Notes under the pieces: model-generated
What the model saw: only the letters and a program-made list of their open reading frames with translations
Databases searched by the model: none
What the model was told of the DNA's origin: nothing
NCBI GenBank assembly: GCA_963668625.2
Contig: CAXXKA010000008.1
Location: forward strand, 512,001-576,000
Source of the DNA: an uncultured candidate division Zixibacteria bacterium
GTDB taxonomy: Bacteria; Zixibacteria; MSB-5A5; UBA10806; 4484-95
Length of the DNA stretch: 64,000 nt
Reading direction: 5' to 3'
Translations under genes and position numbers: made by a program
Part shown: in pieces, positions 1 to 64,000 of the stretch
How positions within the stretch are numbered: the stretch's first letter is position 1
Layout: each line of letters begins with the position of its first letter

Positions 1-1071
1 AGCCGACTCTATCCGGTAGAAATATATACCGCTGGCGTAATTATCGACGCTCCAGGTTACTCGATGCGAACCGGCCTCGTGATTTCCGGATCTCAGCCTG
101 GTCACCATATTCCCGAGCACATCATAAATACTTACCGACACATCAGCCGGTGTTGAGACCGTATATTCGATAACTGTCCTGGCATTAAACGGGTTCGGAT
201 AACTGGTGGAATACGATACCGTCTCCGGCAACACGTTTTCCGCGATTGCATTCGACGATAGCTCGATAAATTCCACGCTGTTATCGTAGAAATTCGGTAC
301 GCATAGCCTGTCGTTAAACTGATCGACATAGATATCGGCCGGACCGTCATGACCCGAGGAGACCAATGCCGGAGGATTAGTCATGGTCGAATCGTAGCTG
401 TAGCAGGCGTTATCATTCCAGGATGAAATATATATATTATAATCTGAATCACGCGTTATACCATCCAGCGAATACACGCCGGTGTTAACGACTGTTGTGG
501 CGTTACCCGAATCGAAATCTACCCCCACGATCGGGTTGCCCGGTGCGTTGACAGTCAGCACCAGAAGGCGGTTATGCAGGGTGTCACACAGTACCCCGTT
601 AGGGGCGGCGATAGTAGGTACGAAAAGCGAGCAGGTCAGGCTGCTCATCTCGACCCTGAATATCTTGTTATCCCAATAATCCGAGATATAGATATAGCCC
701 CGATTATCGTAGTCCAGGTCATTCAGCAAACCAACACTGGGAATGGGAAGATAGAAAAGCATCTCATCGCTAACGAGGCTGTAGGCCACCAGCCCGATAT
801 AGGGTTCGAGATTGGAGGCGACAAACAGCGTGTCGCGACGAGTCATCAAGCCGGCTATTCGGGTTAATGTGGTATCGAAATAGGTGTGATTACCGGCGTT
901 GTCGATCGCTACGATATTACCGTTCTCGTAGTTGGACACGAGATAACGGTCGTTGAGATTATCGTATATGACGCTTTCCGGCTGGTGAAGTAAATTTTGC
1001 CCCTGTGCCAGTTGAAAACATAGCATTATTACATAAAGGGCGATTAGTGTGAGGCGATAGATCGGTTGCAT
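1..1071 (-). CDS. Secreted beta-propeller (SMP-30/gluconolactonase-like) protein with C-terminal FlgD/T9SS-type sorting domain; 3' end runs off the window
   Basis: Not in the ORF track. Manual translation from ATG at 1071 gives MQPIYRLTLIALYVIMLCFQLAQGQNLLHQPES... (signal peptide), blade-like motifs (LNDLDYD, PNGV, LDGITRD, GPADI) and SYPNPFNARTVIEY...SGIYFYRIESA; the frame stays open to base 1. Confidence 0.8.
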   Translation of the reverse strand, partial: MQPIYRLTLIALYVIMLCFQLAQGQNLLHQPESVIYDNLNDRYLVSNYENGNIVAIDNAGNHTYFDTTLTRIAGLMTRRDTLFVASNLEPYIGLVAYSLVSDEMLFYLPIPSVGLLNDLDYDNRGYIYISDYWDNKIFRVEMSSLTCSLFVPTIAAPNGVLCDTLHNRLLVLTVNAPGNPIVGVDFDSGNATTVVNTGVYSLDGITRDSDYNIYISSWNDNACYSYDSTMTNPPALVSSGHDGPADIYVDQFNDRLCVPNFYDNSVEFIELSSNAIAENVLPETVSYSTSYPNPFNARTVIEYTVSTPADVSVSIYDVLGNMVTRLRSGNHEAGSHRVTWSVDNYASGIYFYRIESA

Positions 1072-1147
1072 ATCAAGCTCCTTGCTTAAAAATAAATAAT
1101 ATGAAACTGTTTCTATAAGCGCCTCACCTAAGCGCGGAAATTAACAG

Positions 1148-2371
1148 TTAAACCGCTAATTTTCGTACGGCCTCCCTTTTTTCTATCAGGGTTGACAGGC
1201 TTTTAATACCCTGCACGATCTGCTCCTCCGAGGGATATGAATAGTTCAGGCGCATCGTATTGGTACCCGAACCGTCATGATAGAAAGAAGAGCCGATGAC
1301 ATATGCTATATTCAACTCGATAGCATCGGTGAACATCTCCGTGGTGTTCATGTATTCGGGCAGCCTGATCCACATGAACATACCGCCGACCGGCTCCGAC
1401 CAGGACAGGCCCTCGATTTTAGGCATATACTTACCCAGAGCCTCGAACATCACTTTGGCTTTGCGTTCGTATAGCGCCTTGCTTTTCTCTATCTGTTCCT
1501 CCAGCAGTCCCTTGCCAATGATATAGGCCGCCACTATCGAGACATAGGGTGAGGTGCACAGATCGGCGCTTTGCTTGGCCACCACCAGCTTATCGATCAC
1601 CTCCGGCGGACCAACCATCCAACCCAGGCGGAACCCCGGACAGAATATTTTAGAAAACGTCTTGGTGTAAAGCACCCTGCCATCGGTATCCAATGAGTAA
1701 AGCGAGGGCAGCAACTTACCATCGAATTTGATCTCACGGTAGGGACTGTCCTCGACGATGAACAGATCATAACGTTTGGCTATCTCGAGTATCCGTTCGC
1801 GACGCTCCAACGACAGCGTTATACCCGAGGGGTTCTGGAAATCCGGAATCAGGTAAACGAATTTAGGCTTCTTACCGCGACCTATAAGCTCGTTCACCTG
1901 TTTCTCCAACAGCTCCGGGATAACACCATCGTAATCCATCTCCATGCCATGAAAATCGGCATCGAAAGTGCGGAACGCCTGTATAGCGCCCAGGTAGGTG
2001 GGCATCTCAACCAGTATCGCATCCCCCTGATCTATGAATATTTTGGCGATCAAATCGAGCCCCTGCTGGGATGAGGCGGTTATAATCATATTATCCGGGT
2101 TAACCTTCTCCCCCTGGCGACTCATGAATTTTGTCAGTTCCTCTTTCAAGAACGGATCGCCCTCGGTGGGGCCGTACTGTAATGCCAGGTTGCCTCTTTC
2201 AGCTAAAGCAGTCTCGGAGGCCTGCCGGACAGCCTCGATCGGGAATAGGCTCGGGTCTGGCAGCCCACCGGCGAATGAGATTACGCCTGGTTTATTGACA
2301 AGCTTTAATAGCTCGCGGATTTCAGAACGCTTCAAACGATTTGCCAATGAGGAAAACTCTAAATTTATCAT
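1148..2371 (-). CDS. PLP-dependent class I/II aminotransferase (2-aminoadipate transaminase LysN/ARO8-like)
   Basis: ISFAGGLPD, ALQYGPTEG, IPDFQNPSG, EDSPY, TFSKIFCPGFRLGW (PLP lysine), MRLNYS. Confidence 0.9.
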   Translation of the reverse strand: MINLEFSSLANRLKRSEIRELLKLVNKPGVISFAGGLPDPSLFPIEAVRQASETALAERGNLALQYGPTEGDPFLKEELTKFMSRQGEKVNPDNMIITASSQQGLDLIAKIFIDQGDAILVEMPTYLGAIQAFRTFDADFHGMEMDYDGVIPELLEKQVNELIGRGKKPKFVYLIPDFQNPSGITLSLERRERILEIAKRYDLFIVEDSPYREIKFDGKLLPSLYSLDTDGRVLYTKTFSKIFCPGFRLGWMVGPPEVIDKLVVAKQSADLCTSPYVSIVAAYIIGKGLLEEQIEKSKALYERKAKVMFEALGKYMPKIEGLSWSEPVGGMFMWIRLPEYMNTTEMFTDAIELNIAYVIGSSFYHDGSGTNTMRLNYSYPSEEQIVQGIKSLSTLIEKREAVRKLAV

Positions 2372-2549
2372 TGCCTCACTCCTCGTTAAGTGTGATATTG
2401 TTTACTATTCTATTTACTAATATAGTGTTTTTTGTAATAGTGTTTCGATATATTATGTACTAATGACAATAAAGTGCCGGTTGTCCTATATATGGATTAT
2501 CGCATAAATATCTTGTGATTGCAAGGTTTATTAAATATATTGTAATACT

Positions 2550-3938
2550 ATGACAAAGATATGGATGCCTGAAATACAAAGTGATGATTCCCCGCTGTAC
2601 CTTTCTATCACAAAGGCTCTGGCGGAGGATATATCCTCGGGTAAGTTGCAGCGAGATATGCGTTTACCTACTCATCGAGAGTTGGCCTACCAGATGAATG
2701 TAGCGTTAGGGACAATCACCCGTGCCTATATAGAGGCGGAAAAGCGCGGCCTGATAAGATCGGAGGGCCGGCGTGGAACATTCGTGGGCAAGGCCAAGCA
2801 GGATAGATCACTTCTGGCGCAGCTTACCAATGTTGGTTCCAGGATGATCAATTTTAGCCACAATCATCCCTCGTATGCCGATGATCCCGATATATTGCCG
2901 GTACTTAAGGAGCTTGCTCAAAGCGCGGCCTCGCAGCGGCTTTTGGAATATCCGCCCTCGCCGGGATTCCCCGATCATCGAGAAGCCGGCGCCAGATGGT
3001 TAGCCGAGCTGGGTTATCATGCCGATCCTGATTCGATTATCATAACAGGCGGCTCGCAGCATGCCTTTAATATCATCATAGGGGGAGTGACCAATCGCGA
3101 GGATATACTCCTTACCGATATCTACACATATCCCGGCATGAAAGCCGTAGCCGAGCTTTACGGTATTCATCTGCTCGGAGTGAATTTCGATAAAGAGGGT
3201 ATGATGCCCGATGCCATCGAAACACTATGTAACCAGAAAAGCGTTCGGGCGTTATACCTGAACCCAACGCTTCATAACCCGACCAGTATTATCTATTCCG
3301 AACAGCGGCGTAAGGAGATTGCCGAGCTGGCGATCAAATACGATTTCCTGATATTCGAGGATGAGATACTACGGCCACTGGTTGATAATCCTCCGCCGTT
3401 TGCCTCGGATTTCGCCCCGGATAGAAGTTTTGTCATGATGTCCGCCTCGAAAACAATTGCCGCCGGTTTGCGCGTTGGTTATTTAACCGCGCCGCCCAAA
3501 TACCGTCAATTGGTAATAGATAGCCTGCAAACCTCGATACTATCGATAGCGCCGTTGTGCGCCGAGATACTCACTCGCTGGATTAATGACGGGACGGCCG
3601 CGAAAGTTATCGCCCGCCGAAAAAAAGAAATGATCAGTCGCCAGAAAGCAGCTATTAAAATCATGGGGCGATACGATATCCTTACCAATACCAACAGCCA
3701 GCATATATGGCTTAACCTGCCGGATATCTGGACAGGCAGCCAGTTTGCTTTCGAGGCTTATCGCAGAGGCGTGGCTCTCACACCCAGCGAAATATTCGCC
3801 GTACGTCGCGATTTACCCTCCAACGCCGTTCGTATCTCTTTAGCCTCCGTGGCGAATATCGAGATCATGAAACAGGGTTTACAGATTATCGCCAGCATTC
3901 TCGAGGGCACACCGCTTCAGGATTCAGCTACCGTCTAA
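2550..3938 (+). CDS. MocR/GabR-family (GntR wHTH + aminotransferase-like) transcriptional regulator
   Basis: N-terminal RLPTHRELA...GTITRAY...GRRGTFV wHTH; PTLHNPT and SKTIAAGLRVGY; divergent from the aminotransferase. Confidence 0.9.
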   Translation: MTKIWMPEIQSDDSPLYLSITKALAEDISSGKLQRDMRLPTHRELAYQMNVALGTITRAYIEAEKRGLIRSEGRRGTFVGKAKQDRSLLAQLTNVGSRMINFSHNHPSYADDPDILPVLKELAQSAASQRLLEYPPSPGFPDHREAGARWLAELGYHADPDSIIITGGSQHAFNIIIGGVTNREDILLTDIYTYPGMKAVAELYGIHLLGVNFDKEGMMPDAIETLCNQKSVRALYLNPTLHNPTSIIYSEQRRKEIAELAIKYDFLIFEDEILRPLVDNPPPFASDFAPDRSFVMMSASKTIAAGLRVGYLTAPPKYRQLVIDSLQTSILSIAPLCAEILTRWINDGTAAKVIARRKKEMISRQKAAIKIMGRYDILTNTNSQHIWLNLPDIWTGSQFAFEAYRRGVALTPSEIFAVRRDLPSNAVRISLASVANIEIMKQGLQIIASILEGTPLQDSATV

Positions 3939-3981
3939 ATCGAATTATTACTAAAATAATCATCTATTATAATATAAATCA

Positions 3982-4063
3982 GTGGCTGGCAGACATCCTC
4001 GTCTGCTGCCCTCACCACCTCACATCTGCTGCTAAGGGGCACACGCGGATGCCTGCCGCCCAT
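3982..4063. repeat. Inverted pair of REP-like palindromes
   Basis: GTGGCTGGCAGACATCCTCGTCTGC (3982-4006) and an inverted degenerate copy (4038-4063, reverse complement ATGGGCGGCAGGCATCCGCGTGTGCC) between convergent genes. Confidence 0.5.
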
Positions 4064-4093
4064 AAAATTATTGCAAGAAACACCATCTACCCT

Positions 4094-4131
4094 AAAAAAA
4101 ACGCGGATATTCGAACGAGTATCCGCGTTTA
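4094..4131 (-). terminator. Rho-independent terminator of the 4155-6449 gene
   Basis: AAACGCGGATA/TATCCGCGTTT stem followed by a T-run on the minus strand. Confidence 0.75.
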
Positions 4132-4154
4132 GAATTGTCTTTAAATTAAATCGG

Positions 4155-6449
4155 CTATTTCAGAAGCATCATCTTTTTGGTTTCCGAGAAATTGTCGGTA
4201 ACCAGTTTGTAGAAATACATACCCGAGGGTACCGATGACGCGTTCCAGGTTATCTTATGATATCCGGCTGCCATAACGCCGTTTTCGATCTGCTTGACCA
4301 GCCTACCTTGCGTGTCGTAGATATAAATGTTGGCGGAGGAGGCTTGCGGCAAGTTGAACTCGATCGTAGTCGTAGCGTTAAACGGGTTCGGATAGTTCTG
4401 AGCCAGCATGTATTCAGTCGGAATCGGCGCGTTATCATCAACGCCGCTTTGACCGAAGTGAAGCCTGTTGAAATATTGTCCAACCTCGTAGACTACTACA
4501 CCGTCGGTATCGGCTGCGTTCGAGGCACCCTGTATCTGATCGATACCGGCTTCGAAAGCCTCAAAAGTTTGCTGGGCGAAATCATTATTGTAAACTGATT
4601 TCATTTTGAATGTTGCAACCATAGATGGTGTAGGGCTATTGATTGCCGGGCTCTCATATGGAGGCATTAACTCTCGGAATGCTACTAAAGATTCGGTAAA
4701 CCATCCATCACGGTATTCATATATTGGATTAAAATAAACGGCATCCCATTCGGATAGGGGATAATGATACTCGGCTTCATTAGCGTTTAACGAGCTGTCC
4801 ACGTAGGTATTGTCATACCCAAGAGCTATCATGATATCGCCGATATAAACATCCGCATCGGTGTAAATATATACATCAACATCGAAAGGCTGGCCGATTT
4901 CGGTATCGATCGGTATTTGCTCCAAATTGCCATACCAGACGAAAACCTCCTGAGTGTAACCGGTGGTGAAATGCCACAAACCTCCGGCAGTGGAATCGCC
5001 CTCGGTATCGTAAGCGACTACTTTCCAGTAGTAAGTAGTCAGGTATTCCATATCGCCGGGCTCATAAAGCGGATCGCTTATCATATTGCCGACAAGTTCA
5101 GGTTCTTCCGAGGTACCGAAATATATATTGTACCTTAACTGATCACCATCGGGATCACTGCAGATCCAGGAAAGTATGGCGTCGGTTCCGATACTGTAAG
5201 CGCCGCTATCCGGTGCGTTATGGTTGGCGTCGATTACAGGAACGTCCGGCGGATTGTTAGTTTCGAATAATGTCGAGAAATTCCAGAGATCGCCGACCGT
5301 GGAATCGCCCTCGGTATCATAAGCGACTATGTTCCAGTAGTAAGTAGTTTCATACTCTAAATCTTCTTCGAAAGTAACACTGTTTTCCGTAATATGCTCT
5401 CTGATCAATGCTAGATCGCTTTGATCAACTCCAAAATATACGTTGTAATCCAGGTCGTCACCATCGGGATCAGAACAAGACCATTCTATTTCGATGTCCA
5501 GCGCCACTCCGGTCTGATCATTGGATGGATTGGGATCGGCGGGTGCATTTGGCGGATTATTCGGCACCACGCCTGTAGTAAAAGACCACTCTGGCCCATC
5601 GGTCGATTCGAAGTAATTGTCGGTAGCAACTATTTTCCAATAGTGAGTGGTATTTTCTGGCAGATCGGGTAACTCGAAAGATTCGGTTGTTATGTCTGAG
5701 GCGTAGAGCTCAGGATCTGTCACCGTACCGAAATACAAGTCGTAAGTCAGGATATTGCCCGCGTTGGGATCCGTGCAAACCCATGATAAATCGACGTCAA
5801 CAGGCTGATCGATAGCGCCATTGGCCGGCGAGGGTTCCGAAGGTTCGTTCGGCGGGTCATTCGGCGGAGGTTCGCCAAACTGCAGAAGGCAGAAATGCTC
5901 CATGACCTGGTAAGTAATAGTACCGCTGGTATCGCTGGCATTGGTCGGCCCCTGAAGATTGTCCTCACCGTAACCGAATGCTTCATAAACATTATTATTG
6001 TAATCGGGATTGGTTACGCTTCTCATACGCATGGTTATAACACGGGTGGGAACATCAAAATGAAGCGCAGGGCTAACCCAGGGGGGGAATAATTCACTGA
6101 ATCCCTGGAAAGGTTCGGTAAACCAACCATCCTGATACTCCTGAACCGATAAGAAAAACGCACCGTCCCATTCATTGAGAGGATAATACAAAGTAGCGTT
6201 TTCAGCATTCAGCAATGTATCGATATATAACATGTTGGCGCCGGGGCATAAAACCATACTTCCGATAGCAACATCGTCTTCCGTCTGGATGTAAATATCG
6301 AAATCGAATTCCTGGCCGATTTCGGTTTCTATCGGTTCACCATCCGGATTGCCGTACCAGATATCAACCTGTTCGGCATTCACTCCAGCCGCGAACAGCA
6401 GCAGGAATAAAGATAAAGCAGTAATTACTGCCTTGTTTCCGCGATACAT
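4155..6449 (-). CDS. Secreted modular protein: cohesin-like domain, 3 fibronectin type III repeats, second cohesin-like domain, FlgD/T9SS-type sorting domain
   Basis: ATG at 6449 with AAGGAG SD; signal peptide; three FN3 repeats (W.C.DP..D.L.Y..YFG...Y.TTYYW..VA.D); duplicated ~165 aa domain starting WYGN...I.TEIGQ.F..D.YI; C-terminal LAQNYPNPFN...KKMMLLK. Confidence 0.8.
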   Translation of the reverse strand: MYRGNKAVITALSLFLLLFAAGVNAEQVDIWYGNPDGEPIETEIGQEFDFDIYIQTEDDVAIGSMVLCPGANMLYIDTLLNAENATLYYPLNEWDGAFFLSVQEYQDGWFTEPFQGFSELFPPWVSPALHFDVPTRVITMRMRSVTNPDYNNNVYEAFGYGEDNLQGPTNASDTSGTITYQVMEHFCLLQFGEPPPNDPPNEPSEPSPANGAIDQPVDVDLSWVCTDPNAGNILTYDLYFGTVTDPELYASDITTESFELPDLPENTTHYWKIVATDNYFESTDGPEWSFTTGVVPNNPPNAPADPNPSNDQTGVALDIEIEWSCSDPDGDDLDYNVYFGVDQSDLALIREHITENSVTFEEDLEYETTYYWNIVAYDTEGDSTVGDLWNFSTLFETNNPPDVPVIDANHNAPDSGAYSIGTDAILSWICSDPDGDQLRYNIYFGTSEEPELVGNMISDPLYEPGDMEYLTTYYWKVVAYDTEGDSTAGGLWHFTTGYTQEVFVWYGNLEQIPIDTEIGQPFDVDVYIYTDADVYIGDIMIALGYDNTYVDSSLNANEAEYHYPLSEWDAVYFNPIYEYRDGWFTESLVAFRELMPPYESPAINSPTPSMVATFKMKSVYNNDFAQQTFEAFEAGIDQIQGASNAADTDGVVVYEVGQYFNRLHFGQSGVDDNAPIPTEYMLAQNYPNPFNATTTIEFNLPQASSANIYIYDTQGRLVKQIENGVMAAGYHKITWNASSVPSGMYFYKLVTDNFSETKKMMLLK

Positions 6450-6979
6450 CTTTTCTCCTTTGTTAAAGTAAACCATCGTTAATTTTCTATTTAAATTTTC
6501 ATTGTGATATTCGGATTTTATTCAGGCTTTATATACTTCTCTAAAGCCTAATGATTAACTTCTACCACTAGCTAATAATTCGCTCGATTCGTTTTCGAGA
6601 GCGGATACGTACAAGCAGGCTTGTTATAGCCGATTGGCTGAATATGAGATGTAAATAATAAATTTCTCATTATTCGGTTTTACTGTTTTTAAAATACTAA
6701 TTAATAGCCCCTCAGCTATATTCCTAAAATATATTATTCTTAATATAAGTCAAGATATAATCACACTTCAACCGCAAATATAATTATTAACCTTACTGCA
6801 TATTCAAAGTAATTTAAAGCTCTATTTAATAAAAATGTTTTAATTAAAATTAAGTTTTCATGATATGATTATCAGTTTTCCAAAAGCCTGATCTCCAATA
6901 AATATACATAACGCAGTATCCCATTGATATACAGCCGGTTACGCTACCACTCAATTGCATTCCCGGCGTACCTCACATT

Positions 6980-8065
6980 TCATTTCGGGGTTCTGTAAGC
7001 GATCGAATTGATATTCATGCCGGCGCCCACGGAGGCGAAAACCAGGATGTCATCGCCATTACTGCCGTAATTTTCTATCTTGTTATTCATCAGCATGTCC
7101 AATAAAGTTGGCAATGTGGCTACCGAACTATTTCCCAGACGTGAGATTATCATCGGCATAACATATGTTGGGATATCTTTACAAGCATATAACTTATAAA
7201 TACGCTTTAAGATAGCCTCATCCATCTTAGCGTTTGCCTGATGTATCAGGACATTGGTTACATCATTGATACTTAATCCGGCTTTATCGAGGCACTCCTT
7301 AACCACCTTCGGCACATTACTGATAGCATACTGGTATAATTTATGGCCGTTCATTTTCAGATATAATTCGTTGCCTTCATGATTTTTGTTATACGAATCC
7401 CCCATCCACAGAAGGTATGCGTGTTCGATCGTATCGGAACGCATGGCGTGCGATAATATACCGACAGGTTTTTCGCTTTCCATTACCTCTAATATGGTCG
7501 CGCCGGCGCCATCCGAATAAATCATGCCGTCCCGATCATGCGGATCGCTTATTCGCGAGAGGGTTTCCGCGCCGATCACCATAACCCTCAGGGCATCCCC
7601 GGATTTGATATAGTAATTAGCCTGAATAACTCCCTGAAGCCATCCGGGGCAACCGAATGGTAAATCGTAAGCTATGGTTTTGGGATTAACGATACCCAGC
7701 TTATGTTTGATTCTGGCGGCCAGCGTGGGCACGAAATCCGATCGTCTGTTATCGCTTTTAATATCTCCGAAATTATGGGCGACAATGATGTAGTCCAGCG
7801 TTTCTTTATCGATACCCGATGATTCTATAGCGCGTTCGGCGGCTATAAAACCGATATCTGAGGTGACCAGATCATCACTCACATAGCGGCGTTCGGCAAT
7901 TCCGGTTATTTCCTCGAGTTTGTTAATTATCTCTTCGTTGGATTTACCGAATTGGCTGCCGTCGGTATCGTAAAATTCGGAGTTTAAGAAAATATTGTTC
8001 GCTACCGTTCTCTCAGGGATATAGCTTCCCGTTCCGGTAATAATAGTGTATCTATCTTGTCCCAT
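6980..8065 (-). CDS. fabH: 3-oxoacyl-ACP synthase III (FabH family)
   Basis: ITGTGSYIP, TGIAERR, catalytic Cys (FGCPGW), His (IHQAN), Asn (LGNSS), SVGAG. Confidence 0.85.
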   Translation of the reverse strand: MGQDRYTIITGTGSYIPERTVANNIFLNSEFYDTDGSQFGKSNEEIINKLEEITGIAERRYVSDDLVTSDIGFIAAERAIESSGIDKETLDYIIVAHNFGDIKSDNRRSDFVPTLAARIKHKLGIVNPKTIAYDLPFGCPGWLQGVIQANYYIKSGDALRVMVIGAETLSRISDPHDRDGMIYSDGAGATILEVMESEKPVGILSHAMRSDTIEHAYLLWMGDSYNKNHEGNELYLKMNGHKLYQYAISNVPKVVKECLDKAGLSINDVTNVLIHQANAKMDEAILKRIYKLYACKDIPTYVMPMIISRLGNSSVATLPTLLDMLMNNKIENYGSNGDDILVFASVGAGMNINSIAYRTPK

Positions 8066-8298
8066 TCATCATCCTAAATTACTCGATTATAGTTTCAGAA
8101 ACTATAATAATTAATAATTTGATATGCAATATCAAAGTGTAAACTTTAATGCTTATCATGCCCTGATTTGCATATGTATCAATATATAGAATCAGGAGCA
8201 GGTTTAAAAGTTCCCGTAGTAGGTAAGCCTATACGTTGCTTACGATAATATATTAGAATGTCCAGCAAAACGAAATTATAATATGCGAATCAAAACCA

Positions 8299-9951
8299 CT
8301 ATTCACAGTTGCCATCTACAGGGGATGGCCCTGTTCCATGGAAATAGTTACGCAGGTAGGTAATATCCGCCCCCGATATCTCGCAATCGCCATTAGCATC
8401 CCCGGCATAATAGGGTTCGGGCTCCGGCCTCTCGCCGGCCAGGTAGCGCACCAGGTAGGTCAAGTCGGAACCCAGCACCTCGCCGTTACCATTAGCGTCC
8501 CCCGGGACAAAATAGGAGCCTTCAGCTTCAATGGTTATCGTGGTGGTAGTAGATGATGGCAGATTGAATTCGACATAGCATTTCGATACGGAGCCGTTTG
8601 ATACCACCTGCTTGAGCTCTCCGTAGCTAACCCTGAACGTATCCGCCAACGGCATATTGAACACGACCCGGGCATGATCAAACTCGAAATCGTAGCCGTT
8701 ATAAATCGAGGCTGTTACCTCATCGCTGGAGCCATCGTTGACGGGTGAGTAATTGGTAGTCAGGCTCTGCCCTGATGAGCCGGCGCTGAAAGCAAGCAGT
8801 GGATGAAAACCGTTCTGGTCATAATGAATTACCCGAAAACTTCTCGCCCCGTCACAGACATTGTCCGTGGCCAGGTTGTACGGGTAGGTATCTATCGAGC
8901 CCTGGTTATAATGAATATGCCCGTAAAGATTCAAATCGATTCCCAGCCCATCGATATCCAGGCCGCCGTTGAAATCGTAATGGATGAAAGTCGCCAGATC
9001 CTTGTTTGCAGGCGTAGACGAGACAACATCGTTAAGCCACTGCCTTTGAAGCATCGTGAAACTTTCGACACCGTAAATCCATGATCGCCAGCCGTCATAA
9101 TTATCGTACGCTTCCAGCTCGATAAATCTGATATTGCCGTAGTCGAAATAGTAATCCTGGGTGTATGGTCCCGGCCCCGTGGTCTGATCGAGATATTTCC
9201 AACCGAAGAATTTCCACCAATCGCGGCGGGCCGTGCCATCCTCCGGAGGAGTATCATCCCAGCCGCCCAGGTCATGATTGCCCGCTCCAACGAAGACCGG
9301 TATCGTGAAATTCGAGATGATATTTTTTGAACGCGAGTAACATCTTAAATCCATGTAATCCTCTAGTTCACCCTCGTTGACAACATCCCCGGTAAACAAA
9401 ACGAACTCAGGATTGAGAATCTCGAAATCATGAACCAACGACCATAAATCGGCCATGGCCGAGGTATCTGTCAGGCCGCCATCCTCATAGTGGTATATAT
9501 GCGTCGGCATGTGCGTATCGGTAATATGGATGAAATAGAAATCAGTCCGATAATGATCGATTACCTTAACCGAATGTTTCGTTGTATCATCAATACCCTC
9601 GGATGTTATATGAAGGTCGTACAATTCATAAGGAATACCCGCCGGCGCCGTTGCTATAATCAGCCATCTGTTGGCGCCCTCCAGGTAGTATGCGCCGTCA
9701 ATAGGTAGATCGTACGAGAGGTCATCAAGCAGAAGTTCTCCCTGCCAGGTTTCCTGGGATTCGCCGGCCTCGACCTCGATATTGAAAGTATGAGTTGCCG
9801 GTACGATTGAGGGGATATTTACTATTGGTCTCAGGATATATGTAAGCGTATCGCCAATAGGATATTGAGCGTTCGAGTGCGAAGTAAATACCAGTGAAAA
9901 TATAGCAACCAGGAAAAGCAATTTAAATTGGTACTTATTTAACATATTCAT
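8299..9951 (-). CDS. Secreted calcineurin-like metallophosphoesterase with C-terminal dockerin-type domain
   Basis: Signal peptide; TDTH, TGDVV, GNHD, GHIH motifs; C-terminal duplicated GDANG...DLTYL / GDANGDC...DITYL. Confidence 0.85.
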   Translation of the reverse strand: MNMLNKYQFKLLFLVAIFSLVFTSHSNAQYPIGDTLTYILRPIVNIPSIVPATHTFNIEVEAGESQETWQGELLLDDLSYDLPIDGAYYLEGANRWLIIATAPAGIPYELYDLHITSEGIDDTTKHSVKVIDHYRTDFYFIHITDTHMPTHIYHYEDGGLTDTSAMADLWSLVHDFEILNPEFVLFTGDVVNEGELEDYMDLRCYSRSKNIISNFTIPVFVGAGNHDLGGWDDTPPEDGTARRDWWKFFGWKYLDQTTGPGPYTQDYYFDYGNIRFIELEAYDNYDGWRSWIYGVESFTMLQRQWLNDVVSSTPANKDLATFIHYDFNGGLDIDGLGIDLNLYGHIHYNQGSIDTYPYNLATDNVCDGARSFRVIHYDQNGFHPLLAFSAGSSGQSLTTNYSPVNDGSSDEVTASIYNGYDFEFDHARVVFNMPLADTFRVSYGELKQVVSNGSVSKCYVEFNLPSSTTTTITIEAEGSYFVPGDANGNGEVLGSDLTYLVRYLAGERPEPEPYYAGDANGDCEISGADITYLRNYFHGTGPSPVDGNCE

Positions 9952-10077
9952 GTATAGGAATATAATATAAAACGTATCATATGCAACACCTTAATTGACA
10001 ATGAATTTCATCTTGAGTAAAAGAGTGTAAATTAATGTAGCGTTAATCGTTAAATTGAGCTGACCTGTAACTGGATA

Positions 10078-11166
10078 TCACTTCAGATAAAATATCAGGG
10101 ATAAAGCGCATTGAAAAAAGTCGTAATCATAATAATCGTCATCAGAGTTGTTAGAATAATACCCGGCTGATAGTTCAACTTTCAACGCTCGGAAATATCT
10201 GGCGGTCAGATTTATCTGCTTGTCTAATTGCGTGTCTACCGACCAGCCGTCATCGTTGCGAGTACTTATTCCGGTCAACCAGGGTAACTCCTCCTGCTGG
10301 GCCTCGCTATAGCTAAATTTCCTATTCCAGTATTTAATATTAGTGATATTGATAACTCCCCAGGGAAATATTCGTTTCAGGAAACCGTGAAGTTGATAAC
10401 CATCCCAGGGATCCCAATAGGGAGTAATGCCGCTCAAGATATAATAACTCGAAAGCGGCCTCGTACCGTTTCCGGTAAACCTGATTGCGGTAGCGGCGCT
10501 TACACCGGTTCTGATATCGATAGACTGCGAAAGCTTGAACTCGAGATCGAGCCAGTCAACCTTGCTATCATCTATTTTAAAATACCTTCGATAGAATTCG
10601 GCTTTTGCCCTGACAGTCGTTCGGGTGGGCAGCGTTTTAATTATCGTGCTTTTAACTTTATGTTCGGTATGATTGAGATTGTCGAACCCGGAATACTCGG
10701 ATCTTTTCAGTCGATAGGCCAGCCCGCCCCGTAAGCCCGTAATTATGCAATACGAGATATCACCGCTAAGAAATATATTGTAATTATCGTAATCGGAATT
10801 AGCCTCTGTATAGTCGCGGTATGTTCCGGCGAGGTCTACCGACCATTTGAGTTTATCACTAACCAATTTCCTGAAAACGGAAATTCCCGCCAGATGGTTA
10901 AACTGGTTTATACTATTGCGATCGCTATACCTGTAATAAGTCAGATCGTAATATGTCTTAAGTCGAGTATTGTCAAATTGAATATTCGTCAGTGAAAGAC
11001 CGCCGTATAAGTAGCTATCGCCAAGGCTGAAACTATCGGCATAGAGGTTGCTCGAATAGCCTCCTCCCGACTCGACGGATATGCCGGTATAACCGTAACT
11101 GACATTATTAAATCCCAGTATCAGAAATATTATCGATACCGCGTTGAGATATTTTCTTATTGTCAA
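10078..11166 (-). CDS. Putative outer-membrane beta-barrel protein
   Basis: TTG start; signal peptide; Tyr-rich alternating amphipathic strands; C-terminal strand ALSLIFYLK; 44 bp downstream of the 11210-11914 gene. Confidence 0.6.
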   Translation of the reverse strand: MTIRKYLNAVSIIFLILGFNNVSYGYTGISVESGGGYSSNLYADSFSLGDSYLYGGLSLTNIQFDNTRLKTYYDLTYYRYSDRNSINQFNHLAGISVFRKLVSDKLKWSVDLAGTYRDYTEANSDYDNYNIFLSGDISYCIITGLRGGLAYRLKRSEYSGFDNLNHTEHKVKSTIIKTLPTRTTVRAKAEFYRRYFKIDDSKVDWLDLEFKLSQSIDIRTGVSAATAIRFTGNGTRPLSSYYILSGITPYWDPWDGYQLHGFLKRIFPWGVINITNIKYWNRKFSYSEAQQEELPWLTGISTRNDDGWSVDTQLDKQINLTARYFRALKVELSAGYYSNNSDDDYYDYDFFQCALSLIFYLK

Positions 11167-11209
11167 ATTATTAGCCCGGATTAATCAGGTTGCACAATTT
11201 TGTCAGCAT

Positions 11210-11914
11210 TTAACGCCCGCCCTTTTTATTCTGATTCCCGGAGCGTTTGCTGTTATCCTTATTTTGCCCTCTTTTATCATTTTTTTCGGACTGCTTTATA
11301 GTCCTGCGATCGCCGGTGTTATCGGTCGTGCTATTTTTGGCTTTGCGTTGGCTTTGCTGGATATTGCCATCCGAACCGGCGGATCCAACATCCGACCCGC
11401 CAGCCAATTTGCCGTTGCCCCCTCCATGGTCGCCGGACCCTCCTTGTCCACTCTGTCCGCCGCCATCACCATCGCCCTCGTTGCCGCTGCCGGAGTTGCC
11501 GCGATGACCGCCCCGCCCATCACCCTGACCGTGACCGGTGCTATCACGAGGGCCGTATTGCCCCGGTTCGCCGTAATGGTTTTCCTGCTGGAACCGATTT
11601 CGTTCGGCCTCAATAGATTGACCATACATATAGCGATGCATATACAAACTCTCCGCCGAATGTCCTTTGAAATCGGGATCGATAGCGTTGGGGATGCCAT
11701 CTCCATCATCATCCGGCATGAGATCGTTGAAACCGTCGCCGTCCTCATCGATAAACTGCCCTACCCGGCCTTTACCTTTAGCCTCGCCTTTTTTCTGCGC
11801 CAGCGAGGGTTCTACGAATAAGACCAGGCAAAACAGGGCCGCTATAACGGCTACTATCGACTTACGGAACATATCACCCGTCTTGTTTTCATCTTCTTTG
11901 TTCTCATTTCTCAT
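11210..11914 (-). CDS. Secreted protein with DxDxDG (thrombospondin type 3-like) acidic motif and Gly-rich disordered tail
   Basis: Signal peptide (possible start MFRKS); FIDEDGDGFNDLMPDDDGDGIPNAIDPDF; G/S/D-rich then K/N-rich tail; paralog of 15652-16110. Confidence 0.75.
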   Translation of the reverse strand: MRNENKEDENKTGDMFRKSIVAVIAALFCLVLFVEPSLAQKKGEAKGKGRVGQFIDEDGDGFNDLMPDDDGDGIPNAIDPDFKGHSAESLYMHRYMYGQSIEAERNRFQQENHYGEPGQYGPRDSTGHGQGDGRGGHRGNSGSGNEGDGDGGGQSGQGGSGDHGGGNGKLAGGSDVGSAGSDGNIQQSQRKAKNSTTDNTGDRRTIKQSEKNDKRGQNKDNSKRSGNQNKKGGR

Positions 11915-11944
11915 TTTTCTATCCCCCTTTACACATTAGTACTA

Positions 11945-11960
11945 TACAAAACTAATGCCA
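11945..11960 (-). promoter_or_regulatory. Sigma-54 (-24/-12) promoter
   Basis: Minus strand TGGCATTAGTTTTGTA (GG-N10-GT variant of TGGCAC-N5-TTGC), ~30 bp upstream of the 11914 start and next to an NtrC-family gene. Confidence 0.65.
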
Positions 11961-12059
11961 CGAACGCCGGAAATCGCCTCCTGTAAGAGCTTATATATCA
12001 ACAGGGTATATTCTGCAATCGATTGCAATATCAAGATGGCGGAATTTAACGACCTCGGT

Positions 12060-12094
12060 GTCGAATAATTCGTAGATATTGTCGAAAATGTTTC
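12060..12094. promoter_or_regulatory. Candidate enhancer (UAS) for the NtrC-family regulator
   Basis: GTCGAATAATTCGTA-GATATT-GTCGAA; the core AATTCGTA-N6-GTCGAA recurs at 16241-16260. Confidence 0.5.
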
Positions 12095-12100
12095 TGTTAC

Positions 12101-13462
12101 TCACTCTTTCATGCCCCATTTTTTCAACCTGTCCCGGATGTTTTTCTCCGAAATCCCCAGGGCTCTGGCCGCCCGGCTTTGATTGTTGCCTGTGCTTCTC
12201 AGGGCCTCCATCACCAGCTTTTTCTCGATTATTTCCAGCTTAACCGGTAGCGGGTCGTTTTCAGCATAGGTGTACATCCCGTTTTTAGAATGGAACGAGT
12301 AGGGTAAATCATCAATATCGATAGCCTGGTTGCGGGTTAACACCACCGAGGCTTCGATCGCATTTTCCAACTCGCGGACATTGCCGGGGTAATGATGTTT
12401 CAGAAGGGCGTCACGGGCCGCTGAGGTGAAGCCTTTTACCTGTTTGGAATTTTTCAATGTATAGATTTTCAGGAAATGCTCAGCTAAGGGGATAATGTCT
12501 GTTTTTCTCTGGCGAAGCGGCGGGATATTTATACCTATCACGTTCAACCGGAAAAATAAATCCTCGCGGAATTTGCCTTCTTTTACCATCTGCTCCAGGT
12601 TTTGATGAGTTGCTGCTATTATCCTGATATCGAGTTTCATGCTTTCGGCGGCCCCCAGTCGTTCGACCGTGCCCTCCTGCAAAAAACGTAACAACTTGGG
12701 TTGCAGCACATGGGGCATATCGCCTATCTCATCGATGAAAAGCGTGCCGCTATCGGCCAGTTCGAGCTTACCTTTTCGCATGCTGACGGCCCCGGTAAAC
12801 GCTCCGGCCTCGTGACCGAACATCTCGCTTTCCAACAGTGACTCCGGTATGGCCGCGCAATTGACTATAACCAGCGGCTTTTCCGCTCTGGGCGAGCCGT
12901 AATGAATTGCCCGCGCAATCCTTTCCTTACCGGTACCGGACTCTCCCTGGATGAGCACGGAGGCGGTGGTTGGCGCTACCCGTCCCACTATATTTAGTAC
13001 CTCCTCCATTTCCAGCGAGGAGGATATAATGCCTTTATATTCGCCGTTGGCCTGAATCAGCTCTTTAAGCTGCTTGTTTTCGACTATAAGGCGTCTGTTT
13101 TCCAGCGCTTTTATTATGCTGATCTCCAACTGATCCAGATCGATCGGTTTGGTAAGGTAATTATAAGCGCCTTTACGCATGGCTAAAACCGCGTCATCTA
13201 TCGAGCCGAAGGCGGTCATGAGTATGAATGTTATATCCGGGACAATCTCGCGGGCTTTATCCTGAAGTTCCAAACCGGTCATTCCCGGCATCCTGATATC
13301 CGAGATCACCAGGTCGATCGTTTCATTTTTTATTTGATCTAACGCCTGTTTACCATCGGGACACTCTATGATCTCGTAGCCGGCTTTCTTGATAAATCCG
13401 GCGATCGCCACACGTTGGCTTTGCTCGTCATCAACCAATAATATTTTCGCTTTAGCGTTCAA
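12101..13462 (-). CDS. Sigma-54-dependent response regulator (NtrC/ZraR/AtoC family)
   Basis: REC (ILLVDD, DIRMPG, KP), AAA+ [43 protein letters not shown], Fis-type HTH; likely TTG start at 13462 overlapping the kinase stop. Confidence 0.93.
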
Positions 13463-15176
13463 CTGGAAACTCCATTCTGAAAATCGTTCCACCGGTTGGA
13501 TTGTCCAACACCTCTACTGTGCCTCCATGCTCCTTTACAGTCATTAGAACCGAGGGTAACCCCATGCCGGTGCCGGTATCCTTGGTGGTGAAATACATAT
13601 CGAATATCCTGCTTTTCAAGTCATCGGCTATTCCCGGCCCGTTATCGGCTATCTCGATGTAGATATAATCCTTTTCGGAGTAAGCTTTTACCGTGATCAC
13701 GCCATTATCTTCGACGGCATCGAGAGCGTTTTCCAGTATATTAAGTATCGCCTGCCCGCACAGGGTCGAATCGATATTCGAATCGGGCAACGTATCGAGA
13801 TCATTTATGATTTTGATATTTTTTTGACTGGCCCTTGGCATGAATAGATTTAGCACTTCGCGCAAGCAATCGTTAATGTTACCTCGTGTTTTATTCAATG
13901 CCGGCGGGCGAGCCATTTTAAGGAATTGGCCTATCGATTCGTTAATCCTGTCTGTTTCGCGTTTTACCACGTTGGTTAGCTCCAGGTATTCCTCGTTATC
14001 CGCTTGCGGCGTAAACTCTCGCTGCAAGCGCTGCACGATTACCCTGATAGCGTTTAACGGGTTTCTTATCTCATGCGCGACACCGCCGGCCAATTCCCCC
14101 ATCGAGGCCAGCCTGGCTTTGATTGCTTTATCGGCCTCGAGTTTCTGTACCTCGTCTTTTATCTCATCGTATCTTTCGGCAATTATTCTGTAATTGTTCC
14201 AGATAACTACCCCGATAACCGCTACCAGGGTGATCATCAATCCGAATATGGAGTGCCAGAACACATCCCTGACCAGTTTGGCGTTGAGCATTTCCAATAC
14301 GACAGTGTTCATCCCAATGACGATATCGCCGTAATATTGACCGGAAACATAAAACGGGCCTTTTGCCTCATATACTTTATATGATTCATTATCGTTATCG
14401 TTATTGGTTAGAGTAATAATTCTGGTCATTACCGAATCGCTGTTGCCGCTGCCGGTGATATACCAGTCATCGCTTTGATCGAAAGGGAAACTGCTCGTGG
14501 CGGCGATAGTGAATCCATTGCTGAATATACCGGCGTAATGTACGCCCGTGTTACGTGATAAGTCCTCGATTATACTGCCGGTACCGAAAGCCCGTCTTTT
14601 ATTTTGAAGTTCATCCGGGTCGACTCCGATCATTACTATTTCACCATTGGGATTTTTTTGAAGAACTGCGAATAGCCTGTGGTCTGAAGTTACTCCGTCA
14701 ATAAATCCCGGGATGGCCCTGTTGTTTTCGCTTTCCGATAAGGGGACTATATAGTTCCTCATAAAGAGCGTATCCGGTATTTTTGATGATTTCCCAGGGT
14801 AGGTTCGCAAGGGCTTCCCCGATTTATTGAATATCATGAATTCCTTAATATTGTTTTCCGATATGAATCGCTTAGTGTATTCGGAATCGACTCTTTTGAA
14901 TCGATCATCCCGGCCAACGATGTTTGCCAGCACGAACAACTTTCCGGTTACCTGTTCCTGAAGGCTCTGGTAGGCTATCAATCCTTTTTCACCGGCGCCG
15001 GCTATGCTGGTTATCAATATCTCTGACTGGGAACGAAAGAGGTCCAAAATCGCCTTACGGCTGAACCTGTATTCAAGATAAGATTGGCCAATGGTGATTA
15101 GCATCAGTATCACGCCCGGCAAAACCAACAACCTGGTATAGAATTTTAAATTTTTCATACGCTTCACTTGTTTCAT
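13452..15176 (-). CDS. Membrane sensor histidine kinase (ZraS/AtoS-like)
   Basis: Two TM segments around a large periplasmic domain; H-box AHEIRNPL; N-box NILENA; DNGPG, FTTK, GTGMGL. Confidence 0.92.
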   Translation of the reverse strand: MKQVKRMKNLKFYTRLLVLPGVILMLITIGQSYLEYRFSRKAILDLFRSQSEILITSIAGAGEKGLIAYQSLQEQVTGKLFVLANIVGRDDRFKRVDSEYTKRFISENNIKEFMIFNKSGKPLRTYPGKSSKIPDTLFMRNYIVPLSESENNRAIPGFIDGVTSDHRLFAVLQKNPNGEIVMIGVDPDELQNKRRAFGTGSIIEDLSRNTGVHYAGIFSNGFTIAATSSFPFDQSDDWYITGSGNSDSVMTRIITLTNNDNDNESYKVYEAKGPFYVSGQYYGDIVIGMNTVVLEMLNAKLVRDVFWHSIFGLMITLVAVIGVVIWNNYRIIAERYDEIKDEVQKLEADKAIKARLASMGELAGGVAHEIRNPLNAIRVIVQRLQREFTPQADNEEYLELTNVVKRETDRINESIGQFLKMARPPALNKTRGNINDCLREVLNLFMPRASQKNIKIINDLDTLPDSNIDSTLCGQAILNILENALDAVEDNGVITVKAYSEKDYIYIEIADNGPGIADDLKSRIFDMYFTTKDTGTGMGLPSVLMTVKEHGGTVEVLDNPTGGTIFRMEFPVER

Positions 15177-15544
15177 AATCTAAAATATTTAACGGCTTTT
15201 CGTCGAATTTATCAAGTAATAAAACCATCTTGCTTTCCCCGAATTACAGTGGCCTGTCGACATTCCCGCCTGCTATTTGAGGATGATATTTTGGGTCGCC
15301 GGGGTAGATGAGGAGGGTTTGTCTTAAAAGGACATTCCTTGTTTTCTACTGGCCTGGTTATGTTAACACTCGCGGGAATAGGTCACTGGGCTGTCCGAAC
15401 TCACGCGCATACATCGTTAGCCGATCGCCCCCATCCCCGGACAACACTGGCGTGACTGATCTTATATCCCCGCTTATCAATATTTTTGATACAGCTCAGA
15501 ATATCTGCCGACCGTGATGACTTTTGTATGTTTTCACCAACGAA

Positions 15545-15579
15545 TAAAAAGCGCCAACCGTCAAAGACAGTCGGCGCTT
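15545..15579 (-). terminator. Rho-independent terminator of the 15652-16110 gene
   Basis: Minus strand AAGCGCCGACTGTC-TTT-GACGGTTGGCGCTTTTT. Confidence 0.7.
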
Positions 15580-15651
15580 CCCCATTGTGCAACCGGGATG
15601 GGAATACATCCGGTTATTTGCCGTTTACTTTATTATGTGGAGGTAAAGCAA

Positions 15652-16110
15652 TTACGGCCTGTGGGGACCATCACCGTCACAATCGCCATCGCCCCCCGGG
15701 CCATTGCCGGTACCATCTTGCGGACCATTGCCGCCGTTACCTGTGCCATCACCGGGACCGTAACCATTACCGGGCCCGAATCCTATAACATCCCCGGAGA
15801 CTCCGCTTAACCACTGGTACATGTTGCGATACCAATTCTTGTTACCGCCGTTTACCTCGGGTTCGCCGGGGTTACCATGACGGTTACCTGAACCATCCTG
15901 CGGCCTGACATAATCGGGGTCCTGTCCATTGGGAATTCCGTCGCCGTCATGATCTGGGGCCAGGTCATTAAAACCATCACCGTCATTGTCGACGAAGTCC
16001 CTGACTCTGTAACCGTTGCCACGGTCTTGAGCAGAGGCGGTATCTGTTCCGATCATAACCACCATCAGCACCAGAGCTAAAATTGCTAGAGTTGAAGTTA
16101 GAGTTTTCAT
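15652..16110 (-). CDS. Secreted small protein with DxDxDG acidic motif and G(Y/N)GP.DGTG Gly-rich repeats
   Basis: AAGGAGAGG SD; signal peptide ending ASA; FVDNDGDGFNDLAPDHDGDGIPNGQDPDY; tail GPGNGYGPGDGTGNGGNGPQDGTG. Confidence 0.8.
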   Translation of the reverse strand: MKTLTSTLAILALVLMVVMIGTDTASAQDRGNGYRVRDFVDNDGDGFNDLAPDHDGDGIPNGQDPDYVRPQDGSGNRHGNPGEPEVNGGNKNWYRNMYQWLSGVSGDVIGFGPGNGYGPGDGTGNGGNGPQDGTGNGPGGDGDCDGDGPHRP

Positions 16111-16152
16111 TAAACCTCTCCTTGTTTTGTTTTAAATCTGATAAACTCCTTA

Positions 16153-16168
16153 TGCAAAGCTCATGCCG
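16153..16168 (-). promoter_or_regulatory. Sigma-54 (-24/-12) promoter
   Basis: Minus strand CGGCATGAGCTTTGCA, GG-N10-GC near-consensus, ~45 bp upstream of the ATG at 16110. Confidence 0.75.
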
Positions 16169-16240
16169 AATCGATAAGGTTTTATGTAACATGATATCTA
16201 ACCATCGATTAGCTAGATACTGAAATTATACCAATATTGA

Positions 16241-16270
16241 AATTCGTAATTTTAGTCGAAGAGTTTCGAC
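16241..16270. promoter_or_regulatory. Candidate enhancer (UAS) palindrome
   Basis: AATTCGTA-ATTTTA-GTCGAA-GAGT-TTCGAC; perfect palindrome GTCGAA-N4-TTCGAC ~90 bp upstream of the -24 element. Confidence 0.55.
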
Positions 16271-16563
16271 TGTGTGGACGAGTTATTGAGGAATCTCATA
16301 TAATACTCTTACATATCATATACTTTATAATAAGATATTTATTCGGTTGATTGTTTATAATCATATATACGAATATTATATATGTAATTAAAATATGAAA
16401 TATAGTGATAATCGAGTAAAGAAAAATGTGCCTGGTAAAATAACGGACAAGATACTTGAGATTATCTTTCTTGACTTTTCCTCGTAGCATTTTTATACTA
16501 AGCTCGATTGCGAATCGCATCATAGTTGAAATAATTATATATAAACACCTTTTGAGGAATAGT

Positions 16564-17310
16564 ATGCGAATTATAGAGGTGACTCCCGGCAATATCGATG
16601 AATTCGGAATTGCCTGCGTGAAAAATCAGAAACATATCGGTTATCCCGTTAAACGAGATTGGTATATCAATAATTATAAGGATGGCTTGCGTATTCAGCT
16701 ATTGTATGACAGCAAAACGGCCTGCGGTATGATCGAATACCTACCGGCAGAATACGCCTGGCGTCCGGTTTCCGCCCCGGGATGTATGTTCATTCACTGT
16801 ATCTGGGTCTATCCCAAGAAAAATCAAGGCAAGGGGCACGGCTCCGCGTTGGTGCAAGCTTGCTTGAAAGATGCCGAGCGAGCAAAGATGAAAGGAGTGG
16901 TCACGGTTGCCAGTGATGGTTCGTGGGTTGCCGATAGGCGGCTGTATGAAAAAAACGGTTTCGAACTCATCGAGAGTCGGGATCGGTTCGATTTGATGTA
17001 TTATCATATTAATGGGAAGTCCATCCCGGAATTTCTTGCCTGGGAGACCAATCAAAAAAAATATGAGGGCTTGAATCTGGTATATGCGGCTCAATGCCCT
17101 TATTTCCATAAAGTCGCTGGAGAGCTGGCCGAGACGGCCAGGGAGTATGGAGTCGAGTTGAATATTGTCGAGCTAAAGACAGCCAAACAGGCGCAATCTG
17201 CGCCCTCGGGCTACGGCACATTCAGCCTGATTTACAACGGCAGGCTGTTGGAGGATCACTATATATCGAAATCGCGGTTTAGGAATATATTGACTAAAGA
17301 GATAGGCTGA
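16564..17310 (+). CDS. GNAT acetyltransferase with C-terminal YoaP-like domain
   Basis: ATG at 16564 after GAGGA; GMIEYLP, FIHCIWV...QGKGHGSAL (acetyl-CoA loop), QCPY, AQSAP...FSLIYNG. Confidence 0.85.
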   Translation: MRIIEVTPGNIDEFGIACVKNQKHIGYPVKRDWYINNYKDGLRIQLLYDSKTACGMIEYLPAEYAWRPVSAPGCMFIHCIWVYPKKNQGKGHGSALVQACLKDAERAKMKGVVTVASDGSWVADRRLYEKNGFELIESRDRFDLMYYHINGKSIPEFLAWETNQKKYEGLNLVYAAQCPYFHKVAGELAETAREYGVELNIVELKTAKQAQSAPSGYGTFSLIYNGRLLEDHYISKSRFRNILTKEIG

Positions 17311-17765
17311 CTCACCGAGATTTGACTGCCGGCAAGGAGATCAGTGATTATTCCCAACTTTGAATTAGACAGAAATCTCTTAATCTCCCGAAGCATCCTA
17401 TTAATTGACTCTAATATCGCCAACGACGTGCGTTATCGAATTGGCTATATCGAATAAGAGTGAGGCAGATGATTAGATTCAAGCTATCCTGGATGTTATA
17501 GCTACCGAAGAATTGCCATAGCCTGATGTATCGACCCTCAGCTTTTGCGTATTATCATCTTAATCGGATCGATTCGTACTAGATTGTTTCAGTATAGCAA
17601 TTGGGAAAAAGCAGGAAATGATCTAATGAAACGCCCTGCTAGAAGAACTTGTAGCATACCATATCCTTCTACTCACCATAATCCTATGCCTGTTTTATAG
17701 TTGGTTTATTCAACGATAGCTCAGGTGTATAATCTCTCATTCATACACTCCAAACAACATACCTG

Positions 17766-17793
17766 TTGACATCCCTATAAATAAAGGTATCTT
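17766..17793 (+). promoter_or_regulatory. Putative sigma-70 promoter of lepA
   Basis: TTGACA-N16-TATCTT about 105 bp upstream of the ATG. Confidence 0.4.
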
Positions 17794-17898
17794 CACTGCC
17801 GAATTGATAGTTAGGATAATGGTACTTCCCCTAAAAAGAGGAATTATCGCCAGTTAAACAAAAGGCGTATGTGATACGACCCTGTGGGTGAATAAATA

Positions 17899-19704
17899 AT
17901 GGCTGACTCGATGAAAAACCTTCGGAATTTTTGCATAATCGCGCATATCGATCATGGTAAGTCTACCCTGGCCGATCGATTCCTCGAGGTTACCGGCACT
18001 ATCGAGTCGCGTAAAATGAAAAAACAAATCCTCGATTCGATGGACCTGGAACAGGAACGCGGCATAACTATCAAATCGCACGCTATCAGGATGAATTATA
18101 CCGCCCGGGATGGCAAACCCTACGTTTTAAACCTGATCGATACGCCCGGGCATGTCGATTTCACATATGAGGTTTCACGCTCCTTGATGGCCTGCGAGGG
18201 GGCTTTGCTCATCGTAGATGCCACCCAGGGGATCGAGGCGCAGACGATATCGAACCTGTACATGGCAATCGAGGAGGACCTGACTATCATTCCGGTGATA
18301 AACAAGATAGACCTTCCCGCCGCCGAACCCGAGCGCGTGAGCGAGGATATAGTAAGCTTGATCGGTTGCGATCCCGAGGAGATTCTACCGGTCTCGGCTA
18401 AAGTCGGTACCGGAGTTGAGGATATTTTGGAGGCTATTGTCGAGCGCATCGAACCGCCCTCCGGCGACCCGGACGCATCTCCGCGGGCGTTGATATTCGA
18501 TTCGGCGTTCGATACTTATCGCGGCGCGGTAGCCTATGTACGCGTCATCGATGGCACTTTTCATAGACGAGACTGGGCGAAATTCTTCTCACATAATAAG
18601 CAATATGAAATCGATGAGCTGGGGTACCTGGTTTTAAAATACATACCGCAACCAAAACTCTGTGCCGGCGAGGTCGGCTATATAATAGGAAATATACGGC
18701 AGGTGGCCGATACCCGGGTGGGCGATACGATTACCACTAAGGTGAAACCGGCAAAAGAGCCGTTGCCGGGTTTCAAAGAGTCCAAGCCGATGGTGTTTTC
18801 GGGAATCTTCCCGACCGTTGCCGAAAGTTTCGAGGAGTTACGGGATGCCATCTCGAAACTTCAGTTAAACGATGCCTCCCTGGTGTACGAACCGGAGACC
18901 TCCAACGCCTTGGGGTTCGGTTTCAGATGCGGTTTCCTTGGCCTTCTGCATATGGAGATTATCCAGGAGCGTCTTTCGCGCGAGTACGATATTCCCATTA
19001 TCACCACCGTACCCAGCGTGAAATACAGAGTAACCATGAAAACCGGCGAGGTTATCGAAGTGGATAATCCCTCGAATATGCCCGATCCGATGGAGTTCGA
19101 GTATATCGAGGAACCATACGTGCGGGCCTCGATTATCACACCCAGTGAGTATATCGGTAATCTCATGAAACTGTGCCTGGAACGTCGGGCTATCTATCTC
19201 AACACCGAGTACATAGATCCTACCCGCGCTAGCCTTCGTTATGATATACCGCTTTCCGAGATAATTTTCGATTTCTTCGACAGGCTCAAATCCGTATCGC
19301 GTGGTTACGCTTCTCTCGACTACGAGTTTCACGAGTATAAAAAATCCAAGCTCTCTCGTCTGGATATCCTTCTTAACGGCGATCCTGTCGATGCTCTTTC
19401 GGCAATCGTTCACCAGGATAAAGCCTATCAGTGGGGACGAACATTATGCGAGAAATTACGCAAAGCCATACCCCGTCAGATGTACGAGGTCGTTATCCAG
19501 GGGACAATCGGTTCTCGTATCGTTTCGCGCGAGACGATCAAGCCGCTTCGCAAAAACGTAACCGCCAAATGCTACGGCGGCGATATTACCCGTAAAAGAA
19601 AACTTCTGGAACGCCAGAAAGAAGGCAAGAAACGCATGAAACAGGTAGGCACGGTGGAGATACCTCAAGAGGCGTTTTTAGCTATTTTGCAGGTGGACAG
19701 GTAA
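17899..19704 (+). CDS. lepA: Elongation factor 4 (LepA)
   Basis: [62 protein letters not shown]. Confidence 0.99.
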
Positions 19705-19845
19705 AGTTTAATTTCTCGCGGCCGGTAAAATCCACTCGGCATTATGCTGACCCTGTTGATATTTCCAAACATGATTGCATGAAATAGATGAATGAATGTT
19801 TCGCTATCAATGGTAGCAGATTAATCCGGCGATATAGATAGAGTT

Positions 19846-22035
19846 TTAACTTTTGTTTTTCAAACAGGCCAGAGCGATACGTATTTTATCGTAGGATATC
19901 TTACCCCCGAGTTTCTCGTATATCGGTTTCAGTTTCTCTTCATCCGATTTCAATGCCGCCGCGGTTATTTGCTCCGACTCGTCCCTGCTCACCCAGGGAA
20001 ACGGATCATCCACATTGTTCTTTTCGATAAACTCCACCAGGTATTGAACCGTGGTCGATTCGGCTCGTTCTATTTTTAAAGCAACTCTATCGACTGCGAA
20101 ACCCTGCTTAAAATATCTGAATGCCTTTTTACGAGCATCAACCGCGCTTCTTTGCATCCTGGTTTTACCCAGCTTGAAATCATCGTCATATTCGCCGAAT
20201 GGCTCTATTCCCATCTTGATATCGTTACGTTCGCAATATTCGCGTATCTTACGGCATATGTGATGTCCGTACTCGGCGGTCTTGGCTTTGCCGATACCTT
20301 TAATTCCGGAGAACTGCCTGATCGTAACCGGCCGGAACCGCGCCAGCTCGCGCAGGACGGCATCCCCGAAAACGATGAACGCCGGTAAACCCTTGCTGTC
20401 GGCAATTACCCTGCGTATTTGTCGAAGCTCCTCGAACAAGCCCTGGTCGACACCCTCCCACTGTTTCTGTACCATATCCGTTTTATCATAGCTTTTGGTC
20501 TTGGTGATATACAGTTTCGGTGTTTCTTCGCCTTTCAATACCGCCCGGCTCTCCGGCGTTCTGGCAACTACATTGTACTCACCTGTTTTTACAAGATAGC
20601 CGGTGGAACAAAGCTGCTCTATCCAGTCACGCACCGCACCTTTAGGATGATCGGATAATATGCCGTAGGTCGAAACGTTATCATGATTGTTCAATAGCAC
20701 GCGCTTATCTTTGGAACCGACAAGTACTTTAGAGACATAATCGGCGCCGAAAGAGTTATCGAGACGAGCGACACAGGAGATGATTTTCTGGGCAATCACC
20801 AACGAGTCGGATACAGACTCGAGCGACCCGAGGCAGATATCACAGGCGCCGCAGCTTTTACCGTTTAGCGCTTGCCCGAAATACGAGGAGATGGCTTTGT
20901 GGCGGCAGATCGTGCCGGTGCAGTAGTCGTACATATCGCTCAGTTTGGATAAGGCTATCTCGCGGGCGTCTTTCTGCATATCTTTCATCAGGAATTTCCA
21001 TATCTGAAAATCACTACCGGAATAAAACAGGCTGCATTCGGCCTCCAGGCTATCCCTGCCGGCGCGGCCGCTTTCCTGCTGATAATGCTCGAGCGATTTC
21101 GGCATCCCGGCATGAATAACGTAGCGCACGTTCGATTTATCGATGCCCATACCGAACGCAACCGTTGCTACGATGATATCGGTTTTCTCCTCAACGAAAG
21201 CCTGCTGGTTGTTTTTCCTTACGGTTTTATCGAGCCCGGCATGATAGGGTAATGCCTTGTAACCCATCTCGACCAGTTTGGCGCTCATAGCATCGACATC
21301 ATCCCGCTTTATGCAGTAGATAATGCCCGAATCACCCGGGTGTTTATCTATGATACGCTTTACCTGCCTGATTCCTTTATTGCGCGGCTCGGCGGTGAAT
21401 ATCAGGTTGGGGCGATCGAACGAGCCGACATACACACCCGGGTTTGCCAGGTTCAACTGGCGGCTGATATCATCCCGCACCTGGCTTGTTGCCGTGGCCG
21501 TGAAAGCATGTATAGGAATATCGGGGAATAGCTCTCTCAAGCATCTCATCTGGCGGTATTCCGGTCGGAAATCGTGCCCCCACATGCTTATGCAATGTGC
21601 CTCATCTATAGCGAAAAACGAGATATCTATATTTTTGATGAACTCTATGAATTTCAGGCCGACCAGTCGTTCGGGGGAAAGATAGATGATTTTAAGATTA
21701 CCCTCTTTGAGATCACGGGCTACCTGACGGTTTCTATCCTCTGACTGGGTGCTATCAATTTTAGCGGCCGCGATACCGTGCTCTTTTAAAGAGTCGACCT
21801 GGTCTTTCATGAGAGAGATCAAAGGCGAGACGATCAATGCCGTACCCGGCATGACGATTGCCGGCGCCTGAAAGCACAGCGACTTTCCACCGCCGGTAGG
21901 CAGCACCACCACCGAATCCCGTTTCTGAAGAGCGGCAATCATAGCCTTCTCCTGCAGTGGCCGGAAACTATCATAGCCCCAGTAATTTAGTACGGTTTTC
22001 TTGAGCTCAGAGAACATAGTATCGTGGCTATTCAT
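19846..22035 (-). CDS. recQ: ATP-dependent DNA helicase RecQ
   Basis: PTGGGKSLCFQ, DEAHCIS.WGHDFRPEY, TATAT, ATVAFGMGIDK, QESGRAGRD, Zn-binding CR...CGACDIC, RQC and HRDC domains. Confidence 0.97.
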   Translation of the reverse strand: MNSHDTMFSELKKTVLNYWGYDSFRPLQEKAMIAALQKRDSVVVLPTGGGKSLCFQAPAIVMPGTALIVSPLISLMKDQVDSLKEHGIAAAKIDSTQSEDRNRQVARDLKEGNLKIIYLSPERLVGLKFIEFIKNIDISFFAIDEAHCISMWGHDFRPEYRQMRCLRELFPDIPIHAFTATATSQVRDDISRQLNLANPGVYVGSFDRPNLIFTAEPRNKGIRQVKRIIDKHPGDSGIIYCIKRDDVDAMSAKLVEMGYKALPYHAGLDKTVRKNNQQAFVEEKTDIIVATVAFGMGIDKSNVRYVIHAGMPKSLEHYQQESGRAGRDSLEAECSLFYSGSDFQIWKFLMKDMQKDAREIALSKLSDMYDYCTGTICRHKAISSYFGQALNGKSCGACDICLGSLESVSDSLVIAQKIISCVARLDNSFGADYVSKVLVGSKDKRVLLNNHDNVSTYGILSDHPKGAVRDWIEQLCSTGYLVKTGEYNVVARTPESRAVLKGEETPKLYITKTKSYDKTDMVQKQWEGVDQGLFEELRQIRRVIADSKGLPAFIVFGDAVLRELARFRPVTIRQFSGIKGIGKAKTAEYGHHICRKIREYCERNDIKMGIEPFGEYDDDFKLGKTRMQRSAVDARKKAFRYFKQGFAVDRVALKIERAESTTVQYLVEFIEKNNVDDPFPWVSRDESEQITAAALKSDEEKLKPIYEKLGGKISYDKIRIALACLKNKS

Positions 22036-22226
22036 AATTAATATAATATAAAAAATTGAATTTGCATGGCAAGAGGTTTGTTTAATTATTGAATTTATGC
22101 ATCGAAAACAGCACGGAATATTATTCGATTAGCAAGGTCTGTTTCTGCTGAGCATAGGTGAATACTCCGATTATCGAACAATCATTTCACTGCCTTATGC
22201 CGCAAGATGGAAATCATCTATGCCTG

Positions 22227-23279
22227 TCAGTCAGGTGTTTTTCTTTCACTCTTTGCCTTGCTTGCCCGTACACCAAACGCCATTATCGGCATACCGGGGA
22301 AAGCCGCGGATGAGTCAGTATGGCCTAGTACGATACCGTCTTCTATGGCCGCAATCGTTTCCTGATGCTTACCGAAAGCGTTGATATTTTTTGCTAAGCG
22401 TTGACCGGTTTTGACAACATCACCCGGCTTGGCCAAAAATCTGATGATGCCTGTTTTCGAGCTATAAGGTTTATCCGAATAGCTAAGCAACCTACCATCA
22501 CCATAACCCGGCGCAAGGGGAAACCTGAAAGGCTTATCATCAAGAGAAATCATCCCGAGATGTGCCAGGATATTACGTATAGTCTCGAGACCGAAAGTGA
22601 CATTTGACTCACTCACCACATTGGGCTTCCCCAGCTCTATAGTCAATGCGGGAATGTCGTGTAACAGGAGGTTCAACGACAGGCTCCGGTTTAAATCCTC
22701 GGTGTCGAGTATCAGGCATAACCCGGCTTTCTTAGCTACGCTTAAAGATTCTCGGTAAGCTGCTTTATGATTTTTTCCGGGATCGTTATCCAGAAGTATA
22801 TAGGGGATCGATTCGACCCAGTCGTTGTGAAGGTCTACCACGAAGCTCGGTTTATCCTCGGTAATAGCACTAAAAATTCGATGTGCCATTCTTTCGCCAA
22901 GCGAACCTTTCAGGCTGCCGGGAAAAGACCGGTTCAAGTCCTCCCTGCTCATGGCTATATGACGAGTTCCCATTTCGAATCCGAGCGGATTCATTAGCGG
23001 AAAAGCCCGAACCGTTCCACAACGTAGACGCCCTTTAAGTATTTTAAAAACCTCCTGTATAACCACAATACCGCTGACTTCGTTACCATGGCTACAGGCT
23101 GTCAACCAAACGAGCGGGCCGGGGTTGGCGCTTTCTGCGGACATGAGAGGTAATCGCCTGAGTGATAAGTCCGAGCCGGTCATGATTTTCATGAAAGAAT
23201 AATGAAATTTAACCGGGAGGGACTTATGTGTTCCCCTTTTAGTCAACATTTTATCCTTATATTGAAAACAAAACGACAT
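22227..23279 (-). CDS. Succinylglutamate desuccinylase/aspartoacylase (M14-like) family protein
   Basis: HGNE, DLNRSFPG, VDLH, TIELG, C-terminal barrel-sandwich hybrid; true start probably downstream of 23279. Confidence 0.85.
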   Translation of the reverse strand: MSFCFQYKDKMLTKRGTHKSLPVKFHYSFMKIMTGSDLSLRRLPLMSAESANPGPLVWLTACSHGNEVSGIVVIQEVFKILKGRLRCGTVRAFPLMNPLGFEMGTRHIAMSREDLNRSFPGSLKGSLGERMAHRIFSAITEDKPSFVVDLHNDWVESIPYILLDNDPGKNHKAAYRESLSVAKKAGLCLILDTEDLNRSLSLNLLLHDIPALTIELGKPNVVSESNVTFGLETIRNILAHLGMISLDDKPFRFPLAPGYGDGRLLSYSDKPYSSKTGIIRFLAKPGDVVKTGQRLAKNINAFGKHQETIAAIEDGIVLGHTDSSAAFPGMPIMAFGVRASKAKSERKTPD

Positions 23280-23470
23280 TTACGATCGATGACATTCGAA
23301 GGATCAGCAACCATGTTTTTCAAAAACAATGATATACGTATAACTTCGACTCATCCGAACGGGGATTGCTCTTTCTATCATTCGAATATTGTTTGCTGTT
23401 ATTAGCTCGATCCCGAATAGTCGTGACTGACCGATCCAGCCTTCTTAATCTTTATCCTGCCGGTTTCCGG

Positions 23471-24598
23471 TTATAGCTTCTTCTCGAAAAGCCGGTAGCG
23501 TTTGTATGGCGTACCACCCATCATCTCCGCCGCGCGAGTCATCATGGCATTATCCTCCAGTATCCATGACATCTCCACCCACTTGTAACCTACCTCGGTG
23601 CCGAAATCGTAGGTATCGACATAGAACACGGCATCGATACCGATTTTCTGATACTCCGGCACGATTCCCAGCGCCATCAGGCGTATGCCATCCGCGAGAC
23701 GTTTTACCTTAGTATGCCAGAGAAATTGAAATACGCCGAACGGGAAGAGTTTACCATTCATTTTTTTGAACAATGGGTTTAAATCTGGCATTGCTAATGA
23801 AAACCCGGCCGGTTTATCGCCAACGAAACCGAACAGCACGACATTGGGGTCGACGATCTTTTTGAAATCATCAGCAGTATGAAGAATCTCCTCCTCGGTC
23901 ATCGGCACGAACCCCCAGTTGCGGCTCCAGGCTTTATTGTATACGTCGCGAACTATCAAAAGCTCGTTATCGAAATCGTTCATATTGATTTTTCGCACTT
24001 TAATATTATGTTTCTTTTTGATAAGAGCCGCGACCCGCCTGAGTTTATCGGGAAGATTTTTCGAATCATCGAGATGATACGCCAGCAAATCTTTTATTTT
24101 CTCGAAACCATACCCCTCGGTTAGCTTCAGATAGTATTCGGGATTATAAGGCATCTGAAAAACCGGCAGGCTGTCAAACGCGTTGGCCAGCATCCCCCAG
24201 TCATCATTGGAGGAATAGTTTGCCGGGCCGCGAACGGCATCGAGGTTTAGCGAGCGGAGATGCTCGGCGGCGGTATCGAATAACTCATTGGCCAGAGATT
24301 GATCATCGGGGCATTCGAAAAAACCGAAGAAACCGATATTCTCCTCATTGATTTCATTGTGACGGGTATTGTGTATCGCCGCTATTCGAGCGACCGGTTT
24401 GCCATTCCGGCGCGCTACGTAGAATTTAGCATCCGAGTGAAGGAAAAACGGATTGGAGTTCTTATCGAAAAACTTACGGCTCTCAGATATCAATTGAGGC
24501 ACCCAGTAGGGATTGTTTTCGTAAATCCCGAATGGTACCTTGATGAAATCATCTATGTCGGATTTTGTTACCGCCTCGGTAATTTCGTAATTTACCAT
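23471..24598 (-). CDS. YghO-like double-GNAT N-acyltransferase; candidate bacterial ceramide synthase (bCerS)
   Basis: PYWVP, GFFGFFEC, RGP.N, MPYNPEYY, WS.NWGFVP, ALGIVPEYQKIG, EMSWILEDN; directly downstream of an SPT-like gene. Confidence 0.75.
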   Translation of the reverse strand: MVNYEITEAVTKSDIDDFIKVPFGIYENNPYWVPQLISESRKFFDKNSNPFFLHSDAKFYVARRNGKPVARIAAIHNTRHNEINEENIGFFGFFECPDDQSLANELFDTAAEHLRSLNLDAVRGPANYSSNDDWGMLANAFDSLPVFQMPYNPEYYLKLTEGYGFEKIKDLLAYHLDDSKNLPDKLRRVAALIKKKHNIKVRKINMNDFDNELLIVRDVYNKAWSRNWGFVPMTEEEILHTADDFKKIVDPNVVLFGFVGDKPAGFSLAMPDLNPLFKKMNGKLFPFGVFQFLWHTKVKRLADGIRLMALGIVPEYQKIGIDAVFYVDTYDFGTEVGYKWVEMSWILEDNAMMTRAAEMMGGTPYKRYRLFEKKL

Positions 24599-24663
24599 TT
24601 TATATGATTATCCCCGCATCCTGAAAATGCATGTTAAAAGCCCGATAAATATTTTGTCAATAG

Positions 24664-25911
24664 TTATATAATACCGAATTTTTTGCCGGCCCGATAGAAA
24701 ATATCAAGTACTTTATCGAGCTGGTCATCGGTATGAGTTGCCGTGAAACTGGTGCGGATAAGTGATTGATTGGGTGCGACCGCCGGAGGTATGACCGGAT
24801 TGGTGAAAAGTCCCTCATCGGTGAGCATACGCCAGAATTTGAACGTCTTCATGTTTTCCATGGTGTTATCACGCACGTAAATCGGTATGATGGGAGTTTC
24901 ACTCGTACCCAGATCGAATCCCATTGACAGGAACTCCTTATGCATACGGTTGGATATCTCCCACAGGCGAATACGACGTTCCGGCTCCTCCTGGACAATC
25001 TCCAGCGTGGCCAGCACGGTAGCAACCGCAGCGGGAGGCATCGAGGCGGAAAAGATGAGCGGCCGCGAGAAATGTTTTACGTATTCTACTATCTCCCTGC
25101 TTCCGGCAATATAGCCGCCTATCGAGGCGAACGATTTCGAGAACGTGCCCATCACCAGATCAACTTTATTCTCCAGGTGGTAATGTTCGGCGGTACCCCG
25201 GCCATGATCGCCTAAAACGCCTATCGAGTGCGCATCATCCACCAGCACGCCGGCGTTGTACTTGCCCGCGATTTCGGTCAAACGTGGAAGCTTGACAATA
25301 TCACCCTCCATCGAGAACACACCGTCACTAACAACCATCTTGTGAACATCCTTATCGAACCGGCTCATCACCCGTTCGAGATCATCCATATCATTATGAC
25401 GGTATTTCACTATTTGTCCGAACGATAACCGGCAACCATCCACTATGGAGGCGTGATCGCCACGGTCGGTGAACACCAGCTCGTTTTTACCTATCAGGGT
25501 AGAGATAGTGCCTAGGTTGGTCATGAACCCGGTGGAGAATATCAGGGAGGATTCGGTACCCATGTAGTCCGCCAGCTTCTCCTCGAGCTCGACATGAATA
25601 TCGAGCGTGCCATTCAAGAAGCGCGAACCGGTACATCCAGAACCGTACTTGTCGACAGCCTTATGAATCCTCTCGATCACCCTGGGATGATTGGTCAGTC
25701 CCAGGTAGTTGTTAGAGCCGATCATGATCACCTTCTCGCCGTTTATCACGACCTCGTTATCGGGAGCGGAGGATATTTCACGGAAGAACGGGTATATACC
25801 CATCTCCCGCACCTCATCGGCGGCGGTGAAATTGTGGCACTTGGTAAATATGCCCTGTTTATTGTTGCTGGGTATATCAGCTTTGATTCTAAGATCTTTT
25901 GAGTTTCCCAT
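24664..25911 (-). CDS. spt: Alpha-oxoamine synthase family PLP enzyme, likely serine palmitoyltransferase
   Basis: GIYPFFR, GSNNYLGL, GCTGSRFLNGT, HASIVDG, VFSMEGD, DDAH, GTFSKS (PLP Lys), FSASMPP; N-terminus resembles Bacteroidota SPT; adjacent bCerS-like gene. Confidence 0.7.
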   Translation of the reverse strand: MGNSKDLRIKADIPSNNKQGIFTKCHNFTAADEVREMGIYPFFREISSAPDNEVVINGEKVIMIGSNNYLGLTNHPRVIERIHKAVDKYGSGCTGSRFLNGTLDIHVELEEKLADYMGTESSLIFSTGFMTNLGTISTLIGKNELVFTDRGDHASIVDGCRLSFGQIVKYRHNDMDDLERVMSRFDKDVHKMVVSDGVFSMEGDIVKLPRLTEIAGKYNAGVLVDDAHSIGVLGDHGRGTAEHYHLENKVDLVMGTFSKSFASIGGYIAGSREIVEYVKHFSRPLIFSASMPPAAVATVLATLEIVQEEPERRIRLWEISNRMHKEFLSMGFDLGTSETPIIPIYVRDNTMENMKTFKFWRMLTDEGLFTNPVIPPAVAPNQSLIRTSFTATHTDDQLDKVLDIFYRAGKKFGII

Positions 25912-26077
25912 AAGCTAAGGGTTGAATATTACTCCGAATGTGGTGTTTGTCAAGATGTAAATATAAAATTATGGTTGTGTAGTTTTTTGATATAGCGTAA
26001 GTTAATTATATGTATTATATAAAACCGAATAAATGTCGACAACTTTAAATAGAAAAACTACTTAGCTGGAGACAGAG

Positions 26078-27418
26078 ATGAATTTCGATAAAACGATTTT
26101 TAAGGCTTACGATATACGAGGAATATATGGCAAACAGTTAGATGCCGATCTATATAAGGCTATCGGCACGGCTGTTGCTAATGTGCTTAATTGCCACAAC
26201 ACGGTCGTGGGATACGACATGAGAAGTTCCTCACCCGAGCTGGCCGAGGCTTTTTGCCGGGGCATGATCGAGGCCGGGGCTAATATTACGGATGTCGGAT
26301 TGTGTTCTACCGATGCTATATATTTCGCGGTCGGTAAGTACGGTTACGATTGCGGCGCGATGATTACCGCCTCGCATAATCCGCCCGAGTATAACGGGTT
26401 GAAGATGTGCAAAAGCGGAGCGGAGCCGTTATCCTCGCAAATCGAGTTGGCCCAGGTCATGAAAATTCTGGAAAATGATGCGCTGAAGAAAGCAGATAAG
26501 CCGGGTTCAAAAGACAAGAGAGAAATTATTACGGATTTCATAGATCATGTGTTGTCTTTCGTGGAAATTGACAACATTAAGCCGTTTAAAATAGTCGCTG
26601 ATGCCGGTAACGGTATGGCCGGTCTTATCGTGCCGATACTATTCGAGAAATTGCCCTGCGAACTGGTACCGATGTATTTCGAGCTGGATGGCACATTTCC
26701 GAATCATCCAGCCAGCCCGATTGAGCCCGAGAACATAGCCGATCTTCAAAAACGATTGCTGGAGGAGAAAGCCGATTTCGGGGTTGCTTTCGATGGCGAC
26801 GCCGACAGGATGTTTTTGGTGGATGAAAATGCCAGAGCATTGGGCGGCGATATGGTTACCGCTATGGTTGCTCGTTCGATGCTGACCAAACAACCCGGCT
26901 CTAAAATAATCTATAATCTGATCTGTTCGAAGGCGGTGCCTAAGGTGGTACAGCAAAGCGGCGGCGTACCGGTAAGGACACGGGTTGGGCATGCTTTTAT
27001 CAAAGCTATCATGAAACAGGAAAACGCGGTGTTCGGCGGAGAGCACTCCGGGCATTTCTATTTCAGGGATAACTGGTTTGCCGATTCTGGATTGATCGCT
27101 TTCATAGTCTGCCTCGAATTGCTAAGCAAATCAGGTTCGACTCTATCGGAATTGGTGAAATCATTCGATACTAATTTCAGGAGTGGTGAGATAAACTCAC
27201 GGGTGGAGGATATCCCCTCGAAATTAAAAGAACTGGAACAAGCGTTCCCTGATGCCGATATAGATAAACTAGACGGGGTAACGATCGATAACGGCAGTTA
27301 TTGGTTCAACGTCAGGCCCTCGAACACCGAACCACTGCTGCGCTTGAACCTGGAGGCCGAATCGGAGGCCGTATTGAGCGAGGCTATCGATAAAGTATTG
27401 GGAATAATCAGGGGATAA
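26078..27418 (+). CDS. Phosphomannomutase/phosphoglucomutase
   Basis: FKAYDIRG, ITASHNP (catalytic Ser), FDGDADR, GEHSGH, VRPSNTEP. Confidence 0.95.
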   Translation: MNFDKTIFKAYDIRGIYGKQLDADLYKAIGTAVANVLNCHNTVVGYDMRSSSPELAEAFCRGMIEAGANITDVGLCSTDAIYFAVGKYGYDCGAMITASHNPPEYNGLKMCKSGAEPLSSQIELAQVMKILENDALKKADKPGSKDKREIITDFIDHVLSFVEIDNIKPFKIVADAGNGMAGLIVPILFEKLPCELVPMYFELDGTFPNHPASPIEPENIADLQKRLLEEKADFGVAFDGDADRMFLVDENARALGGDMVTAMVARSMLTKQPGSKIIYNLICSKAVPKVVQQSGGVPVRTRVGHAFIKAIMKQENAVFGGEHSGHFYFRDNWFADSGLIAFIVCLELLSKSGSTLSELVKSFDTNFRSGEINSRVEDIPSKLKELEQAFPDADIDKLDGVTIDNGSYWFNVRPSNTEPLLRLNLEAESEAVLSEAIDKVLGIIRG

Positions 27419-27420
27419 AT

Positions 27421-28215
27421 TTGCCGGACGGATACGATTCAATAAAAGTATTGGTTGTCGATGACGACAAGCTTATACGAAGTTTGCTGGGGGATACCCT
27501 GGGCGCGCTGGGTTATACCACTATTACGGTGGAGGACTATAAAACCGCGGTCGAGGCGCTCGATAAAGAACATGTTGATGTCGTAATAACCGATATACTC
27601 CTGCCCGATAAACTTGGTTACGACTTGATCAAGATGGTGAAAAAGACTTTCCCGAAAACACCGGTGCTGGCGATATCGGGAAAACCTATATCTCGTAAGG
27701 ATGTTATAGATGCCGGAGCGGATGGCTTTCTGTCAAAGCCGTTCAGGATCGGTGTGGTGGAGGATCTGATTCAAACCACTCTTCTTCGCTACGATGTCAA
27801 AAATGTCAAAAACGAACCCAGCAAGAAAAAGATACTGGTAGTGGATGACGAGCCGGATGTCATTACTACCCTGATGGATTCGCTGGAGGCGCTTGGATAT
27901 ATGGCGGAAGGCGCCGGCAACGGCGTTGAGGCATTAGAATGTCTGGAAAAAAGCAGCTATGATCTGGTGATAACCGATATCAGGATGCCGGAGAAAAACG
28001 GGATCGACCTCCTAAACGATATCAAAGCGAAATACCCGAAATTACCGGTTGTCATCATCACCGGCTACACCTTGGCTTACCCGCCCGAGCAGGCGCAGAA
28101 AGAGGGGGCTGAGGGCTACATAGCCAAGCCGTTCAGAATTAACCAGATAGATGACCTTCTGGCAAAAATCCTGTTTAATTTCAAGGGTGGGAATCTACAG
28201 GACCAGAACAGCTAA
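27421..28215 (+). CDS. Response regulator with two tandem receiver domains and no output domain
   Basis: VLVVDDD...ITDILLP...SKPF and ILVVDDE...ITDIRMP...AKPF; TTG start 2 bp after the PMM stop. Confidence 0.85.
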   Translation: MPDGYDSIKVLVVDDDKLIRSLLGDTLGALGYTTITVEDYKTAVEALDKEHVDVVITDILLPDKLGYDLIKMVKKTFPKTPVLAISGKPISRKDVIDAGADGFLSKPFRIGVVEDLIQTTLLRYDVKNVKNEPSKKKILVVDDEPDVITTLMDSLEALGYMAEGAGNGVEALECLEKSSYDLVITDIRMPEKNGIDLLNDIKAKYPKLPVVIITGYTLAYPPEQAQKEGAEGYIAKPFRINQIDDLLAKILFNFKGGNLQDQNS

Positions 28216-28281
28216 ACGGCAAATAATCACTTTTAGATATTAGTATAGATTGCGATCAGTGTCCCTATACATTATCGGGAT

Positions 28282-28317
28282 TGTCATTGCGAGGAGCAGG
28301 AGCAGACGCGGCAATCC
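28282..28317. repeat. Short palindromic repeat element (GTCATTGCGAGGAGC...GCAATC type)
   Basis: TGTCATTGCGAGGAGCAGGAGCAGACGCGGCAATCC resembles a widespread REP/RPE-like intergenic element; single degenerate copy here. Confidence 0.5.
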
Positions 28318-28687
28318 GTCTGTTAATGCGATGTCTCAATGTCCGGTAAATATCTCTGCCTGCTGCTTAAAGCTGGCTACATAAAGAGCTGTCTCAAGGG
28401 ACAGATGAGGAAATTTGCCACCCACAACATAATCCCGATGAGGGTAGCTGAATCATTTTTCCCCGCATTATATTTCGTACTATATAATAATGATTGTTTT
28501 TCTCAAAGCATTCGAAGTATAGTTTCTTGAGCTGTAATATTAACTGAATCCTGGTTTTTATATTGCCTTTAAGCCGTAACTTTTCTATTTTAAAAACCGT
28601 AATTTATTTGTACAGCGTATTTTCTCAAGGAGGGTTTCAGACTGTCATCAATTTTCTAATAATAAATTTTAAGCTAATGGAGGTAAA

Positions 28688-30688
28688 ATGAAAAAACTAC
28701 TTATGGTAGTTTCGTTGCTCGCGATGCTGTTTATGGTATCGACAGTTAACGCCGGAGAGATCGATGATATACTGGCCGAGGCCGATAGCTGGATCGTCTC
28801 CGACACCGTCAAAATCTTGTCCTATGTCGATAGCTGCGCTCAGGTTGTCGATGACATGCTTACACAGTCCCCCTACTGGGAGGAGACGCAGCGCGATCTG
28901 TCATTCCTTCTGGGTATCGACTATGTCGGCTCGGCTCAGATCGATAACACGGGCAGGATTTATTTCACCATGAGAATAACCGGCGAAACCGGTCACCTGT
29001 TTTATATCGATGAGCCTATGGGCTGGCCTCATCAGTTATCCCCCAACAACTGGCCCTCCGAGGGCTATTCTATCTGGGGTTACGAGCCTCATCCCTCAGG
29101 CGATTACGTGCTGGTTTTCGCCATGAAATACGGCAGCGAACGTCACGATATATGGAAATTCAATCGGGATGGCACTTTCGAGCCGCTTCTGGTCGATACC
29201 GACATCCGCTACTCCAACACTGTTTTCAAAAATAAGGATGAATTCTTCCTGGCTATCGATGATCGGGAGAACCAGTATTTCTGCAAATACAAAATCTCCA
29301 CCGGCGAACTCGATACACTTTATCAGGATCCTAATAAAGATTGGATAGGAATGTTTGATTACGAGGACGGTAAGCTTCTCTGCGGACGGTTCCTGTCATT
29401 CTCCGAAAGCCAGTTCTTTATACTGGACGAAGAAACGTTAAAGGCCAAAAATATCTCCGATAAGGGTAGTTTCGGGGACGCGGTATTTACCGGCGACGGC
29501 CGAATTATTTTCACCACCGATAAGAAATCCAAAAAGAACGATTTCAACAAGCTGGTAATCGTTGATGTCGACAAGCCCAAGAAAATGAAAGTGCTATACG
29601 ATCCGAAAATGGAGAACTCCGGTTTCGAGTATCTCAAGGATCAGAAGATCGTAATCATGACTTTAAATCAGGACGGCTATTCTAAACTCGTCGGATTCGA
29701 TCTTGACGGTAACTCGATCGCTGTTCCCGAAATCCCGGTCGGAGTGCTTTCCGGCGGCGGCGCTTATGATGACAACGGCTCGACCAATGATATGGGAGAT
29801 TTTGTCTATGGGCTTTCAACACCAAACATGGCGCCCTCGATTTTCCATTTCAAGGTAGGCGAGAACAAGATCACCAAGCTGGCGGATGTTGCCACATTCG
29901 GTTTCGATTTCTCGAAAGTAAATGTCGAGGTTATTCGCTATCCCTCAAAAGATGGCACTATGATCCCGGCTCTTCTGTATACTCCAGTGGATGTTAAAAA
30001 GGACGGTAAGAATCCGGCTATCGTAGACTATCACGGTGGCCCGCCTCAGCAATGGCGTCCTTATTTCCAGCGCAATCTGGCTTTCGCATTATCCAAAGGC
30101 CTGATTATCGTACGCCCGAATGTCAGGGGCTCCGAGGGCTATGGTCCCGAATGGGAGAAAGCCGACAATCGAAAAGGACGTTATAAAGCTTTAGGCGATG
30201 CCGAAGCCGCTATCGATTACCTCGTTGATGAGGGCTACTCCAATTACGATCAGATCGGTATCTGGGGCGGCTCGTACGGCGGTTACACCGTTAACTGGCT
30301 GGCAGTGAACGCACCGGAAAAATTCGCCTGCGCTATCAGCCAGGTGGGCGTTGCCGATCAGGATTATCAGCAAACTCATGGTGATGTCGGCGGCAGGAAT
30401 ATCTGGGAGTTGGAGTTCGGCAAGGTAGGCACCAAGCTGGTACACGATCTCTCGCCGATATGGAAATCGGATCAGGTTGCCCGCCCGATTCTATTGACTG
30501 CCGGTTTTTACGATCCCCGGGTGTTCCCCGGCGATCCCCGCAGGTTCGGCTATTTGTTAAGCAAGCTAGGTAAGGAAGTATACTACCTGGAAAATACCAA
30601 AGCTGGACATGGCGCGGTTACCAAAGATGATATCATTCACGAGTACACGCAGTATTACACGTTCTTCATGGAACACATAATGAAGTAA
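28688..30688 (+). CDS. Secreted S9 (prolyl oligopeptidase/acylaminoacyl peptidase) family peptidase
   Basis: GGAGG SD; signal peptide; beta-propeller region; YHGGP, NVRGSEGYG, GGSYGG (Ser), DPRV (Asp), GHG (His). Confidence 0.9.
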   Translation: MKKLLMVVSLLAMLFMVSTVNAGEIDDILAEADSWIVSDTVKILSYVDSCAQVVDDMLTQSPYWEETQRDLSFLLGIDYVGSAQIDNTGRIYFTMRITGETGHLFYIDEPMGWPHQLSPNNWPSEGYSIWGYEPHPSGDYVLVFAMKYGSERHDIWKFNRDGTFEPLLVDTDIRYSNTVFKNKDEFFLAIDDRENQYFCKYKISTGELDTLYQDPNKDWIGMFDYEDGKLLCGRFLSFSESQFFILDEETLKAKNISDKGSFGDAVFTGDGRIIFTTDKKSKKNDFNKLVIVDVDKPKKMKVLYDPKMENSGFEYLKDQKIVIMTLNQDGYSKLVGFDLDGNSIAVPEIPVGVLSGGGAYDDNGSTNDMGDFVYGLSTPNMAPSIFHFKVGENKITKLADVATFGFDFSKVNVEVIRYPSKDGTMIPALLYTPVDVKKDGKNPAIVDYHGGPPQQWRPYFQRNLAFALSKGLIIVRPNVRGSEGYGPEWEKADNRKGRYKALGDAEAAIDYLVDEGYSNYDQIGIWGGSYGGYTVNWLAVNAPEKFACAISQVGVADQDYQQTHGDVGGRNIWELEFGKVGTKLVHDLSPIWKSDQVARPILLTAGFYDPRVFPGDPRRFGYLLSKLGKEVYYLENTKAGHGAVTKDDIIHEYTQYYTFFMEHIMK

Positions 30689-30734
30689 GCTGCGATATTC
30701 GAACGCGGTTATTTAACGGCGTAAACATATTTTT

Positions 30735-30769
30735 AGCCGTCGGGAATCTTTTTTCCTGACGGCTTTTTT
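30735..30769 (+). terminator. Rho-independent terminator
   Basis: AGCCGTCGGGAA...TTCCTGACGGCT followed by TTTTT. Confidence 0.75.
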
Positions 30770-30997
30770 ATCATGTTGCTAAAATCTGTAGAGTAAACTA
30801 TGCCTAACGACATTTAGATTTTGTTCTGGAATATAGAAGAAAGTCAAAACGAAGTTTTTCAAATACGGTGGGCTGCAAAATTGGAGTTTTGCAGCCAGTA
30901 ATAGCCGACTTAAGTCGTCAGGATAAAAGCCACCGGCCTTGTGACCGATGGCAGTTTACCGAATTCTCGTGGCTGGCTCTACCTACGGATGCCGTAT

Positions 30998-31948
30998 CTA
31001 ACGGGCTGTTTGTTCTTCATCTATATCAGCATAGGCGTTCAGGTTGCCCGCATTTTCCAGCAGATGTCTTCTAACATACTGGCCGCAATTACTGCCGATG
31101 TCGTTCTCGCTCAGTTCGCCGATACTCAGTATCACCTCGTAACCGGCCTCGGTGATCGAATCGATCAAGTCATCGCTACTATTTTCATTATTAATAAACG
31201 ATTTGATATTGTTGCTAGCGGCGTTATGAGTTGGGTTAACCGGTGTAATTTTGATTATGAATATCTCCGGATTGAAATATTCTCGCAATATATCAGGATC
31301 AATTGTCGATCCCTCCGCCAGGGCGAAATTGAGTGCGATCTTTCTTTCACCGGCTCGATAGAATTTCTCTCCGTACCCGGCGATCTTATCGAATCCCCAT
31401 TTGCGTACAGGTATGAGCTCATCACGTTTAGCGATATCGGTGGTGTGGATGGAGAATTGCATCTGAAATTTATCTTTATAGATGGCCTGTTTGACCATCA
31501 GGAGGTTTTCAAAAAACGAATCGCATGATCGTGGAGCAACAGTCGATATACAGGGCATCAAACCGGGAGCATCATAAAGTTCCGGCAGATCATTCAAGAC
31601 ATCGATAACCGCCGGATTGAAAGCCGGATCACCCATACGGGCAAACTGGATTTTGAATTTATCGACCGGTACTGAACGATTGGGGAATCTCCTGGTGATC
31701 AGGTAATCGACTTGCTCGAGTAGCTGATCTTTCGTGAGCTTACCATTATAATATCCACCGGCATCACAGATGGGGCAGTTAACCGGGCAGCCGAACAGGG
31801 TCGATACGATGAGCACCCATTTTCTATCTCTCGGCACGGGTGGTTGCACCGATTCGACGAACTCGATATATTTATTTTCGGAGTACTCGGCCAGGTATAC
31901 CGTGGCGATATCCTCCCGACCGGATGAATTTATTATTTTCATTCGCAT
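30998..31948 (-). CDS. RlmN/Cfr-like radical SAM protein (short, atypical)
   Basis: CPVNCPIC cluster motif, RMGDP (cf. GMGEP), QFSIH, R..LIP, C-terminal DIGSNCGQ (cf. DIDAACGQL); lacks the RlmN N-terminal domain. Confidence 0.8.
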   Translation of the reverse strand: MRMKIINSSGREDIATVYLAEYSENKYIEFVESVQPPVPRDRKWVLIVSTLFGCPVNCPICDAGGYYNGKLTKDQLLEQVDYLITRRFPNRSVPVDKFKIQFARMGDPAFNPAVIDVLNDLPELYDAPGLMPCISTVAPRSCDSFFENLLMVKQAIYKDKFQMQFSIHTTDIAKRDELIPVRKWGFDKIAGYGEKFYRAGERKIALNFALAEGSTIDPDILREYFNPEIFIIKITPVNPTHNAASNNIKSFINNENSSDDLIDSITEAGYEVILSIGELSENDIGSNCGQYVRRHLLENAGNLNAYADIDEEQTAR

Positions 31949-32838
31949 TTCTCTTTGATTTTCAGGTAAACGGTCATAGCGGCCTTAACGCCATCCCCGG
32001 CGGCTATGGCAACCTGACGGTAACATTCGTTTTTAACATCGCCGATAAACTGTATCAAGTTTCCGGCTAACAGATTTTCGAGGTTGCCAAGTACGCTGTC
32101 CGATAAGAAACCAAGCTCGGGTTCGCGTCCTATTGCTATCACGAGATAATCAACCTTAGCATTGACTGAACCATCGGCCAATGCAATATCAAGTGATATA
32201 CTTGAATCGACATTCCGCTTAATCCCAACCAGTTCTGCATTTTCGTGATAGGTAATAGTATCACATTCTCTGGCGCGACTCCGCAGAAGCGATAGAGATT
32301 TGATATTGATACCGCGGTTATATATCGAGACTCTGTTATTTTTTGCAAGGTTTAATGCGTAATCGAAAGCGGCATCCCCGGCGCCTATAATCGCTATGTG
32401 ACGGTTTGCGATTTCAGCAATCGAACTTATCTCGTACAATACTTTTCCGGCATAATCGGAGTCAACCACATCCCCGGTGTAGCGGTTGGCCCGTGTGCCG
32501 GAGGCAACGAGTATATAATCGAAATCGTAGGTACTTTCATTGGTAGATAACGTAAAGCGGGAGCCATCATGAGTAACATTTAAGACAGCTTCGTGCCTGA
32601 TATCTCTCTGGTGTTTCGCGAGATGTTTTTCGAATATTGTCACCAGTTCCGGTCCTGATATACCATCGGGGAACCCCGGATAGTTTTCCACCCGATTGGC
32701 GTTCGATAACAGGCCACCTATAGAGGATTTTTCGAACAATGTTGGCTTGAGGCCATATCGGCTAAGCTGTATGGCGGCCGCGATACCAGCCGGTCCTGCG
32801 CCGATTATTCCTATTGAGATATTACTCATACGATCCAA
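31939..32838 (-). CDS. Thioredoxin reductase-like NAD(P)/FAD-dependent oxidoreductase
   Basis: IIGAGPAG, VENYPGF..GISG.EL, IIGAGDAA, GDV...RQVAIAAGDG; no CxxC seen; overlaps the radical SAM gene start. Confidence 0.85.
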   Translation of the reverse strand: MDRMSNISIGIIGAGPAGIAAAIQLSRYGLKPTLFEKSSIGGLLSNANRVENYPGFPDGISGPELVTIFEKHLAKHQRDIRHEAVLNVTHDGSRFTLSTNESTYDFDYILVASGTRANRYTGDVVDSDYAGKVLYEISSIAEIANRHIAIIGAGDAAFDYALNLAKNNRVSIYNRGINIKSLSLLRSRARECDTITYHENAELVGIKRNVDSSISLDIALADGSVNAKVDYLVIAIGREPELGFLSDSVLGNLENLLAGNLIQFIGDVKNECYRQVAIAAGDGVKAAMTVYLKIKEKCE

Positions 32839-32846
32839 TTCTTTGA

Positions 32847-32882
32847 AAATAAAAGTAGGGGCGCTCGATTGAACGCCCCTAT
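32847..32882 (-). terminator. Terminator / GTAG-type REP-like hairpin after the 32917-34044 gene
   Basis: Minus strand ATAGGGGCGTTCAATCGAGCGCCCCTAC followed by TTTTATTTT. Confidence 0.65.
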
Positions 32883-32916
32883 TAGATTTTATGAAAATCC
32901 GTTGTGTTACGGAATT

Positions 32917-34044
32917 CTATTCCTCGATCGCCTCGACATTGGCACGGGGTACGATAGCTTTCTCGCCATCGGGGAACTCCACACCCAGAACGCGAGCATG
33001 GGATTCCGATTCCAACTCCTGCAGCGGCGCGGGCAGATCGTAAACTTTGCCAAGTTTGCCGAAATAGGGTTCGCGGATAACACGAATATGAGAGCCGACA
33101 TTCAAGCCGACATTCTCTGTTTTAGCGAGATGCTCATCGACTTTGGCGTCCCCGGTTATCGGGATAACGACCTCGGGCCGGATTACGCCGGCGCGAATCT
33201 GGGTAGCCCCGTTTATACAGGCGAGCTTGCCCTCGTTGGCTTTTAACAGGTCGTAGGTTTTCTGGGCCATGGCGATCTCGCCGAAACCCTCGGTGACAAC
33301 CAGGGTGATACCTTTGGCCTCGTTACCGGTAATAGCAACGCCAAGGTCGTAGCCTAAGAAATCGCGGAGGTCTTTATCGTTGAAACCGCCGACTACGATA
33401 CCAACTGCGCCGACCTTGATAGCCTGGTTAAGGCCGTTTGCCGTTACCAGCTTGCCGCCGACAATCACGCAGCCCTTGCAGGACTCATCGATATCTTTCT
33501 CGCGAAGTACCTCATCGGTAGACTTGGAGACTATTTTGATCGGTCCGTGGGCCTCGCCACCGATACCGAAAATACCCTGGGCAAACGCACCCCAGGTAGT
33601 AACCGCCACACCCTCCTCGGAGAATATCTCGGTTACCTCGCCATCCAGGTAAGCCCTGACCTCAACCGGCATCGGGGCGCCGCGCAGAAGTACCTGGCCG
33701 GTGATACTGGATATATTCTCGATAGTGCCGGAAATCTTTGCCTTGGCGTTCGAGCTGAACAGCCCGAAGAATGATTTCGATTTGGCGATCTCATCACCCT
33801 GTTCAACGTAATCGCCCTCTTTACAGAGCATGGCCTCGAGTACATCCTCAGGTGGTACACCCAGGATATTAGCTACGTTGATCGGTTCCACCGGTCCGGG
33901 GATCTCGGTGCGGGCCACTACGGTTTCGGCCTCGACCTTATCGCCCACCTTAACCACGACATCGCCCTTAAGGGGCAGGATGCGTTTTTTAACTACTTTC
34001 GTCTTCAGGGTTACGCGAAGACCTGGTGTATATGCATGAGCCAT
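32917..34044 (-). CDS. Conserved hypothetical protein (two barrel-sandwich-hybrid motifs, alpha/beta core, C-terminal KOW-like motif)
   Basis: VVVKVGDKVEA and CKEGDYVEQGDEIA hybrid motifs; GAVGIVVGG; IRAGVIRPEV; LNVGSHIRVIREPYFGKLGKV. Confidence 0.7.
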   Translation of the reverse strand: MAHAYTPGLRVTLKTKVVKKRILPLKGDVVVKVGDKVEAETVVARTEIPGPVEPINVANILGVPPEDVLEAMLCKEGDYVEQGDEIAKSKSFFGLFSSNAKAKISGTIENISSITGQVLLRGAPMPVEVRAYLDGEVTEIFSEEGVAVTTWGAFAQGIFGIGGEAHGPIKIVSKSTDEVLREKDIDESCKGCVIVGGKLVTANGLNQAIKVGAVGIVVGGFNDKDLRDFLGYDLGVAITGNEAKGITLVVTEGFGEIAMAQKTYDLLKANEGKLACINGATQIRAGVIRPEVVIPITGDAKVDEHLAKTENVGLNVGSHIRVIREPYFGKLGKVYDLPAPLQELESESHARVLGVEFPDGEKAIVPRANVEAIEE

Positions 34045-34351
34045 AAGCTTCCTCTATTTTTAAAATTCACATTACATGCCAATTACAAAGTGATATGATA
34101 ATAAATAAGGTTTTCAAAGGCAACAGGTTTTGTGGAGAGAATGGCTGACCGAGTCAAGGTTTATCTGGCCGGCGGCGGTGGCTGGGAAGGATTCCCGACA
34201 GCGTAGTGTTGGATATGTGGCAGCATTGGAGAACCGACGAAATCGCAACGAGTTAAAGCTTGGCAGACAGCTTGCAGCATCCAGTAAGGTTAAACTCTAC
34301 GCTATGTTCGGTGGTAAACATTTACGGATGAATTATAATCATTTAGATATT

Positions 34352-34605
34352 CACCACTGTCCGGCCTTTCCATCTCGTTACGAAACGCTGGATCGCAACG
34401 TGGCTTGTTTGCCTGCAGAATGCGCATTCTACATGACTCAAGAAGGTTTCCAGGCAGCGTTTGGAAACCAGGGAACTAAGCCTAACATCGACAGGATATA
34501 TCAGGATGCATGATACGCTGAATATATATTTATATCGGAAAATATCTTTTACTAACAATTTCAGGAAGAAATTTAAAATTTATCGAAAAACACCGGACAC
34601 TAGTG
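34352..34605 (-). mobile_element. MITE copy 1 (254 bp)
   Basis: Terminal inverted repeats CACCACTGTCCGG / CCGGACACTAGTG; 9-bp target duplication TTAGATATT (34343-34351 and 34606-34614); inverted homolog at 63088-63342. Confidence 0.9.
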
Positions 34606-34749
34606 TTAGATATTAGCAAATGATAAAGCTTCGATTTTAACGTACACACCGGCTGTGCAGGCGGTTTTTAATATTAACGAAAAAAAAACGCATCTATAAA
34701 ACAGCGACTTCTATCCGAATTATTCGAATGCGATATCTCCAGCTACCGC

Positions 34750-35706
34750 CTATTTCCTTACGGCAATGGCAATGTTGTTATAGCGTGAATCAACCCTATC
34801 AATTGGTATTTCACTGGGGCGAGTATCGAATAGATTTCTAAAAAACAGTGTTGTGTATATCGAAATCTTGTTGATTGCTTTCAAGCCATACATGGTATAT
34901 TTATACTTTTTGCTTTCCTCTAGTTTGCCTATCCATCCGAAAATTTTGGGATATGACCAGGGCAAGGTTTTATATTTAACTCCGTAATATTGTTTGCTAT
35001 CGAATCCCAGGCTTGTGAGCATGTTTTTCATATTTTCGCCGTTAAAAAAATATAAGTGCGTAGCCGGCGCTTTAAATGATATCCCTACACTACACAATTC
35101 ATAATCCTGATTAGGCACGTCGATGTACAAAAATCCACCATCTACGAGCAAGTTGTCATATATATATTTAATAGCTTCTTGTGGGTTCTCGATATGCTCG
35201 AGCACATGTGACATAATTACCAGATCGTATTTTTGTTTTAATCCGGCATTCTCCATATAATCCTGAATTACTGTTACATCAGGTATTAGGGATAAGATTG
35301 CGCAATGATTTTTATTGGGTTCAAGAGCCGTTATATTAATATTGGGATGATTTTTCCTAATTAATCTCAGTAAAACGCCATCACCGGAGCCTATTTCCAG
35401 AATATTACTTATGTTTTCTAAACCGATAGTGTATTGGATGAATCCATAATGATGTCTTGAGGCGGCTCTGGATTCCAGCCATGACGGCATTGGGGATTTA
35501 TCAACGTACTCCGATATAACATCTCTAACCATCTCCTGCCGGAACGCCTGTCCGCACGAGGCGCATCTATCGATTTGCGGATTGTTTCTGAAAACAGATA
35601 ACATCTCGCTTCCGCAAAAAGGGCAATTTTTATGCATTAATTTCGTATAATCAGCTAGCCTGTTAGTTTTATATTTATTTACTGTTATTAAATTAGTCAA
35701 TATCAC
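34750..35706 (-). CDS. Class I SAM-dependent methyltransferase with N-terminal Zn-ribbon; AT-rich, likely acquired
   Basis: CPFC...CASC, ILEIGSGDG (motif I), YDLVIMSHVLEH, GGFLYIDVPN. Confidence 0.85.
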   Translation of the reverse strand: MILTNLITVNKYKTNRLADYTKLMHKNCPFCGSEMLSVFRNNPQIDRCASCGQAFRQEMVRDVISEYVDKSPMPSWLESRAASRHHYGFIQYTIGLENISNILEIGSGDGVLLRLIRKNHPNINITALEPNKNHCAILSLIPDVTVIQDYMENAGLKQKYDLVIMSHVLEHIENPQEAIKYIYDNLLVDGGFLYIDVPNQDYELCSVGISFKAPATHLYFFNGENMKNMLTSLGFDSKQYYGVKYKTLPWSYPKIFGWIGKLEESKKYKYTMYGLKAINKISIYTTLFFRNLFDTRPSEIPIDRVDSRYNNIAIAVRK

Positions 35707-35792
35707 CTCGCTTTTAAAAATAATATCGGAGAGTACGGCAAAAATTATAGTATAGAAATATTACTGTTCTAATAATTAACCGGTACACACAT

Positions 35793-35826
35793 AAAAAAAA
35801 CCGCCTCTTATCACAGAGACGGTTTA
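35793..35826 (-). terminator. Rho-independent terminator after the GlmL-like gene
   Basis: Minus strand AAACCGTCTCTG...AGAGGCGGTTTTTTTT. Confidence 0.65.
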
Positions 35827-35850
35827 ATTGTTCAATACGAATTTTATGGC

Positions 35851-37719
35851 TTAATACTTGCTGATCAAATTCTCCAGACGGTCTTTGTCGTAGATATCCA
35901 TCTCGAGCATCCACTCTCTCAGCTTGGTTACCCGGACATTGGCATCCTCGGAAAGGTTAAATGGACGACCACGGCCATCCAGCACCACGCCGACTACGCC
36001 GCCTGAAACCATGCCCTCGATCTTGTTACCTTTGCCGGCGCCCAAATCGAATCCACGGGCGGGTTGGAACTCGGCTTTCGCTTTCGCCGGTAAACCTTTC
36101 TCGTCGATACCCAGCTTGATCAGTTTTAACTGGCCGAACTTGATCGTGCCCTGCTCGGTTTTACCATCGGGCATAGCGATTTTGTAGGTCATAATCTCTT
36201 TATCGATTTTGCCCTCGCCCACCGGCGCCACGCAGGTACCCAGGTGAATCAGGCAGTCCTTGGTAAACACCTCGGTAGCGGCTTTTTGGTGAAGAGCCGA
36301 GAGCACGCCGAGCTGCGGCATCATGAATATCGAGTCGACCGCCAGGCGGGTGATACCCTCGGGCAGGAACGAATCGATCATCATGAGAGCCGACTGCTGA
36401 CGGCGAGGAGCATGCGAGAGCACGCCGCCGGAACCGACCAGCATATCGAGTGTCATCATATTTACGAGCGAGGCTCCCGAGGTTGTTTGCTCGAAAGCAT
36501 CCGCGATAGTGCGTTGCTGTTGCACGCCTTTTAGCACCGTGGCAAACGACCTGTGCTGTACGAACGCCAGCCTCAAGGCCTCCTTGGCGATCGCCTGCTC
36601 CAGGATCAATTCCTCGAGCATCTGCGGGATTGTCGTGGGGCGCACCATTTTATTTTTGATACGGTTACGCAGGTCGCGCTCATCCATGTTGAACGGCACC
36701 CAGCGCATGACTTTCGGCAGTGTCGCCTCGGCGAACACGTTCGATACCGAGTAACTCATACCGAGGTTGGCCGAGACGGTACGGTTGAAAATGCCCTCGG
36801 CGCCCTCGGGGCGGAACACACTGAAAATATCAGTGGTAGCGCCGCCGATATCCACACCGACGACCTCTATATTTTCTATATCGGAAATTGTCTTGATAAT
36901 AAGTCCGACCGCACCTGGTGTCGGCATGATCGGCGCGTCGGTCCAGGTCATCAACTTGGAATAACCGGGGGCCTGAGCCATGACATGCTCCATGAACAGG
37001 TCGTGGATTTTCTCTCGTGCAGGAATCAGGTTCTCGCGTTCGAGCACCGGTCGAAGGTTATCCACGATATCCAGAGCCGTTTTCTTTTCCAGCGAATCTT
37101 TCACTGGCTGACGGGCATCAACATTACCGGCATAGATTACCGGCAGATTGTACCCGGAACCCAGACGGGGTTTAGGATCGGCCGCCGAAATAAGTTCGGC
37201 CAACTCGACTACGTGAGTAGTGGTACCGCCATCAATACCGCCGGAAAGCAGGATCATATCGGGTCTCAGGTGACGAATTCTTTCGATCTGCTGGTGCGGC
37301 AAGCGTTTATCGTTGGAGGCAATAACATCCATGACAATTGCGCCGGCGGTCATAGCGGCACGTTCGGCCGACTCGGCGGTCATCGAGCGCACGACACCGG
37401 CAACCATCATTTGAAGGCCACCACCTGCCGATGAGGTAGAGATATAAATATCAGTACCATCATTTCCTTTGGCGGGTGATATGATTTTATTGTCTTTGTC
37501 TAAAAGCTTACGGCCGGAAAGCTCCTCGACCTCACCGATAGCGTTAAGAACGCCCATCGTAACATCCTCGAACGGCGCCTCAACGGTGGTTGGAGCCTCG
37601 CCTCTTACAATCAGACGATATTCGCCGTCACGATATTCAATAAGAATCGCTTTTGTGGTGGTAGAGCCACAGTCGGTGGCTACGATAACTTTTATATCTT
37701 CAGGCTTTAGATTCTTCAT
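35851..37719 (-). CDS. GlmL/MutL (glutamate mutase reactivase-like) ASKHA-superfamily ATPase
   Basis: ATDCGSTTTKA (phosphate-1), TSSAGGGL, PDMILLSGGIDGG, PTPGAV, GVDIGGATTD (phosphate-2), GSGGVLSH. Confidence 0.8.
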   Translation of the reverse strand: MKNLKPEDIKVIVATDCGSTTTKAILIEYRDGEYRLIVRGEAPTTVEAPFEDVTMGVLNAIGEVEELSGRKLLDKDNKIISPAKGNDGTDIYISTSSAGGGLQMMVAGVVRSMTAESAERAAMTAGAIVMDVIASNDKRLPHQQIERIRHLRPDMILLSGGIDGGTTTHVVELAELISAADPKPRLGSGYNLPVIYAGNVDARQPVKDSLEKKTALDIVDNLRPVLERENLIPAREKIHDLFMEHVMAQAPGYSKLMTWTDAPIMPTPGAVGLIIKTISDIENIEVVGVDIGGATTDIFSVFRPEGAEGIFNRTVSANLGMSYSVSNVFAEATLPKVMRWVPFNMDERDLRNRIKNKMVRPTTIPQMLEELILEQAIAKEALRLAFVQHRSFATVLKGVQQQRTIADAFEQTTSGASLVNMMTLDMLVGSGGVLSHAPRRQQSALMMIDSFLPEGITRLAVDSIFMMPQLGVLSALHQKAATEVFTKDCLIHLGTCVAPVGEGKIDKEIMTYKIAMPDGKTEQGTIKFGQLKLIKLGIDEKGLPAKAKAEFQPARGFDLGAGKGNKIEGMVSGGVVGVVLDGRGRPFNLSEDANVRVTKLREWMLEMDIYDKDRLENLISKY

Positions 37720-37888
37720 TAATGCCTCACAATCTTAAGTCAATATCCGAATTACAATTTGAGAATATGATAAATTAGGATTACAAAGTCAAACAATTTC
37801 GGGGTATCCAGTTTGATATCGTAGAAAATTCATTTATGGAATGTTGACAATTGCCCGATAGAAATACTAGGGAGATATAGATATTTAA

Positions 37889-38077
37889 ATGATAAAGATG
37901 CCACAACTCATAATGGGGATATTCTTTGGCATGCTTGGACTTGCCATGATCATCCATTTCTGGGGAGATTTCGGGATTAAAGCCATCGTCTCCGATCTGG
38001 TGGGGTTATCACTGGTTTTAATGGGTACATTTAACTTTTATATGTATATCAAACAACGACGAGATGCCTTAAAATAG
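37889..38077 (+). CDS. Small two-TM membrane protein
   Basis: 62 aa with two hydrophobic segments and a basic C-terminus; GGGAG upstream. Confidence 0.55.
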   Translation: MIKMPQLIMGIFFGMLGLAMIIHFWGDFGIKAIVSDLVGLSLVLMGTFNFYMYIKQRRDALK

Positions 38078-38272
38078 TAAAAAGAAGTCCCAAATATAAT
38101 ACTTAAAGATGGGTTAGTAGTAAAAACAATTTGCGGCTTTCTTGAAATTGTGATAGAGAAAGTATCGGAATCGATCGAATAAATCGATTAAACTGCAATT
38201 ATTTGTAGCCAGAAAATAAGTCGCAGAACTTGATAAAATCGGGTGAGGCAACAATCAGGATTGGAATGAGGC

Positions 38273-39616
38273 GTGGTGGAAATTAGCGAACAGACCAGTA
38301 AGTTGAAACGTGATGCTCTGAAAGTAATCTGGCAGGCTATCGAATCGGTTAACCCGGAAAATGCAATCAACCGGAATTTCAGGCTAAAATACGAAAATCT
38401 CCATGTTGGTGACACCATTCTGAAACTCTCGGATTTTCAGAAAGTCCATATTGTCGGGGCGGGTAAAGCCTCCACCCAGATGGCTAAAGCGTTGGAAAAT
38501 ATTTTATTGAAACGTCTGACCGGAGGTATGGTATACACCAAGCGCGGCAGCGAGGTACCGCTTCATACGGTAAACGTATTTGCCGCGGATCACCCGGTGC
38601 CTGACCGCGACAGCTTGTTGGCAGCCCAGAGAACGATGGAATTCGCTAAAAATTGTGAGTTACAGGACTTGATTATTTGCCTGATTTCCGGCGGCGCCTC
38701 GGCCATGTGGAGTTTGCCGGTATCGGGAGTGAATTTCGAGGACAAGCAAAAGACAGTGGCGACACTTCTTAAATGCGGCGCGAATATTCACGAGATGAAT
38801 ACGATCAGGAAACATCTTTCGCGTATCAAAGGCGGTCATCTGGCCCAGATGGCGCATCCCGCCACCGTGGTTACGCTGGCTATTTCCGATGTCGTTGGGG
38901 ATGAGATATCATCCATAGGCTCCGGACCCACCGTGGGTGATCCCACCACATTCAAGCAGGCAATGGCGGTACTGGAAAAATATAATATCGCGTTGGAATT
39001 ACCATCATCGGTATTGGACTATTTATGGAACGGCGCCCAGCGTAAAAACAAGGAAACTCCTAAGCCATCGGATCCGCTATTCAAGAAAAATCCCGTATGT
39101 ATTATCAGTACCAATGGCGACGCTTTAAATACCGCTATGGAAACAGGCCGTCACCTGGGATACAAAACCTATATCCACACCGGCAAGCTAACCGGCGAGG
39201 CCTCGGTTATCGGGCCGAAACTGGTTCAGAAAATAAAGGAGATGGCAGCCTCTCGCCGCCCGGGCGATCAGCCTATCATGATGCTTTCAGGGGGTGAGAC
39301 GACTGTCACCGTGAAAGGTAACGGCAAAGGCGGACGAAATCAGGAACTGGCATTGGCCGCCGCTATCGCGCTCGAGGGTGAACACGAGATCATAGCCGCC
39401 TCCATAGGCACCGATGGTGTTGACGGCGAGACGGATGCCGCCGGCGCATTCGCCGATAGCACAACGATTACTCGCGGTAAGGCAAAAGGCCTTGATGCCG
39501 CCGCTTATCTGGCGGATAATAACAGCTACGAATATTTCAGTAACCTTGGCGATTTGATAAAAACCGGGCCCACCGGAACAAATGTCATGGATATTCAAGT
39601 ACTAGTAATCAGTTAA
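38273..39616 (+). CDS. Glycerate 2-kinase (MOFRL/TtuD/GckA family)
   Basis: GAGKAS, HPVPD, LISGGASA, N.IRKHLS.IKGG, SDVVGD, GGETTV, GGRNQE, GTDGVDG, TGPTGTNVMD. Confidence 0.92.
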   Translation: MVEISEQTSKLKRDALKVIWQAIESVNPENAINRNFRLKYENLHVGDTILKLSDFQKVHIVGAGKASTQMAKALENILLKRLTGGMVYTKRGSEVPLHTVNVFAADHPVPDRDSLLAAQRTMEFAKNCELQDLIICLISGGASAMWSLPVSGVNFEDKQKTVATLLKCGANIHEMNTIRKHLSRIKGGHLAQMAHPATVVTLAISDVVGDEISSIGSGPTVGDPTTFKQAMAVLEKYNIALELPSSVLDYLWNGAQRKNKETPKPSDPLFKKNPVCIISTNGDALNTAMETGRHLGYKTYIHTGKLTGEASVIGPKLVQKIKEMAASRRPGDQPIMMLSGGETTVTVKGNGKGGRNQELALAAAIALEGEHEIIAASIGTDGVDGETDAAGAFADSTTITRGKAKGLDAAAYLADNNSYEYFSNLGDLIKTGPTGTNVMDIQVLVIS

Positions 39617-39676
39617 AATATACAACCGGGCCAAACAATATTATATCCATTCCTTACTTTATCTCTGGGGGATATT

Positions 39677-40888
39677 ATGAGTGATTTTTTTCAGAATGGG
39701 ATAGTATCGACTTTTCATCGCCTGAACGCCACCGATTTAGAACGCCTGGAAAATGACCTTCTGGGGTTTTCCACTAAAAAACCGATTACGCTCGTTCTGC
39801 CTTCTCTATACTCAGAGATCCATGGTAAAGGTTTGAAGAAAATCGTACAGGAGCTTAAACATGTTAATTATCTCCGGGAAATCGTGTTGACCCTGGGCCC
39901 CGCCGACAAAGATCAGTTTTACGAGATAAAGAAATTCTTCTCGGAACTTCCCCAGGAGGTAAATATTATCTGGAATAGCGGTTCGCGTGTTAGCGCATTG
40001 TACGAGGAGTTAATAGAAAGCGGTCTCGATCCCGGCCCGGACGGCAAAGGACGCAGCACCTGGATGGCGTACGGCTATATACTGGCTAAGAGGGATAGCG
40101 AAGTCATCGCCCTGCACGATTGCGATATTATCACGTACTCGCGCGAGATGCTGGGTTGGCTTCTATACCCCGTCGCTTCCGACAGGCTCGACTACGAATT
40201 CTGCAAGGGATTCTACAGCCGTATCACAGATAAAATGCATGGCCGAGTTACCCGGTTGTTCGTATCTCCGTTGATCCAGGCGCTGATGAAAGTTGTTGGC
40301 AATCATGATATACTCCGCTATTTCAACAGTTTCCGCTATATACTGGCGGGTGAGTTTTCGATGACAACGGAGCTGGCAAGGATAAACAGGATACCCGCCG
40401 ACTGGGGCCTGGAGGTGGGAGTACTGGCCGAGATTTATCGGAATTGCTCCGTGAACCGTATCTGCCAGGCGGAGCTTTGCGATAATTACGAGCATAAACA
40501 TCAAACACTTTCTGCCGATGACAAAAATAAGGGTTTGAATAAGATGGCGATCGATATTGCCAAATCGATATTCCGAACCCTGGCCAGCGAGGGGGTTATA
40601 TACAACACGGGGTTCTTTAACACCTTAATAACAGCCTATCAACGCGTTGCCGAGGACTTGATAACCAAGTACCGGGGCGATGCCATGATTAACGGCCTCT
40701 TTTATGATAAGCACGAGGAGGAGGTGGCTGTTGGTGTTTTTTCGCAGGCGATAAAACACGCCGCGAATGTTATTCAGGATGATCCTCTAGGGCCGCCGAT
40801 GATACCAAATTGGACAAGGGTATTCTCGGCAATCCCCGACCTGGACCAAAAATTATTGGAGGCGGTAACCCTGGATAACAAGGATTGA
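39677..40888 (+). CDS. Glucosyl-3-phosphoglycerate synthase-like glycosyltransferase (GpgS type)
   Basis: MSDFFQNG N-terminus, LVLPSLYSE, GKG, LHDCDI (DxD), FCKGFY, GRVTRL, LAGEFS, DWGLEVG, YEHKHQ. Confidence 0.8.
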   Translation: MSDFFQNGIVSTFHRLNATDLERLENDLLGFSTKKPITLVLPSLYSEIHGKGLKKIVQELKHVNYLREIVLTLGPADKDQFYEIKKFFSELPQEVNIIWNSGSRVSALYEELIESGLDPGPDGKGRSTWMAYGYILAKRDSEVIALHDCDIITYSREMLGWLLYPVASDRLDYEFCKGFYSRITDKMHGRVTRLFVSPLIQALMKVVGNHDILRYFNSFRYILAGEFSMTTELARINRIPADWGLEVGVLAEIYRNCSVNRICQAELCDNYEHKHQTLSADDKNKGLNKMAIDIAKSIFRTLASEGVIYNTGFFNTLITAYQRVAEDLITKYRGDAMINGLFYDKHEEEVAVGVFSQAIKHAANVIQDDPLGPPMIPNWTRVFSAIPDLDQKLLEAVTLDNKD

Positions 40889-40894
40889 GTCAAA

Positions 40895-42172
40895 ATGAAA
40901 TACTACACCTCGTTGAGACCCTATGTCTCTAAAAGAATCGAGTTAATCGAGAAGGCCGATATATTAGTCGGTATCCCGGCGTACAATAATATGGGAACTG
41001 TCGGGCATGTGATCGAGATGGTATCGAGTGGCCTGTATGATCATTTCAAGGATAAACGGTCGGTGATAATGATCGCAGACGGCGGTTCCACCGATGATAC
41101 CCGTGATGTTTGCGATACCACGCCGATTAAACCCTGGCAGGAGAAACTCGTTACGATATATCGAGGGCCGTCCGGTAAAGGTACCGCCCTGCGTTCGATA
41201 TTCGAGGCCGCCGACCGTCTGAAAGTAAAAGCCTGTATGGTGGTCGATTCGGATTTGCGCAGTATCACCGGCGACTGGGTAAAAAACCTGCTCGATCCGG
41301 TTATTCTCCAGGATTTCGATTTCGTCGCCCCAATATATTGCCGTCACAAATACGATGGCACTATCACCAATAACGTGGTGTACTATCTCACCCGCTCGCT
41401 ATACGGTAAACGCGTCCGTCAACCTATTGGCGGCGATTTCGCCATCTCGCAGCGTATGGCGAATTTCTATATGAACCAGGATGTCTGGGAGACCGATATC
41501 GCCAAGTTCGGCGTGGATATCTGGATGACTACCAGCGCTATCGTTAACGATTTCAAAACCTGTCAGGCTCATCTAGGGGTGAAAGTTCATGATGCAAAAG
41601 ACCCGGCGGTGCATCTGGCGCCAATGTACAGGCAGGTGGTAACTACGCTATTTGCCCTGATGGAACAATACGACAAGCATTGGCGAACAGTCGAAGGCTC
41701 GGAGCCTACTCCTATATTCGGCCAGGACCCGGGAATCGAGCCCGAGCCGATTACGGTGGATGTCAAAGCACTGGTCAGGAAATTCAGGTTCGGCTACAAA
41801 TATTTCGGTGTGCTCTGGCAAAAACTGTTTTCCGAGGGAGTATATGAGGAGATCAAGAAAGCCTCGAAACTTTCGGATGAGGAATTCACATTCGATATAG
41901 AGGTTTGGGCGAAGATATTATTCGAGATTGCCGCCACATTCCATAAATGGGAGCACAACAAATTCAAGCTGGTTGAACTTTCCACACCGTTGTACTATGG
42001 ACGTATCGCGTCGTTTATCAATAAGACGAAGGATTTATCCAGTCTGGAGGCCGAAAAGGTAGTCGAGAAAGATGCTGAAGTATACGAGAAGATGAAACCG
42101 GTACTTCTGGATTTATGGGATAGGCCGCTCGAAAATCATTTCGATACCGATCCGGAGCTTGATGATGTATAA
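40895..42172 (+). CDS. GT2-fold glucosylglycerate/mannosylglycerate synthase (Ggs/Mgs-like)
   Basis: VGIPAYNN, DGGSTDDT, GKGTAL, VDSD, R.KYDGTITN, RQPIGGDF, FGVDIWMT, KVHDAKDP. Confidence 0.75.
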   Translation: MKYYTSLRPYVSKRIELIEKADILVGIPAYNNMGTVGHVIEMVSSGLYDHFKDKRSVIMIADGGSTDDTRDVCDTTPIKPWQEKLVTIYRGPSGKGTALRSIFEAADRLKVKACMVVDSDLRSITGDWVKNLLDPVILQDFDFVAPIYCRHKYDGTITNNVVYYLTRSLYGKRVRQPIGGDFAISQRMANFYMNQDVWETDIAKFGVDIWMTTSAIVNDFKTCQAHLGVKVHDAKDPAVHLAPMYRQVVTTLFALMEQYDKHWRTVEGSEPTPIFGQDPGIEPEPITVDVKALVRKFRFGYKYFGVLWQKLFSEGVYEEIKKASKLSDEEFTFDIEVWAKILFEIAATFHKWEHNKFKLVELSTPLYYGRIASFINKTKDLSSLEAEKVVEKDAEVYEKMKPVLLDLWDRPLENHFDTDPELDDV

Positions 42173-42178
42173 TGAAGC

Positions 42179-42997
42179 ATGGGAAATTTTAAATACGTAA
42201 TCTTTACCGATCTGGACGGCACTCTTCTGGATAAAAAGACATTTCATCCTGGATCGGCGCTAAATACTCTTCAACGATGCTATCAATCAGATATACCCGT
42301 TATATTCGTTTCTGCTAAAACTCGAGTAGAGATAGAGTCGATACGCAGCGAATTAGATAATTTCCACCCGTTCGTCTCGGAAAACGGCGGCGGACTATAT
42401 ATCCCCGATAACTTATTCGATCGACCGGCTGGGTTTTCCCACGTTGGACAATATTGGGTAAGATGTGCCTCGGAGACCATAGCCGAATTGCGGCGGGCGT
42501 TGAAAGAGATTGCCGATGACCTGAGTATCGATATCAGGAATTTCAGTGATATGCATCCGGTCGAGATCGCTGCAATCACCGGTCTCGATCATATCAGGGC
42601 GAAACTTGCAGGACAGCGCGAATTCGATGAGCCTTTTCAAATAGTAGATGAGACTCCGGAGAAGATCGAAGCGGTTATAGCGCAAATCGTCAATCGTGGC
42701 TACCGTCACACCGAGGGCGGGATACTTCATCATATAACAGGTAATTTCAACAAAGGCGAGACGCTCGAGAACCTCAAACATCTATACGAAAATGACAATC
42801 CGAGCGTGAAATTTATCGGGTTGGGGGACGCTTTCAATGATATTCCCATGCTGAAAATCGTAGATCACCCGTTTCTCGTGCGCAAAAATGATGGTAGCGT
42901 TGAGCAAGTGGATGGTCTTGACAAGCTTAAGGTTACCTCGGGTATTGGCCCGGATGGTTTTGTTGAAGCGATTGAGCCGTTTTTGGGGAATAGCTGA
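42179..42997 (+). CDS. Mannosyl/glucosyl-3-phosphoglycerate phosphatase (HAD IIB, MpgP/GpgP)
   Basis: IFTDLDGTLL, SAKT..E, ENGG, REFDEPF, KG, LGDAFNDIPML. Confidence 0.88.
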   Translation: MGNFKYVIFTDLDGTLLDKKTFHPGSALNTLQRCYQSDIPVIFVSAKTRVEIESIRSELDNFHPFVSENGGGLYIPDNLFDRPAGFSHVGQYWVRCASETIAELRRALKEIADDLSIDIRNFSDMHPVEIAAITGLDHIRAKLAGQREFDEPFQIVDETPEKIEAVIAQIVNRGYRHTEGGILHHITGNFNKGETLENLKHLYENDNPSVKFIGLGDAFNDIPMLKIVDHPFLVRKNDGSVEQVDGLDKLKVTSGIGPDGFVEAIEPFLGNS

Positions 42998-43129
42998 TTT
43001 CGATAACTCACGAATAAGCTTCTCGTCACACATTATGTATCATATTTCCCTTTTTTGTTTTGTGATTGATCTTAAAATGTATATACTGACTTATTATATT
43101 GTTAAAAAAGGAGATGGTACGATAAAAGC

Positions 43130-43345
43130 ATCTTGCTAATCTATTCTGTTGGTGTTAGAGCTTCGGTAATGAATTTCTAACTGGAGCGGATAGGTTATAG
43201 GCTGAACTGAATGCTTGAGGCCAGACCTCGTAAAGGAGATTAATCAGACCTGTAACCGAATTGCCACCATAAGGCAAAGACCTTGAATAGGAGTTTGGTA
43301 GGCGCCGACAGAGAGTCTGCTCCAGTGATAACCATAGAATGGAGC
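43130..43345 (+). ncRNA. Predicted IS110 bridge RNA in the left non-coding end
   Basis: Nested stems CTGGAGCGGA/TCTGCTCCAG and GGTTATAGG/CCTGTAACC; two internal-loop hairpins carrying AAAGGAG (43232-43238) and ACCAT + ATAGGAG (43266-43270, 43287-43293); RNA boundaries approximate. Confidence 0.7.
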
Positions 43346-43351
43346 AAGAAG

Positions 43352-44365
43352 ATGAGGTACTTAGGAGTAGACCTTCACACAAACAGTTTGACCGTGTGTT
43401 ACCTGACAGCCGGTGGTCGGGAGAGGATCAAGGAGTATCGGCTAAAGGATCTAAAGGAATTTAAACGAGGATTAAAAAAGACGGATTGTGTAGCGGTTGA
43501 GGCCACTGGCAACACTCGTTATTTCGTTGATGAGATATCGCATTTGGTCAAGCGAGTTGTTGTCGTCGATCCGAACAAATTTGAGATAATCAAATCATCA
43601 GTCAGTAAGACGGATGAAAACGATGCCAGGAACTTAGCCTATTTTATGAGCAAAGACATGTTGCCGAAAGCCCGATTAAAGACGAAAGATAAAGCGCAGA
43701 TCAGTTCACTTGTTGGGACACGGGACAAGCTGGTCAAGTTACGTACAGCTTTGAAGAATAAAATACACAACATACTCAATCATCATGGTATCAAGAGTAA
43801 AAAGGAGGCCTACTCCAGCAACAAGAGTTTGGAGCGGGTTCTAAAGATGAATTTTGATGAGGTTGTTTCTGTTGAGCTTGAGGTATTGGTTGATCAGATT
43901 CGCAGTTTGAATGAGGGGATAAAAAAGCTGGACAAACAGATAGAGGATCAGGGTCGCAAGTTGAACGGGCATAAGAACCTGACCAGCATCAAAGGAATCG
44001 GCAGCAAATCAGCTACAGTGTTGCTTTCGGTAATTGGTGATGTTGCTGATTTTTCGGACAAAGATAAATTGGCCTCATATTTTGGCGTAGTGCCGCGAGT
44101 TTCCAATTCAAACGAGATTCAGCATCATGGTCGGATTACCAAGCGTGGTTCTAAGATTGGTCGGACTACACTGGTGCAGTGTACGCTTGTTGCCATACGA
44201 TATAACCATTACTTGAGTAAATATTACAATCGTATAAAAAACCGTCGTGGCAGCGGTAAGGCTATCATTGCCACAGCCAGAAAATTACTGGGAATAATCT
44301 ATGACACCTTGAAAAATAATTGGGTGTTTGAAGATTTCCCTAACTTTGTGTTAGCAAACAGATAA
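43352..44365 (+). CDS. IS110-family DEDD recombinase/transposase
   Basis: YLGVDLH, VEATG, KTDENDA (RuvC-like DEDD); SIKGIG, LASYFGVVP.VSNSN (Tnp domain), GRITKRG, AIIATARKL; ATG at 43352 after GGAG. Confidence 0.95.
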   Translation: MRYLGVDLHTNSLTVCYLTAGGRERIKEYRLKDLKEFKRGLKKTDCVAVEATGNTRYFVDEISHLVKRVVVVDPNKFEIIKSSVSKTDENDARNLAYFMSKDMLPKARLKTKDKAQISSLVGTRDKLVKLRTALKNKIHNILNHHGIKSKKEAYSSNKSLERVLKMNFDEVVSVELEVLVDQIRSLNEGIKKLDKQIEDQGRKLNGHKNLTSIKGIGSKSATVLLSVIGDVADFSDKDKLASYFGVVPRVSNSNEIQHHGRITKRGSKIGRTTLVQCTLVAIRYNHYLSKYYNRIKNRRGSGKAIIATARKLLGIIYDTLKNNWVFEDFPNFVLANR

Positions 44366-44404
44366 CTGAAATTTGGAGTAGACTTTTATCATAGGAGTAA
44401 AATA

Positions 44405-45922
44405 ATGTCGGAAAAAGCTAAAAACGCGCTCGATGAATTAACCCGGGAAATTAAACAGATCAGCCTACTCGGTTCATGCTCGGCTTTGCTGGGATGGGAT
44501 GAACGTGCTTATATGCCGAGAAACGGCGCAGGTCATCGTGCGGAGCAGCACTCCCTGATAGCTGGGATGGCACATGAAAAATTCACCTCCTCGAAGATCG
44601 GCGATTTGTTGGGTGAAGTGGAAAACAGTGATTTAATCAGCGATCCGTTGTCAATCGCCGCGGTTAATGTTCGTGAAATCAGGCGAGCCTACGATAAAAA
44701 AGTGAAATTACCGAGAGATTTGGTCGAGCAGATCAGTAAAACCACTACGCTTTCGGAACATGCATGGGTGAATGCTCGCAAAAATTCCGATTTCACCGGT
44801 TTCGCGCCCTGGCTTTCCAAAATGATGGACCTTCGCATGCAAGAGGCCGAGGCGGTTGGATATAGTAATGAGCCATACGACGCTCTTCTGGATGATTACG
44901 AGCCGGGCGAGACCGCCGAAAATATCGCGAGCGTATTCGAAAACCTCAGAAAGGATTTGGTACCGTTGGTGGACGCCATAGCCAATGCCCCTAAAAAACC
45001 GGATGTCACCATACTCGAACGTGATTATCCGGTTGATTTGCAGAAGGTATTCGGGAAATCCGCCTCAGCCGCGATCGGTTTCGATTTTAACGGTGGCCGC
45101 CTCGATGTTACCACTCATCCGTTTTGCACCACTATCGGCGTGGGCGATATCAGGATATTGACTCGCTATAATCCCAACCACCTGGGGCAGGCTTTCTTCG
45201 GTACGCTTCACGAAAGCGGCCATGGCCTGTACGAGCAAGGCATGAATCCCGATCATTTCGGTACACCTATGGGAGAGACCATTTCGCTGGGTATACATGA
45301 ATCACAGTCGCGGTTGTGGGAAAATATCGTCGGCCGCTCCCGATCGTTCTGGCAGTATTTCTTCCCCCGTGCTCGCCAGGTCTTCTGGGATTCCTTAAAC
45401 GATGTCAGCCTGGATGATTTCTATTTCGCGGTTAACGATGTTCGTCCGTCTCTGGTGAGGGTCGAGGCCGATGAGGCTACCTACAACCTTCATATACTAA
45501 TCCGGTTCGAAATCGAGCACGCGATATTCAAGAAAGAGCTGAAAATCGAGGATATCCCCGGTATCTGGAACGAGAAATTCAAGAAGTACCTGGGTATCAC
45601 TCCCCCTGATGACGCCAACGGTTGTTTGCAGGATGTCCACTGGGCGGCTGGTTTGATCGGCTATTTCCCTACGTATACGCTGGGAAACCTCTATTCGGCC
45701 CAATTCTTCGCCAAAGCCCAAAAAGACCTTGGCAATCTTGACGAGCAGTTCGCAATGGGCAAATTCGATAGCTTGCTGGGCTGGCTGAGAGAGAATATAC
45801 ACAGCCACGGGCAGAGATACCGGGCGGAGGAGCTGGTTAAAAAAGTCACCGGCGAGCCTCTTTCTCATAGGTACCTGATCGATTATCTTAGGGAAAAATA
45901 TTCCCCTCTTTACGGTATCTAG
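44405..45922 (+). CDS. Carboxypeptidase M32 (Taq family)
   Basis: LLGWD...MP, YDALLDDYEPG, HPF, HESGH (HEXXH), HESQS, RVEADE, QDVHW, GYFPTY.LG. Confidence 0.95.
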   Translation: MSEKAKNALDELTREIKQISLLGSCSALLGWDERAYMPRNGAGHRAEQHSLIAGMAHEKFTSSKIGDLLGEVENSDLISDPLSIAAVNVREIRRAYDKKVKLPRDLVEQISKTTTLSEHAWVNARKNSDFTGFAPWLSKMMDLRMQEAEAVGYSNEPYDALLDDYEPGETAENIASVFENLRKDLVPLVDAIANAPKKPDVTILERDYPVDLQKVFGKSASAAIGFDFNGGRLDVTTHPFCTTIGVGDIRILTRYNPNHLGQAFFGTLHESGHGLYEQGMNPDHFGTPMGETISLGIHESQSRLWENIVGRSRSFWQYFFPRARQVFWDSLNDVSLDDFYFAVNDVRPSLVRVEADEATYNLHILIRFEIEHAIFKKELKIEDIPGIWNEKFKKYLGITPPDDANGCLQDVHWAAGLIGYFPTYTLGNLYSAQFFAKAQKDLGNLDEQFAMGKFDSLLGWLRENIHSHGQRYRAEELVKKVTGEPLSHRYLIDYLREKYSPLYGI

Positions 45923-45946
45923 AGGGTACGATACGGTCATAATTCT

Positions 45947-45975
45947 CGGTCGGGCGTCTGCCCGACCGTTTTTTA
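45947..45975 (+). terminator. Rho-independent terminator
   Basis: CGGTCGGGC-GTCT-GCCCGACCG followed by TTTTTT. Confidence 0.85.
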
Positions 45976-46190
45976 TTGGGAAAAACCGGCCTGAAGGGGG
46001 AAATAAAATCAAAAAAAGTGATGTTTTTTTTATTTTACATGTAATTTTTGTTTGATATTTATAAAATTTATCTCCTATAATTTTCATAAGAGCCGAAAGA
46101 CATATCAGTTATCTCAGCCTGGCGGCTTTAGACCCATGAAAATTGAAGACGTTTTGAATAACTAAACAACATCTAACAAGCGAGGAAAAC

Positions 46191-46724
46191 ATGCCGGCAA
46201 AAAAGAAAGCGGCAAAGAAGAAAGTCGCGAAGAAGAAAACGGCAAAGAAAAAAGTAGCTAAAAAGAAAGTTGCTAAGAAGAAAGTAACCAAGAAAAAAGT
46301 AACTAAGAAGAAAGCTACCAAGAAAAAAGTCGCGAAGAAAAAAGTAGCCAAAAAGAAAGTAACCAAGAAAAAAGCCACTAAGAAAAAAGTAGCCAAAAAG
46401 AAAGTTGCTAAGAAAAAAGTAGCCAAGAAGAAAACAACCAAGAAGAAAGCTACCAAGAAAAAAGCCAAACGTAAACCGAATCCGGCTTTCATGGCTCCCT
46501 GGAATATTTCCGAGACACTGGCCGCGGTCGTTGGAAGCAAGCCGCTTCCGAGAACCGAGATCACCAAGAAGCTATGGGGTTATATCAAGAAGAACAAACT
46601 TCAGGATAAAGTACAGAAGACCATGATCAATGCTGATGATGTTCTGAAAAAAGTATTCGGCGGCAAAGCCAAGGTCAGCATGTTCGAAATGACCAAGCTG
46701 ATTTCCAAGCATCTTTCGAAATAA
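46191..46724 (+). CDS. Histone H1-like Lys-rich repeat protein fused to a SWIB/MDM2 domain
   Basis: About 17 KKK(V/A/T)(A/T) pentapeptides (15-bp tandem repeat), then RKPNPAFM.P...[28 protein letters not shown]...INAD..LKKVFGG...[14 protein letters not shown]. Confidence 0.9.
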
Positions 46725-46746
46725 ATCATCTGGTTATGAGCAGATT

Positions 46747-46777
46747 AGGCCGGGTTGAATCGATCCGGCCTTTTTTA
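46747..46777 (+). terminator. Rho-independent terminator
   Basis: AGGCCGGGT...ATCCGGCCT followed by TTTTTT. Confidence 0.8.
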
Positions 46778-46942
46778 TTATCAAATATGTTAGTCTAATT
46801 TAACAATCCGTAACTCGAATATTAAAATATGATGAAATCACGAGTAAAAAGTATTGGAATATACGTAATCTGTCGAACTATATTCGTAATGATTTCGTTA
46901 AAGCAAATGAATTAAATCGAACATAAAACTCAGGAGGGATAA

Positions 46943-48538
46943 ATGAACGGTACTGCTGAATTCGAATGCGGCCTGGACGAGTATGGGTTATCCAATATAG
47001 GACGACTGTTTTGCAATTACAATACGCCGCTTTTGTATGAGGAAATAATCAAACGCCGCGAGGGACAGATTGCCCATTTGGGGCCGATCGTCGTTCGCAC
47101 GGGCCAACACACCGGCCGAGCCGCTAAAGATAAATTCATCGTCGAGGAAAGCTCCAGCAAAGATAAAGTATGGTGGGGAAAGGTTAATATACCTTTCAAA
47201 CAGGAGAATTTCGATAGGCTTTACGCTCGCTTGATGGCATACCTTCAGGGAAAAGACTTGTTCGTGCAGGACTGCTATGCCGGCGCGGATGAGAAATACC
47301 GCATTCCGATAAGGGTGATAACCGAGACAGCCTGGCATAGCCTTTTCGCCAGGAATATGTTCATTCGCGCTCCACGAGGCAAAATCGAGGATCACAAACC
47401 GGAGTTCACCGTTATCCAGGCGCCAAATTTCATGGCTTTACCCTCCATGGATGGTACCCACTCGGAAACTTTCGTGATTCTCAATATCGAAAAACGCATT
47501 GTCATAATCGGTGGTACGAGCTATGCCGGTGAGATCAAGAAATCGGTGTTCACTTTCATGAACTACCTTCTGCCGCTGGAAAAGACTATGACCATGCACT
47601 GCTCCGCCAATATCGGCAAGGGCGGGGATGTCGCTTTGTTCTTTGGTTTATCCGGTACCGGAAAGACTACCCTGTCGGCTGACCCCGAGAGAAGCCTTAT
47701 CGGTGATGACGAGCATGGCTGGAGCGATAGCGGCGTGTTCAATTTCGAGGGCGGATGTTATGCCAAGGTTATCAAGCTTTCCGAGGAGGCCGAACCCGAA
47801 ATCTACCGGACTACCCGCAAGTTCGGCACCATACTTGAAAACGTGGCGATTAACTCCTGGAGCCGTCGCCTCGATTTGGACGATGACAACCTTACCGAAA
47901 ACACCCGGGCGGCTTATCCGCTTACCCATATACCCGACGTTTTTACCGGCACGAATGCCGGCCATCCCAAAAACATCATCATGCTCACCGCCGATGCTTT
48001 CGGGATCATGCCGCCTATCGCCAAACTCACGCCGGTGCAGGCGATGTACCATTTCATGTCCGGTTACACCGCCAAGCTGGCGGGTACCGAAAAAGGTGTC
48101 ACCGAACCGAAAGCTACATTCTCGGCCTGTTTCGGCGCGCCATTCATGGTACATCACCCATACACTTATGCTAAACTCCTGGATGAGAAAATCAGAGCTC
48201 ATAAAGCTAACTGCTGGTTGGTGAATACCGGCTGGACAGGCGGCCCTTATGGACAGGGCAACAGATTTAAAATCGCCTATACTCGGGCGATGGTGAAAGC
48301 CGCTCTTTCGGGCGCACTGGATAGTGTCGAAATGGAAACCGATCCGGTTTTCGGCTTATCGATTCCGAAATCGTGCCCCGATGTGCCCTCTGAGGTGTTG
48401 AAGCAGAAAAATACCTGGGCCGATAAAGCGGCTTATGATGCCAAAGCGAAAGAGCTGGCAGGGATGTTTATCGAAAATTTCAAGCAGTTCGAGGATGAAG
48501 CCCCCGAGGAGGTAAAGAAAGCCGGGCCGAAAATATAA
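46943..48538 (+). CDS. pckA: Phosphoenolpyruvate carboxykinase (ATP)
   Basis: TGRAAKDKF, YAGEIKKS, MHCSAN, GLSGTGKTTLS, LIGDDEHGW, FEGGCYAK, ENTRAAYP, FSACFGAPF. Confidence 0.98.
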   Translation: MNGTAEFECGLDEYGLSNIGRLFCNYNTPLLYEEIIKRREGQIAHLGPIVVRTGQHTGRAAKDKFIVEESSSKDKVWWGKVNIPFKQENFDRLYARLMAYLQGKDLFVQDCYAGADEKYRIPIRVITETAWHSLFARNMFIRAPRGKIEDHKPEFTVIQAPNFMALPSMDGTHSETFVILNIEKRIVIIGGTSYAGEIKKSVFTFMNYLLPLEKTMTMHCSANIGKGGDVALFFGLSGTGKTTLSADPERSLIGDDEHGWSDSGVFNFEGGCYAKVIKLSEEAEPEIYRTTRKFGTILENVAINSWSRRLDLDDDNLTENTRAAYPLTHIPDVFTGTNAGHPKNIIMLTADAFGIMPPIAKLTPVQAMYHFMSGYTAKLAGTEKGVTEPKATFSACFGAPFMVHHPYTYAKLLDEKIRAHKANCWLVNTGWTGGPYGQGNRFKIAYTRAMVKAALSGALDSVEMETDPVFGLSIPKSCPDVPSEVLKQKNTWADKAAYDAKAKELAGMFIENFKQFEDEAPEEVKKAGPKI

Positions 48539-48699
48539 CGAATCGAACGAAAATATCCATGTCGGCTGTCAGCCGGCTTGGAAATATTATAGACAGTTTT
48601 AATCGCAGCCAGATGAATAGTCACAAACCGGTTGTTAGTTCAGCCGGTTTGTGATAATATCTCCCCGGGAATTGAACTATAAATCACGAGGTGAACAGA

Positions 48700-50214
48700 A
48701 TGTCCGATGAATTCAATATCGAGGGATTGGACGAAAACGAAACCATAGCCAGACATATGAAATCATCAAAATATAAGAATTACTCTCCGGATGATAATTT
48801 CATTAATGATAACCGAATCAAGCTGGATTTTACCTATATACTCAGCCCCCTGGCCGGCAGGTCTTTTATCACCAGGGAGGAGCTGGACGGCCTCTCGGAT
48901 ACGATCATATCTCATTATGATGATCTGAAAAACTCCAGGGGTAATTGCCTGGATGGCAAAAACGCCATGCTCGGTTGGATGTCTATTCCCGATGAAATTA
49001 CGATTGATCAGTTGGAGCGGATTCAAAGCGCCACCGATGAGCTGTCGGGGAAAATTGATGCCTACGTATCGCTGGGAATCGGAGGTTCTTATCTCGGTAT
49101 AGAGGCGACTATGAAGGCGTTGACCCATACTTATTTCAATCAACTGCCTCGCGAACATAGAGGCGGCGCGCCCGAGATATATTTCCTGGGGCAGAATGTC
49201 GATCCGGACTACATTCGCAACACACTGGATATGCTGAAAGGCAAACGTGTCGGCATAAACGTAATCTCGAAATCCGGTACTACCGCCGAAACCGCCATAG
49301 CGTTTCGCATCCTGAGAAATATTCTGGAGCAAAGCGCGGGCGATAAATCCTCAGAATTTATTTTCGCCACCACCGATAAAGTCAAAGGCGCTTTGAGGAA
49401 ACTGTCCGATTCCAAAGGGTACAAAACGTTTATAGTGCCCGATAATATCGGCGGACGTTTTTCCGTGCTCTCGGATGTCGGCCTGGTGGGACTGGCAATG
49501 GCCGGGATCGATATATTCGAGTTCACGGCCGGTTTCCGTGAGATGAAGCGATATCTCGATACGGCTGATTTCTGGCATAATCCAGCCATGCTTCATGCCG
49601 CCATCCGCCATTTGGCACATACTAAAGGCAAGAAAATCGAGGTGGTGGCCACTAATTCCAGCGCGATATACCAGCTCACCCGGTGGATGGAACAGTTATT
49701 CCCGGAAAGCGAGGGGCATAATGGCTACGGCCTGTGGGTCTCGCCCTCGATGTATTCCGAGAAACTTCATGCAAACGGACAGATGGTGCAGCAGGGCGAG
49801 CGCAATCTGATAGAGACATTTATCAAACTGGCGCAAAGCGATAACACGGTCGCCGTGCCGAAGGACAACGACAATCTCGACGGCTTAAACTACCTGTCGG
49901 AGAACAAGCGTGATATGAATTATATCAATCAAAAAGTCATAGATGGCCCGGCTTATGCCCATTTCACCGGCGGCGTACCGAATATGACATTCGAGATGCC
50001 GAGACTGAACGCTTTCAATATCGGGCAGTTCTACTACCTGATGGAACTATCGGTTGCCTTAAGCGGATATCTTGCCGGGCATAATCCATTCGTACAACCG
50101 GGAGTCGAGGACTATAAAAAAGCTATGTTTGCCATGCTGGGTAAACCCGGCACCGAAAAACAGATGTCCGAGATTCAGGCAGAAATAGATAAATTCGAAC
50201 GTTATATAGTATAA
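48700..50214 (+). CDS. pgi: Glucose-6-phosphate isomerase
   Basis: GIGGSYLG, VISKSGTTAE, IGGRFSV, QLFPESEG, LH..GQ..Q.G, NPFVQPGVEDYK; ATG at 48700 after GAGGTG. Confidence 0.92.
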   Translation: MSDEFNIEGLDENETIARHMKSSKYKNYSPDDNFINDNRIKLDFTYILSPLAGRSFITREELDGLSDTIISHYDDLKNSRGNCLDGKNAMLGWMSIPDEITIDQLERIQSATDELSGKIDAYVSLGIGGSYLGIEATMKALTHTYFNQLPREHRGGAPEIYFLGQNVDPDYIRNTLDMLKGKRVGINVISKSGTTAETAIAFRILRNILEQSAGDKSSEFIFATTDKVKGALRKLSDSKGYKTFIVPDNIGGRFSVLSDVGLVGLAMAGIDIFEFTAGFREMKRYLDTADFWHNPAMLHAAIRHLAHTKGKKIEVVATNSSAIYQLTRWMEQLFPESEGHNGYGLWVSPSMYSEKLHANGQMVQQGERNLIETFIKLAQSDNTVAVPKDNDNLDGLNYLSENKRDMNYINQKVIDGPAYAHFTGGVPNMTFEMPRLNAFNIGQFYYLMELSVALSGYLAGHNPFVQPGVEDYKKAMFAMLGKPGTEKQMSEIQAEIDKFERYIV

Positions 50215-50241
50215 AAATCAAACAGCAGGAGGCGACCCGAT

Positions 50242-51042
50242 ATGGGGATTCCGCGCGGGACGGGTCAAAATAACAATATCAAAAATTTAATCATATTCCT
50301 TTCCGGCCCCATTCTATGGATTTCGCTTTTTACTATAGCTAAAATATCGATTCCATTGCTTTATATGGTAATTTATCAAACTGTTTTATCGGTCTGGTTT
50401 TTCCTGAAACGTCCCGAGTTGTTTATCCCCAGCCTGTTTTTTGTCATTTTACTGGGTTCGACCTATTTACCTATCTCTGAGAATCTCTGGGTTGCCAGGA
50501 TACTCATAGCGGTTGGTGTATTAGTATTGATTTCATGGTTAATACCCTCGGTGCGGAAAATAATGCCGGCCTTTAAGCTGGGCAAAATAGATCGTGCCGG
50601 GTTTATGTATGCTATACTAACCGTTATTGTCAGCACGGCTGCTTTATTTGCCTGGAAAACGCTGGCCAAACCTGATATAGCGGGATTCATCACTACGGCT
50701 ATGGATATAGACTCGCGATTAATACTCCCGGCAATAATAGTATTCCCTATTTTTAATGCTATTGCCGAGGAGTTGATGTTTCGATGGCTATTCTGGGAGG
50801 CATTAGAGCAACTAATCGATAAATCGGCGGTGATAATCCTTATCCAGGCGATTATTTTCGGTCTCGCTCATTACGCCGGTTTTCCCAGTGGTTGGCTGGG
50901 GGCGGGTATGGCTTTCTGTTACGGTCTGATGCTGGGATTCATACGATTTAAAAACAAAGGCTTGCTGATGCCAACGATTACCCATATTTTCGCCGATTTG
51001 GTTATTATAATAATCGTATTCAGCAGTGCAGGTATATTATAA
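50242..51042 (+). CDS. CPBP (CAAX protease/Abi) family intramembrane metalloprotease
   Basis: Multiple TM segments; EELMFR, FGLAH, H..AD motifs. Confidence 0.85.
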   Translation: MGIPRGTGQNNNIKNLIIFLSGPILWISLFTIAKISIPLLYMVIYQTVLSVWFFLKRPELFIPSLFFVILLGSTYLPISENLWVARILIAVGVLVLISWLIPSVRKIMPAFKLGKIDRAGFMYAILTVIVSTAALFAWKTLAKPDIAGFITTAMDIDSRLILPAIIVFPIFNAIAEELMFRWLFWEALEQLIDKSAVIILIQAIIFGLAHYAGFPSGWLGAGMAFCYGLMLGFIRFKNKGLLMPTITHIFADLVIIIIVFSSAGIL

Positions 51043-51143
51043 AGGAGATGGCATATCCTGACGATAAATTAATAATGATATAGCAAATGAACCAATTGAT
51101 AGTACTTTAAGTTTTAGTATTACTAACCAAGCAACCGGAGAAT

Positions 51144-53750
51144 GTGATGGCCAAAGCATTTGATACATTTTTAATAAAAGCAGTCCTGCCACCCGAACTC
51201 GAGCCGCTCAAGGAGCTGGCATATAATTTACATTGGTCGTGGAATTACGATTCTATCGAGCTGTTCAGGTATCTCGATCGTGATTTGTGGCGAGCCTCGG
51301 GCGGTAATCCGGTGAAGATGCTGGGGATGATTAAGCAGGATAAATTAAGCCAGGCCCTTAATGACGAGGGTTTCATGGCCCAACTAGAGCGGGCATACTC
51401 GAACTTGAAAAACTACCTGATGGAGAAAACCTGGTTCGAACATAAATACGGTAAGTACAATAAACCGATTATCGCTTATTTTTCGATGGAGTTCGGCATT
51501 TCCGAAAGTCTGCCCATCTATTCCGGCGGTCTTGGAGTTTTAGCGGGCGATCATTTGAAATCCGCAAGTGAGTTGGGCATACCGTTGGTTGGTGTGGGTC
51601 TACTCTACCAGAAAGGCTATTTCCAGCAATATCTCAACGCCGATGGCTGGCAGCAGGAACGTTATCCCGATAACGATTTCTATAACATGCCTATAGAACT
51701 CATGACCAACGGCGAGGGACTGCCCATACTGGTGGATGTCGATTTCCCGGGACGCACCGTGTATTGCCGTATCTGGAAAGTACAGGTCGGCAGAATTGCA
51801 TTATATCTACTGGATACGAATACCTCCGAGAATAACTATACCGACAGAAAGATTACCCATCAATTATACGCCGGTGATAAAGAGACCAGAATACAGCAGG
51901 AATTGATTCTCGGCATAGGCGGCATGTTGGCTCTTCGCAAGCTCGATTTGCATGTGCATGTCTGCCACATGAACGAGGGACATGCCGGTTTCATGGCTAT
52001 CGAGAGGATGCGCCGGCGGGTTCAATCGAATGGTCTGACTCCCGATGAAGCGGCCGAGATAGTCAAAAGCGGCACGATATTCACCACCCATACGCCGGTA
52101 CCGGCAGGTATCGATTTGTTTCACCCGATGATAGTAGAGAAATACCTGACCAATATTTTCCGCGAACTGGGTATGAAAAAGAGCAATTTCCTGAGCCTGG
52201 GACGTTACAACTCCACGGACGACCACGAACCGTTCAATATGGCCCTGCTGGCTCTTCGCACTACGGCTTTCGCCAACGCGGTCAGTGAACTTCACGGTGA
52301 AACCTCGCGCAAGATGTTCCATTCCATATGGCCGAATGTCTCGCTGGATGAGGTGCCGATCGATCATATTACCAATGGTATACATACGCGCACCTGGATC
52401 GCTCACGAGATGGGCGAGCTGTTCTCGCGATACCTGGGCCCGAACTGGATAAATAAACCCGCCGACCAAACGATCTGGCAGCGTGTCGAACGTATCCCCG
52501 ATGTCGAATTGTGGCGTATACACGAGCGAAGGCGGGAGAGGATGGTATCGTTTACACGCAAGAAATTGGCCGATCAGCTTACGAATCGCGGCGCCAGTCC
52601 TAAAGAGGTGGAAGTCGCCGCCGAGACCTTGAACCCGGAGGCGCTGACAATCGGTTTCGCCCGACGGTTCGCGACATACAAAAGAGCGGCGTTACTGCTT
52701 CGCGATCCCGAAAGGTTGAAACGTCTGCTGAAGAACCCGGACCATCCCGTGCAATTCATATTCGCCGGTAAGGCGCATCCACTTGATAACGGAGGCAAGG
52801 ATCTTATAAAGCAGATAGTCCATTTCGCCCGTCAGGAGGATGTCAGAAAGCATATTATTTTCCTGGAGAATTACGATATCAATGTCGCCCGCTACCTGGT
52901 GCAGGGCGTCGATCTGTGGGTGAACAATCCCCGCAGGCCGCATGAGGCCTCCGGTACCAGCGGTATGAAAGTAGTCCCTAACGGTGGACTCAACCTGAGC
53001 ATACTGGATGGCTGGTGGTGCGAGGGTTATAATGTCGATGTCGGCTGGGCCATAGGCGCCGGCGAGGAATACGATGATCCCAATTACCAGGATGAGGTCG
53101 AAAGTAAGGCATTGTTCGATGTTATAGAAAACGAGATCATCCCGCTTTTCTACAATCTCTCCAGTGATGGTTTACCACGCGACTGGATCAAGCGTATGAA
53201 AAAATCATTAATGGAATTGTCACCGGTATTCAATACTAACCGTATGGTGCAGGAATACACCGAAAAATTCTACATGAAAGCTCGCGAAAACTGGGAAAAA
53301 CTTTCGGCCGATGATTTCACTAAAGTTAAAGACCTGGTTAGATGGAAACAAAACGTAAAGGAAAACTGGAACCAGGTGAAAATAGTCAACGCCGGTGTGC
53401 AGAAAAAAGAGGTCGAGGTCGGTTTCGCGCTCAAGGTGGAAACCGAGATCAAACTCGGCAATCTCAAGCCCGAGGATGTCAGGGTGCAGGTTTTAAGCGG
53501 CCCGCTCGATTCGGATTTCAATATCCTGTCCTCGGAAAAAGAGCAGATGAAATGTATCGGTTCGGTACATGAGGATCTGTATAAATATGAGGGCTACGTC
53601 CCTTGCGATGAAAGCGGCCTGTTCGGTTATTCACTGCGGATCATGCCCGATCACCCGGATATGACAGACCAGTTTGGCCTGGAACTAATGCGCTGGATAG
53701 GCGAAGAGACCGGTTCGACCGAATTCCGGATGGAAAAGGTTAGTGTCTAA
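51144..53750 (+). CDS. glgP: Alpha-glucan (glycogen/maltodextrin) phosphorylase
   Basis: LAYNLHWSW, YFSMEFG, YSGGLGVLAGDHLK, HMNEGH, FARRFATYKR, EASGTSGMK (PLP Lys). Confidence 0.95.
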   Translation: MMAKAFDTFLIKAVLPPELEPLKELAYNLHWSWNYDSIELFRYLDRDLWRASGGNPVKMLGMIKQDKLSQALNDEGFMAQLERAYSNLKNYLMEKTWFEHKYGKYNKPIIAYFSMEFGISESLPIYSGGLGVLAGDHLKSASELGIPLVGVGLLYQKGYFQQYLNADGWQQERYPDNDFYNMPIELMTNGEGLPILVDVDFPGRTVYCRIWKVQVGRIALYLLDTNTSENNYTDRKITHQLYAGDKETRIQQELILGIGGMLALRKLDLHVHVCHMNEGHAGFMAIERMRRRVQSNGLTPDEAAEIVKSGTIFTTHTPVPAGIDLFHPMIVEKYLTNIFRELGMKKSNFLSLGRYNSTDDHEPFNMALLALRTTAFANAVSELHGETSRKMFHSIWPNVSLDEVPIDHITNGIHTRTWIAHEMGELFSRYLGPNWINKPADQTIWQRVERIPDVELWRIHERRRERMVSFTRKKLADQLTNRGASPKEVEVAAETLNPEALTIGFARRFATYKRAALLLRDPERLKRLLKNPDHPVQFIFAGKAHPLDNGGKDLIKQIVHFARQEDVRKHIIFLENYDINVARYLVQGVDLWVNNPRRPHEASGTSGMKVVPNGGLNLSILDGWWCEGYNVDVGWAIGAGEEYDDPNYQDEVESKALFDVIENEIIPLFYNLSSDGLPRDWIKRMKKSLMELSPVFNTNRMVQEYTEKFYMKARENWEKLSADDFTKVKDLVRWKQNVKENWNQVKIVNAGVQKKEVEVGFALKVETEIKLGNLKPEDVRVQVLSGPLDSDFNILSSEKEQMKCIGSVHEDLYKYEGYVPCDESGLFGYSLRIMPDHPDMTDQFGLELMRWIGEETGSTEFRMEKVSV

Positions 53751-53810
53751 ACCGTAAATTTGAGCCGGAATAGCGATAAATATTTTTAAAAATCAATCAT
53801 CTGTTTTGCC

Positions 53811-53838
53811 TTGACTTGATGGTTGATTTTTTTATATT
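53811..53838 (+). promoter_or_regulatory. Putative sigma-70 promoter of tRNA-Glu
   Basis: TTGACT-N16-TATATT ending 11 bp before the tRNA 5' end. Confidence 0.5.
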
Positions 53839-53849
53839 GACAGGCACAT

Positions 53850-53925
53850 GGCGCTATCGTCTAGTGGACTAGGACGGGTGGTTCTCAGCCATCAAACCGG
53901 GGTTCGATTCCCCGTAGCGCTACCA
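53850..53925 (+). tRNA. tRNA-Glu (anticodon CUC)
   Basis: Acceptor GGCGCTA/TAGCGCT + ACCA; D-arm; anticodon arm GGTGG-TTCTCAG-CCATC; T-arm CGGGG-TTCGATT-CCCCG; 76 nt. Confidence 0.95.
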
Positions 53926-54054
53926 TTTTTAATAGCCCCTAACCCATTGAAACACAACGCTATGTACTGTATTTATAAGGGTTTACAACAAAAAAATTGT
54001 TGGGCCAGAAACGGGCAAAAAAGGCCACTTACGGCGGGTAATGTCGCGATTTTG

Positions 54055-54555
54055 TCACCTTTTGAACTGTAGTTTGGCTATTTCTTTTTTATGGATGTTT
54101 GGGGATAGATGAGCATATATCATTGTTGTTGAGATTGACGAATGTCCAAGAAATTCCTGAATTACAGGTATTGGGGTTCCAGCCATGGCCAGGTGTGATG
54201 CAAAAGTATGCCGGAGATCATGCGGCCTACCCTTTAGTTGGAGCCTTTTCATTAATCTGGGGAATTCCCTGCTAAATTGATATTTACTCATAAATGAGTT
54301 TGCTAAACGATCATCAGCATTGTACCCCTTCGATAATTCCATCAGTATGTTTTTCACATCTACTGACATTGGGATTTGGCGGGGACGTTTTCCCTTTGGG
54401 CAGTATCCATCATAGGGCCAAACCCTGATACTTTCTGCTTTAAAATCAACGTTGCGCCAACGAAGATTAAAAAATTCACCTTTTCTCATTCCGCTGTTAA
54501 CGAGAATTATTATAGCTGATCTTAAAGGTTCTGAAGACGTACAATTTATCAGTTT
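54055..54555 (-). pseudogene. Tyrosine integrase, catalytic C-terminal fragment only
   Basis: ...PLRSAIIILVNSGMRKGE (R), K, HDLRHTFAS (HxxR), LGHS, TMIYAH (Tyr); N-terminal domains absent. Confidence 0.85.
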
Positions 54556-54682
54556 TTACAAACAACCCGGGAGCAACAGGAATAGTATGAGGAGCTACGA
54601 CGATTGTATTAATACCGTTATCGTTTAAATATTTTGCCAGATGATAACCGAAATTGCCCGCTTCATAATCAGCTCTTTTCAA
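54545..54682 (-). pseudogene. IS110 transposase N-terminal fragment
   Basis: YEAGNFGYHLAKYL...GINTIVVAPHTIPVAPGLFVKTDK, truncated right after KTD. Confidence 0.75.
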
Positions 54683-54988
54683 TAAGTTATAAGGAATTTT
54701 AATGAATCATGCTTTTCTCAATAACTACCGCGAGAACAATACGCTAACAACTATACAATAAAACACTCCTAAAATCGATACGCTCTGTCAATGCGCCTGT
54801 AAACTCCCCCTTTTATATAATCTTCCCCATTATTTCTCTCCAATTTTAATTTCTTTAAAGGAGATGAAAGGGCAATCCGAAAGCTACTTTTTTGGTATGG
54901 GCTATCTGGAAACAGCCGATTAGGTCAGATTGGATTCCCTTATATATTAGTGTAAGTTATAATGACACAACTATTTATAATTTTACAC

Positions 54989-55056
54989 TTGACAAATAAT
55001 AGAAGTAATATAAATTACTGTTGTATATGTCTTGTATATACACATACATATAACAA
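54989..55056 (+). promoter_or_regulatory. Putative promoter and operator of the TrmB gene
   Basis: TTGACA-N16-TAAATT, then tandem TTGTATAT and the perfect palindrome TGTATATACA (55033-55042). Confidence 0.45.
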
Positions 55057-55075
55057 TAAATGCGAGGTGGATTAA

Positions 55076-56002
55076 ATGATAAATGTAAAACATCTTAAAA
55101 TAGTTAAAAAAATGGGACTCTCTGAGAATGAATCGAAGTGCTATTTGGCGTTAATGGAAAGACAATCTTTATCCGTTGCTGAAATAGCTAAATTAACCGG
55201 TATTGCAAGACCAAATGTCTATGAGGCCACAGAGAGGCTATTAATCAAAGGATTAAGTGTTGAATTGCCGGGAAAGGCTAAATGCTTTTCTGCCTCTGAT
55301 CCTAAGATACTCCAGGAAAAAGCATTGGCAAATATTAATGAAACCCGCAAGGTGGAACTTGAAAACTTTGAAAAGAAGAGAAAAGAAATCGTCGACCTCA
55401 GTGATGAAATAAGTGAATTAAATGCTCTATATAATCAGAACCGTGGCAATAGCGGTCCGCTTGATTATATAGAAATTCTTAAAAATCCCGACCAGATTCA
55501 TCGACGATTTTTACAGCTCTGCAATGAATCCCAAAAAGAAATTTTAGGATTTTCGAAACCTCCATATGTTGCCAGCACTTCGGAACGAGAAGCCGGACAA
55601 GGTTCCGTACAGGCTGAAGCTTATCACGAAAGGGGAGTGAGCTTAAGAAGCATTTATGAGATTCCGAGCGACGAAGTGGAAAAAGAGAGCTTCTTCAAAC
55701 GATTATGCGATGGTTATGAACCTGAAAAAGAGCAAATAAAAATTATGGATAAACTCCCTATGAAAATGATAATCTTCGATGAAGAGACGGTTTTATTTAC
55801 TCTTGAAGATCCTGTTCAGGGGATACCCTCAATAACTTCCCTTTGCGCAAAACACCATGCCTTGGCAGAAGGTCTTAAAACAATGTTTGAGGTATATTGG
55901 GGGTTGGCCAGCGACTACTTCATGCTCAAAGATCGCGAATACTATATGCCTGAGCTTGGAAAAATCAGAAGCAAAAAAAACGGCCGCAAATCGGATGATT
56001 AA
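55076..56002 (+). CDS. TrmB-family transcriptional regulator
   Basis: GLSENESKCYLAL...SVAEIAKLTGIARPNVYE wHTH; C-terminal PLD-like effector domain (LPMKMIIFD...MFEVYW). Confidence 0.88.
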   Translation: MINVKHLKIVKKMGLSENESKCYLALMERQSLSVAEIAKLTGIARPNVYEATERLLIKGLSVELPGKAKCFSASDPKILQEKALANINETRKVELENFEKKRKEIVDLSDEISELNALYNQNRGNSGPLDYIEILKNPDQIHRRFLQLCNESQKEILGFSKPPYVASTSEREAGQGSVQAEAYHERGVSLRSIYEIPSDEVEKESFFKRLCDGYEPEKEQIKIMDKLPMKMIIFDEETVLFTLEDPVQGIPSITSLCAKHHALAEGLKTMFEVYWGLASDYFMLKDREYYMPELGKIRSKKNGRKSDD

Positions 56003-56136
56003 GCGGTATCCGAACGGATTTACAGGGACTGGCCGATACTTAATTGACACTTCGGAATCGGATATGAGGGGAGATTCTCTATCAAATAAAAGAGATTAAT
56101 AAAATTAAGCCGTTTTTAGAGAAAGGAAGGAATAAG

Positions 56137-59100
56137 ATGCATAAAATTCTACGGCCGCTGTCTGTTCTGGTGATTTGTTTTGAGATGTTCGCCGGAACCA
56201 TGGCCTACGAATCAGAAATTGAGAGTTCAAGAATCCCAAAGTCGGTTTCTATCAAGTCCAATTCTTTGATTCAATCGAATTCTACATCTGATAATCCCGA
56301 TCTTACATCCAGGAATCCGAACGCATCTCAGTTCCCGCCGAGCATTAGTAGTAACGTTTTATCGGATAGAGAATCCGGGGAAATCGATTTGAGTGTGAAT
56401 AATAGTGATTCACCGAACGTTATTCCTGTAGATTTTAACGATATATCCGAAACTGAACCTAATGATAATTGCGCTACGGCTAATACCCTGACTTTAGGCG
56501 ATCGTATTTATTGCGGCCATCTTGATCTGGACGCCGGAGACCCGGCTGACTTTTTCCAATTCACGTTGGATGATTCATATGAGCTGTGGACTGTCGCATG
56601 CTCTACCTCGGCGCCGAATTATTTAACGGAATGTGACCCACCTATAGGTATTAATAAGCTCTACTTATACGACAGCGACTGCTATACTGTTTTAGGCTAT
56701 GATGATAATATCGATAGCGTCATGTTTGGGAAAGTCCATACAGTAATCAGGACGGACTTATCGCCTGGCATTTATAAAATCAAGGTTATGCCTATTGCAT
56801 CGAATCGCAGCGGTTACTATCATTTAGACTTTACAGCGGGCGCTTATCAGCCACCTGGAAATCCGATTTCTGAAACGGAACCAAACAATACCTACCTTAA
56901 CGCCAATTTAATGTCGTGCGGCGACTATGTCCATTGCGCTAATGTAACGGCTAATTCCGATACCGCCGACTATTTCAAATTCACTCTAGACAACACCTAT
57001 GATTATTGGGCTGTCACATGTTATACTACCGCTCCTACTCCCGCGGATTGTTCACCGGTTTTAGCCGATACCAGACTTTGGTTGTATAATTCCGATTGTT
57101 CGACCTTAATCCAATTTGATGACGAGGGGGGGAATGATCACTATTCTCTTATTAGTCAACTCCATCTCGAACCAGGTACGTACGTGATCAAGGCAAATCA
57201 ATATCGTCCTACTGCTCTCTCAGGTCATTATGATATGGTACTCACCTGCGAAGAGGGGATACCCTATGGTCTCCTAAATGACGAGTGCGAAAATGCCGAG
57301 GTTATTACCGGTCCATATCCGGTTACGGTTTCAGGCACTAACATAGAAGCGACCATCGATTGTCCCGGCTATCTGGATTGGGATGCCATATGGTATAAAA
57401 TCGAGTTGCCTTACGCATTTAATAACCTTACTATCGATTGGACACCGACCTGTGAAATAGATGGTTATTTCAATGAGATCGGCGCGATATACATGCCGGA
57501 CTGCTCCTGCAACAGTCATGTGAACTTGAACTGCAGATGGCAAAGTTGCCCCGAACCGTATGATCCTGTTATAAGCTTTCCTGTTATGTCAAGCGCTGCT
57601 CCTATAGCAGGACCGGCTATGATTTACTATCCTGTTAATCCTGATCGCCAAACGATCTTCCGCTTCATTGTCGACGTGACTGAAGCCGCCTCATGTGATC
57701 TTGAGTGCCCACCCGACGGTATTCCTGAGGGCGAACCGGATTGCGGCCCGAATTATGTAGATAATTATAACGGTGGCTGTGAGTCGTATCCGAATGTGTT
57801 TCAATCTGTCGAGGCCGGCGATATTATATGCGGAACGTCGGGCACTTATATGGTCGGTGACACCCTTTATCGGGATACCGATTGGTATGAACTGACCACC
57901 ACTGATCACAGAGTTATTCAAATAAAAGCCATCGCGGATTTCCCCCTGGAATTGTACATCTTAGATGCCGTATGTCCTACTCCTACTATTCTTGCAAGCG
58001 CTGTGGGACAGCCATGTGATTCTTTGCGTATCTATTATAACGCCCCCGCCGGTACATACAGGTTTGTCGTGTGTCCAAGTCTTTTGCCCGGGTACGATTG
58101 CACAAAAAATTATGTTGCCTGGTTCTATACTACGGAACTGGCATCTCCGATTCCCATTACCGCTCCGGGAACCTGGGTGGGCGATAATACTTGTGACGGC
58201 GTCAGTAATTGTAACCTGTTAGATTATAACGGCCCCGATGTCCCTTACGAAGTTACTATACCGTTCGATGGTCAATGGACGTTCACATTGTGCAACAGTC
58301 CTGTCGTGTGGGATTCATATATTGCTCTTGGCTCAACACTATGTTCGATAGACATCGCACATGGTGATCAAGACGCTTGTGGTGATGCTTGGGGTCATGA
58401 TAAGTTTACTGCCGAACTTTACGCCGGCATCTACTATCTGACAGTTTTTAGCGGGCTTGTTAATGATTGTGGCCCATATCAACTCGATATCACCGGCGAG
58501 CCGTTTTGGCCTAATGACGAATGCACAGGTGTTACTCCCGGGGAACTTATTCCCGGCGGCGCTTTAACGTTTACCGGCAATAATACCGGCGCGGCTTCCA
58601 TAAACGACTGCACCGAATCCTCCATCGGTAGATTCCCTAATGTGTGGGAAGCCTTTACGACCAGTGACTGGTTGGATGTAACGATCGATTACTGCGGAAC
58701 AACTCCAGCGTATTCCACAGTGCAGCTTGAATTGGCTGTTGATTGTCCTTGTAACGATTATGTTTCACCTACTGAATATGACAACACTACATGCGGCGAT
58801 GGCAACTCTACCATAAAATATTCCACACTCCCGCCGGGCACTTACTATATCCCTGTAGCATGGACACCCGATTCCGAAGGTCCATACACCATTCATGTCA
58901 ATGCCGATTCCGCTACGATGCCGGAAATTTCTGTTTACCCGACAGAGATCATTGAAGGCGCTGACTCGGGACAATCTGTTTCTGCTAATCTGATGGTTTC
59001 CAATAGCGGTGGAGCCGACCTTGTTGCCAACGCAAGCATATTTATCAACGAAATACAAGACTTGCGGGCTAATCTCAAGCTGTCGCATGTTCAAAACTTC

Positions 59101-60612
59101 GACCCGCTGTCAAAGGTCAATGGTCTCGAATATGACGCATTGCATTGCGAAATCAATACTCCTCCTGGCTTGTTTGAAGTGCTTCAGGGCGGCGAAAATA
59201 TAAGCTCGGCCATGTCCATCATATCGCTGCCGTTTAGCGATAATGGGACAACCGAGGGGTATCTGGATGATTATGATGTCGCTTATCCTTTCACGTCGAG
59301 TTCTCCCGATGTTGTTTATTCCTTTGTGCCCGATGAGAATACCCTCCTCGATATCAGCCTTTGTCGCAACTCCACCTACGATACCAAACTTTATGTATTC
59401 AAAAACAGCCCTGATACGGTGGTCGCGGTCAACGATGATGCTTTTAATTCCCTTTCAATGGTGAGTAATGTGCCTGTAGCCACCGGTAATACTTATTACA
59501 TTGTGGTTGATGGCAGTCGGGATCAATCCGGCACTTACACTATCGATGTTGCCTATGGGAATCCGCCGCCAGCATGTGATGATGACGCTTTGTTCAGTCA
59601 GAATCCTTCTATACAGAATGATTTCTGGACATTTATGGCCTCCGACATCCAAACCAGTTATGCGATTGCCGATAATTTCTCTCTCGTGTTCGGCAACATC
59701 AATCAAATTAAATGGTATGGTGTTGATCTTGGGAATTCTGGAGGCGGTTGGCAAGAGTGTGATTTTGATGAACCGTCGCTATTTCAAATAAGTTTTTGCA
59801 ATGATGCCGACGGTTTTCCCGGTGATACGGTAGCAAGTTATCTTGTTCAAACCACCGGCGTCCCTACCGGTCAGATATTCTTTGGCGAAGTACCATATGA
59901 ACAAAAGGAGTGGGTTGCAGATATATCGCCTGCTGTTGCGCTCAATGAAGGGTGGGTTATCATTCAAGGAATGGGGAATAATGCTTGTAAGTTCCTCTGG
60001 CAGAATTCCGGCTCGGACGATGCGATGCGGTACTATAGCGATGATAACTTTTGGGCAGTTACCGATTGCGGTATCGCATTCTGTTTACTTGGCGATTATA
60101 TTGAGCCCTGGTTGACTATAGGCGACAGCAATATCGAGATGAACATTTCCATTCCTGCAAACGGGCCAAATATCAATATACCGCTAAGCTTGAATGCGAC
60201 TAATCTGGCGGCCGGTTTATATCATGGCGGTGTTCATTTCGTCACGAATGATGCAGCCCATCCGGAATTTGATATACCCGTGACGTTTGATGTTGTTAGA
60301 GTCGGTATAGACAATGAACCAGCGGAATTGCCCTCGGTTTTCAGTTTATCTCAGAACTACCCGAATCCCTTCAATGCTACGACCTCAATTAATTTCTCTT
60401 TGAAAAATAATGGGGAAGTTACCTTGACAATTTATGATATCCTCGGAAAGCGGGTAAATACACTCTATAACGGAGCTCTTCCAGCAGGTCAACACAGTTT
60501 GATTTGGAATGGCATTGATGATTCGGGGAAGGTTGTTACGTCTGGTATTTATTTCTACCGGCTTGAGAGCGACGAGGGTTCAATTATTAAAAAAATGGTG
60601 ATGTTGAAATAG
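56137..60612 (+). CDS. Large (1491 aa) secreted Cys-rich multi-beta-sandwich protein (PPC-like modules) with FlgD/T9SS-type sorting domain
   Basis: Signal peptide; repeated ETEPN(D/N) and NDEC modules, D.F.F, L.PG.Y.I/GTYY; C-terminal LSQNYPNPFN...KKMVMLK. Confidence 0.85.
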   Translation: MHKILRPLSVLVICFEMFAGTMAYESEIESSRIPKSVSIKSNSLIQSNSTSDNPDLTSRNPNASQFPPSISSNVLSDRESGEIDLSVNNSDSPNVIPVDFNDISETEPNDNCATANTLTLGDRIYCGHLDLDAGDPADFFQFTLDDSYELWTVACSTSAPNYLTECDPPIGINKLYLYDSDCYTVLGYDDNIDSVMFGKVHTVIRTDLSPGIYKIKVMPIASNRSGYYHLDFTAGAYQPPGNPISETEPNNTYLNANLMSCGDYVHCANVTANSDTADYFKFTLDNTYDYWAVTCYTTAPTPADCSPVLADTRLWLYNSDCSTLIQFDDEGGNDHYSLISQLHLEPGTYVIKANQYRPTALSGHYDMVLTCEEGIPYGLLNDECENAEVITGPYPVTVSGTNIEATIDCPGYLDWDAIWYKIELPYAFNNLTIDWTPTCEIDGYFNEIGAIYMPDCSCNSHVNLNCRWQSCPEPYDPVISFPVMSSAAPIAGPAMIYYPVNPDRQTIFRFIVDVTEAASCDLECPPDGIPEGEPDCGPNYVDNYNGGCESYPNVFQSVEAGDIICGTSGTYMVGDTLYRDTDWYELTTTDHRVIQIKAIADFPLELYILDAVCPTPTILASAVGQPCDSLRIYYNAPAGTYRFVVCPSLLPGYDCTKNYVAWFYTTELASPIPITAPGTWVGDNTCDGVSNCNLLDYNGPDVPYEVTIPFDGQWTFTLCNSPVVWDSYIALGSTLCSIDIAHGDQDACGDAWGHDKFTAELYAGIYYLTVFSGLVNDCGPYQLDITGEPFWPNDECTGVTPGELIPGGALTFTGNNTGAASINDCTESSIGRFPNVWEAFTTSDWLDVTIDYCGTTPAYSTVQLELAVDCPCNDYVSPTEYDNTTCGDGNSTIKYSTLPPGTYYIPVAWTPDSEGPYTIHVNADSATMPEISVYPTEIIEGADSGQSVSANLMVSNSGGADLVANASIFINEIQDLRANLKLSHVQNFDPLSKVNGLEYDALHCEINTPPGLFEVLQGGENISSAMSIISLPFSDNGTTEGYLDDYDVAYPFTSSSPDVVYSFVPDENTLLDISLCRNSTYDTKLYVFKNSPDTVVAVNDDAFNSLSMVSNVPVATGNTYYIVVDGSRDQSGTYTIDVAYGNPPPACDDDALFSQNPSIQNDFWTFMASDIQTSYAIADNFSLVFGNINQIKWYGVDLGNSGGGWQECDFDEPSLFQISFCNDADGFPGDTVASYLVQTTGVPTGQIFFGEVPYEQKEWVADISPAVALNEGWVIIQGMGNNACKFLWQNSGSDDAMRYYSDDNFWAVTDCGIAFCLLGDYIEPWLTIGDSNIEMNISIPANGPNINIPLSLNATNLAAGLYHGGVHFVTNDAAHPEFDIPVTFDVVRVGIDNEPAELPSVFSLSQNYPNPFNATTSINFSLKNNGEVTLTIYDILGKRVNTLYNGALPAGQHSLIWNGIDDSGKVVTSGIYFYRLESDEGSIIKKMVMLK

Positions 60613-60820
60613 TCCGGGGAACCAACGGATTTAAAATATGAACGATTTAATTAAAATAGATCTTTTAACAATAAATTGTAGGGAATCAGGTAAAACAATG
60701 GCTGTTCGGTGTTTCCGAACAGCCCAGTTTAAGTACACCCGGAAGAGTTCTTTCGAGTGTGAAAGAAATTATAGTTAAACTAACATGAAAAACAAGTCAA
60801 AAAAGCTGGAGAAGTGAGTT

Positions 60821-62869
60821 ATGAGAAAACTCTTCTTATTATCCGTAATTTTAATTTTCTCTTGTTTCAGCGCTGCGGATATTTATGCTGATCCACCACC
60901 CAACAATGATTGTGTTAACGCTACCGATGCCGGGACCTTAAGTCTGGATACTCCTGTTCAACTCACCGGTACGACTGTTGAAGCAACTCCATATTGTGAG
61001 TCGCTAATACAAGATGATGCATGGATAAAATTTACTATCACATCTTGTATGGATATAATCATTGACTTCTGTGATGACCCGAATAAAGTTGATGAATTTG
61101 GCACGTTTTTATTCGCTGACTGTTCTTGTGATATATTCGCTAACTACAATCAGGTAGTCAATAGTTGTCTTAACGGTAATCCCTCTATATCCTGGTATGG
61201 CCTGGAAGCGGGCACCTATTACTATCGGATTATCCCACCCGAGGGTTTGGGAGATTCATATGTTTTAAATATTGTAGGCACCGAATGCGCGCCGCCGCCG
61301 ACAGGCGCTTGCTGCTATATGCAAGAAGAACAGATAATGTGTTTCGTGACCGACAATCAGAGCAGTTGCGATGAAGTAAACGGTACATTCCATTTAAACG
61401 CAAACTGTGATGACGTTGATCCGCGCAACGGCATTGCCGATATTTGCGAAACAGGTGCACAGGAAGGCGCTTGCTGCTACATGCAAGAAGAGCAGATAAT
61501 GTGTTTCGTGACTGACAATCCGGACAGTTGCGATGAAGTAAACGGTACATTTCATCTAGACGCAAACTGTGATGACGTTGATCCGCGCAACGATATTGCC
61601 GATATTTGCGAAACGGTTGTGCAGGAAGGCGCTTGTTGTATCAATGATGGTATGGATTGCACCGATGGTGTAACCGAAACTGATTGTTTCGATGTTTACC
61701 GCGGTGTCTGGATGGGCGAAGGTTCTACCTGTGGCTCTTTCGATCCTGAAGAGGGCTGGTCAGGCTGCCAGATTACCCCGATTGGCGCTTGTTGCATGAA
61801 TGATGGTATGGATTGCACCGATGGTGTAACCGAAACTGATTGTTTCGATATTTACCGCGGTGTCTGGATGGGAGCCAGCTCTTCCTGCGGCTCTTATAAT
61901 CCGGAAGAGGGCTGGTCAGGCTGCCAGACTACTCCGACTGGCGCTTGCTGTATGAATGATGGCATGGATTGCACCGATGGTGTAACCGAAACTGATTGTT
62001 TTGATATGTACCGAGGTGTCTGGATGGGCGAAGGTTCTACCTGCGGCTCTTATAATCCGGAAGATGGCTGGTCAGGCTGTCAGACTACTCCGACTGGCGC
62101 TTGCTGTATGAATGATGGCATGGATTGCACCGATGGTGTAACCGAAACTGATTGTTTCGATATGTACCGAGGTGTCTGGATGGGCGAAGGTTCTACCTGC
62201 GGCTCTTATAATCCGGAAGATGGCTGGTCAGGCTGCCAGACTACTCCGACTGGCGCTTGCTGTATGAATGATGGTATGGATTGCACCAATGGTGTAACCG
62301 AAACTGATTGTTTCGATATGTACCGAGGTGTCTGGATGGGTGAAGGTTCTACCTGCGGCTCTTATAATCCGGAAGATGGCTGGTCAGGCTGCCAGACTAC
62401 TCCGACTGGCGCTTGCTGTATGAATGATGGTATGGATTGCACCAATGGTGTAACCGAAACTGATTGTTTCGATATGTACCGAGGTGTCTGGATGGGTGAA
62501 GGTTCTACCTGCGGTGAATACGATGAAGAAACCGGTTGGTCGGGTTGCAGCGTCACTACTACCTATGAATACCTCCCCGGTGATGCTAACATGGCTGCCG
62601 GCTCGTGGCCGCCGAATGTAATCGGCGCGGATGTCACCTACCTGGTGAACTATTTCCGGGCTATCGCCGCGCCGTGTCTGGTCGGTGGTTTCTATAACTC
62701 GGCTGATGCTAACGGTGATTGTTCGGTAATCGGCGCTGATGTCACTTACCTGGTACAATATTTCCGAGGCGCGAACGAATTACATTTCTGCCCGGACTAT
62801 GAGCCAACCTGGCAAAGCAGCGGTGATTTACCGCCCGAGGCTCCCGATGGCTGGCCGAATTGTGAATGA
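60821..62869 (+). CDS. Secreted Cys-rich tandem-repeat protein with C-terminal dockerin-type domain
   Basis: Signal peptide; PPNNDC module; 8 GACC repeats; YLPGDANM...GADVTYLVNYF and ADANGDCSVIGADVTYLVQYF. Confidence 0.88.
   Translation: MRKLFLLSVILIFSCFSAADIYADPPPNNDCVNATDAGTLSLDTPVQLTGTTVEATPYCESLIQDDAWIKFTITSCMDIIIDFCDDPNKVDEFGTFLFADCSCDIFANYNQVVNSCLNGNPSISWYGLEAGTYYYRIIPPEGLGDSYVLNIVGTECAPPPTGACCYMQEEQIMCFVTDNQSSCDEVNGTFHLNANCDDVDPRNGIADICETGAQEGACCYMQEEQIMCFVTDNPDSCDEVNGTFHLDANCDDVDPRNDIADICETVVQEGACCINDGMDCTDGVTETDCFDVYRGVWMGEGSTCGSFDPEEGWSGCQITPIGACCMNDGMDCTDGVTETDCFDIYRGVWMGASSSCGSYNPEEGWSGCQTTPTGACCMNDGMDCTDGVTETDCFDMYRGVWMGEGSTCGSYNPEDGWSGCQTTPTGACCMNDGMDCTDGVTETDCFDMYRGVWMGEGSTCGSYNPEDGWSGCQTTPTGACCMNDGMDCTNGVTETDCFDMYRGVWMGEGSTCGSYNPEDGWSGCQTTPTGACCMNDGMDCTNGVTETDCFDMYRGVWMGEGSTCGEYDEETGWSGCSVTTTYEYLPGDANMAAGSWPPNVIGADVTYLVNYFRAIAAPCLVGGFYNSADANGDCSVIGADVTYLVQYFRGANELHFCPDYEPTWQSSGDLPPEAPDGWPNCE
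61304..62563 (+). repeat. Intragenic tandem repeats: 2 x 162 bp then 6 x 156 bp
   Basis: Units start at GGCGCTTG at 61304 and 61466 (162 bp) and at 61628, 61784, 61940, 62096, 62252, 62408 (156 bp); the later units are nearly identical. Confidence 0.95.
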
Positions 62870-62943
62870 ACTCCCTGATTCGAGTAATTAAACTCAGCTA
62901 CTACTTCTTAAAAGTGCTCTAACACTTTGACCTTGATCTACCG

Positions 62944-62971
62944 AAGGCGGCCTTAACGGGCCGCCTTTTTT
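62944..62971 (+). terminator. Rho-independent terminator
   Basis: AAGGCGGCC...GGCCGCCTT followed by TTTT. Confidence 0.85.
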
Positions 62972-63087
62972 GAGTTAACAATACGGCAACAATTTTGGTA
63001 TATCTGTGGTGTTTTCTGGTGCTTTCTGGTGAAGATAAAAAAATGACGGAGCACTTATAACCCCGTCATTTATATTATATCAATTTG

Positions 63088-63342
63088 CACTAGTGTCCGG
63101 TGTTTTTCGTTAAATTTTAAATTTCTCCTTGGAATTGTTAATGAAAAATATTTTCAGATATAATTATTTTATTCAGCGTATCATTCATCCTGACATATCC
63201 TGCCGATGTTAGGCTTGGTTTTCTGGTTTCCAAGCGCTGCTTGGAAACCTTCTTGAATCATGTAGAATGCGCATTCTGCCGGCAAACAAGCCACGTTGCG
63301 AAGCAGCGCTTCGCAACGAGATGAAAAGACCGGACAGTAGTG
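63088..63342 (+). mobile_element. MITE copy 2 (255 bp)
   Basis: TIRs CACTAGTGTCCGG / CCGGACAGTAGTG; 9-bp target duplication ATCAATTTG (63079-63087 and 63343-63351); inverted homolog of 34352-34605. Confidence 0.9.
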
Positions 63343-63460
63343 ATCAATTTGGGAAAATTAATATGTAATTTTCGTCACGATTTTGTCACCTGGTGTTGTA
63401 ACTTGTTGTGTTACAAGGAGGTTTATGGGGCTCGATTCCCCGTAGCGCTACTTTTCAATT

Positions 63461-63875
63461 AGGGTTTGCTGAATAATTATTAACATCATAGTTTAGCGAT
63501 AGATAGCTTTGTTCTATAGTCATGCAAGTGAACGTGATTTTGAATAAATGAGCCTAAAAGTTTGCGCCTTGAGATCGAAGATGTATCGTAAAACCAATTC
63601 AAATCAACTTAAATTCTAGAATTATTACTTACCATTTGACGGTAAACAAAGAAATGATAATCGGTGAGTAATTTTATCGAAGCAGATACCATGGGCAGAG
63701 ATTGAACAGAAGTATACATCCAATTTTTCCGAGAGCAGTAATACAGGTTGTCCTCCCTGATCGGCTCGTATTGCTTTAGGAGCGCTTATTATCATGGAGC
63801 GTCTGGTTCTAACTGATCGGGAGACGGTGCAGCAGATATCGGAGAATCCTTATCTTCAATACTTTCTTGGACTTT
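63461..63875 (+). pseudogene. IS5-family transposase remnant (5' part) with putative left end
   Basis: From ATG at 63581: MYRK...LPFDGK...NR*VILSKQIPWAEIE..Y...G.P*SARIALGALII...LTDRETVQQISENPYLQYFLGL with three in-frame stops; putative left end AGGGTTTGCTGAATAA at 63461. Confidence 0.8.
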
Positions 63876-64000
63876 ACATTTATAGTTAAGAAATCATTAC
63901 TATTTATTTGATTGCTATGACACAATAAATCTGTTGACGAGTTTTCGTTTTTAAAATATAAACAGTCAGGGCAATTACAATCACAAGCAAAGCATTCATT

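Follow-up and report, generated by a model that had tools for sequence, protein, structure and literature searches.

What makes an insertion sequence land between the ribosome-binding site of a gene and its start codon? The question arises from a 64,000-nt stretch of DNA (the window) of an uncultured candidate division Zixibacteria bacterium (GCA_963668625.2, contig CAXXKA010000008.1, positions 512,001 to 576,000 of the forward strand), where an IS110-family element lies directly upstream of a carboxypeptidase gene. A sequence-only reading had proposed that the element carries a bridge RNA programmed for Shine-Dalgarno sequences. We consider it very probable that window positions 43114 to 44397 are a recently active IS110-family insertion sequence whose left end encodes a predicted two-loop bridge RNA (Table 1).

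An IS110-family element before a carboxypeptidase gene

The genome holds 11 copies of the element with an identity of at least 99.9%, and their flanks diverge outside AAGGAG on the left and AGGAG on the right. In the assembly graphs of two runs, a repeat contig spanning 43107/8 to 44397 had a depth of 51 compared to about 6 for its flanks, i.e., roughly 8 to 9 times the flank depth. The left end (238 nt) begins with ATGGTACG at 43114, and the right end (32 nt) terminates with CATAGGAG at 44397. As in the IS110 family, the tips are without terminal inverted repeats, a short GGAG core is common to target and element, and no duplication is generated. Because GGAG is common to both, the crossover point cannot be placed within 4 to 5 bases. 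The ends do carry subterminal inverted repeats, whose longest complementary run had a median of 9 (range, 2 to 12) over 52 elements; right-end base -13 and left-end base 13 covary as complements.

The transposase contains PF01548 (N-terminal RuvC-like DEDD) and PF02371 (C-terminal Tnp), both above the Pfam cut-offs, and NF033542, the NCBIfam model for IS110 RNA-guided transposases, scored 242.7 bits against a cut-off of 140. Among 65 unique proteins, conservation of residues D7, E50, D88, D91, and S253 was 97% or higher. IS621 and ISCro4, which have the same two domains, matched the protein at E values of about 1e-12 to 3e-12 with the DEDD and Ser residues aligned; the catalytic residues of IS621, as given in the part of PMC11208158 available to us, are D11, E60, D102, D105, and S241.

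The sequence-only reading had noted AGGAG on both sides of the element, and we located it at 43109-43113 and again at 44393-44397. The right end is followed by TAAAATA and then the ATG (44405) with which the Peptidase_M32 gene opens. A relative from the same genus has an orthologous gene (76% amino acid identity) preceded by the uninterrupted sequence AAAAAGGAG-AAAAAT-ATG; this comparison covers one orthologous locus and, at that identity, is not with an exact empty allele. GGAG occurs once in the relative's uninterrupted site and at both junctions in 11 of 11 copies. These data bear out two further claims of the earlier reading, that removal of the element restores the ribosome-binding site of the carboxypeptidase gene and that the right end regenerates a Shine-Dalgarno sequence downstream.

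A search for the transposase at E values up to 1e-40 found none in 40 relatives, from the same genus to the same class, many of whose assemblies are fragmented and often lack repeats. Assembly contigs from two runs contained no circle junction and no empty allele, and none of them ran across the element or its ends. The end joints that are seen in the assembly data carry other letters between the two sides and derive from a related, diverged copy.

Table 1. Positions of the element, its predicted RNA features, and its flanks (window coordinates)
Feature	Position	Strand	Remark
Left target half, host Shine-Dalgarno AAAGGAG	43107..43113	+	GGAG is the core common to target and element
IS110-family insertion sequence, right-hand AGGAG included	43114..44397	+	1284 bp; 11 copies
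TACGAT, -10-like hexamer of putative junction promoter	43118..43123	+	Left-end bases 5-10
Left subterminal inverted repeat, left-end bases 5-15	43118..43128	+	10/11 bases complementary to 44383-44393
Long-range helix H6, 5' strand	43151..43156	+	Pairs with 43301-43306
Predicted bridge RNA, structured core: closing stem around two loop modules	43181..43325	+	Covariance model R1
Loop 1, 5' single strand	43205..43215	+	Hypervariable among relatives; possibly weak right-target guide
Loop 1 distal hairpin (H3), UGAGG-CCAGA-CCUCG	43216..43230	+	100% paired; 4/5 pairs compensatory
Predicted target guide AAAGGAG, loop 1 3' strand	43232..43238	+	Same sense as left flank plus core; would pair with bottom strand
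AU, handshake-like extension	43239..43240	+	Matches first two bases of left end
Predicted right-donor guide GCCA	43263..43266	+	Complementary to left-end bases 5-2 (top strand)
ACCAU, stem H4 5' strand, not a DNA guide	43266..43270	+	Pairs with 43296-43300; stem covaries
Loop 2 distal hairpin (H5), AAGG-CAAAGA-CCUU	43271..43284	+	97.5% paired; 3/4 pairs compensatory
Predicted donor guide AUAGGAG, 10-nt bulge, loop 2 3' strand	43287..43293	+	Same sense as right end plus core
Transposase (putative bridge recombinase), 337 aa	43352..44365	+	PF01548, 5.7e-13; PF02371, 5.4e-22
TAGACT, -35-like hexamer of putative junction promoter	44379..44384	+	Right end
Right subterminal inverted repeat	44383..44393	+	Pairs with left repeat 43118-43128
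AGGAG, element right end	44393..44397	+	Restores Shine-Dalgarno 7 nt before host ATG
Host M32 carboxypeptidase downstream of insertion	44405..45922	+	PF02074, E 3.4e-186

The predicted bridge RNA and its guides

The predicted folding energy of the 238-nt left end is -80.5 kcal/mol (z = -5.15), a value reached by 0 of 200 shuffled sequences. Covariance model R1 had its sole match in the window here (133.9 bits; E 6.6e-33) and matched 51 of 55 sources, held-out ones among them. In the homologue alignment, 91.9% of cells were paired compared to 34 to 47% in slid controls, with compensatory changes in 23 of 38 pairs. RNAalifold independently produced the same architecture (36 pairs, 21 compensatory). 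The two hairpins picked out by the sequence-only reading, GAGG-CCAGA-CCTC (43217-43229) and AAGG-CAAAGA-CCTT (43271-43284), belong to helices H3 and H5, and compensatory changes in homologues support both. Long-range helix H6 was paired in 75.6% of cells, and five of its six pairs showed changes on both sides, e.g., CG:19/UA:15. Helices H0 and H1 are each supported yet mutually exclusive. An Rfam scan of 42900-44600 at E values up to 1 returned no family, the only hit being osmY at a chance-level E value of 0.99.

Three loop segments had been named in the earlier reading (AAAGGAG, ATAGGAG, and ACCAT), and all are present. Of these, the first two behave as guides, covarying with the left target flank and the right element end, respectively. 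Loop 1 reads the target NNN-GGAG plus the first two bases of the element. Its 3' strand was identical to the element's own left flank at position -1 in 50 of 50 cases, at -2 in 49 of 50, and at -3 in 41 of 48 (shuffled mean, 21.7; 0/5000). A test restricted to independent pairs gave 10 pairs, of which 8.3 changed the same way and 0 the opposite way (P = 0.008). Relatives thus far collected include natural cases of retargeting: loop 1 and flank read ACACGGAG versus CCACGGAG in L069 and L075, UAGAGGAG versus TAGAGGAG in L030, UUGAGGAG versus TGAGGAG in L031, AUUAGGAG versus TTAGGAG in L053, and UAAUGGAG versus AATGGAG in L081. The guide is a copy of the ribosome-binding motif, and in relatives it changes with the target. 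The second base of the handshake-like extension equaled left-end base 2 in 51 of 51 elements (U/T in 43, C/C in 8; 0/5000 shuffles), a covariation that comes from only two to three independent changes.

Loop 2 reads AU(A/G)GGAG of the right end. In 46 of 46 elements, the base before GGAG agreed with that of the right end (A in 38, G in 8; 0/5000 shuffles), an agreement that traces to a single evolutionary change. According to the sequence-only reading, loop 2 matched both halves of the circle junction, ATAGGAG through the right end and ACCAT through the left end. The first match stood and the second did not. ACCAU is a strand of stem H4, and pairing with ATGGT was rejected since its C is kept in elements that have A at left-end base 4. 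The left end is instead followed by GCCA on the 5' side, which could pair with left-end base 2 in 47 of 51 elements, base 3 in 51 of 51, base 4 in 51 of 51, and base 5 in 45 of 51. All four bases occur at left-end base 4, where we counted 40 Watson-Crick and 11 G-U combinations. This covariation was also examined by mutual information.

A guide for the right half of the target is less evident. The 5' strand of loop 1 was complementary to its own right flank over a mean longest run of 4.11 nt compared to 3.50 nt for shuffled pairs (0/1000), and a position matrix over 71 sites contained no register or anti-diagonal for a right-target guide in this strand. The signal may reflect shared A/T composition. 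This agrees with a caveat in the earlier reading, which had found no match between the other strand of loop 1 and the right flank. The loop 2 base after GGAG equaled the first base of the right flank in 17 of 45 cases (shuffled mean, 14.0; not significant). For the window element, the U at this position fits the T in 9 of 11 right flanks; other multi-copy families suggest that this base does not follow the right flank.

Across the computed junction of the two ends, 47 of 52 unique elements have promoter-like hexamers, with a -35 hexamer at right-end position -19/-20, a spacer of 17 to 18 nt, and a -10 hexamer at left-end bases 5-10.

Choice of the insertion site

All 11 copies have AAGGAG on the left (AAAGGAG in nine) and AGGAG plus 5 to 7 nt plus ATG on the right, with the transposase gene co-oriented with the downstream gene. 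Genome-wide, 280 of 1563 AAGGAG sites have an ATG at this spacing, which gives P = 6e-9 for 11 of 11. We also collected 80 related loci (52 to 64% amino acid identity) from at least 15 phyla. Homologues number 4768 in all. The left junction (..GGAG|A(T/C)G..) could be placed in 72 of 81 loci and the right end (CAT(A/G)GGAG) in 70 of 81, and most related loci sit at AAGGAG just before a start codon. Of 67 testable loci, 51 have a start codon 3 to 13 nt downstream that opens an ORF of 60 codons or more; the other 16 had no such ORF. The sequence-only reading had suggested looking for homologous copies clustered upstream of start codons and for covariation of guide and target within a covariance model. 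Both were found, the latter as the conserved two-loop RNA and independent-pairs result above, and they support its central claim of an IS110 element that targets Shine-Dalgarno sites.

Copies, junctions, RNA structure, and guide-DNA covariation were computed directly, and from them we infer the RNA itself, the pairing strands, the circle, and the cleavage order. If the element works as IS621 does, it would circularize, and its joined ends would build a promoter with the -35 from the right end and the -10 from the left. [quoted passage not shown] In loop 2, the 3' bulge (5'-AUAGGAG) would pair with the right end and the GGAG core, and GCCA on the 5' side would pair with left-end bases 2-5. The DEDD/Ser recombinase would then exchange strands inside the common GGAG. 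Such an RNA would specify only about 7 nt, NNN-GGAG. With this geometry, the element would land between the Shine-Dalgarno sequence and the start codon and would always point the same way as the gene, and host transcription would enter the bridge RNA and the transposase gene. A GGAG remains at each junction, and the host gene retains a ribosome-binding site.

The association with start codons could also arise after insertion. Here, the RNA would read its 7-nt motif anywhere, intragenic copies would be lost, and the position before genes would be a by-product and not an adaptation. We regard this explanation as a serious one, with a chance somewhat below even. Only 31% of the 1563 AAGGAG sites are in a Shine-Dalgarno context, while 831 are within ORFs of 100 aa or more and 247 fall elsewhere. 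Once intragenic sites are removed, true ribosome-binding sites make up 9 of 11 insertions versus 485 of 732 sites, which is not significant (P = 0.23); therefore, the RNA may read the motif only. Two of the 11 downstream ORFs are short (34 and 39 codons). Relatives with the changed guide CACGGAG (L069, L075, and L077) occupy repeats that are not ribosome-binding sites. However, the guide stays (A/U/G)AAGGAG over at least 15 phyla though it can change, and an ATG at a spacing of 5 to 7 nt follows 11 of 11 insertions compared to 49.7% of sites in a Shine-Dalgarno context (P = 4.6e-4). Furthermore, T comes right after GGAG in 9 of 11 sites versus 18.6% (P = 1e-5), and the spacers are 91% A/T versus 65%. 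Purifying selection against intragenic insertions probably accounts for most of the restriction to true ribosome-binding sites, and the window element also prefers T and A/T-rich sequence directly after GGAG.

Alternatively, the left-end structure could be a cis-acting leader for transposase translation or transcript stability, its GGAG segments serving as ribosome-binding sites or anti-Shine-Dalgarno decoys, with the protein picking the target. The RNA does have three or more GGAG/CUCC segments, the mutually exclusive H0 and H1 could act as a switch, and the bridge RNA is a prediction from sequence. We nevertheless find a leader very improbable. It would have no reason to follow flanking host DNA, whereas loop 1 tracks the left flank at -3 to -1, the loop 2 base before GGAG tracks the right end, and GCCA tracks left-end bases 2-5 through all four bases. 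Two loops with guides bordering distal hairpins are also the layout of IS110 bridge RNAs in the parts of PMC11208160 and PMC11208158 on which we draw.

Since AGGAG stands at both junctions of every copy, the sequence by itself does not tell whether the left copy belongs to the host, and both could be terminal direct repeats of an element that inserts upstream of genes without sequence preference and brings its own ribosome-binding site along; we discount this almost entirely, as the bases left of GGAG vary among sites and elements and match loop 1, not the right end (cross-control of loop 1 position -2 against the right end, 1/46), the relative's orthologous locus has a single AAGGAG at the same place, and the repeat contig has the extent expected if the target motif is common to both.

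Likeness to IS621, IS1111-type elements, and IS900

We compared the bridge RNA predicted for this clade with that of IS621 as described in parts of two papers (PMC11208160 and PMC11208158). In both systems, a long left end that precedes the transposase gene holds the RNA, while the right end is short (PMC11208160). Both RNAs form a target loop and a donor loop of pseudo-symmetric build, in each of which guides border a distal hairpin, and the two loops read a common core. Like a handshake guide (PMC11208158), the 2-nt extension of loop 1 reads the non-cognate partner, and the joined ends would build a promoter. The proteins are only distantly alike, and further differences lie in the guides, the ends, and the target. 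The long guides that resemble the top strand of the left half are on the 3' side of the loops here, not the 5' side, with the top-strand-complementary guide on the 5' side (PMC11208160 and PMC11208158). The core is up to 4 nt (GGAG) compared to CT, the right-donor guide covers 4 nt with the core excluded, and no clear right-target guide was found here. The median run in the subterminal inverted repeats is 9 nt compared to 2 to 3 bp (PMC11208160), and the target is a ribosome-binding site compared to a REP element.

In guide order, the clade is closer to IS1111-type elements (ISEc11, ISKpn4, and ISPa11), whose seekRNA, in the portion of PMC11187229 available to us, has the segment complementary to the top strand placed 5' of the one complementary to the bottom strand. 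For our elements, this order is shown for the donor loop, with GCCA 5' and AUAGGAG 3'. Long subterminal inverted repeats are a second likeness, the range given for that group in parts of PMC11187229 and PMC11208160 being 7 to 17 bp. In contrast, the RNA here precedes the transposase gene within a long left end, and only 32 nt make up the right end, although the same portion of PMC11187229 lists a few IS1111 relatives with an upstream noncoding region, e.g., ISMtsp17. An ISEc11-family transposase with only 26% identity to the protein was the sole hit in PLSDB annotation. The comparison with both groups is one of architecture.

We tentatively suggest that the clade has a third bridge-RNA architecture, in which an upstream RNA (as in the IS110 group) is combined with the guide order and long subterminal inverted repeats of the IS1111 group, though we would hold this at somewhat worse than even odds. 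Put differently, the RNA-DNA geometry would be that of IS621/IS900, but the cargo, made up of the RNA and the transposase gene, would face the opposite way with respect to the recombination site. If so, the clade would have settled on the near-universal Shine-Dalgarno sequence as a portable landing site. This would explain its spread over at least 15 phyla, a guaranteed transcription from host promoters, and a low cost to the host, as the gene keeps its ribosome-binding site. A motif that precedes a large share of genes in most bacteria is a landing site both transcribed and tolerated, and its ubiquity may account for one clade in so many phyla. For annotation, such elements lie within 5' leaders and separate genes from their promoters. 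For engineering, they offer a bridge RNA from nature whose target specification is short and almost one-sided and whose guide order is unlike that of IS621. It would be useful for learning which RNA features are really required, and it might give host-independent insertion of cargo just upstream of coding sequences.

Our literature search found no bridge RNA or seekRNA guide linked to a Shine-Dalgarno motif and no co-oriented clade across phyla; the figures and supplements of Durrant 2024 (six diverse structures and target-motif bins) and Sun 2026 (86 models) could hold the clade. Targeting of Shine-Dalgarno or start regions is itself already in print for two other IS110-family elements, IS900 and IS901 of Mycobacterium avium, which insert between the Shine-Dalgarno sequence and the start codon (Plague 2010, in the part available to us, citing Doran 1997 and Inglis 2003). 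Therefore, the idea is less new than the sequence-only reading had assumed. What is joined here is the old observation of IS110 elements landing between Shine-Dalgarno and start with the 2024 discovery of a bispecific guide RNA. If the landing-site reading is true, it would also account for the way in which IS900 and IS901 find translation-initiation signals, as described in 1997.

IS900 could be compared by its published description only, as far as the available parts of the sources give it. Its target is likewise a translation-initiation region, with a motif published as CATGNNNNNNTCTCCTT (PMC8141618), which reverse-complements to AAGGAGA-N6-CATG. Since this motif is written in the element's own orientation, the IS900 transposase is antisense to its target gene; hed, an antisense ORF of IS900, is said to use host signals. 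In our element, by contrast, the transposase is co-oriented with the host gene, the Shine-Dalgarno sequence is restored before that gene, and no long antisense ORF is present, the longest within the element being 75 and 52 aa. The transposase gene also differs in size, with 1200 bp in IS900 compared to 1014 bp here.

The element and its copies

The sequence-only reading had described an IS110 element between AGGAG motifs at 43109-44404, and the sequence there agrees exactly (see the table below). The transposase scores 242.7 bits against NCBIfam NF033542, "IS110 family RNA-guided transposase" (cutoff, 140), and the only related solved structures are those of the ISCro4 and IS621 transposases (E ~1e-12). 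Residues D7, E50, D88, D91, and S253, the last in a G245-x2-P248-x4-S253 motif, are at least 97% conserved among 65 unique clade proteins and line up with the IS621 motifs, whose catalytic residues are named in PMC11208158.

Features of the element, its predicted RNA, and its surroundings (window coordinates)
Feature	Position	Details
Promoter-like host sites	43060-43100	directly upstream of element
Left-junction frame	43107-43125	host Shine-Dalgarno, directly followed by ATG GTA CGA TAA
AGGAG, left junction	43109-43113	then ATGGTACG
IS110-family element	43114-44397	1284 bp
Long-range helix	43151-43156 with 43301-43306	covaries
5' hairpin	43161-43164 with 43183-43186	94.4% paired, compensatory changes
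Closing stem around both modules	43183-43190 with 43316-43323	95.1% paired, compensatory changes
Module 1 (loop 1, target side)	distal hairpin 43216-43230	long basal stem; hypervariable 11-nt 5' strand; 10-nt 3' strand U-AAAGGAG-AU
Left-end complement, GCCA	43266-43263	RNA positions 153-150
Module 2 (loop 2, donor side)	distal hairpin 43271-43284	basal stem (ACCAU with UGGU); 10-nt 3' bulge A-AUAGGAG-UU
Transposase ORF	43352-44365	PF01548 (5.7e-13) and PF02371 (5.4e-22), both IS110 domains
Right-end motif	44375-44382	GGAGTAGA
Element right end	44397	finishes CATAGGAG, then TAAAATA and ATG at 44405
M32 carboxypeptidase gene	start ATG 44405	PF02074, E 3.4e-186
Mirror ORF of FFL repeats	46109-46567 (-)	opposite the lysine-rich ORF
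Lysine-rich repeat ORF	46191-46724 (+)	(V/A/T)(A/T)KKK run, then globular tail

Eleven copies, at least 99.9% identical, are present in the genome (10 contigs, 4.3 Mb), and their flanks differ directly beyond the element borders. Every copy has AAGGAG on its left (AAAGGAG in nine, TAAGGAG in two) and, on its right, AGGAG followed after 5 to 7 nt by an ATG in the same orientation as the element. The proposed clustering of insertions just upstream of start codons held for all 11 copies. Nine of these ATGs begin ORFs of 116 or more codons, and the remaining two begin ORFs of 34 and 39 codons. Assembly graphs from two runs of the same organism show the repeat as a separate contig (43107/8-44397) at a depth of 51, compared to ~6 for the flanks. 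The orthologous carboxypeptidase gene of a same-genus relative (76% amino acid identity) is preceded by an uninterrupted AAAAAGGAG-AAAAAT-ATG. Searches of 40 relatives at E values up to 1e-40 recovered no copy of the transposase, although fragmented assemblies often miss repeats. This absence and the near identity of the copies suggest that the element arrived recently and then spread in a burst. Near-identical pieces of the element are also present in wetland metagenome contigs (runs X4 and X5, compared over 42950-44550); a related copy in X5 (record 21) is flanked by other sequence and, on its right side, likewise has an ATG 4 nt after GGAG.

Sequence scanning detected no site resembling an intrinsic terminator on the + strand of the element and placed promoter-like host sites directly upstream of it. 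From these predictions, we infer that host transcription could cross the predicted bridge RNA and transposase gene and reach the carboxypeptidase gene, which retains AGGAG 7 nt ahead of its ATG. At the left junction, relatives keep (A/–)TG... followed by a stop as the third or fourth codon. This tiny frame may be incidental, as the same bases form a -10 box and an inverted repeat. The tail of the neighboring lysine-rich ORF may resemble a SWIB-type domain.

Related loci and the predicted bridge RNA

Scanning one genome per species gave 80 relative loci (numbered with L) at 52 to 64% amino acid identity, in Acidobacteriota (32), Pseudomonadota (13), Omnitrophota (7), Spirochaetota (7), Planctomycetota (3), and, in smaller numbers, other phyla. 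L021, from a bin labeled Bathyarchaeota, has one copy with typical junctions on a 2.8-kb contig, which could reflect either a binning error or a true archaeal host. Including the window, the left junction ..GGAG|A(T/C)Gnn A(T/C)G.. was found at 72/81 loci, the right end CAT(A/G)GGAG at 70/81, and both at 64/81. Downstream sequence of at least 80 nt was available at 67 loci, and at 51 of them a start codon 3 to 13 nt past GGAG opens at least 60 codons. Among the other 16, 11 still have an ATG at 4 to 9 nt, three lie in CACGGAG repeats (L069, L075, and L077), L025 has a tandem right end, and L087 has nothing. In L025, the final 16 right-end bases (..ACAAACATCATAGGAG) occur in tandem twice ahead of the host start codon. 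The transposase frame of L036-L042, L049, L055, L058, L063, L064, L067, L078, and L081 reaches the element tip, its stop being the TAG of the terminal ATAGGAG with 3 nt remaining. The protein family comprises 4768 clusters at E values up to 1e-30, and its few named members are "IS110 family transposase" entries from Sedimentisphaerales, Phycisphaerae, and Planctomycetota. The best match on a plasmid of a cultured organism is from Tardibacter chloracetimidivorans (52.7%).

For the RNA, 51 of 64 unique left ends were aligned, leaving out 1 with a doubtful boundary and 12 near-identical ones. Our manually drawn structure was 91.9% paired in this alignment, compared to 34 to 47% with partners slid by 1 to 3 columns, and 23 of its 38 pairs had changes on both sides. 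RNAalifold independently recovered the same architecture from a trimmed alignment of 37 of the 51 rows (36 pairs, 21 compensatory). The covariance model across homologs that the sequence-only reading had called for, built from the RNAalifold alignment, matched 51 of 55 sources (all except L058, L059, L076, and L087), scored 133.9 bits for each of the 11 copies, and had this one match only in the window. Sequences outside its building set scored 153 (L085), 148 (L089), 120 (L012), 94 (L067), and 82 (L078) bits.

The two distal hairpins have a GGC...GACC motif in common, and the module 2 hairpin stacks directly on its basal stem. Because the 5' hairpin and the closing stem use the same GGAG, their foldings are mutually exclusive and may constitute a conformational switch. 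The right end has GGAGTAGA, and most relatives keep GAGTAGA ~20 to 35 nt before the terminus. This motif equals the consensus 5' strand of the closing stem, whose 3' strand (UCUGCUCC) it complements; it could serve as a second partner for pairing in any transcript that spans the joined ends, or as a site for a protein.

Guide covariation and choice of insertion site

The RNA of each element was compared to the DNA of the same element. In loop 1, the first, second, and third bases before GGAG matched the left flank in 50/50, 49/50, and 41/48 cases (the third with a shuffled mean of 21.7; 0/5000), which is the guide-target covariation anticipated from the single element. The fourth base did not match significantly (10/47). 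The second base after GGAG, the handshake base, matched left-end base 2 in 51/51 cases (U with T in 43, C with C in 8), and the loop 2 base before GGAG matched the right end in 46/46 (A in 38, G in 8). As cross-controls, loop 1 was compared to the right end and loop 2 to the left flank; neither had such tracking. On a transposase tree (47 sequences, with four rows excluded for internal stops), the third base before GGAG gave 10 independent pairs, in which the flank changed in the same direction 8.3 times on average and never in the opposite one (median p, 0.008). The handshake base had only 2 to 3 independent changes, and the loop 2 base had one.

Natural retargeting was found as loop 1 ACACGGAG with flank CCACGGAG, UAGAGGAG with TAGAGGAG, UUGAGGAG with TGAGGAG, AUUAGGAG with TTAGGAG, and UAAUGGAG with AATGGAG. 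Four loci in Acidobacteriaceae bins (L069, L075, L077, and L079) carry ACACGGAG and are located in CACGGAG repeat arrays rather than at ribosome-binding sites, an apparent case of natural retargeting off Shine-Dalgarno sequences.

The sequence-only reading had also matched ACCAU to ATGGT of the left end. This register fails, since an A at left-end base 4 leaves the supposed partner C unchanged; ACCAU covaries instead with its 3' partner in the module 2 basal stem and was rejected as the left-end guide. A mutual-information scan identified GCCA as complementary to left-end bases 2 to 5, pairing in 47/51, 51/51, 51/51 (40 Watson-Crick, 11 G-U), and 45/51 elements. Left-end base 4 varies among all four nucleotides, and the RNA matches it each time.

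As a background, we used the 1563 AAGGAG sites of the genome, excluding the element's own junctions. A Shine-Dalgarno context (3 to 13 nt ahead of a start codon opening at least 60 codons) was present at 485 (31%), while 831 sites were within ORFs of at least 100 amino acids and 247 were elsewhere. An ATG at a spacer of 5 to 7 nt, found at 11/11 insertion sites, is present at only 280 (17.9%) of the 1563 (P = 6e-9). The 9/11 insertion sites in a Shine-Dalgarno context exceed all AAGGAG sites (P = 7.6e-4) but give only P = 0.23 against nongenic ones, so loss of intragenic insertions could explain most of the start-codon association. Three features exceed what intragenic loss explains. The ATG at a spacer of 5 to 7 nt is found at 11/11 insertion sites, compared to 49.7% of AAGGAG sites in Shine-Dalgarno context (P = 4.6e-4); T directly follows GGAG at 9/11 compared to 18.6% (P = 1e-5); and spacers are 91% A/T compared to 65%.

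Comparison with known IS110-family systems

In each IS621 loop, the order is stem, left guide, stem-loop, and right guide plus handshake guide (PMC11208160 and PMC11208158). Here, by contrast, the long guides (same sense as the top strand of the left half, with a 2-nt extension) are on the 3' side and the short right-donor complement is on the 5' side. This guide order is that of the IS1111-type seekRNAs and opposite to that of ISEc21, the IS110-type example, as reported by Siddiquee et al. (PMC11187229). Subterminal inverted repeats (median longest run of 9 in 52 unique elements; 10/11 bases matching in the window copy) also resemble IS1111, for which reported values are 7 to 17 bp compared to 2 to 3 bp in the IS110 group. 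The RNA location, upstream in a 238-nt left end with a right end of 32 nt, is nevertheless as in the IS110 group. We infer that the clade has the geometry of IS621 in a flipped DNA frame. Read in that frame, the target, CAT..N..CTCCTT, resembles the published IS900 motif CATGNNNNNNTCTCCTT; the motif and an antisense hed ORF of IS900 are described in PMC8141618.

The literature text searched contained no paper that attributes Shine-Dalgarno targeting to a guide in a bridge or seek RNA and no description of a co-oriented cross-phylum clade, although figures and supplements may contain the clade. Sun et al. 2026 (section 2.4) describe 86 bridge-RNA models, of which many are unlike IS621; the text of that section does not mention ribosome-binding sites.

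Promoter-like hexamers are found across the joined ends of 47/52 elements, with a -35-like T(T/A)GAC(A/T) at right-end -19/-20 and, after 17 to 18 nt, (T/C)A(T/C)GA(A/T) at left-end bases 5 to 10. The joined ends would thereby form a predicted promoter, of a kind already described for the IS110 family.
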